From Alphaproteobacteria bacterium (lineage in GTDB: Bacteria; Pseudomonadota; Alphaproteobacteria; RF32; CAG-239): a DNA stretch of 64,000 bases. The first letter of the stretch is position 1; the number at the start of each line of letters is the position of its first letter. Made by a program: the position numbers and the translations under genes. The notes below the pieces were generated by a model. It was not told the DNA's origin. It worked only from the letters and a program-made list of their open reading frames with translations, and did not search any database. Below are positions 1-64,000 of the stretch, one piece after another. The DNA is taken from assembly GCA_017467515.1 (NCBI GenBank), contig JAFUSU010000028.1, forward strand, positions 128,399 through 192,398. Direction: 5' to 3'.

Positions 1-898
1 GGGAGCTCGTAAATTTGCCGGAGATCCGATGATTCGTCATATGATCCAAGCCGGTATTGAAATGTTCCCGGAATTACCGATCTGTCTTCATCAAGACCAC
101 GGTGCCTCTGTCGATATTTGTCAGTCAGCCATTGTCAATGGCTACTCTTCCGTTATGATGGATGGTTCTTTGGCTGAAGACGGAAAAACCCCGTCAACAT
201 TTGAATATAATGTTAAAGTAACCAAAGAGGTTGTTGCTCGTGCTCATGCCGTAGGAGCTTCCGTTGAAGGTGAACTTGGTGTTATCGGTTCTTTGGAAAC
301 AGGTAAAGGCGATAAAGAGGATGGTCACGGTGCGGAAGGTGTAATTGATAAAAAACGTTTGGTAACGGATCCTGATGAAGCTGCACGTTTTGTTGCGGAA
401 ACACACCTCGATGCTTTAGCTGTTGCTGTCGGAACATCTCACGGCGCATATAAGTTTACCCGTAAGCCTGACGGTGAAATCTTAGCCATTGATGTTATTG
501 AAAAAATTCATAAGAAATTGCCGAATACCCATATGGTTATGCACGGTTCTTCTTCTGTTCCGCAAGAGTTGCAAGACTTAATCAATGCTTATGGCGGAGC
601 GATTCCTCAAACTTTCGGTGTTCCGGTTGAAGAAATTGTCCGCGGTATTCGTTCCGGTGTCCGTAAAGTTAATGTGGATACGGATTGCCGTATGGCAATT
701 ACCGGTGCAATTCGCAAAATTTTTGCTGAAAATCCGAAAGAATTTGATCCTCGTAAGTACTTAAAACCGGCCATCGAGGAAATGCAAAAAGTTTGTGAAG
801 CACGCTATATTGCTTTTGGTGCCGCAGGACACGCTGATCAAATTAAACCGAAGACAATGGTTTCTATGGCTCAACGTTACGCAGCTGGCGAGTTATAA
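1..898 (+). CDS. fba: Class II fructose-bisphosphate aldolase, 5'-truncated by window edge (reading frame open from nt 2)
   Basis: Translation has hallmark class II FBA/tagatose-bisphosphate aldolase motifs (LHQDHG, ..SVMMDGS.., GELG..G, ..HG..G..); ORF is open to the window start, so the N-terminus lies upstream. Confidence 0.85.
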   Translation, partial: GARKFAGDPMIRHMIQAGIEMFPELPICLHQDHGASVDICQSAIVNGYSSVMMDGSLAEDGKTPSTFEYNVKVTKEVVARAHAVGASVEGELGVIGSLETGKGDKEDGHGAEGVIDKKRLVTDPDEAARFVAETHLDALAVAVGTSHGAYKFTRKPDGEILAIDVIEKIHKKLPNTHMVMHGSSSVPQELQDLINAYGGAIPQTFGVPVEEIVRGIRSGVRKVNVDTDCRMAITGAIRKIFAENPKEFDPRKYLKPAIEEMQKVCEARYIAFGAAGHADQIKPKTMVSMAQRYAAGEL

Positions 899-910
899 TA
901 AAATTTTCAA

Positions 911-947
911 GAGTCCCTCTCACCAACTATGAGAGGGACTTTTTTTC
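911..947 (+). terminator. Rho-independent terminator after fba
   Basis: Perfect 11-bp inverted repeat agtccctctca / tgagagggact followed by a T7 run. Confidence 0.8.
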
Positions 948-959
948 TGCGGAGGTAAA

Positions 960-1703
960 ATGAGTACGCAAGTTATTATTCTAATGACGGACAAAAACGG
1001 GCAACCGGTACATTTTATCAAAGATAAACTGGCTGATGAGCAAACCCCTTCTCAAGGGGCTTTGTATATACTGCAAACAAAAGTTTTACCGGTTTATTCT
1101 CATAATTTTATCAGTCATTTGGAATTTTTAGGCTGTTGGAAACAATCCGGTACTCATTATGTTTTTCAGTGCTACACGGACATTCCGGCCGGTAACGGTA
1201 ATTTTCCGGAAATGATAACCGGTATTATTGCAAAGTATAAGAGGCAAATTACCGATAATAAACGTTTTGCCCAAGAGCCGTTGCAGGAAAAAATAACATT
1301 TGACGATTTGATTGACATCAAAGGATTCAGCAAAGGAAAAAATATCGAAGAATTAAAAAACGGTAATGGTTTTTATGAAACGGAAGAAAATTTATATTCT
1401 TGCTCTCTGAATTTTCCGGAAAGTATGAATTTTGCCGGTATCAATATTTTTAAAAAAGGACAGCCGCGCGGCAATCATCACCACTTGCGCAAAATAGAAT
1501 ATACCTATGTCTTGCGGGGTAAATTAAAAGCAGAATTTTATATGTCTGATGATAAAAGTCAGACAAAGGAAATGATTTTAGAAGAAGGAATGTTAATTCG
1601 TTTTCTTCCGGGACATCATCATACGTTAACGGCACTGACACCGATAGCTGTTGTTTTAGAAGTCTGCCCGCAAAAATTTGATGTGACTGACATTTACCGA
1701 TAG
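960..1703 (+). CDS. Hypothetical protein with C-terminal cupin-fold signature
   Basis: Cupin motif 1 G(x)5HxH(x)4E(x)6G is present as GQPRGNHHHLRKIEYTYVLRG; second His cluster LPGHHH; good SD (ggaggtaaaatg). Confidence 0.55.
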   Translation: MSTQVIILMTDKNGQPVHFIKDKLADEQTPSQGALYILQTKVLPVYSHNFISHLEFLGCWKQSGTHYVFQCYTDIPAGNGNFPEMITGIIAKYKRQITDNKRFAQEPLQEKITFDDLIDIKGFSKGKNIEELKNGNGFYETEENLYSCSLNFPESMNFAGINIFKKGQPRGNHHHLRKIEYTYVLRGKLKAEFYMSDDKSQTKEMILEEGMLIRFLPGHHHTLTALTPIAVVLEVCPQKFDVTDIYR

Positions 1704-1802
1704 AAACCTTTAGAATTAAAAAGAACTTGCATTTAGACAAAAAAGTGATATATATGATGATAATTAAATATCATTATGTTTCACTATTAAAAATTATAAT
1801 TT

Positions 1803-2669
1803 ATGAGAAAAAAGCTATTAACTAAAAGACAGCAAATTGGGATATTCAATTGTCAGGATCCCGTTGCTTTAATGCAGGAGTATGTCTCTTTTACCAAGGC
1901 AATTATGGATGCTGCAGAGTGGAAACTCAAAGCTCCGGAGTACAAGACCTATCCTGTCAAGGAAGAAGCTAACTTGTGCGAGAACGAAAAAGCCGCACGC
2001 CAGGAGTGCTTTAACAACCTTTCTTTGGAAGATGCCCGTTTCATTTTTGAAAAAAACCACGGGCATGTTTATCCTGAGGTTTTCATGAAAATGCTGGTAA
2101 CTTTCCCTCAGAAAGTTTCTAAGGAAATTCTCGTAAAATATGCACATGATGCAAAACTTACGGATGAAGTCTTGTTTGAAGCGATTAATATTTTAGGTAA
2201 AAATGCCAGAGATATTATTATCGCTAGGGGATTTATGAACATTCGCCTGTTCAATAGAATTGTAAAGATTTTCTCTAAGGAGGAAATCAAGTATATAATC
2301 ATTGAACTTGCGATACAGGAGGACTTTTGGGGGCTGGATAAAGCCTCAGAGGCAAAAATGTTTCAGATTTTCTCGCCGGAGGAAACAAAGGAGATGATGA
2401 AGTTCATCATTCGGAAAACGCCGGGGTTGGATTGGGAAACATATCCTAAAATTTTTGATATTCTCCCCAAGGAGTATGTCAAAGAGATTATTGAGAGATC
2501 TATTGAGGAGGATCAGGATATCTTTAATGGTGCTCTCAATAAGATTGTTGAGATTTTCCCGAAGGACGAGGCTAAGGAACTTCTGGATGCTTTCTTTGAA
2601 ACGTCTCCTGGGCGCAATATGTACTCTGAAAAGGAAATCAAAAAGCTTTATAAAAAGCTTAAAAAGTAA
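1803..2669 (+). CDS. Hypothetical tandem-repeat (HEAT/armadillo-like) protein
   Basis: At least four ~35-aa internal repeats of the form K-I-F/V-[SD]-x-x-P-K-E-x-x-K-E-x-I (KIFSKEEIKYII, QIFSPEETKEMMKFII, KIFDILPKEYVKEII, KIVEIFPKDEAKELL); no recognisable catalytic motif. Confidence 0.5.
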   Translation: MRKKLLTKRQQIGIFNCQDPVALMQEYVSFTKAIMDAAEWKLKAPEYKTYPVKEEANLCENEKAARQECFNNLSLEDARFIFEKNHGHVYPEVFMKMLVTFPQKVSKEILVKYAHDAKLTDEVLFEAINILGKNARDIIIARGFMNIRLFNRIVKIFSKEEIKYIIIELAIQEDFWGLDKASEAKMFQIFSPEETKEMMKFIIRKTPGLDWETYPKIFDILPKEYVKEIIERSIEEDQDIFNGALNKIVEIFPKDEAKELLDAFFETSPGRNMYSEKEIKKLYKKLKK

Positions 2670-2697
2670 AAAAAACGCCATTACGGCGGTTTCTTTG

Positions 2698-5511
2698 TTA
2701 CAGCTTATTTTTCAAATACTTACCCGTATAACTGATGGGCGATTTTGCCACTTGTTCCGGCGTGCCTTGGGCAATAATTTTACCGCCGCCGTCACCGCCT
2801 TCCGGTCCCATATCTATAATGTAATCAGCCACCTTTATAACATCAAGATTATGCTCAATCACAACCACGGTATTCCCACTGTTAACTAACGCTTGTAAAA
2901 CACTTAACAGTTTATTGATGTCTTCAAAATGTAAGCCGGTAGTCGGTTCATCAAGAATATATAATGTTTTACCTGTGGCGCGCTTAGAAAGCTCTTTTGA
3001 AAGTTTAATGCGTTGCGCTTCACCGCCGGAAAGGGTTGTTGCCTGTTGTCCGAGATGAATATAACCCAAACCGACACGTTGCAATAGCTCTAATTTGTTC
3101 TTAATGGAAGGTATGGCCGCAAAAAATTGATGCGCTTCATCTACGGTCATATCCAAGACATCGGCGATGGATTTTCCTTTGTACTTAACTTCCAGCGTTT
3201 CTCGATTAAAACGCTTGCCGTGACAGACATCACATGCCACATAAACGTCAGGCAAAAAGTTCATTTCAATCTTAGTCACACCGTCACCCTTACAAGCTTC
3301 GCAACGTCCGCCGGCAACGTTAAACGAAAATCGTCCGGCGCTGTATCCGCGCGCTTTGGCTTCCGGTAAATTGGCAAAGCAATCTCTGATATTCGAGAAC
3401 ACACCGGTATAAGTCGCCGGATTAGAACGCGGTGTTCTTCCAATCGGAGATTGGTCAATATCAATAACCTTGTCAATATTTTCCAAACCGATTAATTTAT
3501 CATATTTGCCGGTTGGTTTTCGAGAACCGTTCATTTCTTTATCAATGGCTTTGAATAAAGTTTCCAAAATAAGAGAAGACTTTCCGCCGCCGGAAACGCC
3601 GGTCACACAAGTCAATGTGCCGAGAGGAATTTTTGCATCAACATTTTTAAGATTGTTTGTGCAAGCGCCTTTAATCTCTAAAAATTTTCCTGATCCTTTT
3701 CTTCTCTTGCTTGGTACTGCAATAAATTTTTCACCGTTCAAATATTGAGCCGTCAAACTGTTTTTATCCTTTAAAACTTCTGCGACGGTTCCTTTGGCCG
3801 TTACTTCACCGCCGTTTTCTCCGGCGGCAGGACCCATATCCACCAGATAATCGGCTGCACGAATGGCATCTTCATCGTGTTCAACAACGATAACGGTGTT
3901 ACCGATATCTCGCAAATGATTCAATGTCGCCAGCAATCTGTCATTGTCACGTTGGTGCAAACCGATAGAGGGTTCGTCCAAAACATACATCACACCGGTT
4001 AAACCTGAGCCGATTTGAGAGGCAAGACGAATACGTTGTGATTCTCCGCCGGATAATGTACCGGATTGACGGGAAAGTGTGAGATAATCTAAGCCGACAT
4101 TATTCAAAAAGGTTAAACGGTCAATAATTTCTTTCAAAATTTTATGAGCAATTTCTTGCTTTTGAGGAGAAAGGCTGTCTTCAACTTGAGCAAACCATTC
4201 TTTAGCTTTAACAATAGACATTTCTGAGGCATCAATAATATCAAGCCCGTTAATTTTAACAGCCAGTGCCTCCGGCTTTAAACGCTTGCCGTGGCAAAAT
4301 TCACAAGGAGCGGCAGACTGATAACGTGCAAAATCTTCTCGAACCCAAGCGGAATCTGTTTCTAAAAAGCGACGTTCCATATTTGGAATAACACCTTCAA
4401 AAGGTTTATCTGTCATAAAGCTGGAGTAATACATCGGAACACAAACATTACCGGAACCGTAAAGAATAATATCGCGTGCTTTTTGCGGCAAATCTTTCCA
4501 AGGTGTTTTATTAGAAATACCAAGGAAGTCACAAAGAGATGTCAAAGCTTGGCTGTGAAATGAGGAATGAAAGCCTTCCCACGGGGCTATAGCGCCTTGA
4601 CTTAAGGAAAGATTTTGATTTGGAATTACCAAATTCGGATCCATATAAAGCTTAGCGCCTAAACCGTCACAATGAGGGCAGGCACCGAACGGATTGTTGA
4701 AGGAAAACAAACGAGGTTCAATTTCCTCAATCGTAAAACCGGATACCGGACAAGCAAATTTAGATGAAAAGGTAAGGCGGTGGCCGTTTTCAACTTCTTC
4801 AACATAAATAATACCGTCACTGAGTTTCAGACCTGTTTCAACGGATTGTGACAGACGTTCTATAATACCGTCTTTGACAACAATACGGTCAATGACAACT
4901 TCAATATCGTGTTTCACTGTTTTTGATAAACTCGGCAAATCCTCAAAAGTATAATTTTCCCCGTCAATCTTAAGTCGCTGAAAGCCTTGCCGTTGCAGTG
5001 TTTCAAATTCTTTTTTGAATTCGCCTTTTTTGCCTCGAGCAATCGGAGAAAGGAGTAAAAGCTTAGTTCCTGCCGGAAATTCTAAGATTCTGTCAACCAT
5101 TTGAGAAACGGTTTGTGATTCAATCGGCAGACCTGTTGCCGGAGAATAAGGTGTTCCAACCCGCGCCCACAATAAACGCATATAGTCATAAATCTCCGTT
5201 ACCGTTCCGACGGTTGAGCGAGGATTATGGGAGGTCGTTTTCTGTTCGATAGAAATCGCAGGCGATAAACCTTCAATTGAATCAACTTCAGGTTTTTTCA
5301 TTAAATCCAGAAATTGGCGCGCATAAGCCGACAAGCTTTCAACATAGCGGCGTTGTCCCTCGGCATAAATCGTATCAAAGGCAAGCGAAGACTTTCCCGA
5401 ACCGGACAATCCCGTAATGACCGTGAGTTTGTTTTTAGGAATATCAATGTTGACGTTTTTAAGGTTATGCTCTCTGGCCCCTCTGATTTCTATAAACGAG
5501 TCTTTCGTCAT
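2698..5511 (-). CDS. uvrA: Excinuclease ABC subunit A
   Basis: 937 aa; two ABC ATPase modules with Walker A ([24 protein letters not shown]), LSGGE signature motifs and zinc-finger Cys clusters; N-terminus is a typical UvrA start. Confidence 0.97.
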
Positions 5512-5589
5512 TTATGCCTCCACTTTGTGAGGCAATATAATAAAAGAGAACCTGAAAAACAATAAAAATTTTATATCAAAGCAAAAGAA

Positions 5590-7062
5590 TTACCCTGCCG
5601 ATCTTCCGCCGCGAGAAGCTGCCAATGTTTGCGGATCGAGGGTTACTTGTTTTGCACGACGGTGACGAGGCAGTAATCTTCGAATATTAGGCTGATTACG
5701 AAACTCCAAATAAGCGCGTAAAGCTTTTCTCTTAAAGCGCCCGATAACCCGCTTTCCTTTAGCGGAATTTCCCATACCGGATAAAGCGACAATTTTTGCG
5801 TGATTGCTTAAATCGGTAGAATCCGGTGTGTTGCCGGTATTTTGCTCCGCCGGTGCGGGAGAATTGACCTCATTGTTTACCTGTTGAGTTGTGTTTTGAG
5901 GGATATTTTCCCGATGTTGGGAGTTAGTTCGTCCTGATAAGGCGTAAAGATTTAAGGCCGTTGTTGCCATTGAAGAAAGAGTGTTTCCGCCATTCTCGGT
6001 ATTGGCAGAAGAATTAGTATGAGTCGGATCGGAAAAGGAATTTTGGGAAGATTTAGCATTATCATTTTTATCAAGCGAAGGTTTCTCCATACTTGGCTTT
6101 TCCATAGCCATATTTTGCGATATAGAATTTGCATTTGTGTTTACATTTTGAGGGGAGTAACCGCTGATATTTTGATTGGTTACGCTTTTATACATATTGT
6201 TTCCCTGTCGTTGCATAGCTTGTCCTACCCGATCCATCGTTTTGGAAACAGCACTTAGAGCATTTGCCGAAAGCGTCATAGCCCCCGCTGCGGTGTAAGA
6301 GGCTAAAGCAACCGCTGCAGATGCCGTAGCGGCAGCAACACAACCGGCGGCCGCAGCATAACAAGCTGCAGCACCGACAAGAGAAAGACCTAAAGTATGG
6401 GCTGTTGCCGCAACACAAGCATTACCGGCTTGTATACAAGCATTGGCCCCTTGCATTGCAATTTTAGCGGCATTCATTGCGGCTTTCCCGACAATCCTCA
6501 GCCCCTTAGCAGCTGCTCTCATTCCCTTAACGACAGCGGATAGTGCTTTAGCACCGGTCGATATACCTTTGCCTGCATAATAAATTGTTTTTCCTAAAAT
6601 CTTTTTGCCTTGTTTAAAAGCTTTTTTAAAGCGATTCTCTTTTTTCTTATTCTTTGTTTTTTTCTTAGGTTCTTTATTGGCTTCATCGTCTGAGGAATTT
6701 TGATTTTTTGAATCTTTTATTTGATTTTCAATCCTTTTCTTTTCGGCAACGGCTTCTTCGTGTTCTTTTTGTGTTTGCTTTATTTCGTCTTGAATCTGGT
6801 CTGCTTTAGAACCGAAAATAAAATCTAAAACCCGATCAACTTTTTTGTCGAAGTCATTGGATGATGAATTTTGCTGAGCCTCGGCAACGGCATTCTTATA
6901 TTCTTTATCAAGAGAACTGAGGCGATTTTCAAAAAGTTTTACTTTTGCACGAGCTTCAACCAAATTTCGCTTTGCCTCAAAAGGCGTAGAATTATGACGG
7001 AGCCTTTTTACCGTGCCTTTAAATTTTTCTTTGAGTGAGGATTTATTATTTGTTTCTGCCAT
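5590..7062 (-). CDS. Low-complexity ORFan: N-terminal coiled coil, Ala/Gly/Cys-rich hydrophobic core, Asn/Ser/Thr-rich region, strongly basic C-terminal tail
   Basis: 490-aa ORF lying between uvrA and ssb; MEKPSMEKPS internal repeat; C-terminus RFKRKALRAYLEFRNQPNIRRLLPRHRRAKQ; no homologue recognised. Confidence 0.5.
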   Translation of the reverse strand: MAETNNKSSLKEKFKGTVKRLRHNSTPFEAKRNLVEARAKVKLFENRLSSLDKEYKNAVAEAQQNSSSNDFDKKVDRVLDFIFGSKADQIQDEIKQTQKEHEEAVAEKKRIENQIKDSKNQNSSDDEANKEPKKKTKNKKKENRFKKAFKQGKKILGKTIYYAGKGISTGAKALSAVVKGMRAAAKGLRIVGKAAMNAAKIAMQGANACIQAGNACVAATAHTLGLSLVGAAACYAAAAGCVAAATASAAVALASYTAAGAMTLSANALSAVSKTMDRVGQAMQRQGNNMYKSVTNQNISGYSPQNVNTNANSISQNMAMEKPSMEKPSLDKNDNAKSSQNSFSDPTHTNSSANTENGGNTLSSMATTALNLYALSGRTNSQHRENIPQNTTQQVNNEVNSPAPAEQNTGNTPDSTDLSNHAKIVALSGMGNSAKGKRVIGRFKRKALRAYLEFRNQPNIRRLLPRHRRAKQVTLDPQTLAASRGGRSAG

Positions 7063-7166
7063 ATTTTTTACCCGACATCTTTCTGCTCAGAAATATAAAT
7101 AGAATAGGTTAATATTTATCATATTATAGCAGAATAAGTAAAATTTGTCTATTGTTTAAAACATAA

Positions 7167-7197
7167 CAAAAAAACCGCCCTGTAACAGAGCGGTTTA
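7167..7197 (-). terminator. Rho-independent terminator downstream of ssb (minus strand)
   Basis: Hairpin aaaccgccctgtaacagagcggttt (one mismatch) with a U-run on the minus-strand reading. Confidence 0.6.
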
Positions 7198-7216
7198 AAT
7201 GTGAAAATAAATAAAA

Positions 7217-7690
7217 TTAAAAAGGAATATCGTCATCCAAATCAGCAGGTGTTGCGGCAGATGAATTATCCCAACCGGCACCTGATGCAGAAGGCGCACC
7301 GGAGAAGACGTCATTGCCGCCGGCAGGAGCACCGTCACCGCGACCATCCAATAACACCAAATTACCGTTAAAGTTTTGCAAAACAACTTCTGTTGTATAT
7401 CTTTCTTGACCGCTGTTATCTTCCCACTTGCGGGTTTGTAATTGTCCTTCAATATAAACTTTAGAGCCTTTGCGTAAATAACGCTCGGCAATATCAGCTA
7501 ACTGCGGATTAAAAATAACGACTCGGTTCCATTCCGTACGTTCTTTACGCTCGCCGGAAAGCTTATCTTTCCAACTATCGGAAGTTGCAACCGTTAAATT
7601 GACAATTTTTGTACCATTAGCCGAATTGCTGACACGCGGATCAGCACCTAAATTTCCAACTAAAATGACTTTGTTAATGCTTCCAACCAT
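7217..7690 (-). CDS. ssb: Single-stranded DNA-binding protein
   Basis: OB-fold N-terminal region ([14 protein letters not shown]...), Gly-rich linker, acidic C-terminal tip DDDIPF. Confidence 0.95.
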
Positions 7691-7863
7691 TATGTTTCCT
7701 TACACATCTAAATTAAAACTCCTATCACTATACAAATAAAAAAAACAGAGTCCAACAAGAATCGAAAAACCTGTGCATATTCACAAGAAGTGTAAAAAGA
7801 AAAATATTGACAAATATTGAAGAAAATGCATACTGAATGGCAATAAAAAATTATTAATTTATT

Positions 7864-8364
7864 ATGGAAAAGATAAAAGAACAATTTAATCCTGTCTACA
7901 ACAATGTTGAACAGGTGAAAAAAAATGCAGAATATCTGCTTGGCGAAAAAGTAACGGATGCCAAAATTGCCATCGTTATAGGTCATAACGGTCGCAATTT
8001 TGTATCCTCAACGGACTGGCGCATTACAACGGAAAGCGGAAATAAGCGGATTTTGCCGTTCTCAATTCGTCCGCAATATCCGAATTTCGTGGAATGTGTG
8101 GCAGGAATGCGTTATGATGTATATAAGGAATTATTTACGATTATTCCGGATTCCCAGAACAAAGTTTCTGTTATGTTAGAGGACAAAGTTTATTCCTTTA
8201 ACAGGGGAGAGGCTCTCAAAATATACATTGAACCCGATAGTAAGTTTATTGCGACGGATTGTCTGATTGAATATAATGAAAATAGGAATTTTTATCGTGT
8301 TCTGACAGACGAAAATACAGCTTACGGCAAGCTGGATAAAAATGGCAATATCTCGCGTCTTTAA
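7864..8364 (+). CDS. Hypothetical protein (ORFan)
   Basis: 166-aa ORF with upstream TTGACA-type promoter-like sequence and a downstream bidirectional terminator; no recognisable domain. Confidence 0.45.
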   Translation: MEKIKEQFNPVYNNVEQVKKNAEYLLGEKVTDAKIAIVIGHNGRNFVSSTDWRITTESGNKRILPFSIRPQYPNFVECVAGMRYDVYKELFTIIPDSQNKVSVMLEDKVYSFNRGEALKIYIEPDSKFIATDCLIEYNENRNFYRVLTDENTAYGKLDKNGNISRL

Positions 8365-8365
8365 T

Positions 8366-8404
8366 AAAAAAAACAGTCAGATTTTAAGATCTGACTGTTT
8401 TTTT
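8366..8404. terminator. Bidirectional rho-independent terminator
   Basis: aacagtcagat..(loop)..atctgactgtt flanked by A-run and T-run, between convergent ORFs. Confidence 0.75.
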
Positions 8405-8408
8405 ACAT

Positions 8409-8765
8409 TTAAATGCCGTCTGGAAGATTGTTCCACCATTTGCAACCGGCAGGAGGAACGGAGGTATAACCCCAGAATGTGTCATTGTCCTCAGTCGGAA
8501 CGGCGGGCATATAAATACCGATTTGATCACTGTTCGGACGTCCGTGTTTGTCAAGCCAACGACCGTTTGCAAATTTAGGAACAAATTTGCCTTCTGTGTG
8601 CATACGGCTTAAACAAGAGGCACAAACCAGAGTCTGATGCTCAAGGAACGTGTGTGATTTACGCCACAATTTGACGTGAGTTTGACCGCAAATCCGACAC
8701 TTGTATGTTTCCGGTGTTTCTCCGCTAACATACGAAAACGGCTGTTTCTTATCAACAATTTTCAT
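8409..8765 (-). CDS. Hypothetical zinc-ribbon protein
   Basis: 118 aa with CRICGQTH...CASCLSRMH (CxxC...CxxC) and Trp-rich C-terminus; no recognised family. Confidence 0.45.
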   Translation of the reverse strand: MKIVDKKQPFSYVSGETPETYKCRICGQTHVKLWRKSHTFLEHQTLVCASCLSRMHTEGKFVPKFANGRWLDKHGRPNSDQIGIYMPAVPTEDNDTFWGYTSVPPAGCKWWNNLPDGI

Positions 8766-8908
8766 AAGCTGAAGTTTTTAGAATTGTTTAAAAATAATAT
8801 GCAAAGTAAGCCTTTTATAACATAGTTTTTCCGAAAATCAAGATAAATAAAAAAAGAGCCGATGATTAGGGACATCGGCTCCTGAAGTCCTGTCGTTTTT
8901 CAGACAGG

Positions 8909-10273
8909 CTATTCGTGTGTAGAAATATTCCGAACGATCTTGTTATTTGGAGTCAGTTTTTTGTTCGGCAATAGTTTTTCCACAGACGAAATAACGCGCG
9001 TGTCACTACTTTTTTGATGTGTTACTTGAAGAGCTTTACCGTATAAGATTTTTTTAATTCCTGCCGGTAGAGTTGCTTTTTGAATTTTACGAATGGTCTT
9101 TTTTATAAAAGGAATTCCGATTTCTGCATTTTGGGCGGCTAAATCAAGCATTTTTTCAAAACAATCGGGCTCAGGGAGCAATGCAACAGCCTTTTGAGAA
9201 GTTTTTCTTGCTTTTTCCTTGAAACCGAGTGTTAACTGAATATTGGAAATTGAAAGCAAAGCCTCACTTTTTTTGATGTTTGTCGGGGCGTTGAGCGCTG
9301 CTTGGCGATAATAATACTCAGCCCAATTCAGAGCACTGATCTGTTGTGAGTTCAGTCCGGAAAAGGCAATACAGCTTTCCCCCATACTCTTTTGATACAG
9401 CTGAGCTATTTGCGTATTAAGACGATAATTATCTTCCGGAAAAATGGTATGTTGCTTTTCCAGAACTTTTTTATAAGCAAGGATAAGGTACGGAATATTT
9501 TTTTTGAAAATATTATCGTGTGCGGAAAGGCGATTCAGACAACAATCGACCATTCCCGATTCGGAAGTACTTTCCAGAACCATACGTAAACAAAAAATTT
9601 CTTTATCACAGGGTTTTGGTTCGTGGTAAATACCCGGAACAATTTGAGCACGGCGAAACAGTTCAGAAGATAAAAAGTAAATGGAAGCTTTTTGTTCATC
9701 TTCTAAATTAGGCTCATAATAACGTAATTTATTGTAAATTTTATCGGCATTTTTCATACTTACGGCAGAAGATGCCGTAGCGCTGATTGCATTTGCTGTT
9801 TCAACGGTTTCTACAAAATCTAAAGTAAGCATAATGGAGCTTATCTCTGAAAAACGAGTTTTAATATAGGGGCGCATATCCGGTTGCCCGACGCTTTTGT
9901 CACTAATGTATTGTAACTCATCCGGAGTGAAACTGGCATAGCTCTCTGCTAAATACCAACTGATTTCCGGTTTACCTTCTAATGCAAAGTTCTGCATTAA
10001 TTTAAAATTGTCAGCCAGCTTTTTTTGACAAGAAGTAATAAAGGACGCCGGAAGTTTAGCGATGTTACGTAGCAAATTACGAATATTTTCATCTGTTGCT
10101 TCGCAGTGAAAAGTCTGCTTGAATTTTTCCGCATCCATTTCTTTAAGACAATCTAAAACAACGATTCGCTCAAACTGCTCATAAGAAAGAGGCTTGGGAG
10201 CGGCTGCTTCTGCATCTGTTTTTACAGAAATATTCTGTGTTTCTAAAGAGTTATTGTTATTTTTTTGAACCAT
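8909..10273 (-). CDS. Hypothetical protein (ORFan, 454 aa)
   Basis: Long ORF with its own terminator hairpin (gagccgatg..catcggctc + T-run on minus strand at about 8850-8885); N-terminal poly-Asn; no recognised domain. Confidence 0.5.
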   Translation of the reverse strand: MVQKNNNNSLETQNISVKTDAEAAAPKPLSYEQFERIVVLDCLKEMDAEKFKQTFHCEATDENIRNLLRNIAKLPASFITSCQKKLADNFKLMQNFALEGKPEISWYLAESYASFTPDELQYISDKSVGQPDMRPYIKTRFSEISSIMLTLDFVETVETANAISATASSAVSMKNADKIYNKLRYYEPNLEDEQKASIYFLSSELFRRAQIVPGIYHEPKPCDKEIFCLRMVLESTSESGMVDCCLNRLSAHDNIFKKNIPYLILAYKKVLEKQHTIFPEDNYRLNTQIAQLYQKSMGESCIAFSGLNSQQISALNWAEYYYRQAALNAPTNIKKSEALLSISNIQLTLGFKEKARKTSQKAVALLPEPDCFEKMLDLAAQNAEIGIPFIKKTIRKIQKATLPAGIKKILYGKALQVTHQKSSDTRVISSVEKLLPNKKLTPNNKIVRNISTHE

Positions 10274-10406
10274 TTTGGACTCATAAAACGTGTTTTGACT
10301 AATTTTGTCGTTATTGTATAAGTTTAAAAATTTTTGTCAATAAGTATCTTGGCCAAAACAAAAAAACCGCTGTCAGAATAACAGCGGCACAGTGAAAAAT
10401 AAAATT

Positions 10407-10916
10407 TTATTCAGACTGCGGACCGCAACGGGTTGCAAACTCCAAATCGTGAATAAAATCCTCAATTTCCTGCTCATGTTCCACTTCTTCCTTTAATAAT
10501 TTTTCAGCTAAGCGAAAAGTAACATAATCGGTTGTATGGCAGATTTCACATAGTTGCTGATAATGGCTGACAGCGCATCGTTCGGCTGTCAGGTTTTGCT
10601 CCAAAATTTTATAGATACAGGGATCGCTGGGGGCTTCATAACGACACTTTGCTATATGGCTCCATTCATCGGGAGATAAAACAGGTGTTCCGCCTAGTTC
10701 AATAATGCGATTCGCCAACCAACCGGCGTGTTTGAGTTCTTCATTCGCGTGCTCCAAAAATTCAGCCGTGATATCCGGTCGCATCGGTCCGGCAGCCACT
10801 TGAGCGCCTATCCAATACTGGTAATAGGCTAACCATTCTTCGGCATAGGCCTGATTTAATAAATCTATAATTTTATTGAGATGATCTTTAACAATATATT
10901 GTGCTGTTTGCGCCAT
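10407..10916 (-). CDS. Ferritin-like diiron protein (bacterioferritin-related)
   Basis: Matches bacterioferritin pattern LNK(L/I)(L/I)..E..A..QY ... E.LEHANEELKHAGWLANRIIELGGTP (compare E. coli Bfr [26 protein letters not shown]). Confidence 0.6.
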   Translation of the reverse strand: MAQTAQYIVKDHLNKIIDLLNQAYAEEWLAYYQYWIGAQVAAGPMRPDITAEFLEHANEELKHAGWLANRIIELGGTPVLSPDEWSHIAKCRYEAPSDPCIYKILEQNLTAERCAVSHYQQLCEICHTTDYVTFRLAEKLLKEEVEHEQEIEDFIHDLEFATRCGPQSE

Positions 10917-11019
10917 AATTACTCCTCCTTATTGGTTAAAATCAGAAAAGAAGTAATCATTTTTAAGGGAATATCAATAATTGGTGTGTTATATTTCTGC
11001 TAAAACAAGGGAGAAAAAA

Positions 11020-11655
11020 ATGGTCCAAATAGCACCCAGCATCTTATCGGCAGATTTTTCAAAATTGAGGGAAGAAATTATTGCACTGGAACACGCCGGC
11101 GCAGATTTGATTCACATTGATGTTATGGACGGACATTTTGTGCCGAACCTGACATTCGGTCCGCAGATTGTTAAATCAGTTCGAGAATGTACGAAATTAC
11201 CGTTAGATGTTCATTTAATGGTTGATAATCCGGATGATATGTTAGAATGGTTTGCCTATGCCGGCGCTGATATTATTACCGTTCATACGGAAACATGCGC
11301 GCACTTGGATAAAACAATTGAGCAAATTCATTCTTTGGGGGCAAAAGCGGGCGTATCTCTTAATCCGGCAACATCTGAAAAAGTGTTGGAATATGTTTTA
11401 AACAAACTTGATTTAGTGCTGGTTATGAGTGTTAATCCGGGTTTTGGCGGTCAGGCATTTCAATCAGAGCAGCTCAAAAAAATTAATATGTTGAAGGAAA
11501 TGCGAAAAGCTTTGCCTTATTTGATTGAAGTAGACGGCGGAATTAATCCGATGACAGCTTCTGAATGTACGGCAGCCGGAGCTGATATTTTGGTTGCCGG
11601 AACATCAGTATTTTCGGGCGGTGACTATAAAAATAATATTCAGGCATTAAGATAA
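11020..11655 (+). CDS. rpe: Ribulose-phosphate 3-epimerase
   Basis: MVQIAPSILSADF...HIDVMDGHFVPN...GGINP motifs typical of Rpe; the ATG at 11020 is preceded by an aagggag SD (the ORF-track start at 10981 is probably too early). Confidence 0.9.
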   Translation: MVQIAPSILSADFSKLREEIIALEHAGADLIHIDVMDGHFVPNLTFGPQIVKSVRECTKLPLDVHLMVDNPDDMLEWFAYAGADIITVHTETCAHLDKTIEQIHSLGAKAGVSLNPATSEKVLEYVLNKLDLVLVMSVNPGFGGQAFQSEQLKKINMLKEMRKALPYLIEVDGGINPMTASECTAAGADILVAGTSVFSGGDYKNNIQALR

Positions 11656-11668
11656 AAAGGAGAAGACA

Positions 11669-12367
11669 ATGGCTTTAATTATGGTGATTGAAGATGAAGA
11701 AGCGCTAGGTCTGATGCTGAAGTATAATCTTGAAAAAGAAGGTTATGAAGTTATTGTTGAAACAAGAGGGGCAAAAGCATTGGGTGCCGTTGAAAAATAT
11801 GCTCCTTCGGTTATTTTGCTGGATTGGATGTTGCCTGAAATTTCCGGAGTTGAAATTTGCAAACTTATTCGTGCAAATCCTGAAATTAAAAATATTCCGA
11901 TCATTATGTTGACGGCTAAAGGAGAAGAAGAGGATAAAATCAAAGGGTTGTCTGCAGGGGCGGATGACTATGTTACTAAGCCTTTTTCAATTCCCGAATT
12001 AATGGCACGCGTTAAAACAAATTTACGTCGGGCTCCCGAAATTATAAAAACGAAAGAATTGGTTTTTGAAGATATTCGTATGGATTTGGTTACCAAAAAA
12101 GTCTATCGCGGAGAAAATTATATCCATTTAGGACCGACAGAATTTCGTCTGCTTAAAATGTTGATGGAAGAGCCGAAAAAAGTTTTTTCTCGAGATTATT
12201 TGCTCAAGAATGTTTGGGGAATTAATATTTATGTTGAAACCAGAACGGTTGATGTCCATATTCGTCGGCTGCGCAAATCTTTAAATGAATACGGACCGGA
12301 TTATATTCGTACGGTTCGGGCAACCGGTTATTCAATAGATAATCAGCCTCAGAATAATGAAGAATAA
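11669..12367 (+). CDS. phoB: OmpR/PhoB-family response regulator, closest by motif to PhoB
   Basis: Receiver + winged-helix domains; near-identical blocks to E. coli PhoB: LLDWMLP, MLTAKGEEEDK, GADDY(V/I)TKPFS, GPTEF(R/K)LL, VWG.N.YVE.RTVDVHIRRLRK.L. Confidence 0.8.
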   Translation: MALIMVIEDEEALGLMLKYNLEKEGYEVIVETRGAKALGAVEKYAPSVILLDWMLPEISGVEICKLIRANPEIKNIPIIMLTAKGEEEDKIKGLSAGADDYVTKPFSIPELMARVKTNLRRAPEIIKTKELVFEDIRMDLVTKKVYRGENYIHLGPTEFRLLKMLMEEPKKVFSRDYLLKNVWGINIYVETRTVDVHIRRLRKSLNEYGPDYIRTVRATGYSIDNQPQNNEE

Positions 12368-12400
12368 AAAAACCTCCCTGCCGATGACAGAGAGGTGAAA
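12368..12400. terminator. Bidirectional terminator between phoB and the convergent M16 peptidase gene
   Basis: acctccctg..(loop)..cagagaggt with flanking A/T runs. Confidence 0.55.
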
Positions 12401-12401
12401 A

Positions 12402-13640
12402 TTACATTTTTAATCTGTTTAGCAGATAAGCATAATTAGGAAAGCTTTTAGGGTTACCGATAACACCGAAAGAGGGCTTTTGAGCGAAGATTCTCTGCGC
12501 GGAAGCATTTACTTCGGCAACAGTTACCTGATTGAACAGCTTAAGCTTATCTTCAATCGGAATAAACCGGCCCAATAAAAAATCTTCACAGTACTCAACA
12601 ATCAGGTCCGATGGGTTTTCGTGCAGTTCCCAGAGTTCGGTTTTGAGATTGTTGTAAGCACATTTTAGTTCATCCTCGGTAATTCCGTTTTCCCTGATTC
12701 TGACAATTTCTTGACAAACAACGTCAACTACGGCAAGCAGATTTTTATGCAAACAAGAGGTGGTAATATAAAAGATATCTCCGCATGCGTAAGAATCAAT
12801 ATTGGCAGAAACAGCATAAACCAGTGATAACTCACTTCTTAATTTTGAGCAAAGGCGCGAGCTGTATGTGTTGCCGATAACCATAGCTAAAATTTCGTCA
12901 GCGGCAGAAAACCTCTTTTCCTCAGGAAAGATAAGTGTCAGCTGAACATCTGAGCCACCACGGGAGATGCGGTACGGATTAGCTGAAAACGAATGAACCG
13001 CAGAAGTCGATTTATAACCGCTTCTCATTGGCTCAAAGTATTTTTCGGCCATATCAAGCATTGATCCGTTACCATAAAGGCAGAGAACGCTGTTTCCCGC
13101 AGTGTAATAAGTTTCCCAAAATTTTCGGGCATCAACAGCCGTCAGATGAGAAACTGACTCTTTTGTTCCGAAAACAAGGGCTTGTTGCTTATCTATTCCA
13201 AAGCAGGAATGTAGTTCAGAAGCAAGTTGTTCATCCTCATCGTCATCCGAAACAGCCATTTCCGTTAAAATAACTTTGATTTCTTCTTTAATGGCAACGT
13301 CAAGAAACTGAGGGCGAATCAGCATATCAGTCATCATTTGCAGCATCGGTTCACAATGCTCTTTGAGAACACGAAAACCGAATGATGTAAAATCAAGATC
13401 GGTATATCCTTCCAAAGAACTTCCAAACCAAGACGGAATGCCTAGTAAATCCTTTTTTGAATAGTTCTGGCTGCCGGTAAATAAAAAATGTTCAACAGCA
13501 TGAGCTAACCCCGCAGTTGATTTTTTTTCATCTTTTGCACCGGCGTTAACCATAAAATAGGCATAAGCCAGAGGATTGTGCTCATCTTTTATAAAAATGA
13601 CGGGCAAACCATTTTTGAAATTTAATAATTTTGTTTCCAT
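12402..13640 (-). CDS. M16-family (insulinase/pitrilysin-like) zinc peptidase
   Basis: Inverted zinc motif HxxEH (GLAHAVEHFLF) near the N-terminus; 412 aa with two-lobed architecture typical of M16. Confidence 0.7.
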   Translation of the reverse strand: METKLLNFKNGLPVIFIKDEHNPLAYAYFMVNAGAKDEKKSTAGLAHAVEHFLFTGSQNYSKKDLLGIPSWFGSSLEGYTDLDFTSFGFRVLKEHCEPMLQMMTDMLIRPQFLDVAIKEEIKVILTEMAVSDDDEDEQLASELHSCFGIDKQQALVFGTKESVSHLTAVDARKFWETYYTAGNSVLCLYGNGSMLDMAEKYFEPMRSGYKSTSAVHSFSANPYRISRGGSDVQLTLIFPEEKRFSAADEILAMVIGNTYSSRLCSKLRSELSLVYAVSANIDSYACGDIFYITTSCLHKNLLAVVDVVCQEIVRIRENGITEDELKCAYNNLKTELWELHENPSDLIVEYCEDFLLGRFIPIEDKLKLFNQVTVAEVNASAQRIFAQKPSFGVIGNPKSFPNYAYLLNRLKM

Positions 13641-13772
13641 AATAATAATTTTAATAGTTTTGTTAATTAGAAATCATCTAAAAATATTTTGTCTATAAAG
13701 TCAAGATAAAAAGCTTGCCAATTAGTTCAAATTAGGGCAATATCAGCTCAAAATGAGATTGAAGGAAAAACG

Positions 13773-14897
13773 ATGGGATTAAAATACGAAATACTTAAAA
13801 CATCAGGAAAAAGCCGATTAGGAAAACTTTATACAAAACACGGTGTGGTTGATACGCCGGCCTTTATGCCTGTTGGCACTTGTGGAACGGTAAAAGCGAT
13901 GATGCCTGAATCCGTGGCTGCGACAGGAGCTCAAATTTTGCTGGGAAATACGTATCATTTGATGTTGCGTCCGGGGTCGGAATTAGTTGCTAAAATGGGT
14001 GGGTTGCATAAATTTATGAATTGGGATAAACCGATTTTGACCGATTCGGGCGGCTTTCAGGTTATGAGTTTAACGGGATTACGAAAATTAACGGAAGACG
14101 GTGTAACTTTCAGTTCTCATATTGATGGTAAAAAATATTTTTTAAGCCCTGAAGAATCAATGCGTATCCAATATAATCTCGATTCAAATATTACAATGGC
14201 ATTGGATGAATGTACTCCGTTTCCTTCAACCCATGAAGAAGCCAAAATTTCTATGGAACGCTCTATGCGGTGGGCTAAACGAAGCAAGGAAGCCTTTATA
14301 GACAGAGAAGGTTATGGTATTTTTGGTATTCAACAGGGCTGTATTTATAAAGATTTACGAGAATATTCCGCAAACGAACTCAAAAAAATAGGTTTTGACG
14401 GATATGCCATCGGTGGGCTTGCTGTTGGGGAAGGACAGGAAAAGATGTTTGAGGTTCTTGACTACGCTCCGCAAATGTTGCCCGAAAACAAACCGCGGTA
14501 TTTAATGGGCGTTGGTCGTCCGGACGATATTGTAGGCGCTGTTTTAAGAGGGGTTGATATGTTTGATTGCGTGATGCCGACACGCTCAGGGCGAACATCT
14601 CAAGCATTTACACGTTTTGGGACGGTTAATATTCGAAATGCCCGTCATAAAGAAGATCCTCGTCCGCTCGAAGAAGGATGTACCTGTCCGCTGTGCACAC
14701 ATTACAGTCGGGCTTACATTCATCACTTGCAAAAGTGTAACGAAATACTTGCAGTTATGTTGCTGACTTGGCATAATATCGCATATTATCAACGCTTGAT
14801 GCAAGGGTTAAGAAAGGCTTTAGCTGAGGATAATTTGCAACAATTTACTGAACAGTTTTATGCTGATCAAGCCCAAGGGGATATTGAGGAGTTGTAA
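13773..14897 (+). CDS. tgt: Queuine tRNA-ribosyltransferase
   Basis: Conserved Tgt blocks ([25 protein letters not shown], zinc site CxCxxC...H: [17 protein letters not shown]). Confidence 0.95.
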
Positions 14898-15850
14898 TGA
14901 ACGAACAAGAAAAAAAGACAAAAGTCGCCGATGAATTTGCCGAGAATAATAAGCAAGACGGTTTGAGAGTGTTTGTTGCCGGCGGTGCAAGATCAGGAAA
15001 CGATGATATTTACGTTGACGAGGCATATCAGTTAGGTCAACAAATTGCGGCGATGGATTTTAAACTGGATTTCGGATTGTCCAGTGCAGGCATTATGGGG
15101 GCTGTTGCCAGAGGTGTGCTCGATTGTTGGAAACAAAGAAAAAATGAAGAGCACCATACTATTAAAGGAATAACCACCAAAGAATATTATAGCTTATACA
15201 AAACAGATGAGATTTTAAGTCAAGTAGAAGATGTTATCGTGGCGCAAACCTTAGAAGAACGTAAGCAAAAGCTTTTGAATGCGGATTTTATAGTTTTTGC
15301 ACCGGGAGGTGTCGGAACTTTGGATGAGTTAGCTTACGATTGTGTGGCAATGCAAGATGGTTTTTTGAAAATAAAACCGTTTATTTTGTATAACATTAAT
15401 GGTTACTTCCACCATTTAGTCGAATATATCAAAGCGATGAATGCTGAAGGCTTTTCCGATCCGATGCCGTTTATTGTTGTTGATAACAGTGATGAGTTAG
15501 CCATTGTGTTCCGTTTACTGAAACGCAGATATAAAAAAGGGAAAACAACAAAAGAAGTTTATGCCTCAACCAGACAGCTTATTTACGAATTACCGTATTT
15601 CGTTAAAAATACAGGGGAAAATTGCAGTGTGGAAGAACTGTGTCAAAAAATTACCGATAACAGTTATCACGGCACATCGGAAGAACGGCAGGAAATGGCG
15701 AATGATATTGAACGAGCCTATTTGGAAAAAGAAATTGAAAGAATGTATGATCGCTTGGCTAAAACAGGGCGGGATACGGCTATTGTCAGTGATAAGCTGA
15801 GTGATTTAAAAAAACGCAAAAAACAAAATTATGATTTTTGCCCGTTGTAA
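14897..15850 (+). CDS. LOG-family (TIGR00730 / lonely-guy, cytokinin riboside 5'-monophosphate phosphoribohydrolase-like) protein with ~120-aa C-terminal extension
   Basis: Rossmann LOG motifs VFVAGGARSG, GLSSAGIMGAVARG, PGGVGTLDEL; start overlaps the tgt stop (TAATG). Confidence 0.7.
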   Translation: MNEQEKKTKVADEFAENNKQDGLRVFVAGGARSGNDDIYVDEAYQLGQQIAAMDFKLDFGLSSAGIMGAVARGVLDCWKQRKNEEHHTIKGITTKEYYSLYKTDEILSQVEDVIVAQTLEERKQKLLNADFIVFAPGGVGTLDELAYDCVAMQDGFLKIKPFILYNINGYFHHLVEYIKAMNAEGFSDPMPFIVVDNSDELAIVFRLLKRRYKKGKTTKEVYASTRQLIYELPYFVKNTGENCSVEELCQKITDNSYHGTSEERQEMANDIERAYLEKEIERMYDRLAKTGRDTAIVSDKLSDLKKRKKQNYDFCPL

Positions 15851-15878
15851 GTTTTATAAAATTTATTTCAAAATATAT

Positions 15879-15907
15879 TTGACAAAATTTTTGGCAAGTA
15901 GTATAGT
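15879..15907 (+). promoter_or_regulatory. Near-consensus sigma70-type promoter
   Basis: TTGACA - 17 nt - TATAGT about 30 nt upstream of the ORF at 15939. Confidence 0.5.
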
Positions 15908-15938
15908 ATATCCAACGTCAAATTTTTAAAGAATTATT

Positions 15939-16424
15939 ATGGAAAAAATTAAAGTTAATGATATGGGCTTGCAAGGCAGGTTCATTATCGACCGTGACAG
16001 AATTTGGGATTTTTTTCCAAATCAGATCATAGCTGAATCGAAAGATCTCAGCTTAAAAATAAATAAAGGTCAGCCGGTCTGGGTTATGACACTGCGTAGT
16101 GGCGAGAAGTGGTACTATGTTCCATACAGCCACGAAATCTGTAAAGCGGAAAACATCCGTTTCGGTCGTATCTTTTTCGGGCGCTTTGCTCGTTACCAGC
16201 GAGATGAGTATGAACACAAATCTTGCCTGAAAAAGGTCTATCCGACTTACTTCTGTACCTCAAAGACTATGTTCCTTGTTAAAGAAACGAAGGAATACTG
16301 GCCTCAGAATTTGCCCAAGGATATGAAGGATCTTGAAGGAGGCTTTTGCCAAAAGACCAAATGGTTTGATGCCTTCCCGTCTTCTCCGGAAGCCGAGGAA
16401 TTTAACAAAAATAAACCCTACTGA
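15939..16424 (+). CDS. Hypothetical protein (ORFan)
   Basis: 161-aa ORF with strong promoter and terminator; shares an MEKIK start with the ORF at 7864; no recognised domain. Confidence 0.45.
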   Translation: MEKIKVNDMGLQGRFIIDRDRIWDFFPNQIIAESKDLSLKINKGQPVWVMTLRSGEKWYYVPYSHEICKAENIRFGRIFFGRFARYQRDEYEHKSCLKKVYPTYFCTSKTMFLVKETKEYWPQNLPKDMKDLEGGFCQKTKWFDAFPSSPEAEEFNKNKPY

Positions 16425-16429
16425 AATAA

Positions 16430-16464
16430 AAAAACTCAAAAGCTGATTGCTTTTGAGTTTTTTT
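16430..16464 (+). terminator. Rho-independent terminator
   Basis: aaaactcaaaagc..gcttttgagtttt + T-run. Confidence 0.8.
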
Positions 16465-16498
16465 ATGCTTAAAATAAGTCCGAGTTAAGGAGAAATAA

Positions 16499-17707
16499 AT
16501 GCAAAAGGGCGCTCAATATCAAGCGGTTTTAGAGCTGATAACCGAAATTTTTAAGGATAAAATGCCGGCGGATGGCACTATTAATGCCTATCTGCGAGAG
16601 CGCAAGTATATCGGTTCGAAAGATCGCCGTTTCATTACTGATACGGTGTGGAATATTATCCGCCACCGTCGTCGCCTGACCTTTGATGCCCAAAGTGATA
16701 ATCCGCGGAACCTGTTGCTTTATTATCTGAAAAATGAAGATTTTGATGTTTTGTGTGCTGACAGTCCTTATGCGCTTGCCCCTTTGAGTAAGGAAGAAAA
16801 AATATGGTTAAAGCAGGAAAATGAGCAACCGTATCCTACTGAGGTAGAAGCAGAAACACCGGACTGGTTGTTTGCAAAAATAAAAGATATGAATTTGCTT
16901 AAAGCGCTTAATGAACCGGCCGGAGCCGATTTACGCATAAATATCCCCTCTCGGGAAATTGTTTTAAAAAAATTGCAAACAGAAGGATTATTCTTTCGTC
17001 CGACAAAATATTCTCCGATTGGTATTCGAGCCGAGGAAAGAGTCAATCTTCATAATTGTATGACATATCAGGAAGGCGAGGTTGAAGTCCAAGATGAAGC
17101 ATCGCAAATTGCTTCGTTTTTGGCAGATGTTAAACCGGAACACAAGACCATAGATTATTGTTGCGGGGCAGGCGGTAAAACACTGACAATTGCTTATTTA
17201 AATCAAAATAAAGGGCGAATTGATGTACACGATATTAATTGGAGCCGTCTTGAAGCAATTAAAGATCGAGCGGTGCGTTTGAAAATCAGTAACATAAATA
17301 TTGTGAAAGAACTCAAAGATAAAAACTATGATCGATTTATTGTTGATGCTCCCTGCTCGGGAAGCGGAACGTGGCGTCGCTCTCCTGATGCTAAATTCAG
17401 ATTATCGCCCCGGCAGTTGACCGAATTAAATCAAACACAATCAGAAATCTTAGAAACAGCTGCCAATCACACAAAGCAAGGTGGCAGAGTAGTTTATTTT
17501 ACCTGTTCGATTTTACCGGATGAAAATGAAAAAGTAATTGAGCAATTTTTGCAAAAACACAGAAACTTTAGTCCGATTAATCTCAAAAAACTCTGGCAAC
17601 AAAAGCTAAACGGTAACTATCCCGTCAGTGATGAATTTATGTTGCATTTAAATCCGTTGATAAGCGGAACGGATGGATTTTTCGTTTGTGTTTTAGAAAA
17701 GAATTAA
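16499..17707 (+). CDS. rsmB: 16S rRNA (cytosine-C5) methyltransferase RsmB/Sun family
   Basis: N-terminal NusB-like region, SAM-MTase motif DYCCGAGGKT, catalytic DAPCSGSGTWRR and C..TCS(I/L).P.ENE. Confidence 0.85.
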   Translation: MQKGAQYQAVLELITEIFKDKMPADGTINAYLRERKYIGSKDRRFITDTVWNIIRHRRRLTFDAQSDNPRNLLLYYLKNEDFDVLCADSPYALAPLSKEEKIWLKQENEQPYPTEVEAETPDWLFAKIKDMNLLKALNEPAGADLRINIPSREIVLKKLQTEGLFFRPTKYSPIGIRAEERVNLHNCMTYQEGEVEVQDEASQIASFLADVKPEHKTIDYCCGAGGKTLTIAYLNQNKGRIDVHDINWSRLEAIKDRAVRLKISNINIVKELKDKNYDRFIVDAPCSGSGTWRRSPDAKFRLSPRQLTELNQTQSEILETAANHTKQGGRVVYFTCSILPDENEKVIEQFLQKHRNFSPINLKKLWQQKLNGNYPVSDEFMLHLNPLISGTDGFFVCVLEKN

Positions 17708-18165
17708 TCGTTTTTATTTTTTAATTTGCCGTTAGCTCTGTAAATATATGAAATAATCTCGGCAACGGCGCCAAATGCTTCAAGCGGAATCTCACTGTCA
17801 ATATCCACGGCTTTCAAAATTTGCAATAAATCGGCATCTTTATGGATTTCAATTCCTTCATCTAAGGCAATTTGCACGATTTTTTTAGCAATATGCCCTT
17901 GTCCTTTAGCGACAACAACCGGAGCATTATCCTTTTCCATATCATAGCCGAGAGCAACGGCATAATCTGGGGATAACGCGTCATCATCGTTGTAATCAGA
18001 GCTAAAAGGTTTATCATTAATATCAGGCATAGAGGGCACTTTCATCGTGTTTGATATGCTGATTGTAGTGCTTTGACGGGAAAATGCAATATCTTTTGGC
18101 ATATTAATTGCATTTTTATCTGCAGAGGGAAGGTGTGCAGTTATGGATATGTTTGGTTTATCCAT
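17704..18165 (-). CDS. FlhB C-terminal-domain-like protein (stand-alone EscU/YscU/FlhB C-terminal homology)
   Basis: C-terminal half AVALGYDMEKDNAPVVVAKGQGHIAKKIVQIALDEGIEIHKDADLLQIL resembles the FlhB cytoplasmic C-terminal domain; its annotated start overlaps the flgB start, so the true start is probably an internal Met. Confidence 0.55.
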   Translation of the reverse strand: MDKPNISITAHLPSADKNAINMPKDIAFSRQSTTISISNTMKVPSMPDINDKPFSSDYNDDDALSPDYAVALGYDMEKDNAPVVVAKGQGHIAKKIVQIALDEGIEIHKDADLLQILKAVDIDSEIPLEAFGAVAEIISYIYRANGKLKNKND

Positions 18166-18553
18166 TGTCAGTTTAACAAAAAATAAGCTCGACTATTTGT
18201 CTGAAAAACAAAAAGTTGTTGCGACCAATATTGCTAACGCCAATACCCCCGGATATCTTGCCAAAGATGTTGAAGAACCCGATTTTTCCGCTCAAGTTCA
18301 AAGAAGTATCGCCGCCAGCCAAATGACGGTTACTAATCCGAAACACATTGTTTCTGCACCTTCCCAAAACAGCAGATTCAGAGTTGTTACACCTAAACCG
18401 GATACGGCCTTAACCATAGACGGTAACGGTGTTGTACTTGAAGAACAACTCAATGAGGCAAGTAAAACCAAAGCGGAGTACGAAAAAGCACTGACAATTT
18501 ATAATAAATATAAATCTATGCTACAAACCGCGAATACTAAAATTAACACATAG
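18143..18553 (+). CDS. flgB: Flagellar basal-body rod protein FlgB
   Basis: N-terminal rod-protein motif ATNIANANTPGY; size and position ahead of flgC-fliE. Confidence 0.85.
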   Translation: MDMFGLSIVSLTKNKLDYLSEKQKVVATNIANANTPGYLAKDVEEPDFSAQVQRSIAASQMTVTNPKHIVSAPSQNSRFRVVTPKPDTALTIDGNGVVLEEQLNEASKTKAEYEKALTIYNKYKSMLQTANTKINT

Positions 18554-18564
18554 GATGATGATAA

Positions 18565-18978
18565 ATGGGAAATAATTTATTAGTCAGTTCAGATATTGCC
18601 GTTTCGGGAATGAAAGCCCAAGCTGAGCGCCTGCGTATTATTTCCCAAAATATGGCAAATGCCGATTCAACGGCACAAACACCGGGAGGTGAGCCTTATC
18701 GCCGTCAGATCGTTACTTTTAAGGATTATGTAGACGCTGAAACCGGAGCACACAAAGTAAAAGTTGCCAGTGTGCAGACAGATGAATCGGAATTACCAAA
18801 AAAATATGATCCGAACCATCCGGCGGCAGATGCTCAGGGGTACATTACATTGCCGAATGTCAATCCCTTGGTGGAAATGATGGATATGAAAGAAGCGCAA
18901 CGCAGTTATGATGCCAATTTATCAATGATGAAAACTGCGCGCGATATGGAAGCAAAAGTTTTAGATGTTTTGAAATAG
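18565..18978 (+). CDS. flgC: Flagellar basal-body rod protein FlgC
   Basis: ISQNMANADST and C-terminal VNPLVEMMDMKEAQRSYDANLSMMKTARDM motifs. Confidence 0.9.
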   Translation: MGNNLLVSSDIAVSGMKAQAERLRIISQNMANADSTAQTPGGEPYRRQIVTFKDYVDAETGAHKVKVASVQTDESELPKKYDPNHPAADAQGYITLPNVNPLVEMMDMKEAQRSYDANLSMMKTARDMEAKVLDVLK

Positions 18979-18989
18979 GGGAATAAAGA

Positions 18990-19313
18990 ATGAATAATAT
19001 ATCAAGTGCTTTGAATGCTTATCAGCAAGCTTTGTCCCGTATCGGTAATGCCGCTAAAGCGACCACAATTACCACGGCGGAAAATACAGCGCCGCAAAAT
19101 AATTTTCAATCAATGGTGACAACGGCCATTCAAGGTGTTGAAAAGAGCACGCGCAGTGCTGAAGAAGCATCATTGGCAGGCTTGGCTGGTAAAGCAGATA
19201 TTCAAGATGTTGTTTTGGCTGTTTCCAATGCCGAAGTAGCTCTTGAAACGGTTGTTGCCGTGAGAGATACAGCGATTAAGGCGTATAAAGAAATTATGCA
19301 AATGACTATTTAA
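18990..19313 (+). CDS. fliE: Flagellar hook-basal body complex protein FliE
   Basis: 107 aa, conserved C-terminal block QDVVLAVSNAEVALETVVAVRDTAIKAYKEIMQM. Confidence 0.85.
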   Translation: MNNISSALNAYQQALSRIGNAAKATTITTAENTAPQNNFQSMVTTAIQGVEKSTRSAEEASLAGLAGKADIQDVVLAVSNAEVALETVVAVRDTAIKAYKEIMQMTI

Positions 19314-19315
19314 CA

Positions 19316-19756
19316 ATGAAAGTCACTATTCTAGCCATCGGTAAATGTAAAACAAATTCTCCGGAAGCGCAGATTATAAACGAATATATCAAGCGCTCGT
19401 CTTGGCGTATTGAAATTAAAGAAAAAGACAATGCAACGCAACAGGAAGAAGCCTCATTTTTGCAGAGCCATATTCCAAGCGGAGCAAAAGTTGTGGTGCT
19501 CGATGAACGTGGTGAAAATATGAAAAGCATCGAGCTCGCACACAAGGTTGAAAATTGGCAGTCGGCAGGATGCTCTGAAATTTGCTTTCTTATCGGTGGT
19601 GCTGATGGCCATTTGCAGAGCACACGAGATAAAGCAGACTTGATCTTATCTTTTGGTAAATTGACATTGCCGCATATTTTAATGCGTGCTGTTTTAACAG
19701 AACAGATTTATCGGATGCAAAAAATTATAGAAGGTCATCCATATCATCGCGAATAA
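19316..19756 (+). CDS. rlmH: 23S rRNA (pseudouridine1915-N3)-methyltransferase RlmH
   Basis: SPOUT-class small MTase; (V)VLDERG, FLIGGADG and LTLPH motifs. Confidence 0.85.
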   Translation: MKVTILAIGKCKTNSPEAQIINEYIKRSSWRIEIKEKDNATQQEEASFLQSHIPSGAKVVVLDERGENMKSIELAHKVENWQSAGCSEICFLIGGADGHLQSTRDKADLILSFGKLTLPHILMRAVLTEQIYRMQKIIEGHPYHRE

Positions 19757-19789
19757 TGTACAAAAAAATCCAAAATATACAAAAATAAC

Positions 19790-19818
19790 TTGGATGTTGA
19801 ATTGTTTTATGCTATAAT
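19790..19818 (+). promoter_or_regulatory. sigma70-type promoter
   Basis: TTGGAT - 17 nt - TATAAT located 21 nt upstream of the ORF at 19839. Confidence 0.45.
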
Positions 19819-19838
19819 TTTCTCCGATAGAGGAAATT

Positions 19839-21113
19839 ATGGAAAAGAAAAGATACTTGAGAGATAGTTTATTTGTATTAGGATCAACAGCAATATCGCT
19901 GCTTGGCATAGGTTGGCATAGTTTAAAAAAAGCGGAAAAAATCTCTCAAACAGAATTTACCGATAAAGTTGTTTTTCTTAATAATCAAAGAATTCCATTG
20001 CAAGAATTTTATGAGAATGTATCTTACCAAGATGGCTATTGGGTATATAAAGATAGAAAAGGTAAAAATCGTAAGATAGATTTCATTTCTGATTTCGTTC
20101 ATAAAAAGAATAAGATAGAGGCTAAAAAATGGCTCAAAAATCAAAAGTCTTTATATCATATTGTTGATACAATCTATTATCGGAAAGTTAAAAATAGCGG
20201 ATATGAAACATCACAGGAAAATGTGGAATTTATAAAAGGAAATAAAAAATATAATCATATTTTTTCAGCTGGTTTGCGGACACCGCATGGTATATGTATT
20301 CGCCAATTCGAGCCGTTAGAGGGGGAAGAAAGATGCCCTCAAATTGATCAATTTAATACAAATCTTAATAAAACAGAAGAGCACGAAGCTGAACATAATC
20401 GCCATGAAGATCCCGGAAAAGACTTAGACAATCCGACATCTATGCGTCAGCTCGGGCAAAGTTATGAGTTGACATTTACAGAAGCGTCTTGGAGTGAGAT
20501 TTTGGCAAATATAAAACAATTGCTGGCACAACATGATAATTATATGAGAAATCATCAAAATTTAAATAAAATAACATCGCGTTTTAGCTTTTATAGAACG
20601 GCTTTACAAAAAGGAACGGTTAGATCCGTGCCGGTAGATCGGTTATCTGAAAAAGAAGTGAAATTTATTGCCGACAGCGTTTATTTTTACTGGATGTTAG
20701 ATAAATTTCCGATTTATCATCATAAATTAATGAGCAGAACTATTTGGGTATATAATGAAAAATTTGCTAATTATAACGCAACCCGAGAGAATAAAATAAG
20801 GCATTTGAGGGTGATGAAAGATAAATGTATTATCGGCGGATATAATTTTTATCCTTATTTGATAGGATATGAAACAGAAATCTTAAAACGTATAACACAG
20901 AAAGATAAAAAATTGTTTGTAGCTGATGCTCAGCTCAGGAAAGCCAAGCAAACGCACTTAGATGATTTGGAATCCACACGTTTGGAAAAAGGTTATCAGG
21001 CATATAAACAGAGAATAGCTCAAAATGCACAAGCGGCACAAACTATAAAAGCAAAAAATTATGTTGAAGAACATTTTGCACAAATCAAAAAATTCATAGG
21101 TCTGTCCAGATAG
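19839..21113 (+). CDS. Hypothetical membrane-anchored protein (ORFan, 424 aa)
   Basis: N-terminal hydrophobic segment LFVLGSTAISLLGIGW; no recognised domain. Confidence 0.45.
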   Translation: MEKKRYLRDSLFVLGSTAISLLGIGWHSLKKAEKISQTEFTDKVVFLNNQRIPLQEFYENVSYQDGYWVYKDRKGKNRKIDFISDFVHKKNKIEAKKWLKNQKSLYHIVDTIYYRKVKNSGYETSQENVEFIKGNKKYNHIFSAGLRTPHGICIRQFEPLEGEERCPQIDQFNTNLNKTEEHEAEHNRHEDPGKDLDNPTSMRQLGQSYELTFTEASWSEILANIKQLLAQHDNYMRNHQNLNKITSRFSFYRTALQKGTVRSVPVDRLSEKEVKFIADSVYFYWMLDKFPIYHHKLMSRTIWVYNEKFANYNATRENKIRHLRVMKDKCIIGGYNFYPYLIGYETEILKRITQKDKKLFVADAQLRKAKQTHLDDLESTRLEKGYQAYKQRIAQNAQAAQTIKAKNYVEEHFAQIKKFIGLSR

Positions 21114-21130
21114 GTTGAATGATGAAAATT

Positions 21131-21709
21131 TTAGCGCTCGTCATCATGACGGAGATAGAGATCTTGTCTGTAAATATATGGATTTTCTCGGCGGTGAACA
21201 ACCGTTTGGCTGATAATATCTTCAATTTGAGATTTAATCCACCACGGGGCGTAAATTTTTTTGAAAATAACCTTAGCTGTCCCTGTGCCGGAAAAGTGAA
21301 TATCCCCGTAATTTAAGAGCCGTCCTAAAATAGATTGTCTGACGCTGACCGATTCAATACGATCATTAGCCAATTCATCGGTTTGGATATTAAACAGACC
21401 GATTTTGTAAACAACGCGATAGTTCGTAACAGCCATTTGAATAGAATAATTGCGGACAAATTGATAAATTAGGCGTAGAGCGAACAAAACAGCAATGACT
21501 TTGAGCGAATTTTCAAAAAAACCAACAAAGACAGAAGCCTTTGAGATATAAGCATTTATACATTGGCAGAAAATAACATAAAAAAATGCGGCACTGAAAT
21601 AAATATCGAAGTAAACAGCCCAATGAAGTTTAGGTTCAAATAAAATTTCCTCATGAATTTGGAGCGTATTTTTAACGTAGTTTTCCATTAAGATTTCCAT
21701 ACAAACCAT
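21131..21709 (-). CDS. Membrane protein with bacterial PH (bPH_2 / YdbS-like, DUF304) domain
   Basis: Two TM helices followed by ...ESVSVRQSILGRLLNYGDIHFSGTG... typical of bPH_2. Confidence 0.55.
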   Translation of the reverse strand: MVCMEILMENYVKNTLQIHEEILFEPKLHWAVYFDIYFSAAFFYVIFCQCINAYISKASVFVGFFENSLKVIAVLFALRLIYQFVRNYSIQMAVTNYRVVYKIGLFNIQTDELANDRIESVSVRQSILGRLLNYGDIHFSGTGTAKVIFKKIYAPWWIKSQIEDIISQTVVHRRENPYIYRQDLYLRHDDER

Positions 21710-21838
21710 TTTATAAAAAGATTATAAGATAATACAAAAAAGTCAATAAACAAAAAAGATGAAAAATAATAAAAACAAATTGACTTTCACCAAAAAAGAC
21801 TACTTTAACGACGCTAAAGAAATTAAAAATAAATAATT

Positions 21839-22126
21839 ATGTTTAAAATTACATTGAATGACATCAGAGATGGTATAAATCTGATGGATACTAAAGGAAG
21901 ACATCGGGAAATAAGAAATATTCCTGATGGAGAGCTGCTACGGCGCCGTTTTGAAACATTGCATTTTAACAAATGGCAAGCTGTCAATATAGTTAATCGT
22001 GTATGCGAACAGCAAAATTTGACGGTGCCTAGAGAAATTGTAGAGGTGATGCCGGATGATACTGTTTCGTCATTCTTAAGCACAGTCAATCAGTACATTG
22101 AAGAATATGAAAAGTTACAATATTGA
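21839..22126 (+). CDS. Small hypothetical protein
   Basis: 95-aa ORF followed by a hairpin + T-run (22144-22178). Confidence 0.35.
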   Translation: MFKITLNDIRDGINLMDTKGRHREIRNIPDGELLRRRFETLHFNKWQAVNIVNRVCEQQNLTVPREIVEVMPDDTVSSFLSTVNQYIEEYEKLQY

Positions 22127-22228
22127 TGGTGCCGGTAATTAAAAACACGGAGAAGATAAACTTCCCCGTGTTTTTTTATATGTATGAGCAAAGAAAAAAA
22201 TATTTCCGATGATGAGGTCAAAGTGCAT

Positions 22229-22954
22229 TTATATATTTTCATTGATGATATGTTGAACTTCTTTCATTGTGGCACAAACGGCAATAACGCCGGCGCTAAC
22301 GCATTTTTGCCGATATTCAGGTGTATCATTTCCTTCTGCACCGACAAAAGCGATACTTTTCATTCCGGCAGCATTCGCCGCCTTAAAATCGTTCAAACTA
22401 TCGCCAATTACAATACAATCTTTTGGCTTAAAACCTTTTGTTGTTGCTGCCAGCAAAAATATATCAGGCGCCGGTTTGCCTTGTCTTACCATATCTACCG
22501 TAAAATAGTCATTCGGTGACATATATTTTTCAATCCATTTAAATTGCGTCATTTTCCAAGCATGTTGTTCCTTAGTGGCTCCGGTTGCAATACAATGTGT
22601 AAAACGAGCATCGCTCATAGTATCTTCAACATTGGCGATAGGTTGCATAAAGTGCATGCCTTTATATTTTTCTCCGGCATCAATTTTTTGCATAAAGCAA
22701 TCATCTAAGACAAGATGCGGAAAATGCTTTTCAAGATTTATTTTTTTTTCTCTATCAGCAATTCCGACAAGCAATTTGAAAGTTTCTTCTTTGGTCAGAG
22801 AAATATTTTTTTCTTTTTGCAGTGTTTCAAGCCAAACGGAAATCCACAGTTTTTCGCTATCGGCAATAACGCCGTCAAAGTCCCAGATAATTAATTTTTT
22901 AGCTTTACTGATTGTCACCGTATACCTCCGTATTTCAAATGATGCAGCAAGCAT
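22229..22954 (-). CDS. HAD-superfamily hydrolase (beta-phosphoglucomutase/phosphatase-like)
   Basis: Motif I (I)WDFDGVIADSE, motif III K at GxxxKP region, motif IV GDSLND. Confidence 0.8.
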   Translation of the reverse strand: MLAASFEIRRYTVTISKAKKLIIWDFDGVIADSEKLWISVWLETLQKEKNISLTKEETFKLLVGIADREKKINLEKHFPHLVLDDCFMQKIDAGEKYKGMHFMQPIANVEDTMSDARFTHCIATGATKEQHAWKMTQFKWIEKYMSPNDYFTVDMVRQGKPAPDIFLLAATTKGFKPKDCIVIGDSLNDFKAANAAGMKSIAFVGAEGNDTPEYRQKCVSAGVIAVCATMKEVQHIINENI

Positions 22955-23065
22955 AATGCTAATTTGTTAAAATATAATTTAATGCAATGAGATCTTTTTA
23001 TCTGTTCGGGGTAAAATTAGAACGCTTACGACGAGCTGAATGTCGCCATCTCCGCAAATTTGTTA

Positions 23066-23203
23066 AATGGTGCGCTTTTGCTTTGCGATTATGTGCGCGC
23101 GTTACACATTGCGCACCGCAAGCGACCGGCTCCGCCGTCTATCTTGCGCCGAACATTTCCGGCGCTACGATTCCGGACAGAAAATTACGATGAATATAGG
23201 CAG
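23066..23203 (+). repeat. Repeat B copy 3 (att-like aatggtgc + GC-rich segment + cggacagaaaattacgatgaatatagg leader motif)
   Basis: Shares aatggtgcgc...gtgcgcgcgtt.cacac..gcgca and ..cggac(t/a)a.a.tt(t/a)(t/c)gatgaatatagg with copies at 24362 and 26034. Confidence 0.6.
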
Positions 23204-23722
23204 TTAGGAGATAAATTGACGACGGTTTTTGTAAATCTGTATAAATGTCCATATACATAATACGATACAAGCTACAGCCGAAGGATATGCTTGCACATAA
23301 AAATTATGAATAAACCATAAAAGCAGATTAGAAACCAAAGCCCAACGCATTTGCTGTTCGTTTTTTGTTGTATACATAAAAATAGTATAACTGGCAGAGG
23401 CAATAATGGGAAATAGGCCGATAATACCGAGATTATTAACATAAAGCCCGATAGCCACGTTTATAATTAGCAGAATATAGGTAATATTTTTAGTTAGTTT
23501 GCCTTTATAAGATAAAATATTACGAATAAGGCAAACCACACTGATAACAATTGCCGCATAAGCCGAAAGCACAATGCATGTTGCAATTCCGAAAAGTGGA
23601 TCTCCGATTTGCCAATACATAAAATCTTTTTTATTTTTCTTGATAACCGAAATGGCAAGGCAAATTGCAGATAATAAGGAAAAAATATTTCCGATGATTA
23701 AATATGTTGGCATTTGTTTCAA
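23204..23722 (-). CDS. Small polytopic inner-membrane protein (possibly YgjV-like)
   Basis: 172 aa, about five hydrophobic helices; overlaps the downstream gene by 4 nt. Confidence 0.5.
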   Translation of the reverse strand: MKQMPTYLIIGNIFSLLSAICLAISVIKKNKKDFMYWQIGDPLFGIATCIVLSAYAAIVISVVCLIRNILSYKGKLTKNITYILLIINVAIGLYVNNLGIIGLFPIIASASYTIFMYTTKNEQQMRWALVSNLLLWFIHNFYVQAYPSAVACIVLCIWTFIQIYKNRRQFIS

Positions 23723-24081
23723 ATCTCATTTACATCAAGCAAAGGAATTATATTTATAACAGGTTCTTCATAAGGGTGAATTTCTTTTATAGCTGAAATT
23801 GTTTTGTTTAATTTTTCTTTTAAGCATATAACTTCTACTTTCATTTCCGGCTCTTGACTTATTTTATCGCGTTTGCCTATATATGGTTTTGAACCATCCA
23901 GAGGCCGCCATGTCCCGATAACTTCACTATATGATAAACAAGAATCATAATTACCGATATGTCCGGCATCAACTTTTTGCAAAGTTGCTTGTAGTTGTTT
24001 CAAATGCGTTTTCGGAATAAAAATTTCTAATTTATATTTTTCCATATTTTGTTCCTTTTCCGGATCATTATAAATTAGCAC
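23719..24081 (-). CDS. Small CutA/PII-like-fold protein (uncertain family)
   Basis: C-terminal IHPYEEPVINIIPL resembles the CutA HPYEVPEIIALPI motif; 120 aa. Confidence 0.35.
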   Translation of the reverse strand: MLIYNDPEKEQNMEKYKLEIFIPKTHLKQLQATLQKVDAGHIGNYDSCLSYSEVIGTWRPLDGSKPYIGKRDKISQEPEMKVEVICLKEKLNKTISAIKEIHPYEEPVINIIPLLDVNEI

Positions 24082-24106
24082 AAAAGAAAATCAATTAGTT
24101 TTTCAA

Positions 24107-24210
24107 AAAAGTCCGATAATTTAGGCGATATTGCGGTTTTCGAGAACGAGACAATCGGACTTTGTGAGAAGCAATAATAGCAACAAAAAACCCACCTTTT
24201 AGGCTGGAGG
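24107..24210 (+). repeat. Repeat A copy 1 (aaaagtccgataattt...cggactttgtgagaagcaataata.caacaaaaaacccacctttt)
   Basis: About 85% identical over ~100 bp to copy 3 (26630), which abuts the tRNA-Thr 3' end. Confidence 0.7.
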
Positions 24211-24361
24211 CAAAAAATTGCTCTTTGATGAGCAATTTTTAACGACAGGCGAAGTTTTATTATTGAGCTAGCGAGAGCAATCGAAGCGCAGCGAAATTAG
24301 AAAACGAGTGACCGAAACGAGTTAGCGAATGATAATGAGCTTACGAGTAAGAGGCTTTGTC

Positions 24362-24430
24362 AAAAATGGTGCACGTTACTGTGCGCGTATCGGACTAATT
24401 TTTATGATGAATACAAGCAACTGGAGTATA
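24362..24430 (+). repeat. Repeat B copy 1 (leader upstream of the HExxH ORF)
   Basis: aaaatggtgcacgttactgtgcgcgtatcggactaatttttatgatgaatacaagcaactgga vs copy 2 ttaatggtgcgcgatactatacgagtatcggactaatttttatgatgaatataggaagctgaa. Confidence 0.7.
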
Positions 24431-24490
24431 GATTGCAATTTCTTGACAGGATTTAATACAAATGCTATTATTACCATTAAGAGGTGTGTT

Positions 24491-25465
24491 ATGATTTTCA
24501 GAAAACCAGACCATTCAGAAACACAAGAAGATGCGCAAATTACTGAAATTATTAAATCAGCAAAATATTTTGCACAAAAAATAGCTCCGGATAATTGGAA
24601 AGAAAACGTTGAAAAGATATATAATGAGTTAACAGTCGTCCTGTGCGATGGAAACAGAACTTTTAAAGCTCTTCAAGATGGAAAACTTAAAGACATCAAA
24701 TTTTCAGCTGCGGCAGTTAAGTTTTGGGAAAATATTGATACTAACGAATATACGACATCTCAAGGAATTGCTATATTACCAAAGGCAAGTCCACATGTCA
24801 TAACACACGAATCATTGCACGCCTTTTCTTCTGATGCAGGCAAAACTGATGATGGTGGCGGATATATAAAAGTAGGTTCAAAATATGCCGAATTTGATAG
24901 AGAAGGGAGTATTGTTAAAAGAACAAATGATGACTTAAATGAAACTATAACCGATGCCTTAACAAGCAGAGCGTTAGGTCGTATAGGACCGAATGCTGGA
25001 GCAAGCTACGCTTCGCAAGTTATAATGGCAGATTTATTAATGGGTGAAAAACTTGAAGATAATGCTTTTATTCAGGATGTTTATTTCGGTAAAAGTGAAA
25101 AATTTGCCGAAGATTTTGATAAAACAATAAAAGCATCTAAAGTCAAATTTGCAGATTATTTACAAGGCTTTAAAATCTTAGGCTCTGAAGAAGATAATAA
25201 AAAATCAGATAAATTGCTTAAAGGTGCAGTAGAATATAATTTGCGTAAAGCCAAGACAGCCGAAGAAATTGACCATATTTATGCTTTTCAACAAAAAATT
25301 ATCAATTTTTATAAAGATGGTGGAATTACGACTAATTTTATGGAAGATGAAGATATTTCACGAATGGAAAATTTATTGAAATTTGCTGATAAAATGCAAA
25401 AACAATGCAAGTCTAATCTAGTTGCACAACAAATGATAGAGAAACAATTTGTAAACGAAGATTAA
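24491..25465 (+). CDS. Hypothetical HExxH-motif protein (putative gluzincin-like zinc metalloprotease; candidate effector/toxin)
   Basis: ITHESLHAF (HExxH) followed ~39 aa later by DLNETITDAL (candidate third-ligand Glu in an NE context); the start at 24491 (MIFRKPDH) has an aagaggtg SD, and the longer ORF-track start at 24329 runs through repeat B so is probably not translated. Confidence 0.55.
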   Translation: MIFRKPDHSETQEDAQITEIIKSAKYFAQKIAPDNWKENVEKIYNELTVVLCDGNRTFKALQDGKLKDIKFSAAAVKFWENIDTNEYTTSQGIAILPKASPHVITHESLHAFSSDAGKTDDGGGYIKVGSKYAEFDREGSIVKRTNDDLNETITDALTSRALGRIGPNAGASYASQVIMADLLMGEKLEDNAFIQDVYFGKSEKFAEDFDKTIKASKVKFADYLQGFKILGSEEDNKKSDKLLKGAVEYNLRKAKTAEEIDHIYAFQQKIINFYKDGGITTNFMEDEDISRMENLLKFADKMQKQCKSNLVAQQMIEKQFVNED

Positions 25466-25527
25466 GGCTGATTTTATTGGACTGGGATTTTATTTATCAA
25501 ACGGCTTGATTTATTACCTTTTACGAC

Positions 25528-25647
25528 AAAAGTCCGATAATTTATGAAAAATTGACATTTTCGTGAATGACGAAATCTGACTTTGCGAGAATCAACCCCA
25601 CAAAAGCAAAAACCGCCTGCATTGAGGCGGTTTTATAAAATGGTGCC
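25528..25647 (+). repeat. Repeat A copy 2 (divergent; ends with terminator-like hairpin aaaaccgcctgc..gaggcggtttt and aatggtgcc)
   Basis: Shares aaagtccgataatttatgaaaaattg...ttttcg...gactttg with copies 1 and 3. Confidence 0.6.
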
Positions 25648-25732
25648 TCTGAAGTCGAATGACAATTCGCAAAAAAGTTTGCTCATTGTCGGCTTCATCC
25701 GCCTCGCACTTAAAAGGCTCGGCGACTTCAGC

Positions 25733-26044
25733 TCCGGACTTACGGATTGCTCACGCAATCATATCGTAAGTCCTTTTTTATCTCCGATACGCATTAACAA
25801 AAATCCCACCTCTAGGGTGGGATTTTTGTTAATGGTGCCGCTGATAAGAAGGTGCGCGCGTTTCACACGGCGCATCTTTCGCTTACGCTCAAGACCTCGG
25901 ACGCTTTGCGCCTCGTCCTCCGCGGTTTGAAAATATCCAAACCGCTACGTCGGACTTAACAATGCCCCCGTAAGTCCTTTCCCTATCCCCGATACGCATT
26001 AACAAAAATCCCACCTCTAGGGTGGGATTTTTGTTAATGGTGCG
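25733..26044 (+). repeat. Two tandem GC-rich tRNA-derived units (cggactta..cgtaagtcc..ccgatacgcattaacaaaaatcccacctctagggtgggatttttgttaatggtgc) separated by a GC-rich spacer
   Basis: Unit 1 25733-25848 and unit 2 25951-26044; each contains a copy of the tRNA T-arm (cgtaagtcc), an 8-bp-stem terminator hairpin and the tRNA 3' end (ggtgccgctgataaga in unit 1). Confidence 0.7.
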
Positions 26045-26095
26045 CGATACTATACGAGTATCGGACTAATTTTTATGATGAATATAGGAAGCTGA
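26034..26095 (+). repeat. Repeat B copy 2 (leader upstream of the 150-aa ORF)
   Basis: See copy 1. Confidence 0.7.
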
Positions 26096-26169
26096 AAGAT
26101 AAGATTGAATCATTTTGAAATAATTGACAAAAGAAGGAATACAATATACAATAAATTATTATCTAATAT

Positions 26170-26622
26170 ATGGAGGAAAATCCCATGGTAGTATTTATTA
26201 AAGAAGAAACACTTAAATCTTCAAAAGAAAATGCTCTTCCTGAAACAGATTTACTGAAGCGCTGTACTAAAATGAAAGCATCACAAAATGGAAAAAAAGT
26301 AGAACTGCTAACCAACAATGATGAATTACTTGGAACACTAAATAGAGAAGATGATGCTCATTGTAATTTAGATATTACAAATGGTCATAGCTTGATGGGG
26401 AGGTATATTACCACTAGTGCAGATAAGAAACCCTCTTGGACTATTTATGAGTATAATGAAGCAAAAACGTCAAAAGTGAAAATCATTGATGAGGAACGCG
26501 CTAGAAGATTAAAAGGTCTTTTTAACGATATACGTAATGCGGCAGAGCGTTCATTAAAGTTAGGAAAAGATAGTGTATCTTTTAGAAATAGAAACTTATT
26601 AGATAATAGTCGTAAGATGTGA
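26170..26622 (+). CDS. Hypothetical protein (cargo ORF, 150 aa)
   Basis: ORF preceded by ggagg SD (aatatatggaggaaaatcccatg) and repeat B, followed by repeat A; no recognisable domain. Confidence 0.45.
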   Translation: MEENPMVVFIKEETLKSSKENALPETDLLKRCTKMKASQNGKKVELLTNNDELLGTLNREDDAHCNLDITNGHSLMGRYITTSADKKPSWTIYEYNEAKTSKVKIIDEERARRLKGLFNDIRNAAERSLKLGKDSVSFRNRNLLDNSRKM

Positions 26623-26629
26623 AAAATAA

Positions 26630-26746
26630 AAAAGTCCGATAATTTGTGAAAAATTGCTGTTTTCGGGAACGGATTTATCGGACTTTGTGAGAAGCAATAA
26701 TAACAACAAAAAACCCACCTTTTCGGTGGGCTTTTTGTTAATGGTG
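26630..26746 (+). repeat. Repeat A copy 3 (native tRNA-Thr downstream region with terminator hairpin cccaccttttcggtggg)
   Basis: Abuts and overlaps the tRNA-Thr 3' end. Confidence 0.7.
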
Positions 26747-26814
26747 CCGCTGATAAGAATCGGACTTACGACCCCGTCATTACCAATGACGTGCTCTACC
26801 ACTGAGCTACAACG
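26740..26814 (-). tRNA. tRNA-Thr (anticodon GGU)
   Basis: Reverse complement reads GCCGTTG-TA-GCTC-AGTGGTA-GAGC-A-CGTCA-TTGGTAA-TGACG-GGGTC-GTAAG-TCCGATT-CTTAT-CAGCGGC-A-CCA; clover-leaf with 7-bp acceptor (one G-U), anticodon loop uuGGUaa, encoded CCA. Confidence 0.85.
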
Positions 26815-26855
26815 GCACTTAATAATAAATTTTATTGTCTGTTTTACCTCTGTGC

Positions 26856-27010
26856 CCCGCCCGTCATTACCAATGACGTTCCTTCGGCATCTAAGCTCAA
26901 TGCGGTCGCTTCCGCTTCCCTGTTTCGCTAAGATGTTCCGAAGAACTTGCAGACAAAAATGACATACAGATGTCATTTTTACTTAGCGTTACCACTGAGT
27001 TACAATGGTA
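26856..27010 (-). pseudogene. Scrambled pseudo-tRNA-Thr fragments (5' acceptor/D-arm copy at 26987-27010 and anticodon-arm copy at 26856-26880 separated by ~105 bp of unrelated DNA containing a 10-bp palindromic hairpin)
   Basis: gttaccactgagttacaatggtac vs real ctaccactgagctacaacggcac; cccgtcattaccaatgacgt identical to the real anticodon arm. Confidence 0.6.
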
Positions 27011-27135
27011 CTTCACAAACAACTTTTGCACCATACCCAAGACTTATCAAAAAATCAAGCATAAAATATAAATTCCTCACTTTTTTTTAAGAGATTGTTG
27101 TTAAAATTCTATCAAAATAAAACAGAGGAGTGAGT

Positions 27136-27285
27136 GATGATAGAAAAAATTCCAAGCCAACGGTGTCGAGAGCGCATAATACGGGAAGGTAAAGCCTTAC
27201 AAAAAAATTTAGAAAAAAGAAAAAAACAAATTGCCGCTCGTGAAAAGTTAAAAAAACAAAAAGAACAGGAGCAAAAAAATGGATA
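27136..27285 (+). CDS. Candidate small basic coiled-coil protein (49 aa) overlapping the murA start
   Basis: aggagtgagtgATG SD; translation MIEKIPSQRCRERIIREGKALQKNLEKRKKQIAAREKLKKQKEQEQKNG*; the stop overlaps murA codons 2-3. Not in the ORF track (below its size cut-off). Confidence 0.35.
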
Positions 27286-28574
27286 AAATTAAGATTATCG
27301 GCGGACATCAGCTTAATGGCAAAATTTATATCAGTGGAGCTAAAAATGCCGCCTTGCCGCTCATCTGTGCCGGTTTGTTAACACCGGATACCGTTACTTT
27401 AACCAATATGCCGATTCTTTCGGATATAAAATCACTTAATACATTATTGACATTATTAGGAACACAAATTGACGAGTTTGATGACTTTTTAGATGGTCAC
27501 CCGACAAAGACTTATTCTTATCGCACCCTTGAGGCCACAAGTCTGATAGCTCCTTATGATTATGTACGGAAAATGAGAGCATCATATTATGTTTTGGGAC
27601 CATTGTTGGCGCGCTACGGACACGTTGAACTCTCTCTCCCGGGCGGATGCGCAATCGGTGCGCGTCCGATGGATATTCATTTGGCTGCTTTAGAGCAAAT
27701 GGGCGCTAAAATTGAAATTAAAAACGGCTATGTTTTTGCTGATGTTGAGAACCGTCTTAAGGGGGCAAACATTATCTTTAAAATTGCTTCTGTCGGGGCA
27801 ACGTGTAATATTTTAATGGCCGCTACGTTGGCAGAGGGAATAACCCGTATTGAAAACGCCGCTAAAGAGCCGGAAATTGGAGACTTGATAGATTTGCTCA
27901 ATGATATGGGCGCAAAAATAAGCGGTAAAAATACTTCCATTCTGACAGTTGAAGGTGTTGAATCTTTGCACGGAGCAACGCATAAAGTTATTACCGATCG
28001 TATAGAGGCTGGTTCATACGCTGTTGCCGCTGCAATTACCAGAGGATGTATCGAATTAATTAATGCTCAGGCTTCAACCCTGCAATGCCCGATTAATATT
28101 TTACGTCAAATGGGCGTTGATGTAAAGGAAACACCAAATTCTCTTATTGTTGATGCTCGTGGCAAAACTTTAGTCGGTCAAGATATTATGACAGACTTTT
28201 ACCCCGGTTTTCCGACAGATTTACAAGCTCAATTTTTGGCTCTCATGCTGACGGCAGAGGGAGCTTCTTTAGTAACGGAAACGATTTTTGAAAATCGTTT
28301 TATGCACGTACCGGAACTTTTGCGCATGGGCGCGAATATTAATGTCCATGGGCATGCTTCGGCAATTGTTCGCCATGTCGATAAACTTTATGGTGCGCCG
28401 GTAATGGCAACGGATTTGAGAGCCTCGTTTGCGTTGATATTGGCAGGCTTGATTGCAGAAGGAGAAACAATTGTCAATCGTGTTTATCACCTTTATCGAG
28501 GTTATGAAAAATTGGCAGAAAAATTAGCCGGTGTCGGCGCTCAAATAGAAGTCATTCATGAAAGTGATGAATAA
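27279..28574 (+). CDS. murA: UDP-N-acetylglucosamine 1-carboxyvinyltransferase
   Basis: MDKIKIIGG..L.G...ISGAKNAALP, catalytic-Cys region LPGGCAIGARP(M/V)D, full-length 431 aa. Confidence 0.95.
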   Translation: MDKIKIIGGHQLNGKIYISGAKNAALPLICAGLLTPDTVTLTNMPILSDIKSLNTLLTLLGTQIDEFDDFLDGHPTKTYSYRTLEATSLIAPYDYVRKMRASYYVLGPLLARYGHVELSLPGGCAIGARPMDIHLAALEQMGAKIEIKNGYVFADVENRLKGANIIFKIASVGATCNILMAATLAEGITRIENAAKEPEIGDLIDLLNDMGAKISGKNTSILTVEGVESLHGATHKVITDRIEAGSYAVAAAITRGCIELINAQASTLQCPINILRQMGVDVKETPNSLIVDARGKTLVGQDIMTDFYPGFPTDLQAQFLALMLTAEGASLVTETIFENRFMHVPELLRMGANINVHGHASAIVRHVDKLYGAPVMATDLRASFALILAGLIAEGETIVNRVYHLYRGYEKLAEKLAGVGAQIEVIHESDE

Positions 28575-28578
28575 AAAC

Positions 28579-28608
28579 AAAGGTCGGATTATTTCCGACC
28601 TTTTTTTT
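28579..28608. terminator. Bidirectional terminator between murA and the convergent hypothetical gene
   Basis: aaaggtcggat-tatt-tccgaccttt + T8. Confidence 0.8.
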
Positions 28609-28618
28609 CTAGACTGAC

Positions 28619-29110
28619 TTAACACCGTAAGACGCAACTGTCATCTTCAGTCAATGTAGATACGGAATGCAAAGAATGAACATAGTGCATAAATTCGCAC
28701 TTAAAACTGCCGATATTTCCGTATCCTCGTGCAATATATTCGGCAGCAATAATATCAGCCAAAGATTTTGCATCCGGTTTAATTGACGCTAAAATATTTA
28801 ACTTTCTGATCATCATATCTTTGTATTTGAAGTTATCCTTACCTAATACTTTAATATTTTTGATTTCATCAATCGTTTTGGCAATGTTTTCAGCGTTACG
28901 TTTTATTTGAAATTTAGCAACACTGGCATCATAATTAACTAAGGCATCAAAATTTTTGAGCTGATTTATAATTGTGCTGAGATGTAACTTAGGATGTTCT
29001 GTTTGCAAAGTTTCATACAAAAGAGCAAATAATGCTCCTTTGTTGGTACCGGCTTCGGAAACTTCTTTCAAAAAATCCTCACCGGAAGTTTGTTTCGATA
29101 GAGCTATCAT
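28619..29110 (-). CDS. Hypothetical protein (163 aa)
   Basis: ORF with terminator; no recognised domain. Confidence 0.4.
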   Translation of the reverse strand: MIALSKQTSGEDFLKEVSEAGTNKGALFALLYETLQTEHPKLHLSTIINQLKNFDALVNYDASVAKFQIKRNAENIAKTIDEIKNIKVLGKDNFKYKDMMIRKLNILASIKPDAKSLADIIAAEYIARGYGNIGSFKCEFMHYVHSLHSVSTLTEDDSCVLRC

Positions 29111-29315
29111 AATGCAACTCCTCTCTAAAATTCATAATTATATTTATGAATTCATTATACCATAGATTTAAAGTCATAACAACAACAATTTGTAACATTA
29201 CTGTAACAAATAAACAGATTTTAAAGTCTTTCAATCTAACCGAATGTGGAGAATAGATAATTTTGTTTACATTCGGCTGAAAAATGGTATATCTGTTCAA
29301 ATAAGGGAGTATTAA

Positions 29316-30032
29316 ATGAATAAAATTTGCTATTCTTCGGAAATATACCATTTGGCGGTTGAAGATGTTATATCTTTGCCGGATTCAAACGTATCTCTCC
29401 CTTATACACCTAAAGATCAAGTTATCATTTTGATCGGTAAACGACAATTGTGGAACCCTGATTTTCCGGTACAACAAGATGCTTTGCTTAAAGGTCGTAA
29501 AGTCGTGGAAAAGGCTATTGCTCAGGGAGAGGATTATGTACCGGTACGTATCGCTTTTGAGTCCCGAATTAAATCGTATGATATTATCTCACCGATTATT
29601 CGTAAATTGCGCTATAAATATAATTTGTTCGGTAGCAACATATATCATATGCGCACACAAGAAATCAGAGAAAAAGGGCTGGAAAGAAATTTAAGAACAG
29701 CTGAAAATGCTTATAAATTTTCTAATCCGAAATATAAAATGAGTAAGGCTCAACGCCGTGCGACATATGAAAATCTGCTCAAAAGTATGAGAGAAAACGG
29801 ATATGACGATGCATTTCCTTTGGATATTATGTTGTGTCGTAATATGGGCATACAAGATACTTTAAATCAAGGGCATCATCGTATGAGCGCTGCAATTGAA
29901 TGCGGTATAGAACGGGTATCGGTTGAATTTTGTGCGGCGGGGCAATCGCCGAAATTTTTGCATTTGCTGTTTTATATGGTTGCAAAAATGAATATGTGGA
30001 TTAAACACATCATAAGTGGTTTGAGGACATAA
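29316..30032 (+). CDS. ParB/Srx-fold (ParB-like nuclease domain) protein with unknown N-terminal domain
   Basis: C-terminal QGHHRMSAAIECGIERVSV matches the ParBc/sulfiredoxin/DGQHR-type signature ([DQ]G.HR..AA....G...(I/V)(P/S)V); agggagt SD. Confidence 0.55.
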   Translation: MNKICYSSEIYHLAVEDVISLPDSNVSLPYTPKDQVIILIGKRQLWNPDFPVQQDALLKGRKVVEKAIAQGEDYVPVRIAFESRIKSYDIISPIIRKLRYKYNLFGSNIYHMRTQEIREKGLERNLRTAENAYKFSNPKYKMSKAQRRATYENLLKSMRENGYDDAFPLDIMLCRNMGIQDTLNQGHHRMSAAIECGIERVSVEFCAAGQSPKFLHLLFYMVAKMNMWIKHIISGLRT

Positions 30033-31084
30033 TGAAAAAAATTATTCATATTTCTAATTTTAATTTAATTCGTCTGAAAGGGTGTTTTCAAGTCGGATTT
30101 CCGTTTAAAATTTCAAATGGTCTGATTCGTAACGGATATGCCGTTTTTAATTATCCGGATCGTGATTTGTGTCGTATGTTCGGTTTTGGTCATCAAAATT
30201 GGTTTGCTAAAAGAAAATTAAACCAACACTTAGTGGATTATTGCAAAGTAATGGAGCCGGATGCGTTGTTTATCGGACACGCAGATCTGATAGAAAATGA
30301 AACGATTTTAAAAATCAAAGAGATGTTTCCTCAATTAAAAGTATTGCAATGGAGTTGTGATTGGATTGTCCCGCAAATGGCGGAAAGAAACATTAAGGCC
30401 ATTCAAAGTAAATTGGACGTGGCCGATGTTAATTTAATCAGCACCGGTGATAAAAATCTGTTGAAGCAATTTAAAACAGGCAAAAACCGTGTGGGTTATG
30501 TTCCGAATATGGCTGATGATGCCTTAGAAACGGGCAGGGCATTTGAAACTGAAAATTTACCCTATGATATTATGCTTTGTGCCAATACCGGTCGCCGACA
30601 GTTTTGCGGAAAAGATGAGGAGCTTGAGGATATCATTACTGAAAGCACAAACAAAATAGAAAACTTACGCTGGAAATTAGCCGGACTAAACGGTCAGCCG
30701 CCATTAAACGGATTTGAATATATTCGGGCTTTAGGACAAAGCGCTATGGGCCTCAATCTGAGCCGTGTTAATGACGTTTATTTGTACAGTTCAGACAGAT
30801 TGATTCATTCTTTGGCAAACGGACAGCTTGTCTTTTTAGATAAACGGAATGGTTTTCAAGATATTTTTAGAGATGACGAAGTCGTATTTTATGAAACAAA
30901 AGAAGAATTTTATGAAAAGGTGGCTTATTTTAAAAATAATTCTCGGGCAAGGATGAAAATTGCCTCAAAAGGACATCAAAAAGCACATACGGAATTTAGC
31001 AACGTAGCTATAACAAAGTATATGGCAGACGTTCTGTTTGATGAAGATTACAAACCGCAAAAGATATGGCAGATTATAATCTGA
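30032..31084 (+). CDS. CgeB-like GT-B glycosyltransferase (Glyco_trans_1_2/DUF3880-type)
   Basis: C-terminal pattern YSSDRLIHSLANGQLVF...DEVVFYETKEEFYEKVAYFKNNSRARMKIASKGHQKAHTEFS resembles the CgeB-family/GT-B C-lobe consensus; start overlaps the upstream stop (TAATG). Confidence 0.5.
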   Translation: MKKIIHISNFNLIRLKGCFQVGFPFKISNGLIRNGYAVFNYPDRDLCRMFGFGHQNWFAKRKLNQHLVDYCKVMEPDALFIGHADLIENETILKIKEMFPQLKVLQWSCDWIVPQMAERNIKAIQSKLDVADVNLISTGDKNLLKQFKTGKNRVGYVPNMADDALETGRAFETENLPYDIMLCANTGRRQFCGKDEELEDIITESTNKIENLRWKLAGLNGQPPLNGFEYIRALGQSAMGLNLSRVNDVYLYSSDRLIHSLANGQLVFLDKRNGFQDIFRDDEVVFYETKEEFYEKVAYFKNNSRARMKIASKGHQKAHTEFSNVAITKYMADVLFDEDYKPQKIWQIII

Positions 31085-31167
31085 AGAAAATGCTTTACTT
31101 TTTTACGCTTTTACATTATGTTAGCCTTGTTTTGAGTCATAACGGAAGGTCAATAAATAATTAAATT

Positions 31168-32193
31168 ATGTTACTCCTATGTTTTTATGCCGGTCTGGCA
31201 ATTATCATATCATTTATTTGTTCTGTTTCAGAGGCATCACTTTTATCTATTACGCCAAGTTATATTGCACAATTGGAAGAAAAAAATCCGAAGTGGTATA
31301 AACGTATTTCCCATCTAAAACGGAATATGGATACTCCTTTGGCGGCTATTCTTACGTTGAATACAATAGCCAATACGGTTGGTGCGGCAGGCATAGGTGC
31401 GCAAGTTACATACTTATACGGTTCTTCTTATTTAGGATTGGCATCAGGATTGATGACAATTTGCATATTGATTTTCTCGGAAATTATGCCTAAGACAATC
31501 GGCTCAAAATATTGGCGTCAATTAATACCGGCCGTTTGTGTTATGGTCGGTATTATGGTCGTTGTCTTAAAGCCTGTTTTGTATATATCAGATTTTATTA
31601 TGGGCCTTTTCGGGAAATCAGAGGCAACTGATGTGAAGGCAGAAATCAAGGCTTTAGCTAAAATTGGTCGAGATTCTAATTTGCTGGATGATACAAAATT
31701 CAGAATTATCAATAACATTATAAAATTACAAGAGGTCAGTGTCGGAGATGTGATGACGCCGCGTACGGTTGTTCATAAAGTAAAACCGGGTATGACGATT
31801 AAAGATTTTGATAATTTTTTGTGCAATACGCCATTCTCTCGTTTTCCGATTATTGATGAAAAGGAAGAAAATTTTTTAGGGTATATTCATAAGTCAAGTT
31901 CTTATGAGGCATCCAGCGATGATGATTTAGTTGATAAATATGCACGTCCGATGCGTTCTTATTCTGATGAAGCGCACCTAGAAGATGTTTTAAATTCTAT
32001 GCTGGAAGATCACAATCATATGGCGTTGGTGATAGATGCTTTTGAAAATTGGGTTGGAATTATTACTCTGGAAGATATTATCGAAACAATCTTGGGTAAA
32101 GAAATTGTTGATGAAACAGATCAGGTCGCCGATATGCGTTTATATGCAAAACAAAAATGGATAAAAAAGCGCGAACAAAAGGGTATTCAATAG
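31168..32193 (+). CDS. CNNM/TlyC-family membrane protein (DUF21 + tandem CBS domains; so-called hemolysin C / Mg/Co efflux-like)
   Basis: N-terminal DUF21 TM region followed by CBS pair (VGDVMTPRT...; ...ALVIDAFENWVGIITLEDIIETILG). Confidence 0.8.
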   Translation: MLLLCFYAGLAIIISFICSVSEASLLSITPSYIAQLEEKNPKWYKRISHLKRNMDTPLAAILTLNTIANTVGAAGIGAQVTYLYGSSYLGLASGLMTICILIFSEIMPKTIGSKYWRQLIPAVCVMVGIMVVVLKPVLYISDFIMGLFGKSEATDVKAEIKALAKIGRDSNLLDDTKFRIINNIIKLQEVSVGDVMTPRTVVHKVKPGMTIKDFDNFLCNTPFSRFPIIDEKEENFLGYIHKSSSYEASSDDDLVDKYARPMRSYSDEAHLEDVLNSMLEDHNHMALVIDAFENWVGIITLEDIIETILGKEIVDETDQVADMRLYAKQKWIKKREQKGIQ

Positions 32194-32227
32194 CCTATTG
32201 ACTATATGGAAGAATTAAAAGTCAGGA

Positions 32228-32269
32228 TTATTTTCTTCTTTGAACCATAAGTATAAAGGAGAAAATAAA
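32228..32269 (+). promoter_or_regulatory. Putative RNA thermometer: AU-rich anti-SD/SD hairpin in the hsp20 5' UTR
   Basis: uuauuuucuucuuu (32228-32241) pairs over 14 bp (13 Watson-Crick + 1 G.U) with aaaggagaaaauaa (32256-32269), sequestering the SD up to the start codon; 14-nt loop. Confidence 0.5.
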
Positions 32270-32751
32270 TGAGAAGTGAATTATCTAATACTGAAAATTT
32301 AGCAAAAGGAAGTCGAAATATTCCGATTCATATTCCGGCATCAAATGAATTAAAGCATTTTTTGCAACATTTTTGGAATACAATTGAAACACATCACAAT
32401 TCAGAAACAATGGAATTGGAACCGAAAATAGAAGTTTCAGAAAATAAAGATGCTGTTACCGTTTCTGCCGAATTACCGGGAATTGATGCAAAAGATTTGG
32501 ATTTGCAAATATCATCAGACGGCTATCTGACAATCAGTGGAGAGAAAAAAAGTACTAAAGAGAGTACAGAGTGTGATAACTACTTTTCAGAAATTTATTA
32601 TGGTATGATTAAAAGAACAATCCCTCTGCCGTGGGACTTAGATTATAATAAAGCTGATGCAAAATATAACGATGGTTTGTTATCTATTTCTATTCCCAAA
32701 ACACAAGTCGAAAAAGCCAAAGTTAAAAAAATTAATGTCAGTAAAAATTAA
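32269..32751 (+). CDS. Small heat-shock protein, Hsp20/alpha-crystallin family
   Basis: ACD region ...VSAELPGIDAKDLDLQISSDGYLTISGEKK...IPLPWDLDYNKADAKYNDGLLSISIPK. Confidence 0.85.
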   Translation: MRSELSNTENLAKGSRNIPIHIPASNELKHFLQHFWNTIETHHNSETMELEPKIEVSENKDAVTVSAELPGIDAKDLDLQISSDGYLTISGEKKSTKESTECDNYFSEIYYGMIKRTIPLPWDLDYNKADAKYNDGLLSISIPKTQVEKAKVKKINVSKN

Positions 32752-32756
32752 TTTTT

Positions 32757-32786
32757 AAGCCTCTCGTTATAGAGAGGCTTTTTTTA
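32757..32786. terminator. Terminator between hsp20 and convergent uvrB
   Basis: aagcctctc-gttatag-agaggctt + T7. Confidence 0.75.
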
Positions 32787-32788
32787 GT

Positions 32789-34780
32789 TTACAAATTCTT
32801 TAAACCCAGCTGTTCAAGTTCTTTAATTTTATCACGATAGACCATTGCCTCTTCAAATTCGAGGTTTGCAGCGGCAGTTTGCATTTTTTTCTTATATTCA
32901 CGTAAGAGCTTATCAATATTTTTAACATCTTCAATTTGCTTTGGGTTACTTTCATTTTTAACAAAATCTGTTTCGGTCATTTCGCTTAGTGTTGCAGAAA
33001 TAGATTTCTTGATTGTTTGCGGTGTAATGCCGTGTTCAATATTATATTGAATTTGTTTTTGGCGTCTGCGGTTTGTTTCATCAAGCGCATTTTTAATAGA
33101 ATCAGTTATTTTATCGGCATACAAAATAACACGCCCATGAGCATTACGAGCCGCACGGCCGATAGTTTGAATCAGAGAACGCTGGGATCTCAGGAATCCC
33201 TCTTTGTCAGCATCTAAAATAGCAACCAAAGAACACTCAGGAATGTCCAACCCTTCACGCAATAAATTAATTCCGACCAATACATCAAAAACACCAAGCC
33301 TCAAATCTCTGATAATTTCAATACGTTCCAATGTGTCAATGTCTGAATGTAGATAGCGGACTTTAATCCCGTTATCGTGAAGATATTCGGTAAGATCTTC
33401 AGCCATTTTCTTGGTCAGTGTTGTCACCAAAACACGTTCTTTTTGCTCAATAACTTTACGGCATTCTTCCATTAAGTCATCAATCTGGTTGTCAACAGGT
33501 CGGACATCACAAATCGGATCTGTTAAACCGGTCGGACGGATAATCTGTTCGGCAAAAACACCTTTGCTTTGTGTTAATTCCCAATCTCCGGGGGTGGCTG
33601 AAACAAAAATGCTTTGAGGACGCATTTTATCCCATTCTTCAAATTTGAGGGGACGGTTGTCCACGCACGAAGGAAGTCTAAATCCATATTCTGCCAAGGT
33701 GCTTTTACGATTGTAGTCACCTCGAAACATTCCCCCGATTTGCGGAATGGAAATATGGCTTTCATCAACAAAAACAAGAGCATTCTCAGGTAAATATTCA
33801 AATAGAGTAGGCGGAGGTTCACCCGGATTGCGTCCTGTCAGGTATCGTGAGTAATTTTCAATTCCTTTGCAATGACCTGTCGTTTCAAGCATTTCTAAAT
33901 CAAAACGCGTACGTTGACCGATACGTTGCGCTTCAAGAAGCTTATTTTCTTGAGTAAAATAGGCTTCCCGCTCTTTTAATTCTTCTCGGATTTGTTGCAT
34001 TGCTCGAGAAATGGTCGGGCGAGGAGTAACATAGTGGCTGGCCGGATAAACCGTAGCCTCCTCTAAGGACATCATTTTTTTTCCGGTCAAACTGTCAAAT
34101 TCATAAATATCCTCAATTTCATCGCCAAAGAAGGAAATTCTCCAACCGACATCTTCCAAATGTGACGGAAAAATATCCAGAGTATCTCCTTGAACGCGAA
34201 AGGTTGAACGGACAAAGTTGCTTTGGTTTCGCTCATATTGTAATTCAGCTAAACGTCTGTATACTTCAGGAGGATCGATTAAATCACCTTTTTTTAATTT
34301 TAACGTCATATTGCTGTACGATTCAACGTCACCCAAGCCGTAGATGCAAGATACTGAGGCCACGATAATGACATCATTATATTCCAGCAGACTACGTGTT
34401 GCCGCATTGCGCATTCGATCAATTTGCTCATTAATAGCGGAATCTTTTTCTATATAAATATCTGTTTTCGGAATATAGGCCTCCGGTTGATAGTAATCAT
34501 AATAAGAAACAAAATATTCAACGTGGTTATGGGGAAAAAATTCTTTCATTTCACTATAAAGTTGAGCGGCAAGAATTTTATTCGGAGCCATAATGAGGGC
34601 AGGTCGTTGCATTGTTTCGATAATTTTTGCCATAGTAAATGTCTTACCGCTACCGGTAACACCAAGTAAAACCTGACTTTTATCGCCTCTTTTTAAGCCG
34701 TCACATAATTCTTTAATAGCCTCGGGCTGATCGCCTGATGGCTCGAAAGGGCTGCTTATTTGTAACTTATTGTGAATCAT
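32789..34780 (-). CDS. uvrB: Excinuclease ABC subunit B
   Basis: 663 aa; Walker A GVTGSGKT, helicase motifs, UvrB beta-hairpin region, C-terminal UVR domain ([16 protein letters not shown]). Confidence 0.97.
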
Positions 34781-37583
34781 TTTGTTTTTCGGTTATATTT
34801 TCTTTTAAAAGAGACTTTGTATATTCTTTCGCAAAATTGCTGAACGCCTGAACGTTTTGAATTGTTCTATCTATATCTTTAATGCTTATCGTATCATTTT
34901 CAAGAAAATCAGTCAGTAAATTAAATATGCTGGCATAAGATGTTTTATCAAAATAGGGCTTAAATGTATTTCTTACCCGAACAATAACAGTTTCTTTACC
35001 GGCTTGCTTTAATGCTGTCAACCAGTCTAAAATGTAACGGATTTGTTCTTCGGATAAAGGTTCTCCTTTTTTCGGTTTTTTAACCAAATATCTGAGCATA
35101 TCAGAAGCTTTATCCCATTGCTGAGAATCCCAATAAATTTCCGATTTTAATAAAATAGCATTACGACTGGTATTATCTTTCAGCAAATCAAGAGCTTTTT
35201 GAGGCATTCCCTGCAGAACATAAGCTTTGGCTTCTATAATTTTTCTTTGTGTCGCCAAGGTTTCAGAAATATCTGGGTAATCTGTTTTTTTCAAATTTTC
35301 CAGTGCAGAAATTTCATCTTTTCTAAACATATTGATCAGCGCAAGGCGACTACCCATAGCACTTATTTCCTGATGAGATAAGGTTTTAAGATGTGTTTGC
35401 ATATAGCTGTCCAGTAAGTTATATGCGCGATCAAGTAAATCTAAGGCAACCAGTCTGTCTGACAGTTTAATAATGATAGCGGTTTGATATGGACTGCGAT
35501 TAATCAGATAGCCAAACTCATCAAATAAAGCCAGAGCTTTAATGGGGTCGAACTGATTATCATTGTTGTAATAAAACAATTCTTCCATAATTTGTACCAT
35601 ACGTTGCTCTATAACGGGTTTTTGTTTAGCAGATATGAGGCTTATTAAGTCCAAAGTTGTTAAAGCCATATAAAAATTATTTGTTTTAAGATAAAGATCA
35701 ACCAATTTGTTTAAAACTTGAATCTTGAATTTCTTTTCACCCCATGCAAATTTTAATCGTTCAAACTCTAAGATGGTCCTATTTTGTTTTACATCTGCCA
35801 GATTGGAATTAAAATCGGCAATGCGGAAACGAGCCAACGCCGAATATTTAAGAGATGGGCTCATGGCTGCTGCTTTATACAAAGGAAGAGCCGACTTAAA
35901 ATAGCCTTGCATACGGACTTTTTCTGCTTCGTAGTAATTGATGGCTGTCCGCATCTCTGTATCCATAGGTAATTCTTTTATAATATCAATGAGTTTTTGG
36001 GTTAAATTATCGTTTTTTTGAGAAACAGCCAGTTCAAGAGCTCTCATTAAAAGGATCTTTTTTATCTCAATAGGATAGGGATGAAATAAACTGAGATCAC
36101 GCATAATACTAGGCGTATGATCTTGATTAATATCCGTATCAGCTAAAGTCCGCCAAAAAACAATTTCATTGTTTTGGGAAAATTCTTCACGGGCAAAGAT
36201 ATCAAAAGCTTGATCATATCTTTTCATTAAAAAGGAAGCAACCCCGATGAGGCTCCTTAAACGAGGTGTCATATCTTGTTTGTTTTCTCTAAGGTTTCTT
36301 CTGACATCTCTTAACAAACCAAGAGCATTAGATCCGAGCCCATGAGAAAGATAAAATCTGGCTAACTCAATTTTAAATTTATTTTTATCCGCTTCCGGAG
36401 CCAGTTTAATCTGAGACTGAAAATATTTTTCACTCTCTGCAAAATTTCTGCGAATAATCGGAATGGTTAAATCTTGTGTCAGATTGACACCGCTATTATC
36501 TGTTTCACGAATAGCGCGCTGTTTCAAAATATCCAAATTTTGAGAAATATTCAGAGGGTGTTGCGTTGTTTGTAAAATGAAACCGGATGTATTTCGAATA
36601 ATGCCGATACCAAAATCATCACTGTTAATGGCCATACCTTGAGAGGTCGGTAAAAATTCAAAATCAGGATATTTGTAGCCGTTAATAAAGGAATGTCCCG
36701 CTTCCGAACTCGTAATCGCCATCAGCATATCCCCGACTTCTGGATCAAGAAAACTGAAAATATCCTCGGTATGCGGTAATGTTACCACAATAGACGGTCT
36801 ATCAGGAAATGTTTCATCCGTTGTCACTTTTATAGGATTTAATTTACGTTCAGCTTGATGGTTGTATAAATCAATGATCCACAATAAGCCTTCTTTTCTG
36901 ACTTCGCTATATAATTCGGCCGTTGCTTCCAATCGCAAAATAGTGGCCGCATTATGCGGTAATTGTATAATGTCTTTAACCATATGTCCGGCATTTTTGC
37001 TTAATTCTGTAATATCCATTTTTTGATATTGATTAAAGACAATCCAAATATATTTATCTCGTTTAAAAACCGCTAAAGCAACCGGTGTATTCCACGAAAA
37101 ACTTAAACTTGAAATCTGTAACGGAGTGATGCGTTTGGGCTTTTCAGATGAAGAAATTGTCCCCTGAGGTGCTAAGTCCAAAATGACGGAATTAAGGTGT
37201 TCAACAGATGATGCTAGAGGTTGAGGAAACGAAATTTCCATTTGTCGAGCAGAAATTTTTCTTTGTGTAATTTGCTGATATTTATCAAAATTTGTTAAAT
37301 TTAGCGTTTCGAAACGAAAAACACGAGAAAAAACAATAGTTGTTGATTTTTCATCACTTTTAATATCATAAGATATTTTACTCCCTTCCGGAAAATCAAA
37401 AGTAAACCGATCTTTGTTGTTTATCTTTGAATATTTTAAAACGGCCGATTTAATAGGGATAACGGAAGAAGAATTATTATCATAATTTTGTTGGGCATAG
37501 ACGATGAAAGATGCATCTGTTAAAAGACAACATAAAAGAATAAAATAAAAAAGAAAAAATTTATGCTGTTTCAGAATATTCAA
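34767..37583 (-). CDS. Large secreted hypothetical protein (938 aa, signal peptide, TPR-like stretches), adjacent to the fliL/fliM cluster
   Basis: N-terminal signal-like [20 protein letters not shown]; helical-repeat-like C-terminal two thirds; overlaps uvrB start by 14 nt. Confidence 0.5.
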
Positions 37584-37598
37584 ATCAAAACCCTTTCT

Positions 37599-38258
37599 CT
37601 AAAATGCATTGCCTATAATTTTATCCGTAATGGCTTTTGCGCGGACAGGTGTAATCTGTGCTAATATAGCAGAAGAGTTTGAAGGTTTCATTTCCTTTAA
37701 AAGAGCAACGGCAACTTCCAAATCCAATGTTTCAAATATACGAGCTGCCTCTTTAGGTTTCATACTGGCATAGACTTTAACCAAAGACATAATTTTAGCT
37801 TTTTCTTTTTCATTGTATTCTCGAATCAACTGCTTTAATTTTTGCTCATATTCTTGCATTTGTTTAAGACGTTTATCAATTTCCTGCTCGGATACTTTCA
37901 GTTGAACTGCTTTTTTATCAATTTCTTGACTCCGTAAATCTAAAGCTTCTCGTCTTTCGGCCAATTCTTGAAGAATTTGGATTTCTGATTGGGTAAATTG
38001 ATTTTTCTTTTCATCATCGTGATTGTCGGAAGATGCTTGCGCATCTTTCTGCATATCGGAAGTTTGCAATGCTGTGGTTAGCGCCGCCGTTTCGGGAGTC
38101 GATGTTTCTGCAGCCTGCAATTCATTTAAACTCAATTGAGGGATAGAGTGTTTTTGTACCATCTCAAAAACACTTTCTACCCGAATTGTCAGCATCAAAA
38201 CGGAAAGAAAGATAATCAAAGGAAGAACACGTATATGTTTTGCTATCATTTTCATCAA
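37599..38258 (-). CDS. MotE-like / MgtE_N-domain flagellar motility protein
   Basis: N-terminal TM, coiled coil, C-terminal YASMKPKEAARIFETLDLEVAVALLKEMKPSNSSAILAQI resembles the MgtE_N/MotE (FlbB-like) domain. Confidence 0.55.
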   Translation of the reverse strand: MMKMIAKHIRVLPLIIFLSVLMLTIRVESVFEMVQKHSIPQLSLNELQAAETSTPETAALTTALQTSDMQKDAQASSDNHDDEKKNQFTQSEIQILQELAERREALDLRSQEIDKKAVQLKVSEQEIDKRLKQMQEYEQKLKQLIREYNEKEKAKIMSLVKVYASMKPKEAARIFETLDLEVAVALLKEMKPSNSSAILAQITPVRAKAITDKIIGNAF

Positions 38259-38261
38259 TAC

Positions 38262-38714
38262 CTACTTAATTGAACGCAATGCTTTTAAGAGTTCCATTTC
38301 CGCCGCTGAACGGTCATCAGCCGGGGTATCTGAAAAACGGCTTTTTTTATCAAGAGAAATTTCTTCTGCGGAAATATCATTTTTTATTTGCCGTCCATCG
38401 TGAATAACATTCTCCAAACGGTCAGCCAAATTATCTGCCCGTTCATTGATGAAAGTTAAGTCATCTTTTAATGATTTTGCGCTTTCAACAACATCTTGCA
38501 AATTCTGAGATGATTGCTCCGTGACATTTCTTAGTTTTGGAATGGAACTTTCAGCTTTAACCGTTGCTTCATTTAAAGAAGAAATAAGACGGGATAGACT
38601 GCTCTGATTCTCTCTTAAAATGGTTAAGTTCTTATTTAGGCGATAAGCATAAATAATTGTCGGAATCAATAAGGCAATAATCAAAAGATTTATAACTAAT
38701 TCAAAACTACCCAT
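38262..38714 (-). CDS. Membrane-anchored coiled-coil protein of the flagellar cluster (likely true start MGSFELV...)
   Basis: TM helix + coiled coil; the ORF-track start at 38747 overlaps the fliM 3' end, so the internal Met at 38714 is more plausible. Confidence 0.45.
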   Translation of the reverse strand: MGSFELVINLLIIALLIPTIIYAYRLNKNLTILRENQSSLSRLISSLNEATVKAESSIPKLRNVTEQSSQNLQDVVESAKSLKDDLTFINERADNLADRLENVIHDGRQIKNDISAEEISLDKKSRFSDTPADDRSAAEMELLKALRSIK

Positions 38715-39837
38715 TATCGTGTGCCTTTCCGGTAACTTTAATAACAATATTATCGCCTTTTCGTCCCATTAGTCCCGAAAACAAATCGACATCGCCGCAA
38801 ATCAAATTAATTTTATCGTGCGGGGACATATCCAAAGGCAGAAAAGAACCGGGCTCCCATTTGGCTATTTCTCCCAGCGGAACTTCAAGTTCTTTGAGGA
38901 TAACTTTTGTATCTAAATCTGTATTCCATAGTCTTTCAACAAGATGATTTTCCCAAATCATATCGCGACCGTAGCGTTCTCCCATAAACATCTGCAATAA
39001 CAAATCACGGATAGGTTCCAGTGTTGCATAAGGAATCATTAAATCAACCTTACCGCCACGATCTTCCATATCTACACGGAGTCTGGCAACAATAACCGCA
39101 TTGGATAAACGAGAAATGGTGGCAAAACGAGGATTTGTTTCCATTCGATCATAGGTAAAATTAACGGATGTAACAGGATCAAAAGCCGTAGACAAATCAG
39201 CTAAAATAATGTCTAGCATATCTTTAACAAGGTTCAATTCAATGGTTGTGTAAGGCCTGCCCTCAATTCTGACAGCCGCCGTTCCTCGTCGACCGCCTAA
39301 TAAAACATCAACAATAGAATAGACAAGGGAAGAATCAATAGAGATTAACCCATAATTATCCCACTCCTCAGCTTTGAAAACACCTAATAAAGTAGGCAAC
39401 GTCAGAGCATCAATATATTCTCCGAAACGCATTGATTCGATACTGTCTAAAGAAACGTCAACATTATCCTGAGTAAAATTTCTTAAAGATGTGGACATCA
39501 TACGAATAAGGCGGTCAAAAACAATATCTAACATCGGCAGCCGTTCGTAAGAAACCATCGAGGAGTTCAAGATAGCCTTTACCCCTGTTTTTTCAACTTC
39601 GGAAGAGTAACGATTCTGTTCACTGTATCCGAACAGGGCATCAATCTCTTCTTGATTCAAAATTTTTGAGCTGCTGTTAATTGCGGCAGATTGATCCAAT
39701 CCGCCTTTGGCGGCAATTATATCTGTCCAGTCATTGTTTTTCTCTTGAGAGGCTGCAGACTGATCTGTCGTTTCAGTATCAACTTTTTTAGATTCAGCAT
39801 CTACAGTTTCTGTCTCTTGGGAATTTTCGTCGCTCAC
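38707..39837 (-). CDS. fliM: Flagellar motor switch protein FliM
   Basis: LNQEEIDALFGY N-terminal CheY-P binding-like segment, central FliM domain, C-terminal SpoA-like region; follows fliL. Confidence 0.85.
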   Translation of the reverse strand: MSDENSQETETVDAESKKVDTETTDQSAASQEKNNDWTDIIAAKGGLDQSAAINSSSKILNQEEIDALFGYSEQNRYSSEVEKTGVKAILNSSMVSYERLPMLDIVFDRLIRMMSTSLRNFTQDNVDVSLDSIESMRFGEYIDALTLPTLLGVFKAEEWDNYGLISIDSSLVYSIVDVLLGGRRGTAAVRIEGRPYTTIELNLVKDMLDIILADLSTAFDPVTSVNFTYDRMETNPRFATISRLSNAVIVARLRVDMEDRGGKVDLMIPYATLEPIRDLLLQMFMGERYGRDMIWENHLVERLWNTDLDTKVILKELEVPLGEIAKWEPGSFLPLDMSPHDKINLICGDVDLFSGLMGRKGDNIVIKVTGKAHDNG

Positions 39838-39840
39838 CTT

Positions 39841-40407
39841 TTAATCCTCTTGTCTTTCCAAAGCATCCGTAATTTGAATATCTAAATTTTTAATATTTAA
39901 ATTCAAAATGGTAACGGGTGATGCCATTAAATTAATGCGATGAAGTAATTCTGTTTTCAACGCATAAAAACCTTCCGAACCACTGATTTCTTCTGCAGTA
40001 ATTTCAACTAAATGCCCGATAATAATATCGTTAATTCTGGAAGACATACTTGTAATCATAGAAATGTCTTCTACAGAAGATAATTCCAGATTAAGCTGAA
40101 TTCTAACGGTTTCAAATACACCGCTGCTTGTTCGTAAATTGGCAGATAACTCCGGTAAAGAATAAAAAACGGTAGACGTTTCACCTGATCCGTCTGCATT
40201 TTTGCGTGTAATAATGTCATAAGCTTGAGATGTGTCTTTATTTACGCTTGTAAAATAAGTAACAATACCGCCGACACCGGCTCCAATGACAATAATTGCC
40301 AAAATGAGATAAATCAGAATTTTCTTTTTCATTCCTTTTTCAGGAACAATATCGCCTTCTGTTTCATCTGCTTCGATATCTTTATCTTCTCTTTCTTCTT
40401 CAGCCAT
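39841..40407 (-). CDS. fliL: Flagellar basal-body-associated protein FliL
   Basis: Single N-terminal TM (ILIYLILAIIVIGAGVGGIV) plus FliL-type periplasmic domain; immediately upstream of fliM. Confidence 0.8.
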   Translation of the reverse strand: MAEEEREDKDIEADETEGDIVPEKGMKKKILIYLILAIIVIGAGVGGIVTYFTSVNKDTSQAYDIITRKNADGSGETSTVFYSLPELSANLRTSSGVFETVRIQLNLELSSVEDISMITSMSSRINDIIIGHLVEITAEEISGSEGFYALKTELLHRINLMASPVTILNLNIKNLDIQITDALERQED

Positions 40408-40550
40408 TTATTTATGTCCTACAAACACTCAATACTATACTATATGATTTTTTACATAATAAAACCCTAAAAAGTGACTTATCACATAAAAAAACAAGCT
40501 TTGGGTAAAAACAAAAAAGCCTCCCGAAAAAAGGAGGCTGTAAAGAGTTT

Positions 40551-41210
40551 TTATTTGGAAAAATTCAGAGTATTCCAATTATTTTGAGGTCGGCTCTGAG
40601 AATTATCGGAACTCCAGCTTTTTTTCGGTTGCGCTACCGGCAGAAGTTTACTTCTTTGCTCTGCTGATTGAACGACACCGATGGGCAAAAGTTGATTTAA
40701 AACTGCCGGAGAAACAAATTTTGTCTGTGTCTTTTTGAAAGCATCTGTAACAGTTGTCAACAATTGTGCCGCCGGTTTCATATTATATGTTCTGACCGAA
40801 CCGCCATAAAAAATTGAGATAGAGTAACAAGGCGACGAAAGTAAAATATCAACATTATCTACACCACGAACAAATCGAAGAAGAACACGAGGCTGAATAG
40901 TGCAATTTTCAGTCGTCAAAAAATCAATATTTTTTTCTTCACTAACAAGTTGATTTAACAACATTTGTCTTAAATTGTTGTCGATAATGCCGCAAAAACC
41001 GGTAATGGCCATATTGTTAAGAGTATATCCGGCATAAGTTGGCGATTTAGGGGCTACTTGATAACAGAAAGCCGTTTCTGAATTTTCAATGATTTTAGCC
41101 GCGGTATCTCCAATTCCTGAACGAATTTGAGGCAGAACAATCTGTGCTGAAGCCGGAAGTGCGAAAAAACATCCCAAAGCAATACAAGAAAAATATTTTA
41201 ACAACTTCAT
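40551..41210 (-). CDS. Secreted hypothetical protein (signal peptide)
   Basis: MKLLKYFSCIALGCFFALPASAQ signal; terminator-like hairpin downstream (ctcccgaaaaaaggaggc). Confidence 0.45.
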   Translation of the reverse strand: MKLLKYFSCIALGCFFALPASAQIVLPQIRSGIGDTAAKIIENSETAFCYQVAPKSPTYAGYTLNNMAITGFCGIIDNNLRQMLLNQLVSEEKNIDFLTTENCTIQPRVLLRFVRGVDNVDILLSSPCYSISIFYGGSVRTYNMKPAAQLLTTVTDAFKKTQTKFVSPAVLNQLLPIGVVQSAEQRSKLLPVAQPKKSWSSDNSQSRPQNNWNTLNFSK

Positions 41211-41258
41211 TTTAATATCCTTTTCGTGAAAATTATGATGATTATAGCATAAAAAAGA

Positions 41259-42218
41259 TTATTGTTGAGTTAATTTTAAAAATTCCACAATTGAAAATAC
41301 AGAAATAAATTGCTCTAAGACATCATTAATGGGGCGGCGATCAGTAGAAGATTTGAATAAAGATGCCGGTTCAAACATATCTTTTGATGTGTTTATGGCA
41401 ATGAAAAGTTTGCTGTCAAAAAAACTGAATTGAATTTTTTTACCCTTAAAAGCGTTGCGGACAAGCAACATTCGTTCCATAAAAGCGGTTGTAAGTAAAT
41501 ATCTTGCTTCAATTTGATCGGTTCCGTAAACTTCAAATTCTTTTTCAAAAATAATATCTTCTAATTTGATACGTTCCAGCTTTTTTTCGGTTGTATGCAA
41601 AAAATTAAAGTGCCCCCAATCCTTTAAAACAACGGTTTGACCATTAAATTTTTTAGGAAAATCCAATAGAATGATAATTCCTTCAAAAATTGTCGATTCT
41701 CCCTTATTATGCTTTTTACTGAGATGTTCTTCGGAGATAATCATTCGGACATCTTTGTAAGTTCCGCAAAAATAGTCATCGCCGCTATGCCGATTAAATC
41801 CGCTTATCAGCTGACTTTGTGTTATAATATTGTCATCAATTTTCTTAAAAAAATAATGTTTGAAAGAACCAAAAAAACCGATGAAATCGTCAATAATGGA
41901 GTCTTTGACATCGGTGTGATAAGCAACAATCGGTGCACCGATAACGGAAACGATAACAGCTCCGATGAGCAGAATAAGCTTAAGCAATCCTTCTATGTCT
42001 TTAGAAGATCCCTCCGTAAATACAAGATACATCCATTCACCGAAAGCCCATAAACAAAATAACGGGAGCGCAATACCTAATAAAAAAAAGAGCAACCAAA
42101 AACGATGGAGATGTTTTATTCTGTTTTCTTCAAGTGTTACCAGCTTATACCAAAGATTTTTATAATAAAAATCATCAAAATCTGCACGTAATTTAGAGAA
42201 ATAGTCAGATTGAATCAT
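41259..42218 (-). CDS. DUF3137-like membrane protein (conserved LemA partner)
   Basis: Two TM helices then globular domain; start overlaps the lemA stop by 1 nt; the LemA + DUF3137 pairing is a recurrent conserved gene pair. Confidence 0.5.
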   Translation of the reverse strand: MIQSDYFSKLRADFDDFYYKNLWYKLVTLEENRIKHLHRFWLLFFLLGIALPLFCLWAFGEWMYLVFTEGSSKDIEGLLKLILLIGAVIVSVIGAPIVAYHTDVKDSIIDDFIGFFGSFKHYFFKKIDDNIITQSQLISGFNRHSGDDYFCGTYKDVRMIISEEHLSKKHNKGESTIFEGIIILLDFPKKFNGQTVVLKDWGHFNFLHTTEKKLERIKLEDIIFEKEFEVYGTDQIEARYLLTTAFMERMLLVRNAFKGKKIQFSFFDSKLFIAINTSKDMFEPASLFKSSTDRRPINDVLEQFISVFSIVEFLKLTQQ

Positions 42219-42778
42219 TATTTAAAATAATCCCCGGCTTGAATGGATTGCTTTTCATTTTCAGGAGTTTCAAAAAAGACAGCTTGCTTGATATTGAGCA
42301 TATTTGCAATAAGACTGCTTGGAAAAATTTCAACGGCATTATTCAGATCATTAACGGCTGCATTGTAAAATCTTCGAGCAGCGGCTATATTTTCTTCAAC
42401 ATCACTGAGGGAAGACATCGCTTGTACCATTGGTTGACTTGATTTTAAATCAGGGTAGTTTTCAACGGAAACATTAAATTCTTTAAGTTTTGAAGATAAT
42501 TTATTTTCAAGTTTAACACTTTCTTTGGGATTTTTAAGAAAAGAAGTTTCCATAGCTTGTGTTCTGAGTTGCGTAATTTCTTTCAATAAATTTTCTTCAA
42601 AAGACATATATTTAGAAGCCATAGAAAGTAAATTAGGAATAGTATCGTAACGTTTTTTCAATTGCACATCGATTCCCGAAGAAGCTTCTTTAACTTTATT
42701 CTTTTTTTTGATTAAAGAAACATAAATAAAGTAAAAAACAGCCATAATAGCCAGTAATGCAAATATAATGACAGTCAT
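42218..42778 (-). CDS. lemA: LemA-family protein
   Basis: N-terminal TM + conserved LemA block QLKKRYDTIPNLLSMASKYMSFEENLLKEITQLRT...VENYPDLKSSQ...ENIAAARRFYN. Confidence 0.85.
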   Translation of the reverse strand: MTVIIFALLAIMAVFYFIYVSLIKKKNKVKEASSGIDVQLKKRYDTIPNLLSMASKYMSFEENLLKEITQLRTQAMETSFLKNPKESVKLENKLSSKLKEFNVSVENYPDLKSSQPMVQAMSSLSDVEENIAAARRFYNAAVNDLNNAVEIFPSSLIANMLNIKQAVFFETPENEKQSIQAGDYFK

Positions 42779-42879
42779 AATTTTTCTCCTCCGATAGCAA
42801 ATGTTATATTAATTGCTTTTTTATTAAATAAAGATTAGCAAATTTTTGTTATTAATCAAATAAATTTTGGGAGAAAAAG

Positions 42880-44115
42880 ATGTTGAACGTGATTTGGTGC
42901 GGATTTTTTATGGTCGCTTTTGTTTTGGCTTTCGGACAAAGCGTATTTAACGGGGATATTCAGATATGGTCAACATTGGTCAACGCAATGTTTGAAGCCG
43001 CTAAAACAGCCTTTGAAATAACCTTAGGTTTGACGGGAATGATGTGTCTGTGGTTGGGGCTTCTGAAAATTGCGGAAAAATCAGGATTAACAGAGTTATT
43101 GGCGAAGCTTTTGATACCGTTATTTAAAAAAGTTATGCCTGATGTGCCGTCAAATAGTCCGGCTTTAGGATCCATTGTTATGAATATGGCAGCAAATGTT
43201 TTAGGCCTTGATAATGCGGCAACACCGATAGGAATTAAAGCTATGGAACAGTTGCAAGAACTTAATCCTCATAAAGAGAAAGCTTCTTCGGCACAAATTT
43301 TGTTTATGGTTATTAATACCTCTGCCGTGACATTGATTCCGGTCAGCATTTTAATGTATCGTCACCAATTCGGATCATCTGAGCCGAGTATGGTCTTTTT
43401 ACCTATATTATTGGCAACATCGATGTCAACTCTGGTCGGTTTTATCAGTGTTGCCTTGGTTACAAAAATTCCTTTATTTAATAGGGTTGTACTTGCTTAT
43501 TTGTCGGTGTTTTTCTTATTTATAGGAGGAATTGCGTTTGGTTTTAATGCTCTCTCCCCACAGGAAAGGATACAATATGCGACACTGATCGGAAATGTTG
43601 CCATTGTGGGTATCGTTACATTATTTATAGGATTCGGGATTATAAAAAAACTGAATATTTATGAAACATTTATAGAAGGCGCGAAAGAAGGATTTGAAAC
43701 GGCTGTTAAAATTATCCCGTACATGGTTTCTATGCTGGTCGGCATTGCTGTGTTTAGGGCATCCGGAGCTTTAGATTTTTTATTGCAAGGATGTGAAAAA
43801 GTCGTACAAATTTTTAATGGAGATACAGGTTTTATTCCATCTCTCCCGACAGCATTCCTTAAACCTTTATCCGGAAGCGGAGCCAGAGCAATGATGCTGG
43901 AAACGTATCAGCAGTATGGTGTAGACAGTTTTCCTGCATTTGTGTCTTCTGTTATTCAGGGGTCAACGGAAACAACCTTTTATGTATTGGCTGTTTATTT
44001 TGGAGCTATTAAAGTAAGTAAAACGGGAGCCGCCTTGCCCTGTGCTTTGTTGGCTGATTTAGCGGGAATAATAAGTGCCATCGTTTTAGGGTATATGTTT
44101 TATCAGGGATTTTAA
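42880..44115 (+). CDS. Nucleoside-recognition (Gate) domain membrane protein, SpmA/SpmB-like fusion
   Basis: Two Gate-type hydrophobic modules (…LGLTGMMCLWLGLLKIAEKSGL…; …IIPYMVSMLVGIAVFRASGALD…). Confidence 0.65.
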   Translation: MLNVIWCGFFMVAFVLAFGQSVFNGDIQIWSTLVNAMFEAAKTAFEITLGLTGMMCLWLGLLKIAEKSGLTELLAKLLIPLFKKVMPDVPSNSPALGSIVMNMAANVLGLDNAATPIGIKAMEQLQELNPHKEKASSAQILFMVINTSAVTLIPVSILMYRHQFGSSEPSMVFLPILLATSMSTLVGFISVALVTKIPLFNRVVLAYLSVFFLFIGGIAFGFNALSPQERIQYATLIGNVAIVGIVTLFIGFGIIKKLNIYETFIEGAKEGFETAVKIIPYMVSMLVGIAVFRASGALDFLLQGCEKVVQIFNGDTGFIPSLPTAFLKPLSGSGARAMMLETYQQYGVDSFPAFVSSVIQGSTETTFYVLAVYFGAIKVSKTGAALPCALLADLAGIISAIVLGYMFYQGF

Positions 44116-44133
44116 ATAAGGAAAGAAAATTAA

Positions 44134-44571
44134 ATGCGTGTACTCGTTCAGAAAGTATTGCAAGCCGAGGTTGAAACAGAGGGACGAATTGTCGGCAAAA
44201 TCGGAAAAGGATACCTTCTGTTTATAGGTGTTCAAAAAGATGATACAAATGCGCAGGCTGAATATTTAGCGCATAAAGTGAGCACTTTACGAATTTTTGA
44301 AGATGAAAACGGCAAAATGAATTTGGCACTTAAAGATGTGGATGGAGAAATTCTTGCCGTTTCACAATTTACATTGGCGGGAGATACATCAAGAGGAAAT
44401 CGTCCGGGGTTTGAAACAGCGGCTCGTCCGCAAGAGGCTAAACCAATATATGAATATTTTGTCGAGCAACTGAAAATCTGCGGACACCATGTGGAAACAG
44501 GAATTTTCCAAGCTGATATGAAAGTAACACTAACCAATGACGGCCCAACAACATTTATATTAGAAAAATGA
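44134..44571 (+). CDS. dtd: D-aminoacyl-tRNA deacylase
   Basis: MRVL.QKV..A.V......VG.IG.G.L.F.GV..DD, SQFTL and NDGP(V/T)TF motifs. Confidence 0.9.
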   Translation: MRVLVQKVLQAEVETEGRIVGKIGKGYLLFIGVQKDDTNAQAEYLAHKVSTLRIFEDENGKMNLALKDVDGEILAVSQFTLAGDTSRGNRPGFETAARPQEAKPIYEYFVEQLKICGHHVETGIFQADMKVTLTNDGPTTFILEK

Positions 44572-44578
44572 GGTAAAA

Positions 44579-45373
44579 ATGGAAACAGAAAACAAACCGC
44601 AATTAGCCAGAATGCCTTTAGCAAATTATAACAATGTTTGGGAATTTATTCAAACATTGGAATATAATGATTCTGATAATATCATTTTTTTAGAACAACA
44701 GTTGTATAATTTACTTCAAAAACAGCCGGAAGATATTTATTTGTTAGTTCTTTTGATGCACGAACAAATTATGAATAATCGAGGTCAACGGGCGCGCTCT
44801 ATTGCATATAAAATATGGGATTTAGGCGGAAAGCTTGAGTTGAAATTGGAGAGAATGTATATTGATGACTTAATGAATCTCGGCCTGATGGATATGGCAG
44901 GAGCCGCATTAACACCGTATTTATCCGAACTTGAAAACAAGATACAAGCATATAGTGATTTGTTCTTGAAATATGCCGTGTTTACGGGAAATATGGGATT
45001 GTTGGATCGCTTTTTATCTTATTTGCCGGAAAATAATGAAACGAAGATATTGAAAGACTGGATTAATCTGGCTTCTGAAGCTAAAGCGACAACGCATCTT
45101 GGCTCTATTTTAACAAGAATTACGGACAATGTTCGAGAATCTTTATCCGGTTGTCGGTATAAATTATTTGATGACAGGGAGTTTCCGGAAATAGAATTTG
45201 TGTTTTATGTTGACGAAACAATCAAAAATTATCAAGAAATGCGCGGAAAAATGCATTTGCAAATAAGTTCATATTGCGCCGCTCACAAACTTGAAGATTT
45301 GGTCAATTTGAGTGCAACTATTGTTCCTGTGCAACGTCGGCCCCGGCAGGAGTTGTGGCTCGAGAAGCGGTAG
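44579..45373 (+). CDS. Hypothetical protein (264 aa)
   Basis: ORF 8 nt after dtd; 3' end overlaps the convergent ORF by ~56 nt, so one end may be miscalled. Confidence 0.4.
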   Translation: METENKPQLARMPLANYNNVWEFIQTLEYNDSDNIIFLEQQLYNLLQKQPEDIYLLVLLMHEQIMNNRGQRARSIAYKIWDLGGKLELKLERMYIDDLMNLGLMDMAGAALTPYLSELENKIQAYSDLFLKYAVFTGNMGLLDRFLSYLPENNETKILKDWINLASEAKATTHLGSILTRITDNVRESLSGCRYKLFDDREFPEIEFVFYVDETIKNYQEMRGKMHLQISSYCAAHKLEDLVNLSATIVPVQRRPRQELWLEKR

Positions 45374-46331
45374 AACTTGCTGATAGAATAGGAGCTGCTT
45401 GTTGCTTGAAAATTAAATTATCGCTTTTAGCCGCAATATTCAGAACAGAAATACTTCCTTGCTCCATTAAATCCTTGAGAAGCTGTTTGGCAACGGCTTG
45501 CTCGTCATCTGTGTTATTAAAGAGAACAAATTTGTTTTGATGCTCTGAAGTTAAGCTGTTTTGATTGCGATCAAACGTATCAAGGGCAATAACCATCTGC
45601 ATACGATTTGTTTCACTATTCAATGATTCTATTTTTGCCTTAAGAACTTTAGGTGTAACAACAAAATTAGCTTCTTCTTCATTGTTAACAATTTTAACAT
45701 TTTCTGCTTTTGACAGAATATCTTTTAAAAGAGCCGAGTGACTGTTTGAAACCGTATTATTGTAAAATTCTGTCGGTTTAACAAAAACGGTACTTAAAAT
45801 AACAACATTAGAAGGCATTTCTTCCGGTGCTTCCTCGGCAATAACAGGTTCTTTGTTTTCACTAGGTGTTGCAGTCGGTAAAGAAGGTGTATTTTCATTT
45901 GTAATATTATTTCTGTTTTTGATGGAATTTTGAGGCGACTGTATCGTTTCGTCAATGGCTTTTCCTATATTTTCAGGGGTGACATAGCCGGTAACTTCAA
46001 TACAAATCTGTTCACTGTCTTGTTTTGTTGTTTTGGTTGTCATATCTTCAATATACTCATCAACCAAAGTATAGATAAGCATATTATAATCGTGCTCGTC
46101 AAAGCTGTCTTTTATATTAACAATTTCCGATAATGAACTAACAGCGCTGTAGCAGGCTTTGTCTGTGGCTTTCAGCCGGGTTGAGGCATTTTGTTCATTA
46201 GCACTGACCGGTTCGCATGCTTCTCCGTAAATAGACAACGTATCGTCATCTGCCTCAATAACCTCTGCAGAAGCAAAAGATGTTCCAATCATACAAAAAA
46301 TAATTGCCAGATTAAATAATCTCATTACCAC
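45318..46331 (-). CDS. Secreted hypothetical protein (signal peptide), operonic with upstream lipoprotein
   Basis: LFNLAIIFCMIGTSFASAEV signal; start overlaps the lipoprotein gene stop by 7 nt. Confidence 0.45.
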   Translation of the reverse strand: MVMRLFNLAIIFCMIGTSFASAEVIEADDDTLSIYGEACEPVSANEQNASTRLKATDKACYSAVSSLSEIVNIKDSFDEHDYNMLIYTLVDEYIEDMTTKTTKQDSEQICIEVTGYVTPENIGKAIDETIQSPQNSIKNRNNITNENTPSLPTATPSENKEPVIAEEAPEEMPSNVVILSTVFVKPTEFYNNTVSNSHSALLKDILSKAENVKIVNNEEEANFVVTPKVLKAKIESLNSETNRMQMVIALDTFDRNQNSLTSEHQNKFVLFNNTDDEQAVAKQLLKDLMEQGSISVLNIAAKSDNLIFKQQAAPILSASSTASRATTPAGADVAQEQ

Positions 46332-46846
46332 CAGCTTTTATCTTCAGCCATTTGTTTAATAACAACATTCCAAGCTCTTATCGGTTGATCGTAAGCATCG
46401 TTCAAACTAAGCTTAAAAACAATAGCAGGGAGGTTACCAATCATCATTTCATTGACGCGGCTGTCTAAAATATAATTTGCATCATCAATATTGTCGACAA
46501 CAAGATAAGCACCGGCACCTCCCGTAATTTGTTTTAGGGCTTTACGTGCTGTATAGAAACCGTCCGGAAGATTCGGACTTTCCTTAATTGTTTGCTTAAT
46601 GTACAAGCGGGGACGATTCCAAGATTCATAGATATCGGCAGTGTCATCAAGCATTTTATTAGCGGCACGGGTGGCGGCAGTTTCGTAAGCTTTTGTCATA
46701 TAAATTTCTTCAGTTTCAAAAATTGAAGGAATTTGTTCGATTGCAACCGGCTTTTCAACAACAGTTTTTTTGTTGTCAAAAAGAACACAACCGGTGAGTA
46801 ACAGAATGGAAAATAAAGCAGTTTTTAATTTCATTTTATACCTCAA
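46325..46846 (-). CDS. Lipoprotein, possibly LpoB-like
   Basis: Lipobox LLTGC; architecture ...YLVVDNIDDANYIL... reminiscent of LpoB-family LLVD.V.N.TN motif (weak). Confidence 0.4.
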   Translation of the reverse strand: MRYKMKLKTALFSILLLTGCVLFDNKKTVVEKPVAIEQIPSIFETEEIYMTKAYETAATRAANKMLDDTADIYESWNRPRLYIKQTIKESPNLPDGFYTARKALKQITGGAGAYLVVDNIDDANYILDSRVNEMMIGNLPAIVFKLSLNDAYDQPIRAWNVVIKQMAEDKSWW

Positions 46847-46981
46847 ACTTATTCTTTAATATATATCATAAAGTTTTTTTTATAAAACTCATTATCTTTT
46901 TTGAGTTATTCACTATTTGCGTAAAGACACTTTTTTTTGTGGAAAGAATATGATAAGAAAAACACACGGAGGTAAACTTAA

Positions 46982-47425
46982 ATGACTTTGACTTCAGCCG
47001 TTGTTTTGTTTGGTATATTGCTTTTTCTCCCCCCCTTGCGCAGAAATATGTTTTATATGTTGCATGCGTGCACAATCGTTTTATTGGCTCATTGGGTGGA
47101 AACACATTACTTTAAAGTATCATCATTTTCTTCTAAAACGCTTTTATTGTTACTTGCCGTTCATTTTGTCTTCATTAATATTTTTACATTTTTGGCATAT
47201 TGGAAAGATAAACGAGCAGCAGTTAACGGACAATGGCGTATTCCGGAAAAAGATTTACATATGTTGGAGCTTTTAGGCGGATGGAGTGGAGCCTTGCTGG
47301 GGCAAAAAATTCTCCATCACAAAAATCGTAAGCAGAGTTATCAGTTTGTATTTTGGCTGGTTCCTCTCGTTCAGCTTTCGTTTATTTTAGTTGTCTTGCA
47401 ATATCTGGGATTGTTACATATATAA
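46982..47425 (+). CDS. DUF1294-family membrane protein
   Basis: WRIPE..L..LELLGGW.GALLGQ...HHK.RK motif characteristic of DUF1294. Confidence 0.65.
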   Translation: MTLTSAVVLFGILLFLPPLRRNMFYMLHACTIVLLAHWVETHYFKVSSFSSKTLLLLLAVHFVFINIFTFLAYWKDKRAAVNGQWRIPEKDLHMLELLGGWSGALLGQKILHHKNRKQSYQFVFWLVPLVQLSFILVVLQYLGLLHI

Positions 47426-47438
47426 ATATTAAAGAAAG

Positions 47439-47906
47439 GTGCGGGAAAATATAATGAATGATAACCTACCGGAATTAAGAGATATTCATATACCTGACGG
47501 TGTGTCGATGTGGCCGCCGGCGTATGGTTGGTTTGTAATAGCAGGCAGCCTTTTTTTTGTATTTATGATGTATAAAATATATAAATCTTGGCAACTTAAA
47601 AGCCGCAAAAAATATGCTTTGCGTTTTTTGTCGGCATTAGATGAAACACAAATTATTACTTCTGCCGTCAAAATATCCGAATTGTTACGTCGCATCTGTA
47701 TTTACCGATACCCTGAAGCTGTTTCATTGAAGGGGGGATCGTGGTTTGATTTTTTGCAAAAGCACTGCAAAATAAATCTTGATCCGGATAGTGTGGATTT
47801 ATTATTGCATGCGCCGTATGTTAATCCTCAAAAGGAAAAATATACAAAAAAACAGCTCGAAAGTTTGATTCTCTTTGCAAGGCGTTGGGTGGGAGATAAT
47901 TTATGA
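47439..47906 (+). CDS. Small membrane protein, probably DUF4381 (Bat-operon associated)
   Basis: Single TM (WPPAYGWFVIAGSLFFVFMMY) immediately upstream of batA and overlapping its start by 4 nt. Confidence 0.45.
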   Translation: MRENIMNDNLPELRDIHIPDGVSMWPPAYGWFVIAGSLFFVFMMYKIYKSWQLKSRKKYALRFLSALDETQIITSAVKISELLRRICIYRYPEAVSLKGGSWFDFLQKHCKINLDPDSVDLLLHAPYVNPQKEKYTKKQLESLILFARRWVGDNL

Positions 47907-48916
47907 TTCATTTTGCATATCCGGAATTGGGCTTGGTATTGCTGTGTTTGCCGGCGTTTGTTTACTATTTTTTACCACCGGTAAAAGGGATTCACGGCGA
48001 TGCGCTGAGAGTTCCTTTTATCAATGATTTAAAAGCAATTACACTGAAATCAGGTCACTTATGGACGAGTCACGGTATGACTTCCGGACGATTGTCAAAA
48101 GTATCAAAATATTTGCTGTGTATCACATATATCTTATTAGCCGTCGCGGTCGCACGTCCCCGCTGGGTTGGAGAACCGATTAAAATAAAAAATGAAGGAC
48201 GAGATATTTTATTGGTGTTGGACATTTCAACATCTATGTTGGAAAGAGATTTTACTTTAAACGGTAGAAGAATGAGCCGTCTTCAGGCGGTTAAAATAGC
48301 AGCTTCGGAATTTATAGATAAGCGTCGAGATGATCGTATCGGTTTGATTCTGTTTGGAACAAGGGCTTATTTGCAATCTCCCGTGACTTTTGATAAAGAA
48401 GCCGTCAAAAATATTTTAGTTTCAATGGATGCCGGTATGGCCGGCAACTCAACATCTATCGGTGATGCTCTGGGGTTGGCTCTTAAATCTCTGAGAAAAG
48501 ATAAAAATAAAGATAATAAAATTATTATTTTACTTAGCGACGGCGAAAACAATGATGGTAGTTTAAGTCTGCCTCAGGCAATAAATTTGGCAAAAAATGA
48601 AAATATTAAAATATATACGATAGGTGTCGGTAATTCGGCGAATTTTATCCAATCTATTTTAAGCTATAAAATGCCTTTACCCGGAGGCGTCGATGAAACG
48701 GGATTAAAAGCTATTGCAGAGGAGGCCGGCGGACGCTATTTTCGTGCAGAAAATACGGATGGCTTATTAAAAATATATGAGGCAATTAATCGGCTGGAGC
48801 CTCAAAGCCATGAAGATAGTTACGTTCAAGAAATAAAGGAATATTATTATGTTCCATTGCTTGGCGCATTCATAATAAGCCTGTTGTTAATGATTATAAA
48901 GAGGAGAAAGGCTTAA
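47903..48916 (+). CDS. batA: vWA-domain membrane protein BatA
   Basis: N-terminal TM pair, vWA with MIDAS DxSxS (VLDISTSM) ... ILLSDGENN, C-terminal TM. Confidence 0.8.
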   Translation: MIHFAYPELGLVLLCLPAFVYYFLPPVKGIHGDALRVPFINDLKAITLKSGHLWTSHGMTSGRLSKVSKYLLCITYILLAVAVARPRWVGEPIKIKNEGRDILLVLDISTSMLERDFTLNGRRMSRLQAVKIAASEFIDKRRDDRIGLILFGTRAYLQSPVTFDKEAVKNILVSMDAGMAGNSTSIGDALGLALKSLRKDKNKDNKIIILLSDGENNDGSLSLPQAINLAKNENIKIYTIGVGNSANFIQSILSYKMPLPGGVDETGLKAIAEEAGGRYFRAENTDGLLKIYEAINRLEPQSHEDSYVQEIKEYYYVPLLGAFIISLLLMIIKRRKA

Positions 48917-48917
48917 A

Positions 48918-50627
48918 ATGCAAGAGTTTATTGAAAATTTTCATTTTTTAAGGCCTTGGTTTTTGTTTTTATTGATTGTGCCGTTGGTCTTGTATAAGTA
49001 CTGCTACAATCGTTTAAATACCGTATCTTCTTGGGAAAAGGTTTGTGATAAAAATTTGCTGGATTTTTTATTGATAAAAGGTTCGTCTTTGCAACGTCGG
49101 TTGATTTTTTATATTTGTGAATTAGGCTTGATAAGCAGTATAATAGCGGCATCCGGTCCAAGTTGGATAAAGCAGGAAGCAGAAAGTCTGGTTGCGGAAA
49201 ATCCGTTGCTGATTTTGTTGAATATGTCATCGGATATGATGGAAAAAGATGTTACCCCGAATAGACTTACCCGTGCGAAATACGCAATATCCGATTTATT
49301 GTCTGATGTTAAACAGGGCCAAAAGGGATTGATTGTATATTCCGGTGAGCCGTTTTTGATTACACCGATTACGGAAGATGCACAGATTATTGAAAATATA
49401 TTGCATAGTATTGATTTTAGCATAATGCCCGAAAACGGTGATCGATTGAATTTGGCTGTCGATTTAGCTTTGGAAAGTTTACAAAACGGAAATTGGCAAC
49501 AGGGGCAAATTATTATTTTTGCTGCGGATGTCGGGCAAAATTTTTCACAAGCCCTGCAGCAAGTTTCAAAAGCTGCATCACAAGGATATACTGTAAATGT
49601 TGTCAATGTCGGGACAAAGGAGAGCAACAAGTTAAAAAAAGTGGCAGAAAAAGGGAAGGGCACATACTATAAGATAAACCAAATCAATCTGCTGGCGCAA
49701 TATATACAAAAACAACAGATTGACAAGGTGAAAGCTTCTCGAAATAAAATAACTCAATGGCTCGATGAGGGATATTATTTAAGTATTATACCGTTACTTT
49801 GTTGTTTATACCTGTTTCGTCGCGGTATTTTTTGTATTTTGTTTTTATTAATGATGACCGCGCCCGCCTCGGCCGGATTCTTCTTAAACGGTGATCAGGA
49901 AGGATTAAAAGCGTATCAACAACAAGATTATAAAAAAGCGGTTCAGTCTTTTCAAAATTCGGCATGGCAGGCATCCGGCTACTATCGTCTGCAGGAATAT
50001 GATAAAGCTTATCAAAAATTTTCCGAAAAAAATGATGTTGAAAGCCTGTATAATCAGGGAAATGCCTTAGCTAAAATGGGAAAAATAGAAGATGCAATTA
50101 AAAAGTATGAAGAAGTCTTAAAACAAGTTCCTGAGCATAAAGATGCTAAGTTTAATCTGGAATATTTAAAGCAACAGCAAAATAATTCATCAAGTTCATC
50201 TGATAACGAAAATAAAGATGATGATGATCAGAATCAATCTGAAAAAGAAAAATCATCTTCAGAGTCAAGTGATAAAAATCAAAGTAAAGAGCAAGAGCAA
50301 AATTCACAATCTGACCAAGAGAAAACGCAGAATCAAGAGCAAAATCAGTCTGATCAACAAAATCAAACAGACCAAGACGAACAGCCGCAAAACAGTCAAA
50401 CGAACAAGCAGGAACAAAAAGAAGCAGGACAAGAACAAAATAAACAAGATGAAAAACAGCAAAATTCAGAAGGGACCTTGCAAAACAATAATGGTGATAA
50501 TAAATATAATGAAGAAGTGCAAGCAAGAGAAATGCAATACCGTGAAATTCCTGAAGATCCGGGAGGATTACTGAGAATTTTTATTGCCAAAGAATATCTT
50601 AAAAACAGATACGCAAAGGACAAGTAA
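48918..50627 (+). CDS. batB: BatB-BatC-like fusion: vWA domain + TPR repeats + ~110-aa polyacidic Ser/Asp/Glu/Gln-rich tract
   Basis: vWA region (LILLNMSSDM ... IIIFAADVG), TPR segment (SAWQASGYYRLQEYDKAYQKF...YNQGNALAKMGKIEDAIKKYEEVLK), then low-complexity acidic tract and conserved C-terminal EDPGGLLRIFIAKEY. Confidence 0.75.
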   Translation: MQEFIENFHFLRPWFLFLLIVPLVLYKYCYNRLNTVSSWEKVCDKNLLDFLLIKGSSLQRRLIFYICELGLISSIIAASGPSWIKQEAESLVAENPLLILLNMSSDMMEKDVTPNRLTRAKYAISDLLSDVKQGQKGLIVYSGEPFLITPITEDAQIIENILHSIDFSIMPENGDRLNLAVDLALESLQNGNWQQGQIIIFAADVGQNFSQALQQVSKAASQGYTVNVVNVGTKESNKLKKVAEKGKGTYYKINQINLLAQYIQKQQIDKVKASRNKITQWLDEGYYLSIIPLLCCLYLFRRGIFCILFLLMMTAPASAGFFLNGDQEGLKAYQQQDYKKAVQSFQNSAWQASGYYRLQEYDKAYQKFSEKNDVESLYNQGNALAKMGKIEDAIKKYEEVLKQVPEHKDAKFNLEYLKQQQNNSSSSSDNENKDDDDQNQSEKEKSSSESSDKNQSKEQEQNSQSDQEKTQNQEQNQSDQQNQTDQDEQPQNSQTNKQEQKEAGQEQNKQDEKQQNSEGTLQNNNGDNKYNEEVQAREMQYREIPEDPGGLLRIFIAKEYLKNRYAKDK

Positions 50628-50629
50628 GA

Positions 50630-52387
50630 ATGAGAAAAATTATTAAAATTCTGGTCTGTATTCAATTGTTATGGAGCAGTAATGTTTGGGCACAAAATCT
50701 CAAGGCCTACGCAAACAGGACAGAGGTTCCGCAAGGAGAAACATTTATACTTACCTTGGAAACAGATGATGATAAGACAAGTGATTCACCTGATTTAAGT
50801 GTTTTAGAAAAAGATTTTAACGTATACTCCGTTGGTAGTGCTTTTCAGAGTAGTTATGTTAACGGAAAAACCAGTCATTCTCGCCAGTGGCAAATTGTAT
50901 TAATGCCCAAAAATTCGGGAAAAATTGAAATTCCGGCCATCAAGGTCGGTTCAATGCAGTCAGAGCCGATTGTTTTAAATGTTGCCTCAGCACAATTGGC
51001 AAAACAAGCACAAAAGGCTGATGAAACAGCACAAAAGCCAAGTTTTGCCGTTGATTCGGAAATTGATAATAAAAATCCGTATGTTCAGCAACAAGTCAAT
51101 TATAGCTTTAAAATCTACGACACCGGTGGTTTGAACGGAGATGCTCCGGTATTAATGGATAACGGTCACAATGATTGGGTTGTTAAAAGTTTAGGTTCAC
51201 CGGAAGTCAAAAGCAAAGTTATTAACGGCAGACAATTGCGAGAGATTACCTTTAAATACGCTTTGTTTCCGCAAAAAAGCGGCATCTTAAAAACACCGGA
51301 ATTCGAATTTAACGGATACTATTTAACACGGAGTCGTAGAGGCAGTGAACCTTTTGATGATATATTTAACAGTGGCTTTTTCAAAATGGGCTTTACGGAT
51401 ATGTTTGCAACGCGGAATCCTGTTGTTTTGCGGACGGAATCAATTGATGTTGAAGTTAAGCCTGTTCCTGCGGCAAACGGTGGCTATTGGTGGTTGCCGG
51501 CCTCTCAAGTTTCTTTAAGCGCGGAATGGGAAAACAAAAATCCGATATTTCGCGTTGGAGAAGCTGTCAGTCGATCAGTTTATTTGAAGGCATCAGGCGT
51601 GATGGAAACGCAATTGCCAGATGTCAAATTTGAGGAAATTGCAGGGGCAAAACAATATCCTGAAAACCCGGTGGCTATGAGCTCGGAAAACAACGGCACA
51701 ATAATTTCCGTTAAAAAATTCAGTAATGTCTATATTCCTGAGCAGAGCGGAGAAATGATAATTCCTGAAGTGAGTATCGATTGGTTTAATACCCATAGCG
51801 GAAAAATTGAAAAAGCGATCTTACCGGCTCAAAAAGTTATGGTCTTTCCTGCCGTAGCCGGTGCAGAAACTTCAATGACGGAAACTTCTGAAATTGTGCC
51901 GATAGAGCCAAAGGAAACTGATGTTCCCGTATCGTATGAAAATTCTCAGAAACAAATAAACGGAATGCTGAAAAGTCAATGGCTGACAGGATTGTGGATT
52001 GCTTTAGCTTTTGTCTTAGGCTTGTTATTCAGTTACTTATTGTTTGGTCGTCGTGTTTCGTCAGAAAAGCACCATAATGTTTCTTTTTATGTTAAGCAAA
52101 TAGAAAAAAATGCACGACGTGAAGACTATAAAGCATTGAGAAACAGCCTTTTAGAATGGGCAAAAGCGGTATATTCCGAAGTTGTAATTTCAAATTTGGA
52201 TGATGTAACGGCTCAAGTAAAAGAAAAAGAATTGAAAGAGCAGATAGAGCAAATCGGAACGGCGCTCTACTCGCCAAAAAAGAGTGATTTTAAATCAGAT
52301 GCTTTTATTAAAGCTTTTCAGTCGGAGATGAAAAAGCAAAAGAAAAATAAGAAAAAAGCAGAGCCTTTACCGAAGCTGTATAAATAA
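50630..52387 (+). CDS. batD: BatD-like protein (oxygen tolerance family)
   Basis: Signal peptide, large periplasmic beta-rich region, C-terminal TM (LTGLWIALAFVLGLLFSYLLFG) and basic tail; follows batA-batB. Confidence 0.7.
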   Translation: MRKIIKILVCIQLLWSSNVWAQNLKAYANRTEVPQGETFILTLETDDDKTSDSPDLSVLEKDFNVYSVGSAFQSSYVNGKTSHSRQWQIVLMPKNSGKIEIPAIKVGSMQSEPIVLNVASAQLAKQAQKADETAQKPSFAVDSEIDNKNPYVQQQVNYSFKIYDTGGLNGDAPVLMDNGHNDWVVKSLGSPEVKSKVINGRQLREITFKYALFPQKSGILKTPEFEFNGYYLTRSRRGSEPFDDIFNSGFFKMGFTDMFATRNPVVLRTESIDVEVKPVPAANGGYWWLPASQVSLSAEWENKNPIFRVGEAVSRSVYLKASGVMETQLPDVKFEEIAGAKQYPENPVAMSSENNGTIISVKKFSNVYIPEQSGEMIIPEVSIDWFNTHSGKIEKAILPAQKVMVFPAVAGAETSMTETSEIVPIEPKETDVPVSYENSQKQINGMLKSQWLTGLWIALAFVLGLLFSYLLFGRRVSSEKHHNVSFYVKQIEKNARREDYKALRNSLLEWAKAVYSEVVISNLDDVTAQVKEKELKEQIEQIGTALYSPKKSDFKSDAFIKAFQSEMKKQKKNKKKAEPLPKLYK

Positions 52388-52388
52388 T

Positions 52389-52424
52389 AAAAAATCCCTT
52401 GGCAGAAACCAAGGGATTTTTTTC
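52389..52424. terminator. Bidirectional terminator between batD and convergent ftsI
   Basis: aaaatcccttgg-cagaaa-ccaagggatttt with T-runs on both strands. Confidence 0.8.
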
Positions 52425-52430
52425 TCGGAT

Positions 52431-54200
52431 CTATTTTTTCTTAACCGTATAAGCGGCATTAATAATTCTCTCCCGACGGGATTCTGATAAGTCATTATTA
52501 GCGGGCAAATTTAATTGTGGGGCAATGGCCGTGATGATTTTTCCGGCCGTCGGAACCGTGTTCCAACCGGAGGTGACAAATCCCCAAGTTTCTTTAGTTG
52601 CTTTAGGTTCATCCATCATTAAATATAAAGCATATTTCGGGTCTGAAACAGGAAATGTCGCTAAAAAGGAAGTCATAACTTTCTTATCAATATAACGCCC
52701 GTTAATTAACTTTTGAGCCGTTCCTGTTTTGCCGGCAACTTCATAACCTGCAATATTTGCACGTTTACCGGAACCTTCAACCACAACACCACGTAACAAT
52801 TTACGCATTTGCATAGAGGTGTTATAAGACATTGTTCGATGGGATGCTAATTTTTTATGGTTTTTAACTAAGGTCGGTTGAAAATAGGTGCCGCCGTTAA
52901 CAACGGAAGCAAAAGCCGAAATCAAATGCAACGGGGTGACGGAAATGCCGTAACCATAGCCGACGGTAGCGGTGGTTGATTCGTTCCATCTCTTTTCACT
53001 CGGAATAAGAGGAATCCCTTTTTCTGTCACTTCAATAGAGGAAATCGGTTTGAAAAAGCCCAAATTATCAAGAAAACGACGTTGCTCATTTTTACCAACT
53101 TTCAAAGCAATGCGGGCGGATCCGATATTTGACGAGTAAATTAAAATTTCAGGTAAATCAAGCCAACGATTTTCACCGCGGTAATCTTTAATGACGTTAT
53201 AGCGCAATTTCAAGGGCTGCGTAGCATCGAATTTATCCGTAATTTTTACTTTTCCGCTTTCCAAACCAAGTGCGGCGTTAAAAATCTTTAAAACGGATCC
53301 GGGTTCATAAACGCCTTTCGTTGTAAAGTTAAATTGAGCGCGCTCTGAAATGTTATTAAAAGAGTTAGGATCATAATCCGGCAAAGAAATCATTGATAAG
53401 ATTTCACCGGTTCGAACATCCATCAAAATAGCCGAAGCACCTTCCGCATTAAATTTTTTGACAGCCTCGGCAAGCTCGGTGCGGATTGTATCTTGCAAAC
53501 CGGCATCAATTGTTAAAGTTAAAGGAATGTCCGATTGGCTTAAACGAGAATCCAATTGTTTTTCAATGCCTGAAATTCCTTCATTGTCAATATTGGTGGC
53601 ACCGATGATATGAGCAAACAAATTCTTATGCGGGTAAATGCGTTTTTCACTTTTTTCAAATTCTAAACCGGGGATACCTAAGGCATTAATCTGATATTGC
53701 TGAGAGGGTGTCAGGTTGCGTTTAAGATAAACAAATTTATTTTTTCGATCTATTTTTCTGAAAATTTCATCATAAGACATATCTGTTAAGATGAGAGCCA
53801 ATTTTTGGGCAACAAGCGCTTTTCCTCTGATTTTATGGGGTTGCGCATAAAGATGAACAGTCGGGAGTGATGTGGCGATAATCGTGCCGTTACGATCTAA
53901 AATATCAGCACGTTTAATGGGGTTTGATGTATATTTAAGAACATCCTTAAAATCATTATCATCAAGAGCGTAGGAGGCGGAAGGAGTCAGCTCTTGCGCT
54001 TGTAAAACGCATAAATCAAATAATCGAATTGTCAAAACAGTATAAACAAAGAAAAACGCGGCAGATGCCAAGGCAACACGCGCTCTTACCGAATTAAGCG
54101 AATCTTTTTCATAAAAATGATTGCTACGATCAATGCGTATCTCTTCACCGGGGTGATAGAAATGCGCTTTTTCTCTATGGAACAAATACTTTCCCAACAT
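52431..54200 (-). CDS. ftsI: Peptidoglycan D,D-transpeptidase FtsI (PBP3)
   Basis: N-terminal TM, PBP dimerisation domain, transpeptidase motifs S..K (GSVLK), SSN (YSSNIG), KTG (AGKTGTA). Confidence 0.9.
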   Translation of the reverse strand: MLGKYLFHREKAHFYHPGEEIRIDRSNHFYEKDSLNSVRARVALASAAFFFVYTVLTIRLFDLCVLQAQELTPSASYALDDNDFKDVLKYTSNPIKRADILDRNGTIIATSLPTVHLYAQPHKIRGKALVAQKLALILTDMSYDEIFRKIDRKNKFVYLKRNLTPSQQYQINALGIPGLEFEKSEKRIYPHKNLFAHIIGATNIDNEGISGIEKQLDSRLSQSDIPLTLTIDAGLQDTIRTELAEAVKKFNAEGASAILMDVRTGEILSMISLPDYDPNSFNNISERAQFNFTTKGVYEPGSVLKIFNAALGLESGKVKITDKFDATQPLKLRYNVIKDYRGENRWLDLPEILIYSSNIGSARIALKVGKNEQRRFLDNLGFFKPISSIEVTEKGIPLIPSEKRWNESTTATVGYGYGISVTPLHLISAFASVVNGGTYFQPTLVKNHKKLASHRTMSYNTSMQMRKLLRGVVVEGSGKRANIAGYEVAGKTGTAQKLINGRYIDKKVMTSFLATFPVSDPKYALYLMMDEPKATKETWGFVTSGWNTVPTAGKIITAIAPQLNLPANNDLSESRRERIINAAYTVKKK

Positions 54201-54235
54201 AGTGCTTCTTTGCCTTAATAAATAATATGTCTGGC

Positions 54236-54625
54236 TTAGCGCTGGGCTTTAACTAAATGTTTCAGTTCCTTATTGCGTGCAGCCTGACGGTTAATATTCT
54301 GTTGAGCAACGATTCGGCGATTCTCCTTACGATTCTCATAAGAGAATGGTAACTCAGAATAGTTAATAATTTGTTCAGCTCGCACCGGATTTAAAGAAAT
54401 ATGTTTGGAAGCCAAGCTACGCAACCTTTGCGGAGAGTTCAAATGGCTCCATTCGGCTTTTAAGACGTGAATCGACTTAACATCTTCCTGAATAGAAGCA
54501 TTAATACGATTAAGTTCGCCCTCTAAGGCCTGCACCTGATTTTTTAAAACAAACATTCCAACGCCAACGAAAGCGGTCATTGTAATCAGAATGCTCAGTT
54601 TTGCTGTATCGGTACTATTCATCAA
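54236..54625 (-). CDS. ftsL: Cell division protein FtsL-like
   Basis: 129 aa, single TM + coiled coil, positioned between rsmH and ftsI. Confidence 0.7.
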   Translation of the reverse strand: MMNSTDTAKLSILITMTAFVGVGMFVLKNQVQALEGELNRINASIQEDVKSIHVLKAEWSHLNSPQRLRSLASKHISLNPVRAEQIINYSELPFSYENRKENRRIVAQQNINRQAARNKELKHLVKAQR

Positions 54626-55563
54626 GCGTTCCTTTCTGGCTCGTTGTTAGTTTTGACAGCGCGGCGCAATTTCGCAGAGCGAGATCTCGGATTAACGGAT
54701 AATTCTTGTTCCGAAGGTGTTATCGCTTTAGAAACATCTGTCAGCGCAATACTGTCGGTTACGGTGTTTTGTGGTAAATAACGTGAGACATTTGCGTTAT
54801 TTCCGGATTGTTCTCTGAAGAAGTTTTTAACAATTCTGTCTTCAAGAGAATGGAAAGAAACCACCACAATTCTTCCCTGTGGTTTTAAAAGCGAAACAGC
54901 AGATTTCAGACCGTTTTCCAACTCATCAAGCTCGTGATTAACAGCTATTCGTAAAGCTTGAAAAGTTCTGGTTGCCGGATCAATACTGTTAGGTGTTTTA
55001 TGTAAAACCGAATAAATGATTTCAGCAAGCTCCGTTGTCGTTTCAATAGGTTTGTTGCGACGATAAGCGGCAATTTTAGACGCGATTTGACGGGATTTAC
55101 GTTCTTCGCCGTATTTATAAATCAAATCGGCCAAATCTCGCTCATCCGTTTGATTGACAATATCAGCAGCTGTTCGACCGCTGCAAGACATTCTCATATC
55201 TAAAGGAGCTGTTTTAGAAAAAGAAAATCCGCGTTCCGGCTGATCCAGTTGCATAGAAGACACACCAATATCAAACATAAAGCCGTCAACCGAAGATTGT
55301 ATTAAATCGGAAATCTGCCCGAAACATCCTTGTTTAAATTCAAAACGTGTCCCGTAAATATCTTGTAATTCTTTTGCTCTCGGTAAAACGGTCGGATCCC
55401 TGTCAATAGCAATAACCTTACAATTCGCAGCCCTCAGAACGGCTTCGGTATAACCGCCGTTCCCGAAAGTAGCATCAACATAAACTTCTCCGTCACGAGG
55501 TGCCAAATTTTGCAAAACTTCAGGCAACATAACAGGAAAATGTTTTTGGTAAGATGCCTGCAT
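54622..55563 (-). CDS. rsmH: 16S rRNA (cytosine1402-N4)-methyltransferase RsmH (MraW)
   Basis: H.PV(M)L.E....L.......Y(V)D.TFG.GG(Y/H)(T/S) N-terminus, SFHSLEDR(I/V)VK motif. Confidence 0.93.
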   Translation of the reverse strand: MQASYQKHFPVMLPEVLQNLAPRDGEVYVDATFGNGGYTEAVLRAANCKVIAIDRDPTVLPRAKELQDIYGTRFEFKQGCFGQISDLIQSSVDGFMFDIGVSSMQLDQPERGFSFSKTAPLDMRMSCSGRTAADIVNQTDERDLADLIYKYGEERKSRQIASKIAAYRRNKPIETTTELAEIIYSVLHKTPNSIDPATRTFQALRIAVNHELDELENGLKSAVSLLKPQGRIVVVSFHSLEDRIVKNFFREQSGNNANVSRYLPQNTVTDSIALTDVSKAITPSEQELSVNPRSRSAKLRRAVKTNNEPERNA

Positions 55564-56030
55564 TAATTATTCTCCTTCGCAAATGTCAGAGAAGGACGAT
55601 TTTTGAGGGCATCGTTACGAATCCGAGCTTCTTCTTTTGCCCAATTTTCAGGGTTCCAAATTTGAAATTTTCTGCCTTTACCGACAAAAACGGCAGAATC
55701 GGTAATTTGAGCGTGTTTTAATAATTTTTCGGTTAAAACAATACGTCCTGTAGAATCAAATCCAAACTTACGAGCATCGCCAAAAATAAGATTGGTAAGA
55801 TTGTCTTGTGCTTGAGAAAAAAAGTCGAGAGAATTTTCCATCTCAGAGGCAAGTTTTGCCAATAAATTTTCTGTACACCCTTCAATGCAGGGGGCTGTAA
55901 GACTACGGTAGCAAACAATATCGGTTGATAATTCTTTAACGATTTCACGATAATCTGCAGGCAAAGAAACACGGCCTTTTGTATCGACCTTGTTGGTTAT
56001 TGTATCTAAAAAGAGAAAAACTTTTCCCAT
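55563..56030 (-). CDS. mraZ: Transcriptional regulator MraZ
   Basis: Duplicated DxxxR-type modules (VDTKGRVSLP ... FDSTGRIVL). Confidence 0.9.
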   Translation of the reverse strand: MGKVFLFLDTITNKVDTKGRVSLPADYREIVKELSTDIVCYRSLTAPCIEGCTENLLAKLASEMENSLDFFSQAQDNLTNLIFGDARKFGFDSTGRIVLTEKLLKHAQITDSAVFVGKGRKFQIWNPENWAKEEARIRNDALKNRPSLTFAKENN

Positions 56031-56059
56031 TTTTTGCCACCTGTTTATGAAATCCTATG

Positions 56060-56100
56060 TTTTATGGTATAACATGGGAAAATATGGTAATCAATGGATT
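56060..56100. promoter_or_regulatory. Putative MraZ-box array: four ATGGN direct repeats at exact 10-bp phasing upstream of mraZ
   Basis: atggtataac atgggaaaat atggtaatca atggattttt (56063, 56073, 56083, 56093). Confidence 0.4.
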
Positions 56101-56245
56101 TTTTTAGTAATTTGTTAACAGTTCTTGTTTTGTTCTTAATGAAAAACGTTAAAGACGGAACTGGTAAAGGGTTATAAAAAAATAAAAATTTTTTAAAAAT
56201 ATCTGAATAATTATTGAATTTATTTCCAAATGTATTAATCTCAGA

Positions 56246-56626
56246 GCCTAAGGCAGTCGGATAGCTGCGCTTTGGAATGGAAAATCCAAAAGTGAGGAAA
56301 GTCCGAGCATCAAAGGAACAAAACACCGGATAACGTCCGGCTGGAGCAATCCACGGGAAAGTGCCACAGAAAAGTACCGCCTGTTTACAGGTAAGGTTGA
56401 AAAGGCGAGGTAAGAGCTCACCGCGATAACTGCAAAGTTATCGGCAAGGTAAACCCTGTTTGATGCAAGACCAAGTTAGGGGAGTATTGCTTGCAATATT
56501 ATACGGAGTGTTCCTAATCCACCCCAGAGGTAGGTCGCAACAAGCCGAATGGAAACATTCGGATCAGATGAATAGCTATCCCCTGTTTCGGCAGGGACAG
56601 AACTCGGCTTACAGACTGCCTTATTT
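56246..56626 (+). ncRNA. rnpB: RNase P RNA (bacterial type A)
   Basis: P1 pairing aaggcagtc (56250-56258) / gactgcctt (56614-56622); universally conserved GGAAAGUCCG block, P4 elements, ACAGAA(A)... and GGUAAG...AGAGC...GG(U)AAAC motifs. Confidence 0.85.
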
Positions 56627-56643
56627 TGCCAAAGGAGAATCAA

Positions 56644-57498
56644 ATGCAACACACGCTTAAAAGATCTTTAGAAATAGAAGGAATTGGCTTACATTCCGGT
56701 TGCTCGGTTAAATTGGTTATTAAACCGGCTTCCGAAAACAGCGGTATTATTTTTAAACGGGTTGATTTAACCGCTCAGCCGGAGATAAAAGCTCTTTATT
56801 CTAACGTGGTAGATACTCGAAATTGCACTTGTTTGGGAGATAAAGAAGGTCATTTGGTCAGCACAATAGAACATTTAATGGCAGCTTTGCGTGTGAGCGG
56901 TGTTGATAATGCTCTTATTGAAACAAATAATCAGGAATTACCGATTATGGACGGGAGTGCCAAGCTGTTTTACGAAAAACTTTCTGCCGCAGATTTGGTT
57001 GAACAAAAAGCACCTCGCCAAATTTTAAGAATAATAAAAAAAGTTGAATTTAAGGACGACAAAGGGAATAGGGTTAGTTTATCGCCCTTACCGGAAGATA
57101 AATTGCATTTAAAATTCAGCATAGATTTTCCGTCTCCGATTGTCGGACATCAGGTTTTTGATGCAGAATTAACGCCGGATGTTTTTGCATCTTCAATAGC
57201 TCCTTGCCGTACATTTTGTGAAAAGTATCAGGTGGATTATCTTAAATCTATCGGTTTGATTAAAGGCGGAAGCCTTGATAATGCCGTTGTTCTTGATGGC
57301 GATAAAATCTTAAATGAAGGTGGTTTTCGTGTTGAAAACGAGTGCGTTAACCATAAAGTTTTAGACGCTATTGGGGACTTATATACGGCCGGTTATGTAA
57401 TTTACGGTCAATATCAGGCCGACAAGACTGGACACTGGCATAATAATGAGTTATTAAAATTATTGTTTGCAGATTCTGCGAATTATCAAATAGGATAA
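56644..57498 (+). CDS. lpxC: UDP-3-O-acyl-N-acetylglucosamine deacetylase
   Basis: MQHTLKRS..IEGIGLHSG..., HXXXD-type zinc site region; start at 56644 with aaaggag SD (the ORF-track start at 56626 would overlap rnpB). Confidence 0.9.
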   Translation: MQHTLKRSLEIEGIGLHSGCSVKLVIKPASENSGIIFKRVDLTAQPEIKALYSNVVDTRNCTCLGDKEGHLVSTIEHLMAALRVSGVDNALIETNNQELPIMDGSAKLFYEKLSAADLVEQKAPRQILRIIKKVEFKDDKGNRVSLSPLPEDKLHLKFSIDFPSPIVGHQVFDAELTPDVFASSIAPCRTFCEKYQVDYLKSIGLIKGGSLDNAVVLDGDKILNEGGFRVENECVNHKVLDAIGDLYTAGYVIYGQYQADKTGHWHNNELLKLLFADSANYQIG

Positions 57499-57507
57499 GG
57501 AGAAAAT

Positions 57508-58248
57508 ATGAAATATTCTAAGCTGTTAATGATTTCTGTCTGCGTGAGTTGTTTGCTTTCGGCTTGTGCCGGAGATAAAAAAGAGCCGGAAAACGTTGAG
57601 GAACTGTATAATAAAGCCTATACGCAACTTGAAGATACGTCATATAAAAAAGCGGCCAAGAGTTTTGAACAGGTTGAACTGGAATATCCTTATTCAAAGT
57701 GGGCCGTTAAAGCTAAATTGATGAGTGCCTATGCGTATTATAAAGATAACGCTTATGATGATGCTATTATCAGTTTGGATAGGTTTATTCAATTTCACCC
57801 CGGCAACAAAGACATAGCCTATGCTTACTACCTGAAAGCATTATGTTACTACAATCAAATAACCGGTGTTGAAAAAGATCAAAGCATTACGGCAAAAGCT
57901 CTTGATGCTTTAAATAATGTTGTTATGCGTTTCCCTGATACGGATTATGCAAAAGATGCACGGGCAAAAATTGATTTGACTTTAGATCACTTAGCCGGAA
58001 AAGAAATGGATGTGGGACGCTATTATTTGAAACAAAAGAATTATTTGTCAGCACTCAATCGTTTTTCTGAAGTTGTTACAAAATATCAAACAACATCACA
58101 TATTGAAGAGGCTCTCTATCGACAAGTCGAAATCTATTCTATCATGGGCTTGAATGATGAAGCAGGAAAATCAGCACAAGTACTGATTTATAATTATCCG
58201 GATAGTCAGTGGAGTAAGAGTGCCAAAGAGTTAGTCGCTAAAAAATAA
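57508..58248 (+). CDS. bamD: Outer membrane protein assembly factor BamD (YfiO)
   Basis: Lipobox LLSAC, TPR-like repeats; conserved lpxC-bamD-recN order. Confidence 0.85.
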   Translation: MKYSKLLMISVCVSCLLSACAGDKKEPENVEELYNKAYTQLEDTSYKKAAKSFEQVELEYPYSKWAVKAKLMSAYAYYKDNAYDDAIISLDRFIQFHPGNKDIAYAYYLKALCYYNQITGVEKDQSITAKALDALNNVVMRFPDTDYAKDARAKIDLTLDHLAGKEMDVGRYYLKQKNYLSALNRFSEVVTKYQTTSHIEEALYRQVEIYSIMGLNDEAGKSAQVLIYNYPDSQWSKSAKELVAKK

Positions 58249-58254
58249 GGTTTT

Positions 58255-59922
58255 TTGCCGATGCTGCTTTCTTTATCAATTCGCAATGTGGTATTAATAG
58301 ATAAACTGGACTTGGATTTCAAGTCCGGTTTAAGCGTTTTGACGGGAGAAACCGGTGCCGGAAAATCTATTTTGCTGGATTCTTTAGGGCTGTTACTTGG
58401 AAATAGAGCAGAAACAGGATTAATCAGACAAGGTGAAGACAAACTGAGTGTGACGGGAATTTTTACAAAACCTGCCGATAAACAGTTTTCTGAACTTCTT
58501 GAAAATTATGATTTGGAAGCAGATGATGAACTCATTATAAAGCGTTTACTGAGCAGAGACGGCAAAAATAAAATATTTTTTAACGATCAACCGCTATCTG
58601 CAAAGGTACTTAAAGAAATAGGACATTTTTTGGTTGAGGTTCACGGTCAATTTGATAATCAGGGACTTCTCAATCCGGCTAATCATTTGGATATTTTGGA
58701 TTCATACGGCCGTTATCAAGAAAATTTGCGAGTTACGGCAGAAGCTTTTGCAAATTATAAGCAGGCCAAAAAAGAGCGAGTGACTGCCGAACAAAATATA
58801 GCCCAAGCTAAAACGGATGAAGATAACTTGCGCCATTGGGTTGCAGAACTCAGACAACTGAATATCGTTGAAAATGAAGAAGAAAATTTAATGCAACGGC
58901 GGCAAGAGCTGATGAATGCGGAAAAGATCGTTGACAGTATAAATTATGCTTATGGGGCTTTAACACAAGGCGCAGACGTGTCTGGAGCATTAAGGCAGGC
59001 TCAAAATGCCGTCGATAAAGTTAATTTGCTGGTGAACGACAAATACAAATCTTTGGCCGAAATGCTGGAACAAGCGGCTATTGATGTGAATGAAAGTATT
59101 AATGAATTAGAAGATTTGGCTTCTCATATTTCAATGAATCAAAGCGAGCAGGAAAATATTGAAGAACGTCTATTTGCTCTGCGTGCAATGGCAAGAAAGC
59201 ATCAGGTATCAATAAATGATTTACCCAGCGTGTTAGTTGATTTTGAAAATAAATTATCAGCTATTGAATATGGTGAAGACAAATTGAAAAAACTCAGCGC
59301 AGCCGAGGTTGAAGCTAAGAATGAGTACATAAAACAAGCGAAAGCTTTAAGTTTGAAAAGACAAGAAACAGCTCAAAACTTAGATGCACAGGTGATGGCT
59401 GAATTGTTACCTCTTAAAATGGAAAAAGCCAAATTTGTCACGATGATTTCGCAGACAGAAGAAGATAATTGGAGTGCAAAAGGATATGATACGGCTGTTT
59501 TTACGGTATCAACAAATCCGAATTCTCCGCAAGGACCTTTAAATAAAATTGCATCGGGCGGAGAATTAGCACGCTTTATGCTTGCTCTAAAAGTTAATTT
59601 AGCGCAAAGCGCATCAATCGGAACAATGATTTTTGATGAAGTTGATGCCGGTGTCGGTGGCGCAACGGCACAAGCGGTCGGTGAAAGATTGGCCCGTTTG
59701 GCTGAAAAAGTTCAAGTTTTGGTCGTAACACATTCGCCACAAGTAGCCGCCCGAGGAAACAACCATTTTAAAGTGGCAAAACACACAACCGATAATATAA
59801 CAACAACTACCGTAACGGAATTAAACGAAAAAGCCCGTCACGAAGAAATTGCACGCATGCTGGCCGGAGAGGTCATTACCGATGAAGCTCGTGCCGCTGC
59901 AAAAGTTTTGATAGAAAAGTAA
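58255..59922 (+). CDS. recN: DNA repair protein RecN
   Basis: Walker A GETGAGKSIL, long coiled coil, C-terminal signature/Walker B (SGGELAR ... IFDEVDAG(V/I)GG). Confidence 0.95.
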   Translation: MPMLLSLSIRNVVLIDKLDLDFKSGLSVLTGETGAGKSILLDSLGLLLGNRAETGLIRQGEDKLSVTGIFTKPADKQFSELLENYDLEADDELIIKRLLSRDGKNKIFFNDQPLSAKVLKEIGHFLVEVHGQFDNQGLLNPANHLDILDSYGRYQENLRVTAEAFANYKQAKKERVTAEQNIAQAKTDEDNLRHWVAELRQLNIVENEEENLMQRRQELMNAEKIVDSINYAYGALTQGADVSGALRQAQNAVDKVNLLVNDKYKSLAEMLEQAAIDVNESINELEDLASHISMNQSEQENIEERLFALRAMARKHQVSINDLPSVLVDFENKLSAIEYGEDKLKKLSAAEVEAKNEYIKQAKALSLKRQETAQNLDAQVMAELLPLKMEKAKFVTMISQTEEDNWSAKGYDTAVFTVSTNPNSPQGPLNKIASGGELARFMLALKVNLAQSASIGTMIFDEVDAGVGGATAQAVGERLARLAEKVQVLVVTHSPQVAARGNNHFKVAKHTTDNITTTTVTELNEKARHEEIARMLAGEVITDEARAAAKVLIEK

Positions 59923-59933
59923 AGGAAAGACAA

Positions 59934-61376
59934 ATGAAAGTAAGAACCAGATTCGCACCAAGCCCGACCGGTTATATGCACATAGGAAATTTAAGAACGG
60001 CACTTTATGAATATCTGATAGCGAAGGCATCAGGTGGTGATTTTGTGTTGCGTATTGAGGATACAGATCAAAAACGCTATGTTGAAGGGGCGACAGATAT
60101 TATATACGCAACATTGAAACGGGTCGGGATGTTATGGGATGAAGGCCCTGATATCGGGGGTGAATACGGACCTTATGTTCAATCTGAGCGTAAGCCGATT
60201 TATGCGGAATATGCTCATAAATTGGTAGACTTAGGCGGAGCTCATTATTGTTTTTGCGCCGATACCAGTGATGAAGATGAAGAAAATGGAGAGGAAGATT
60301 TAGCCTCTAAGTTTGCTAAATTTAAGGATCCGTGTAAATTTATCAGTAAAGAAGAAGCCCGTGAACGAATAGCCAAAGGTGAAAAATTTACGGTTCGTCA
60401 AACCATTAATAAAACAGGTAAGTCAAAATTCCATGACGTCGTTTATGGTGATATCGAAATTGATTATGATGAATTAGACGAAGGTGTTTTGCTTAAATCT
60501 GACGGAATGCCGACTTATAATTTTGCAAATGTGATTGATGATCATTTAATGGAAATTTCTCACGTTGTTCGCGGTAATGAATATATTTCATCAACACCGA
60601 AATACAATTTGATATATGAGGCTTTCGGGTGGACACCGCCGATTTATGTACACGTTCCTCCGGTTATGAAAGATGCTCAACACAAGTTAAGTAAACGCAA
60701 TGGTGATGCTTCTTTCCAAGATTTGGTCGCTAAAGGATACTTGCCTGAAGCTATTTTGAATTATATTGCCTTGCTTGGCTGGAATCCGGGAACAGAACAA
60801 GAAATCTTTTCTCTTGAGGAGTTGAAGAAATGTTTTACGGCAGAGCGTTTGCACCAATCTCCTGCTATTTTTGACGGAGTTAAACTAAAGTGGATGAATG
60901 GCCAGTATCTGCGTAATTTAAGTGCTGATGAATTTCATAAACAAGCATTTCCTTATTATAAAAAAGCCCTAACACGTCAGGTTAACCTTGAAGCTTTAAG
61001 CAAAGTTTTGCAACCGCGTATTGAAACTTTGCAGGATATTGTAGACAATGTTGATTTTATAGAAAACTTGCCGACCTATGGAAATGAGTTGTTTATCAAT
61101 AAAAAAATGAAAACAGATGAAACCGTAGCCAAACAAGGTTTAGAATATGCACTGGAAGCTTTGAAAGAGCAAAAAGAATGGACTAATGAAGCCTTGTTTG
61201 AATGCTTAAAAGGATTGGCCTCGACTAAGGAGATGAAAAACGGTCAGATTTTATATCCGGTGCGGATAGCCCTGAGCGGAAAAGAAACAACCCCCGGTGG
61301 TGCAACGGAATTGGCTGTTGTTCTTGGTAAAGAAGAAACTATTCGCCGCATAGAAATGGCTCTCAGCCAGTTGTAA
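59934..61376 (+). CDS. gltX: Glutamate--tRNA ligase
   Basis: Class I HIGH variant (SPTGYMHIGN) and KMSKS (KLSKRNGD). Confidence 0.95.
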   Translation: MKVRTRFAPSPTGYMHIGNLRTALYEYLIAKASGGDFVLRIEDTDQKRYVEGATDIIYATLKRVGMLWDEGPDIGGEYGPYVQSERKPIYAEYAHKLVDLGGAHYCFCADTSDEDEENGEEDLASKFAKFKDPCKFISKEEARERIAKGEKFTVRQTINKTGKSKFHDVVYGDIEIDYDELDEGVLLKSDGMPTYNFANVIDDHLMEISHVVRGNEYISSTPKYNLIYEAFGWTPPIYVHVPPVMKDAQHKLSKRNGDASFQDLVAKGYLPEAILNYIALLGWNPGTEQEIFSLEELKKCFTAERLHQSPAIFDGVKLKWMNGQYLRNLSADEFHKQAFPYYKKALTRQVNLEALSKVLQPRIETLQDIVDNVDFIENLPTYGNELFINKKMKTDETVAKQGLEYALEALKEQKEWTNEALFECLKGLASTKEMKNGQILYPVRIALSGKETTPGGATELAVVLGKEETIRRIEMALSQL

Positions 61377-61383
61377 AATAAAA

Positions 61384-61418
61384 GAAATCCCTCTTGTTTC
61401 AGTCAAGAGGGATTTTTT
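61384..61418 (+). terminator. Rho-independent terminator after gltX
   Basis: aaatccctcttg-tttcagtc-aagagggattt + T7. Confidence 0.8.
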
Positions 61419-61826
61419 TATTGAGCCGATTGGATATATGGAAGATTATGCCTCGCATATTTGGACTGGGTCATCTTTAAAGATAGCCAATGTGAGTTTT
61501 TTCTTATATGCATTATTTTGCACATCGTGTTTTAATCTCAAAAAAATATATTTGGACTACTTAATAAAAAATTTTTTGCTATTTTTTGAAAATTTCCATG
61601 CATTTATAGCAGCTTAAAAAGCAGAAACAAGACGTATGAGGTTAGTCACATAATAATATGAAAGATAAAGATAGAATTTTCTGCTCTTTAAGCTAAATTT
61701 AACATAACATAAATGAATCAACTGTCAAGATATATTTTAAACACAATACATTTATAGGTTGTATTGCTGCCAAGATGCAAAAAAAAGACCCGCTGTACGC
61801 AGGCCTTGTAAATTTTTGGTATTACG

Positions 61827-63107
61827 TTACGCGTTTTTACCGATTTTTGTTTTTCCGCCCATATAAGGTTGCAACTTAGCCGGAATATTAACCGTACCAT
61901 CAGCATTTTGATGACATTCAATAAACGGAACCAAAGCACGAGGTGTCGCAATACCCGTGTTGTTCAACGTATGAGCGAATTTAACTTTACCGTCTGTGTT
62001 GTCACGATAACGCAAATTCGTGCGTCTGGCTTGCCAATCGGTAATATTAGAGCAAGAGTGTGTTTCGCGATAGCAGTTTTGAGAGGGTACCCAAGCTTCC
62101 AAATCGTATTGACGATATTTAGGCGCGCCCATATCGCCGGTGCAAATATCCAAAACCTGATAAGGCAATTCCAAATCTTGTAAAACTTCTTCGGATAGAC
62201 TGAGCAATTTTTGGTGCCATTTTTCACTTTCGTTAATGTCATTTTTGCAAATAACAAATTGTTCGGTTTTCAAAAATTGGTGAACACGAACTAAACCGCG
62301 GGTATCTTTACCGGCGGCACCGGCTTCACGGCGGAAACAGGGAGAAAATCCGGCATAAGTAATCGGTAAATCGTTTTCGTTCAAAATTTCATCAGCGTGT
62401 AGAGAGTTCAAAACCAATTCTGCCGTCCCTGACAGATATAAATCATCGGCAGGCATATAATAAATTTCATCACCTGAAAAAGGAAGATATCCCATACCAT
62501 ACAAAGGTTTTTGCTTAGCTAAAGACGGAACGGTAATGGTGGTAAAGCCGTGAGCGGCGAGTTTATCCAAAACAAGCATATGAATAGCTAATTCTAAGCG
62601 AGATAATTCGTTTTTAATGGCATAAGTACGAGCACCGGAAACTTTAGTAATACGTTCCATCTCGCCCCAATCATTAATTTCCATCAACTCAATATGATCA
62701 CGCGGGGTAAAGTCAAACTTCGGCAGGTCCCCGACTTTGCGGATAACAACATTACCGCTTTCGTCAGGACCTTGTGGGGCTTGCGGACTTGGTAAATTCG
62801 GCATTCTGAGCATCATATCATCGAATTTTGCTTGCAAGTCATCTAATTCAGCGAGCTCTTTTTTTAATTCTTCGCCGACTTCTTTACTTTTAGCAATAAT
62901 AGCCGGACGTTCTTCAGCAGTTGCAGATTTAATAGAGTTGCTGAGTTTATTTTTTTCTTCAGCCAATGCCTGAGAAGATGTCTTGAGTTTCGTCAATTGG
63001 GAGTGTACTGATATTAATTTATCCAAATCTATATTGGTGTAACCTTTCTTGTCCAAGCCTTCACGGACAAGTTGTTTATTTTCGATTATAAATTTAATAT
63101 CAAGCAT
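61827..63107 (-). CDS. serS: Serine--tRNA ligase
   Basis: N-terminal coiled-coil arm, class II motifs (..FRRE.G..G.DTRGL.R.HQF.K.E). Confidence 0.95.
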   Translation of the reverse strand: MLDIKFIIENKQLVREGLDKKGYTNIDLDKLISVHSQLTKLKTSSQALAEEKNKLSNSIKSATAEERPAIIAKSKEVGEELKKELAELDDLQAKFDDMMLRMPNLPSPQAPQGPDESGNVVIRKVGDLPKFDFTPRDHIELMEINDWGEMERITKVSGARTYAIKNELSRLELAIHMLVLDKLAAHGFTTITVPSLAKQKPLYGMGYLPFSGDEIYYMPADDLYLSGTAELVLNSLHADEILNENDLPITYAGFSPCFRREAGAAGKDTRGLVRVHQFLKTEQFVICKNDINESEKWHQKLLSLSEEVLQDLELPYQVLDICTGDMGAPKYRQYDLEAWVPSQNCYRETHSCSNITDWQARRTNLRYRDNTDGKVKFAHTLNNTGIATPRALVPFIECHQNADGTVNIPAKLQPYMGGKTKIGKNA

Positions 63108-63206
63108 TTTTATTTTTCCTATTTTATTACTATAATTTAATATGTTTCAAAACTGCGAAACATTAGTGAATGTAGCAGATTATCTTAAAAAGACAATCAA
63201 ATTTTT

Positions 63207-64000
63207 TTAGAAGTTCCCTGAATTTTCGGGGTATTTGATTTTTCTTAAATATCTCGGGTTTTTACCAAGACGAGAGAGAACTTCATAACTGATGGTTTGG
63301 GCATCTCTTGCAATATCATCAAGTGTGTAATATTCAGAGATAATATCAGCCATATCGCCCGTTTGTAAATTATCAATATCCGTCACATCGCAAATGATAT
63401 TGTCCATTGAAATACGTCCTAAAATTCGCGCTTCATGGAGTTTATCACACATATTAAAAAAGACTTTTCCCGTGTTGGAAAGTGAGCGTGGAATTCCATC
63501 GCCATAGCCGATGGAAACAATCGCAATTTTGCGGTTAGAGGTAGCTCGATAAGTTGCAGAATACCCCACAAATTCGCCCTTAGGCAAGGAGGCAATTTCT
63601 AAAACCGGTGCCTGCACTTTGACAACAGGCATCATCTGATTTTCACGATATGGTGCTGTGTTAATCCCATACATCGCTGCCCCTAAACGGACAATGTCAA
63701 ATTGATAATCTTGACCTAAAAATGTGCCGTCGGAAGCGGAAAGGGTTGCCTCAGATTTAGGAAAATAAGTATCCTTAAGATAAACAAACATATCCAACTG
63801 ATGTTGATTCATAAAATGATCTTTCTCATCGGCACAAGCTAAATGTGACAGGACGACTGAAAATTCGTATAAATCTTCTTTACTCATCTGTGTTAAATCG
63901 GCTTCTCTGAAGCCAAGACGATTTAAGCCTGTTTCAATCTGAATAGCGGGTTTGATACCGCTGATACGATGTTGTTTCCAAAATTCAAACATTTGCGGAG
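63207..64000 (-). CDS. alr: Alanine racemase, N-terminus beyond window end
   Basis: C-terminal Alr blocks: VGYSATYRA...IVSIGYGDG(I/Y)PR...GRISMDNIICDVTD...SYEVL(S/C)RLG; PLP region SHLACADE. Confidence 0.8.
   Translation of the reverse strand, partial: PQMFEFWKQHRISGIKPAIQIETGLNRLGFREADLTQMSKEDLYEFSVVLSHLACADEKDHFMNQHQLDMFVYLKDTYFPKSEATLSASDGTFLGQDYQFDIVRLGAAMYGINTAPYRENQMMPVVKVQAPVLEIASLPKGEFVGYSATYRATSNRKIAIVSIGYGDGIPRSLSNTGKVFFNMCDKLHEARILGRISMDNIICDVTDIDNLQTGDMADIISEYYTLDDIARDAQTISYEVLSRLGKNPRYLRKIKYPENSGNF

Follow-up and report, generated by a model that had tools for sequence, protein, structure and literature searches.

The window, which denotes the whole stretch of 64,000 nucleotides of alphaproteobacterial DNA analysed here, derives from a genome with a G+C content of 37.7% and contains a gene for a small heat-shock protein, hsp20, downstream of a gene for a CNNM/CBS-domain protein. 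The locus comprises the following features:

31168-32193, + strand: gene for a CNNM/CBS-domain protein, upstream of and co-directional with hsp20, with its stop 75 nt before the hsp20 AUG
32269-32751, + strand: hsp20 coding sequence, 160 aa, Hsp20/alpha-crystallin (Pfam PF00011, E 6e-17)
32757-32787, + strand: intrinsic terminator 3' of hsp20, with a 9-bp stem and a T-run

When the + strand was scanned from 31900 to 32900, the terminator at 32757-32787 was the sole one detected, and none was found between the CNNM gene and hsp20. Because the only terminator of this interval is located 3' of hsp20, transcripts of the CNNM gene meet none earlier. Six-frame motif searches of the window yielded no genes for GroEL, DnaK, ClpB, FtsH, RpoH or the other heat-shock proteins looked for.

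A preliminary description of the locus had proposed an RNA thermometer in the hsp20 leader, based on 14 contiguous base pairs covering the Shine-Dalgarno (SD) and start region. These pairs are indeed present, formed by the strands 5'-UUAUUUUCUUCUUU-3' (32228-32241) and 5'-AAAGGAGAAAAUAA-3' (32255-32268) and consisting of 11 A-U, 2 G-C and 1 G.U pair, and the helix is lengthened to 15 bp by G32242.U32254 in the RNAfold prediction. The hairpin is built from three segments:

32228-32242, + strand: 5' arm (anti-SD), UUAUUUUCUUCUUUG, with CUUC at 32235-32238 opposite GGAG; kept in 15 relatives
32243-32253, + strand: loop region of 11 nt, with an optional 2-bp inner helix of 32244-45 with 32251-52
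32254-32268, + strand: 3' arm, UAAAGGAGAAAAUAA, containing the SD GGAG at 32258-32261 and the entire 7-nt spacer to the start codon

The AUG at 32269-32271 directly adjoins the 3' end of the helix, which is perfect and uninterrupted, the SD being paired without mismatches, bulges or an internal loop. With positions abbreviated to their final two digits, the SD residues G58 G59 A60 G61 pair with C38 U37 U36 C35, and the run U31-U34 lies opposite A62-A65 of the spacer, not opposite the SD. RNAfold predicts dG37 values of -14.1 kcal/mol when the hairpin is folded by itself and -15.3 kcal/mol for the segment 32215-32290, whose fold has a z-score of -2.46 and is matched in stability by 3 of 200 dinucleotide shuffles. 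The duplex of the upstream segment (-75 to -22) with the SD region (-20 to +3) amounts to -15.7 kcal/mol for hsp20 and ranks first among the 71 ORFs in the window that encode 100 aa or more, whose duplexes average -7.2 (sd 3.0). When the upstream segment was shuffled with its dinucleotides preserved, 0.08% of the shuffles paired equally well with the hsp20 SD region, as did 0.16% of random 54-mers drawn from the window. Two further readings of the hairpin were rejected, namely an intrinsic terminator or attenuator, because a U-run is absent 3' of the helix, and coupling to termination at the upstream ORF, because 35 nt separate its stop codon (32191-93) from the helix.

Comparison with 15 distinct relatives of 72-90% Hsp20 identity confirmed that the SD is sequestered by a hairpin in front of this alphaproteobacterial hsp20 gene, as a corresponding structure occurs in 15 of 15 cases, with energies of -8.9 to -15.6 kcal/mol. 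The loop varies in both sequence and length (11-21 nt), and loop and -35/-10 spacer diverge freely while the hairpin persists. A column-wise analysis by RNAalifold on a plain MAFFT alignment returned no compensatory pair and only an invariant 6-bp SD core. Because the arms shift register between relatives, we used swap permutations and SD-anchored pair counts instead. The energies of the relatives' own 5'-arm/SD combinations sum up to -168, compared to -139.7 ± 8.5 for swapped ones (P 3.5e-4, permutation), and 58 pairs adjoin the SD core without interruption, versus 31.9 ± 5.8 (P 5e-5, SD-anchored permutation count). At one structural position U-A, A-U and C-G are all found across the relatives, and the variant classes of the hairpin are interspersed on the Hsp20 tree. 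Variants with long stems contain G.U pairs in the SD core and those with short stems a perfect CUCC. The two arms have changed in a coordinated manner across the close relatives.

The 5' arm overlaps with elements of a putative promoter:

32202-32207, + strand: CTATAT, inside a conserved 11-mer CTATAT(A/G)GAA(A/G); candidate weak promoter
32206-32211, + strand: -35-like element ATGGAA, separated from the -10-like element by 15 nt
32227-32233, + strand: -10-like element ATTATTT of RpoH type (family consensus [C/A]TTAT[C/T]T)
32238-32245, + strand: predicted transcription start zone, 5-12 nt after the end of the -10-like element, centred at ~32240

The 5' arm starts with 6 nt that belong to the -10-like element. 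This element agrees with the clade form CTTATCT in 5 of 7 positions and with CYTAT-N-T in 4 of the 5 specified ones, its counterpart in relatives being ATTATCT, and the -35-like element, which reads ATAGAA in most relatives and CTTGAA or ATTGAA in distant homologs, shares 4 of 6 positions with CTTGAA, at a spacer length of 15 nt. The RpoH consensus of S. meliloti is CTTGAA-N15-16-CCTATAT/CCTATCT (PMC4843759). In the 1.25 Mb of DNA searched, the strict pattern CTTGAA-N15/16-[CA][CT]TAT.T has seven occurrences, five of which sit 31-37 nt upstream of an hsp20 ATG. The window and the relatives show AT(A/G)GAA-N15/16-A(T/C)TAT(C/T)T at the matching position, 32-39 nt from the ATG, and the distant hsp20 homologs a full promoter, CTTGAA-N15-ATTATCT, at the same distance. 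In the homologous loci L007 and L008, the strict pattern comes directly 3' of an intrinsic terminator and therefore must be a promoter. By motif match, hsp20 is thus preceded by a conserved, predicted promoter of RpoH type, a further copy of which was not found before any gene in the window. Dependence on RpoH is suggested by the motif and its position in the homologs; the sigma-70 and RpoH consensus sequences of S. meliloti are alike (PMC3616915), so that the motif does not decide between the two sigma factors.

The start zone was predicted from the distance between -10 end and transcription start given in PMC3616915. It would leave 11-15 of the 15 arm nucleotides upstream of the start, or 12 at the central estimate of ~32240, and each relative has 65-100% of its 5' arm upstream of the predicted start. 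The preliminary description had itself named a transcription start past the anti-SD strand as evidence against a thermometer, and the zone at 32238-32245, as predicted from the motif, fits such a position. The second candidate, CTATAT, equals the sigma-70 -10 hexamer of S. meliloti and alphaproteobacteria (PMC2873474). It has no associated -35 element and would yield a leader of ~54 nt with the whole hairpin, and a scan for the sigma-70 consensus between 32081 and 32384 gave nothing usable. If CTATAT were a dedicated promoter for the full leader, a conditional opening of the hairpin would be the better fit.

Considering hairpin and promoter together, we see roughly even chances that the hairpin is a promoter-embedded anti-SD element, by which translation is set according to the promoter that made the hsp20 mRNA. 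Transcripts entering from upstream, either by read-through from the CNNM operon or from weak starts at CTATAT, would contain both arms and fold the 15-bp helix over SD and spacer, and Hsp20 would not be made from them. The gene's own RpoH-type promoter (ATGGAA at 32206-11, ATTATTT at 32227-33) would start the RNA at ~32240, and the resulting transcripts would lack most of the 5' arm, leaving the SD open for translation. RpoH-driven transcription would then account for most of the heat induction, and the hairpin would insulate hsp20 from unrelated upstream transcription. At 37 °C, the SD is predicted to be unpaired with a probability of 0.001 in the long isoform and 0.86 in the short one. Long transcripts would carry an SD-sequestering helix, as is typical of the promoter-in-hairpin class, and the DNA of its 5' strand harbours, at the motif level, a promoter with its -10 at 32227-32233. 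The occurrence of read-through RNA and the different translational fates of long and short transcripts are suggested by the gene arrangement and the modelled folds.

Other lineages with CNNM-hsp20 synteny possess a strong anti-SD elsewhere in the promoter. It is a 14-bp element, AAAACUCCUUGAAA, in the -35/spacer region of L097 (-20.6 kcal/mol), lies in the promoter spacer of L064 and coincides with the -10 in the group of L028, L043 and L070. Stable in-promoter helices with G-C pairs are also found in other lineages, in L053 (-18.8 kcal/mol) and L039 (-17.1 kcal/mol). An intrinsic terminator hairpin is wrapped around the -10 in L098, and L007 and L008, with their ordinary terminator before the promoter, form weak duplexes only. 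Strong duplexes accompany a co-directional upstream ORF that ends 59-98 nt away without a terminator, the median being -11.6 as against about -6 to -7 (Mann-Whitney P 0.004, uncorrected for phylogeny). The presence of the hairpin tracks the absence of an upstream terminator. L096 has a strong anti-SD next to a divergent upstream neighbour. We tentatively suggest, with less confidence than for the hsp20 hairpin itself, that promoter-in-hairpin arrangements evolved repeatedly before the hsp20 genes of this clade, and possibly before ferritin genes. The 5' strand of an SD helix, or of a terminator as in L098, would be placed in the -35, spacer or -10 of an RpoH-type promoter, such that only sigma-factor-specific transcripts escape, and the long isoform might at the same time work as a thermometer with a high set point. 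A ferritin gene in the window and one of the two relatives of it that we examined show a matching promoter/anti-SD layout next to a divergent upstream neighbour. Co-directional read-through therefore cannot be the whole story.

The foremost alternative is a genuine RNA thermometer of one hairpin, unrelated in sequence to ROSE or fourU elements, whose A-U helix would melt in an mRNA started upstream of 32228 (e.g. from CTATAT at 32202-07, with a start at ~32214) or in one shared with the CNNM gene. Small heat-shock protein genes are the classic clients of such thermometers, and the full sequestration of SD and spacer by a hairpin with coordinated changes would suit this function. The previously suggested fourU/ROSE-like design was not supported, the hairpin being neither ROSE nor fourU. 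A cmscan of 31900-32600 with permissive filters gave 17 matches at E<=10, all at chance level (PGK, gltS, snoRNAs), with the ROSE and FourU covariance models and thermometer families in general absent from them. ROSE elements of alpha- and gammaproteobacteria consist of multiple stem-loops and have a temperature-labile helix in which non-canonical pairs occur (PMC2887971). They share with the hsp20 leader the alphaproteobacterial host, the small heat-shock protein gene and the masking of the SD by a 3'-proximal hairpin, whereas the window has a single perfect 15-bp helix without a bulged G in a 75-nt intergenic spacer. In fourU elements, AGGA of the SD is bound by four consecutive U, and the Tm is held at 41 °C by an A.G mismatch (PMC2887971, PMC3185406). 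The element of Salmonella agsA resembles the hsp20 hairpin in being a single short hairpin before a small heat-shock protein gene with a U-rich anti-SD strand and the SD in the stem; here, however, GGAG faces CUUC, the U-run faces the spacer, and the 15-bp helix is perfect. The hsp17 thermometer of Synechocystis is among the smallest known, with a single hairpin before a small heat-shock protein gene (PMC4477652). Its two short stems are parted by an internal 1x3 bulge, unlike the uninterrupted hsp20 helix, half of which lies under the predicted promoter.

Predicted stabilities were calibrated against fourU constructs, whose sequences and Tm values were taken from PMC3185406, all SD openings being predicted. 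The previously assumed melting in the physiological heat-shock range was not recovered, as the predicted probability of an open SD at 42 °C is only 9.5e-4, compared to 1.0e-2 for the functional fourU element and 5.7e-3 for its A8C mutant, which 'blocked gene expression completely' (PMC3185406). This is ~10-fold below the functional and 6-fold below the blocked element, and the predicted temperature of half-opening of the SD is 86 °C here, compared to 73 °C for the fourU wild type and 87 °C for A8C. The total dG37 gives a milder picture, as -14.1 kcal/mol falls between the functional (-12.0) and the blocked (-18.7) fourU hairpin. The hairpins of several relatives, at -8.9 to -9.9 kcal/mol, are near the derepressed fourU mutant (-9.7), at or slightly below the stability of the working element. 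The exchange of G.U pairs in long stems for a perfect CUCC in short ones gives the impression that total stability is kept within certain bounds, and the ferritin gene and L096 show the layout without a co-directional upstream gene. Against these points stand the SD helix without any mismatch, bulge or internal loop, unlike characterised thermometers, the lack of a -35 at CTATAT and the much stabler G-C-containing in-promoter helices of L097, L053 and L039. The association with a missing upstream terminator also argues against a thermometer, as does the overlap of the 5' arm with a promoter that is unmistakable in the homologs, so that heat-shock RNAs would lack the sensor. Of the original thermometer proposal, the conserved SD hairpin stands, whereas its high predicted stability and the position of the 5' arm under a predicted RpoH-type promoter speak against the proposed function. 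The hairpin is probably not a thermometer, and we regard one with a high set point, acting on transcripts begun further upstream, as unlikely, albeit the best of the alternatives considered.

Incidental complementarity appears still less probable. In an A+T-rich genome, a T/C-rich -10 and initial transcribed region may match a purine-rich SD and an A/T-rich spacer by chance, and 5'-arm/SD pairs swapped between homologs retain about -8 to -10 kcal/mol on average. The reverse complement of the -10 form ATTATCT, AGATAAT, could plausibly occur as an SD-spacer sequence, the ferritin gene is similar, and RNAalifold gave no column-wise compensatory pair. Such a chance match is opposed by the first rank among 71 ORFs with shuffle and background P of about 0.001, by the retention in all 15 relatives despite diverging loops and -35/-10 spacers, and by the superiority of own over swapped pairs (P 5e-5 to 4e-4). 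Moreover, homologs without the hairpin lack the CUCC/CUUC run that follows the -10, and comparable anti-SDs have arisen elsewhere in the promoter on independent occasions. Finally, the inverted repeat might act in the DNA, as a heat-shock repressor operator (CIRCE/HAIR-like) or a promoter-occluding cruciform, and it does span the -10 and gene start, where CIRCE/HAIR operators are located, but this is very improbable, as arm sequences and spacing (11-21 nt) vary while complementarity stays, G.U pairs are mismatches in DNA, and the window contains no match to the CIRCE operator with up to 3 mismatches.

If the hairpin is a promoter-embedded anti-SD element, thermometer predictions made from sequence before heat-shock genes can err, and the position of the transcription start decides between the two functions. 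An A-U-rich SD hairpin could then be a promoter-selective translational lock that looks like a thermometer. Compact genomes without intergenic terminators may use such fold-backs to avoid making stress proteins from read-through mRNAs. The gene order of CNNM followed by hsp20, which holds four different solutions, represents a natural experiment in this respect, and the promoter-in-hairpin arrangement would be hosted by a clade of gut and rumen alphaproteobacteria.

The closest parallels are found in phage T4, where the late promoters of e, soc, 49 and I-TevI lie in the DNA for the 5' strand of an SD-sequestering structure, and only the late transcripts are translated, whereas long RNAs started upstream form a helix that covers the SD, the AUG or both and are translated poorly (PMC3014915). 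The hsp20 locus shares the geometry of the T4 e type, with the -10 in the 5' arm and the start, predicted in our case, near the 3' end of the arm. The promoter is a phage late gp55 promoter in T4 and a chromosomal bacterial motif of RpoH type here, and a temporal programme would be replaced by read-through from a housekeeping operon. In IS10 and IS50, read-through RNA reportedly pairs with the ribosome-binding site of the transposase gene, described by Davis, Simons and Kleckner in 1985 as 'protection from outside transcription', or fold-back inhibition. At the left end of IS200, an SD-sequestering stem occurs together with a terminator that acts against transcription from outside (PMC4513863). 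As in IS10, IS50 and IS200, a sequence upstream of the gene's own start would pair with the ribosome-binding site in the read-through RNA of hsp20, and both solutions of IS200 recur in the hsp20 family, as either an anti-SD or a terminator (L098, L007, L008). The IS elements are mobile, whereas hsp20 is a stress gene of the host, for which avoiding constitutive production of a small heat-shock protein may be the selective reason, by our conjecture. If our reading is correct, the mechanism of T4 late genes and insertion sequences would extend to ordinary chromosomal stress genes. On the more tentative reading, in which promoter-in-hairpin arrangements evolved repeatedly in the clade, these genes would provide the first cellular heat-shock example on record of the fold-back logic of T4 late genes and IS10.

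The gene at 32269-32751 codes for an Hsp20/alpha-crystallin protein of 160 aa (Pfam PF00011, E 6e-17) and is the fourth and final gene of a co-directional block with short gaps at 29316-32787. The window has a G+C content of 37.7%, and the MAGs nearest to it come from uncultured Alphaproteobacteria of rumen and gut, under the labels 'uncultured Azospirillum sp.', Rhodospirillales or 'Alphaproteobacteria bacterium'.

29316-30032, + strand, first gene of the block, unknown
30032-31084, + strand, glycosyltransferase gene
31168-32193, + strand, CNNM/CBS-domain gene
32269-32751, + strand, hsp20
32757-32780, + strand, intrinsic terminator just 3' of hsp20, the sole + strand one in 31900-32900

The CNNM stop codon lies 75 nt from the hsp20 start, and no terminator was found between them by an intrinsic-terminator scan, which covered 31900-32900. 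In two related hsp20 loci, L123 and L125, the CNNM gene is absent, and the hsp20 promoter and hairpin are kept directly after the glycosyltransferase gene.

The preliminary description had noticed a pairing of the hsp20 leader with its Shine-Dalgarno (SD) region, which is indeed present in the sequence and, by RNAfold, extends to a longer helix of 15 bp between 32228-32242 (5' arm, anti-SD) and 32254-32268 (3' arm). Two G-C and two G.U pairs are contained in the otherwise A-U helix, which includes the SD GGAG (32258-61) and the whole spacer, stopping one base short of the AUG. The hairpin alone has a dG37 of -14.1 kcal/mol, and the fold of 32215-32290 gave z = -2.46 against dinucleotide shuffles. 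The upstream/SD duplex of hsp20 ranks first among 71 window ORFs (-15.7 vs. a mean of -7.2, sd 3.0), and equal pairing with the hsp20 SD region is reached in 0.08% of shuffles of the upstream segment and in 0.16% of 54-mers drawn at random from the window; the pairing exceeds chance. The second-ranking duplex (-15.2 kcal/mol) precedes a + strand ORF of 111 aa at 22184, a doubtful call without an SD motif.

The hairpin had also been described as a putative fourU/ROSE-like RNA thermometer whose almost entirely A-U stem should melt at physiological heat-shock temperatures. Neither class's defining features are present, because the leader forms a single uninterrupted helix, without a bulged G or multiple hairpins, in which GGAG is paired with CUUC and the spacer with a U-run; no Rfam 15 thermometer family matched, even at E<=10. 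To judge stability, ViennaRNA was calibrated on three Salmonella fourU hairpin-2 constructs; PMC3185406 gives their sequences, melting points and in-vivo behaviour.

Stability of the hsp20 hairpin and of fourU constructs (Tm and in-vivo behaviour from PMC3185406; dG37 in kcal/mol, SD-T50 and P(SD open, 42 C) predicted)
fourU G14A-C25U: Tm 35.9 C; derepressed; dG37 -9.7; SD-T50 68 C; P 1.2e-2
fourU wild type: Tm 41.1 C; thermometer functional; dG37 -12.0; SD-T50 73 C; P 1.0e-2
fourU A8C: Tm 52.2 C; 'blocked gene expression completely'; dG37 -18.7; SD-T50 87 C; P 5.7e-3
Window hairpin: dG37 -14.1; SD-T50 86 C; P 9.5e-4

In total free energy, the window hairpin falls between the working wild type and the blocked A8C construct, but its local SD opening is predicted to be tighter than that of A8C, and the hairpins of most relatives resemble it in this (predicted SD-T50 76 to over 99 C). 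The calculation therefore disagrees with melting in the physiological range and leans against a 37-to-42 C thermometer; a higher set point is still compatible with it.

Many more distant hsp20 homologs carry the motif (C/A)TTGAA-N15-(C/A)TTAT(C/T)T, which ends 31-38 nt 5' of the ATG and matches the S. meliloti RpoH consensus CTTGAA-N15-16-CCTATAT/CCTATCT as quoted from Barnett 2012 in PMC4843759. Of seven strict-pattern matches in the 1.25 Mb of DNA fetched, five lie 31-37 nt 5' of an hsp20 ATG, and in the hsp20 loci L007 and L008 the motif must be a promoter because an intrinsic terminator precedes it by a few bases. The window carries a similar pair of elements.

32206-11, + strand, -35-like ATGGAA, N15 to the -10-like element
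32227-33, + strand, -10-like ATTATTT, ending 35 nt before the hsp20 ATG

The relatives' version is ATAGAA-N15/16-ATTATCT at 32-39 nt from the ATG. RpoD and RpoH consensus sequences are alike in alphaproteobacteria (PMC3616915), so the window's putative promoter, though RpoH-type by motif, may serve either sigma factor. With the usual -10-to-start distance of 5-12 nt (PMC3616915 methods), transcription is predicted to start at 32238-32245. The 5' arm overlaps the -10 and would remain mostly untranscribed from this promoter, with 12 of its 15 nucleotides upstream of a start at about 32240 (11-15 over the whole zone; 65-100% of the arm in the relatives). The preliminary description had named a start that leaves the anti-SD untranscribed as a refutation of its thermometer, and the start predicted from the motif would be largely of this kind. 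At 37 C, the predicted probability of an unpaired SD is 0.001 for a long transcript with both arms and 0.86 for one starting 7 nt past the -10, a predicted contrast repeated across most of the family.

We infer a mechanism in which long transcripts would arise by read-through from the CNNM operon and the hairpin would keep Hsp20 unmade from them, whereas heat-shock transcripts from the putative RpoH-type promoter would be born open; our belief in this reading and our doubt are about equal. The CNNM-hsp20 gene order is retained widely in the clade (CNNM 57-74% identity), in four arrangements.

(i) L007, L008, also L010: ordinary terminator 5' of the promoter, weak duplex only
(ii) L098 (1375-1443): intrinsic-terminator-like hairpin around the -10 ATTATTT (GACCGC...GCGGUC within UGACCGC ... 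GCGGUCA, then the U-run UUUUUUU)
(iii) L097 (1430-1500; 14-bp AAAACUCCUUGAAA/UUUCAAGGAGUUUU, -20.6 kcal/mol, -35/spacer) and L064 (2400-2473; spacer): strong anti-SD within -35/spacer
(iv) window group and L028/L043/L070 group: anti-SD at -10/+1

In L098, both terminator strands would be present only in read-through RNA, which would then terminate; this is a transcription-level counterpart of the anti-SD layout. At the distant hsp20 loci L097, L064 and L096 (1360-1434, divergent upstream neighbour), a strong anti-SD sits inside the -35/spacer, or immediately ahead of it, in an unmistakable CTTGAA-N15-ATTATYT promoter and hence certainly 5' of that promoter's start. In arrangement (iii), the anti-SD is thus excluded from the adjacent promoter's transcript. 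The L037/L039/L053 group has the anti-SD placed as in (iv), behind another upstream gene. At loci where a promoter is recognisable, strong duplexes (median -11.6 kcal/mol) accompany a terminator-less co-directional upstream ORF ending 59-98 nt away, vs. medians of about -6 to -7 where a terminator is present or the neighbour is divergent (Mann-Whitney P 0.004, ignoring relatedness and with mechanical ORF calls).

Other loci are organised differently. In many more distant relatives, namely L025, L026, L032-L035, L038, L041, L044, L047, L049-L052, L055-L059, L066 and L069, a small ORF (region about 10-120 nt upstream of the hsp20 ATG) ends 9-16 nt before hsp20, its 3' part coding for repeats rich in Gly and Cys (GGTTGCGGCTGCGG...) and for an acidic tail; the arrangement resembles a two-gene operon that lacks the described promoter and hairpin. 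In relatives at 64-65% identity, an 86-90-aa ORF stops 4 nt short of the hsp20 start codon (L129:1236-1504) or overlaps it by 4 nt (L130:1232-1504, L131:969-1241), which suggests that translational coupling replaces the hairpin layout.

A thermometer or other conditional switch acting on the long transcripts is a less probable but live alternative, at roughly one chance in five. Against a thermometer stands the predicted SD opening at 42 C, below that of the blocked A8C; in favour of conditional opening is a second candidate promoter. The 11-mer CTATAT(A/G)GAA(A/G) at 32202-32212, with the palindromic core CTATATAG, is almost invariant, occupies the same position in L001-L003, L081-L083 and L118-L128, and occurs 20 times in the 1.25 Mb, with 18 of the occurrences preceding hsp20. 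It merges the -35-like ATAGAA of the downstream promoter with CTATAT, the S. meliloti sigma-70 -10 hexamer (PMC2873474), and is conserved beyond the needs of a -35. The CTATAT candidate has no -35; if active, it would give a leader of about 54 nt containing the entire hairpin and would favour conditional opening, since there is little sense in dedicating a promoter to an mRNA that stays locked. A ferritin gene of the window shows an hsp20-like promoter/anti-SD layout (10914-10980), yet its upstream neighbour rpe is divergent.

10916-10407, minus strand, ferritin gene
10977-72, minus strand, -35-like TTGATA, N14 to the -10-like element
10957-51, minus strand, -10-like ATTACTT, ending 34 nt before the ATG

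Here, ATTACTTCTTTTCT (10957-44) pairs with AAGGAGGAGTAAT (10930-18) at -15.0 kcal/mol, ranking third of 71 ORFs. The promoter (TTGATA-N14-ATTATCT) is retained in both relatives examined, and the complementarity is kept in ferritin locus L135 (-11.4) and lost in L132/L133 (-5.6). Since L096 also has its anti-SD despite a divergent neighbour, co-directional read-through is not the sole possible source of long transcripts.

Conservation was read from 115 hsp20 upstream regions after removal of redundancy (80 genome and 35 metagenome loci) plus the contigs of ten close homologs. Among these, 15 distinct close relatives (72-90% identity in Hsp20) have in common the order CTATAT(A/G)GAA(A/G) - N14/15 - A(T/C)TAT(C/T)T - pyrimidine run - variable loop - AAGGAG - spacer - ATG, and all 15 have an SD-burying hairpin (dG37 -8.9 to -15.6 kcal/mol). 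The arms differ in a coordinated manner (UAUCUCC/GGAGAUA; UUUUCUCC/GGAGAAAA; UAUCUCUC/GAGAGAUA), and an exchange of SD regions between 13 distinct relatives weakened the pairing, with summed duplex energies of -168 for own and -139.7+/-8.5 for exchanged combinations (P 3.5e-4). With helices anchored on the GGAG partner, 58 core-contiguous pairs were observed vs. 31.9+/-5.8 permuted (P 5e-5), and the same structural position holds U-A, A-U or C-G, depending on the relative. RNAalifold on the plain sequence alignment recovered only an invariant 6-bp core and no compensatory pairs because the arm register shifts between relatives. The arm variant classes are scattered over a neighbour-joining tree of Hsp20 proteins, a weak tree built from a short protein, which suggests that they arose in several events. 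Pure coincidence of the two arms is unlikely, at about one chance in ten, in view of the duplex's rank in the window and its maintenance in all 15 relatives. A DNA operator is very improbable, as arm sequences and their spacing vary between relatives while the complementarity persists.

An A-U-rich SD hairpin before a small heat-shock protein gene is not automatically a thermometer. The proposed translational blocking of read-through mRNA belongs to a class of mechanism already known from phage and insertion-sequence biology, and the protection of IS10 and IS50 from outside promoters follows the same logic. IS200 has both a terminator and an SD stem (PMC4513863). The literature searched held no account of such a mechanism at a heat-shock gene of a cellular genome under an RpoH-type promoter, though this is only weak evidence of absence. 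In phage T4, an inhibitory fold covers the ribosome-binding site in long transcripts of genes e, soc, 49 and I-TevI, while late promoters sit in the DNA of its 5' strand and late transcripts lack the structure and are translated (PMC3014915). The hsp20 layout fits this logic, documented in T4 and here seen at the motif level.
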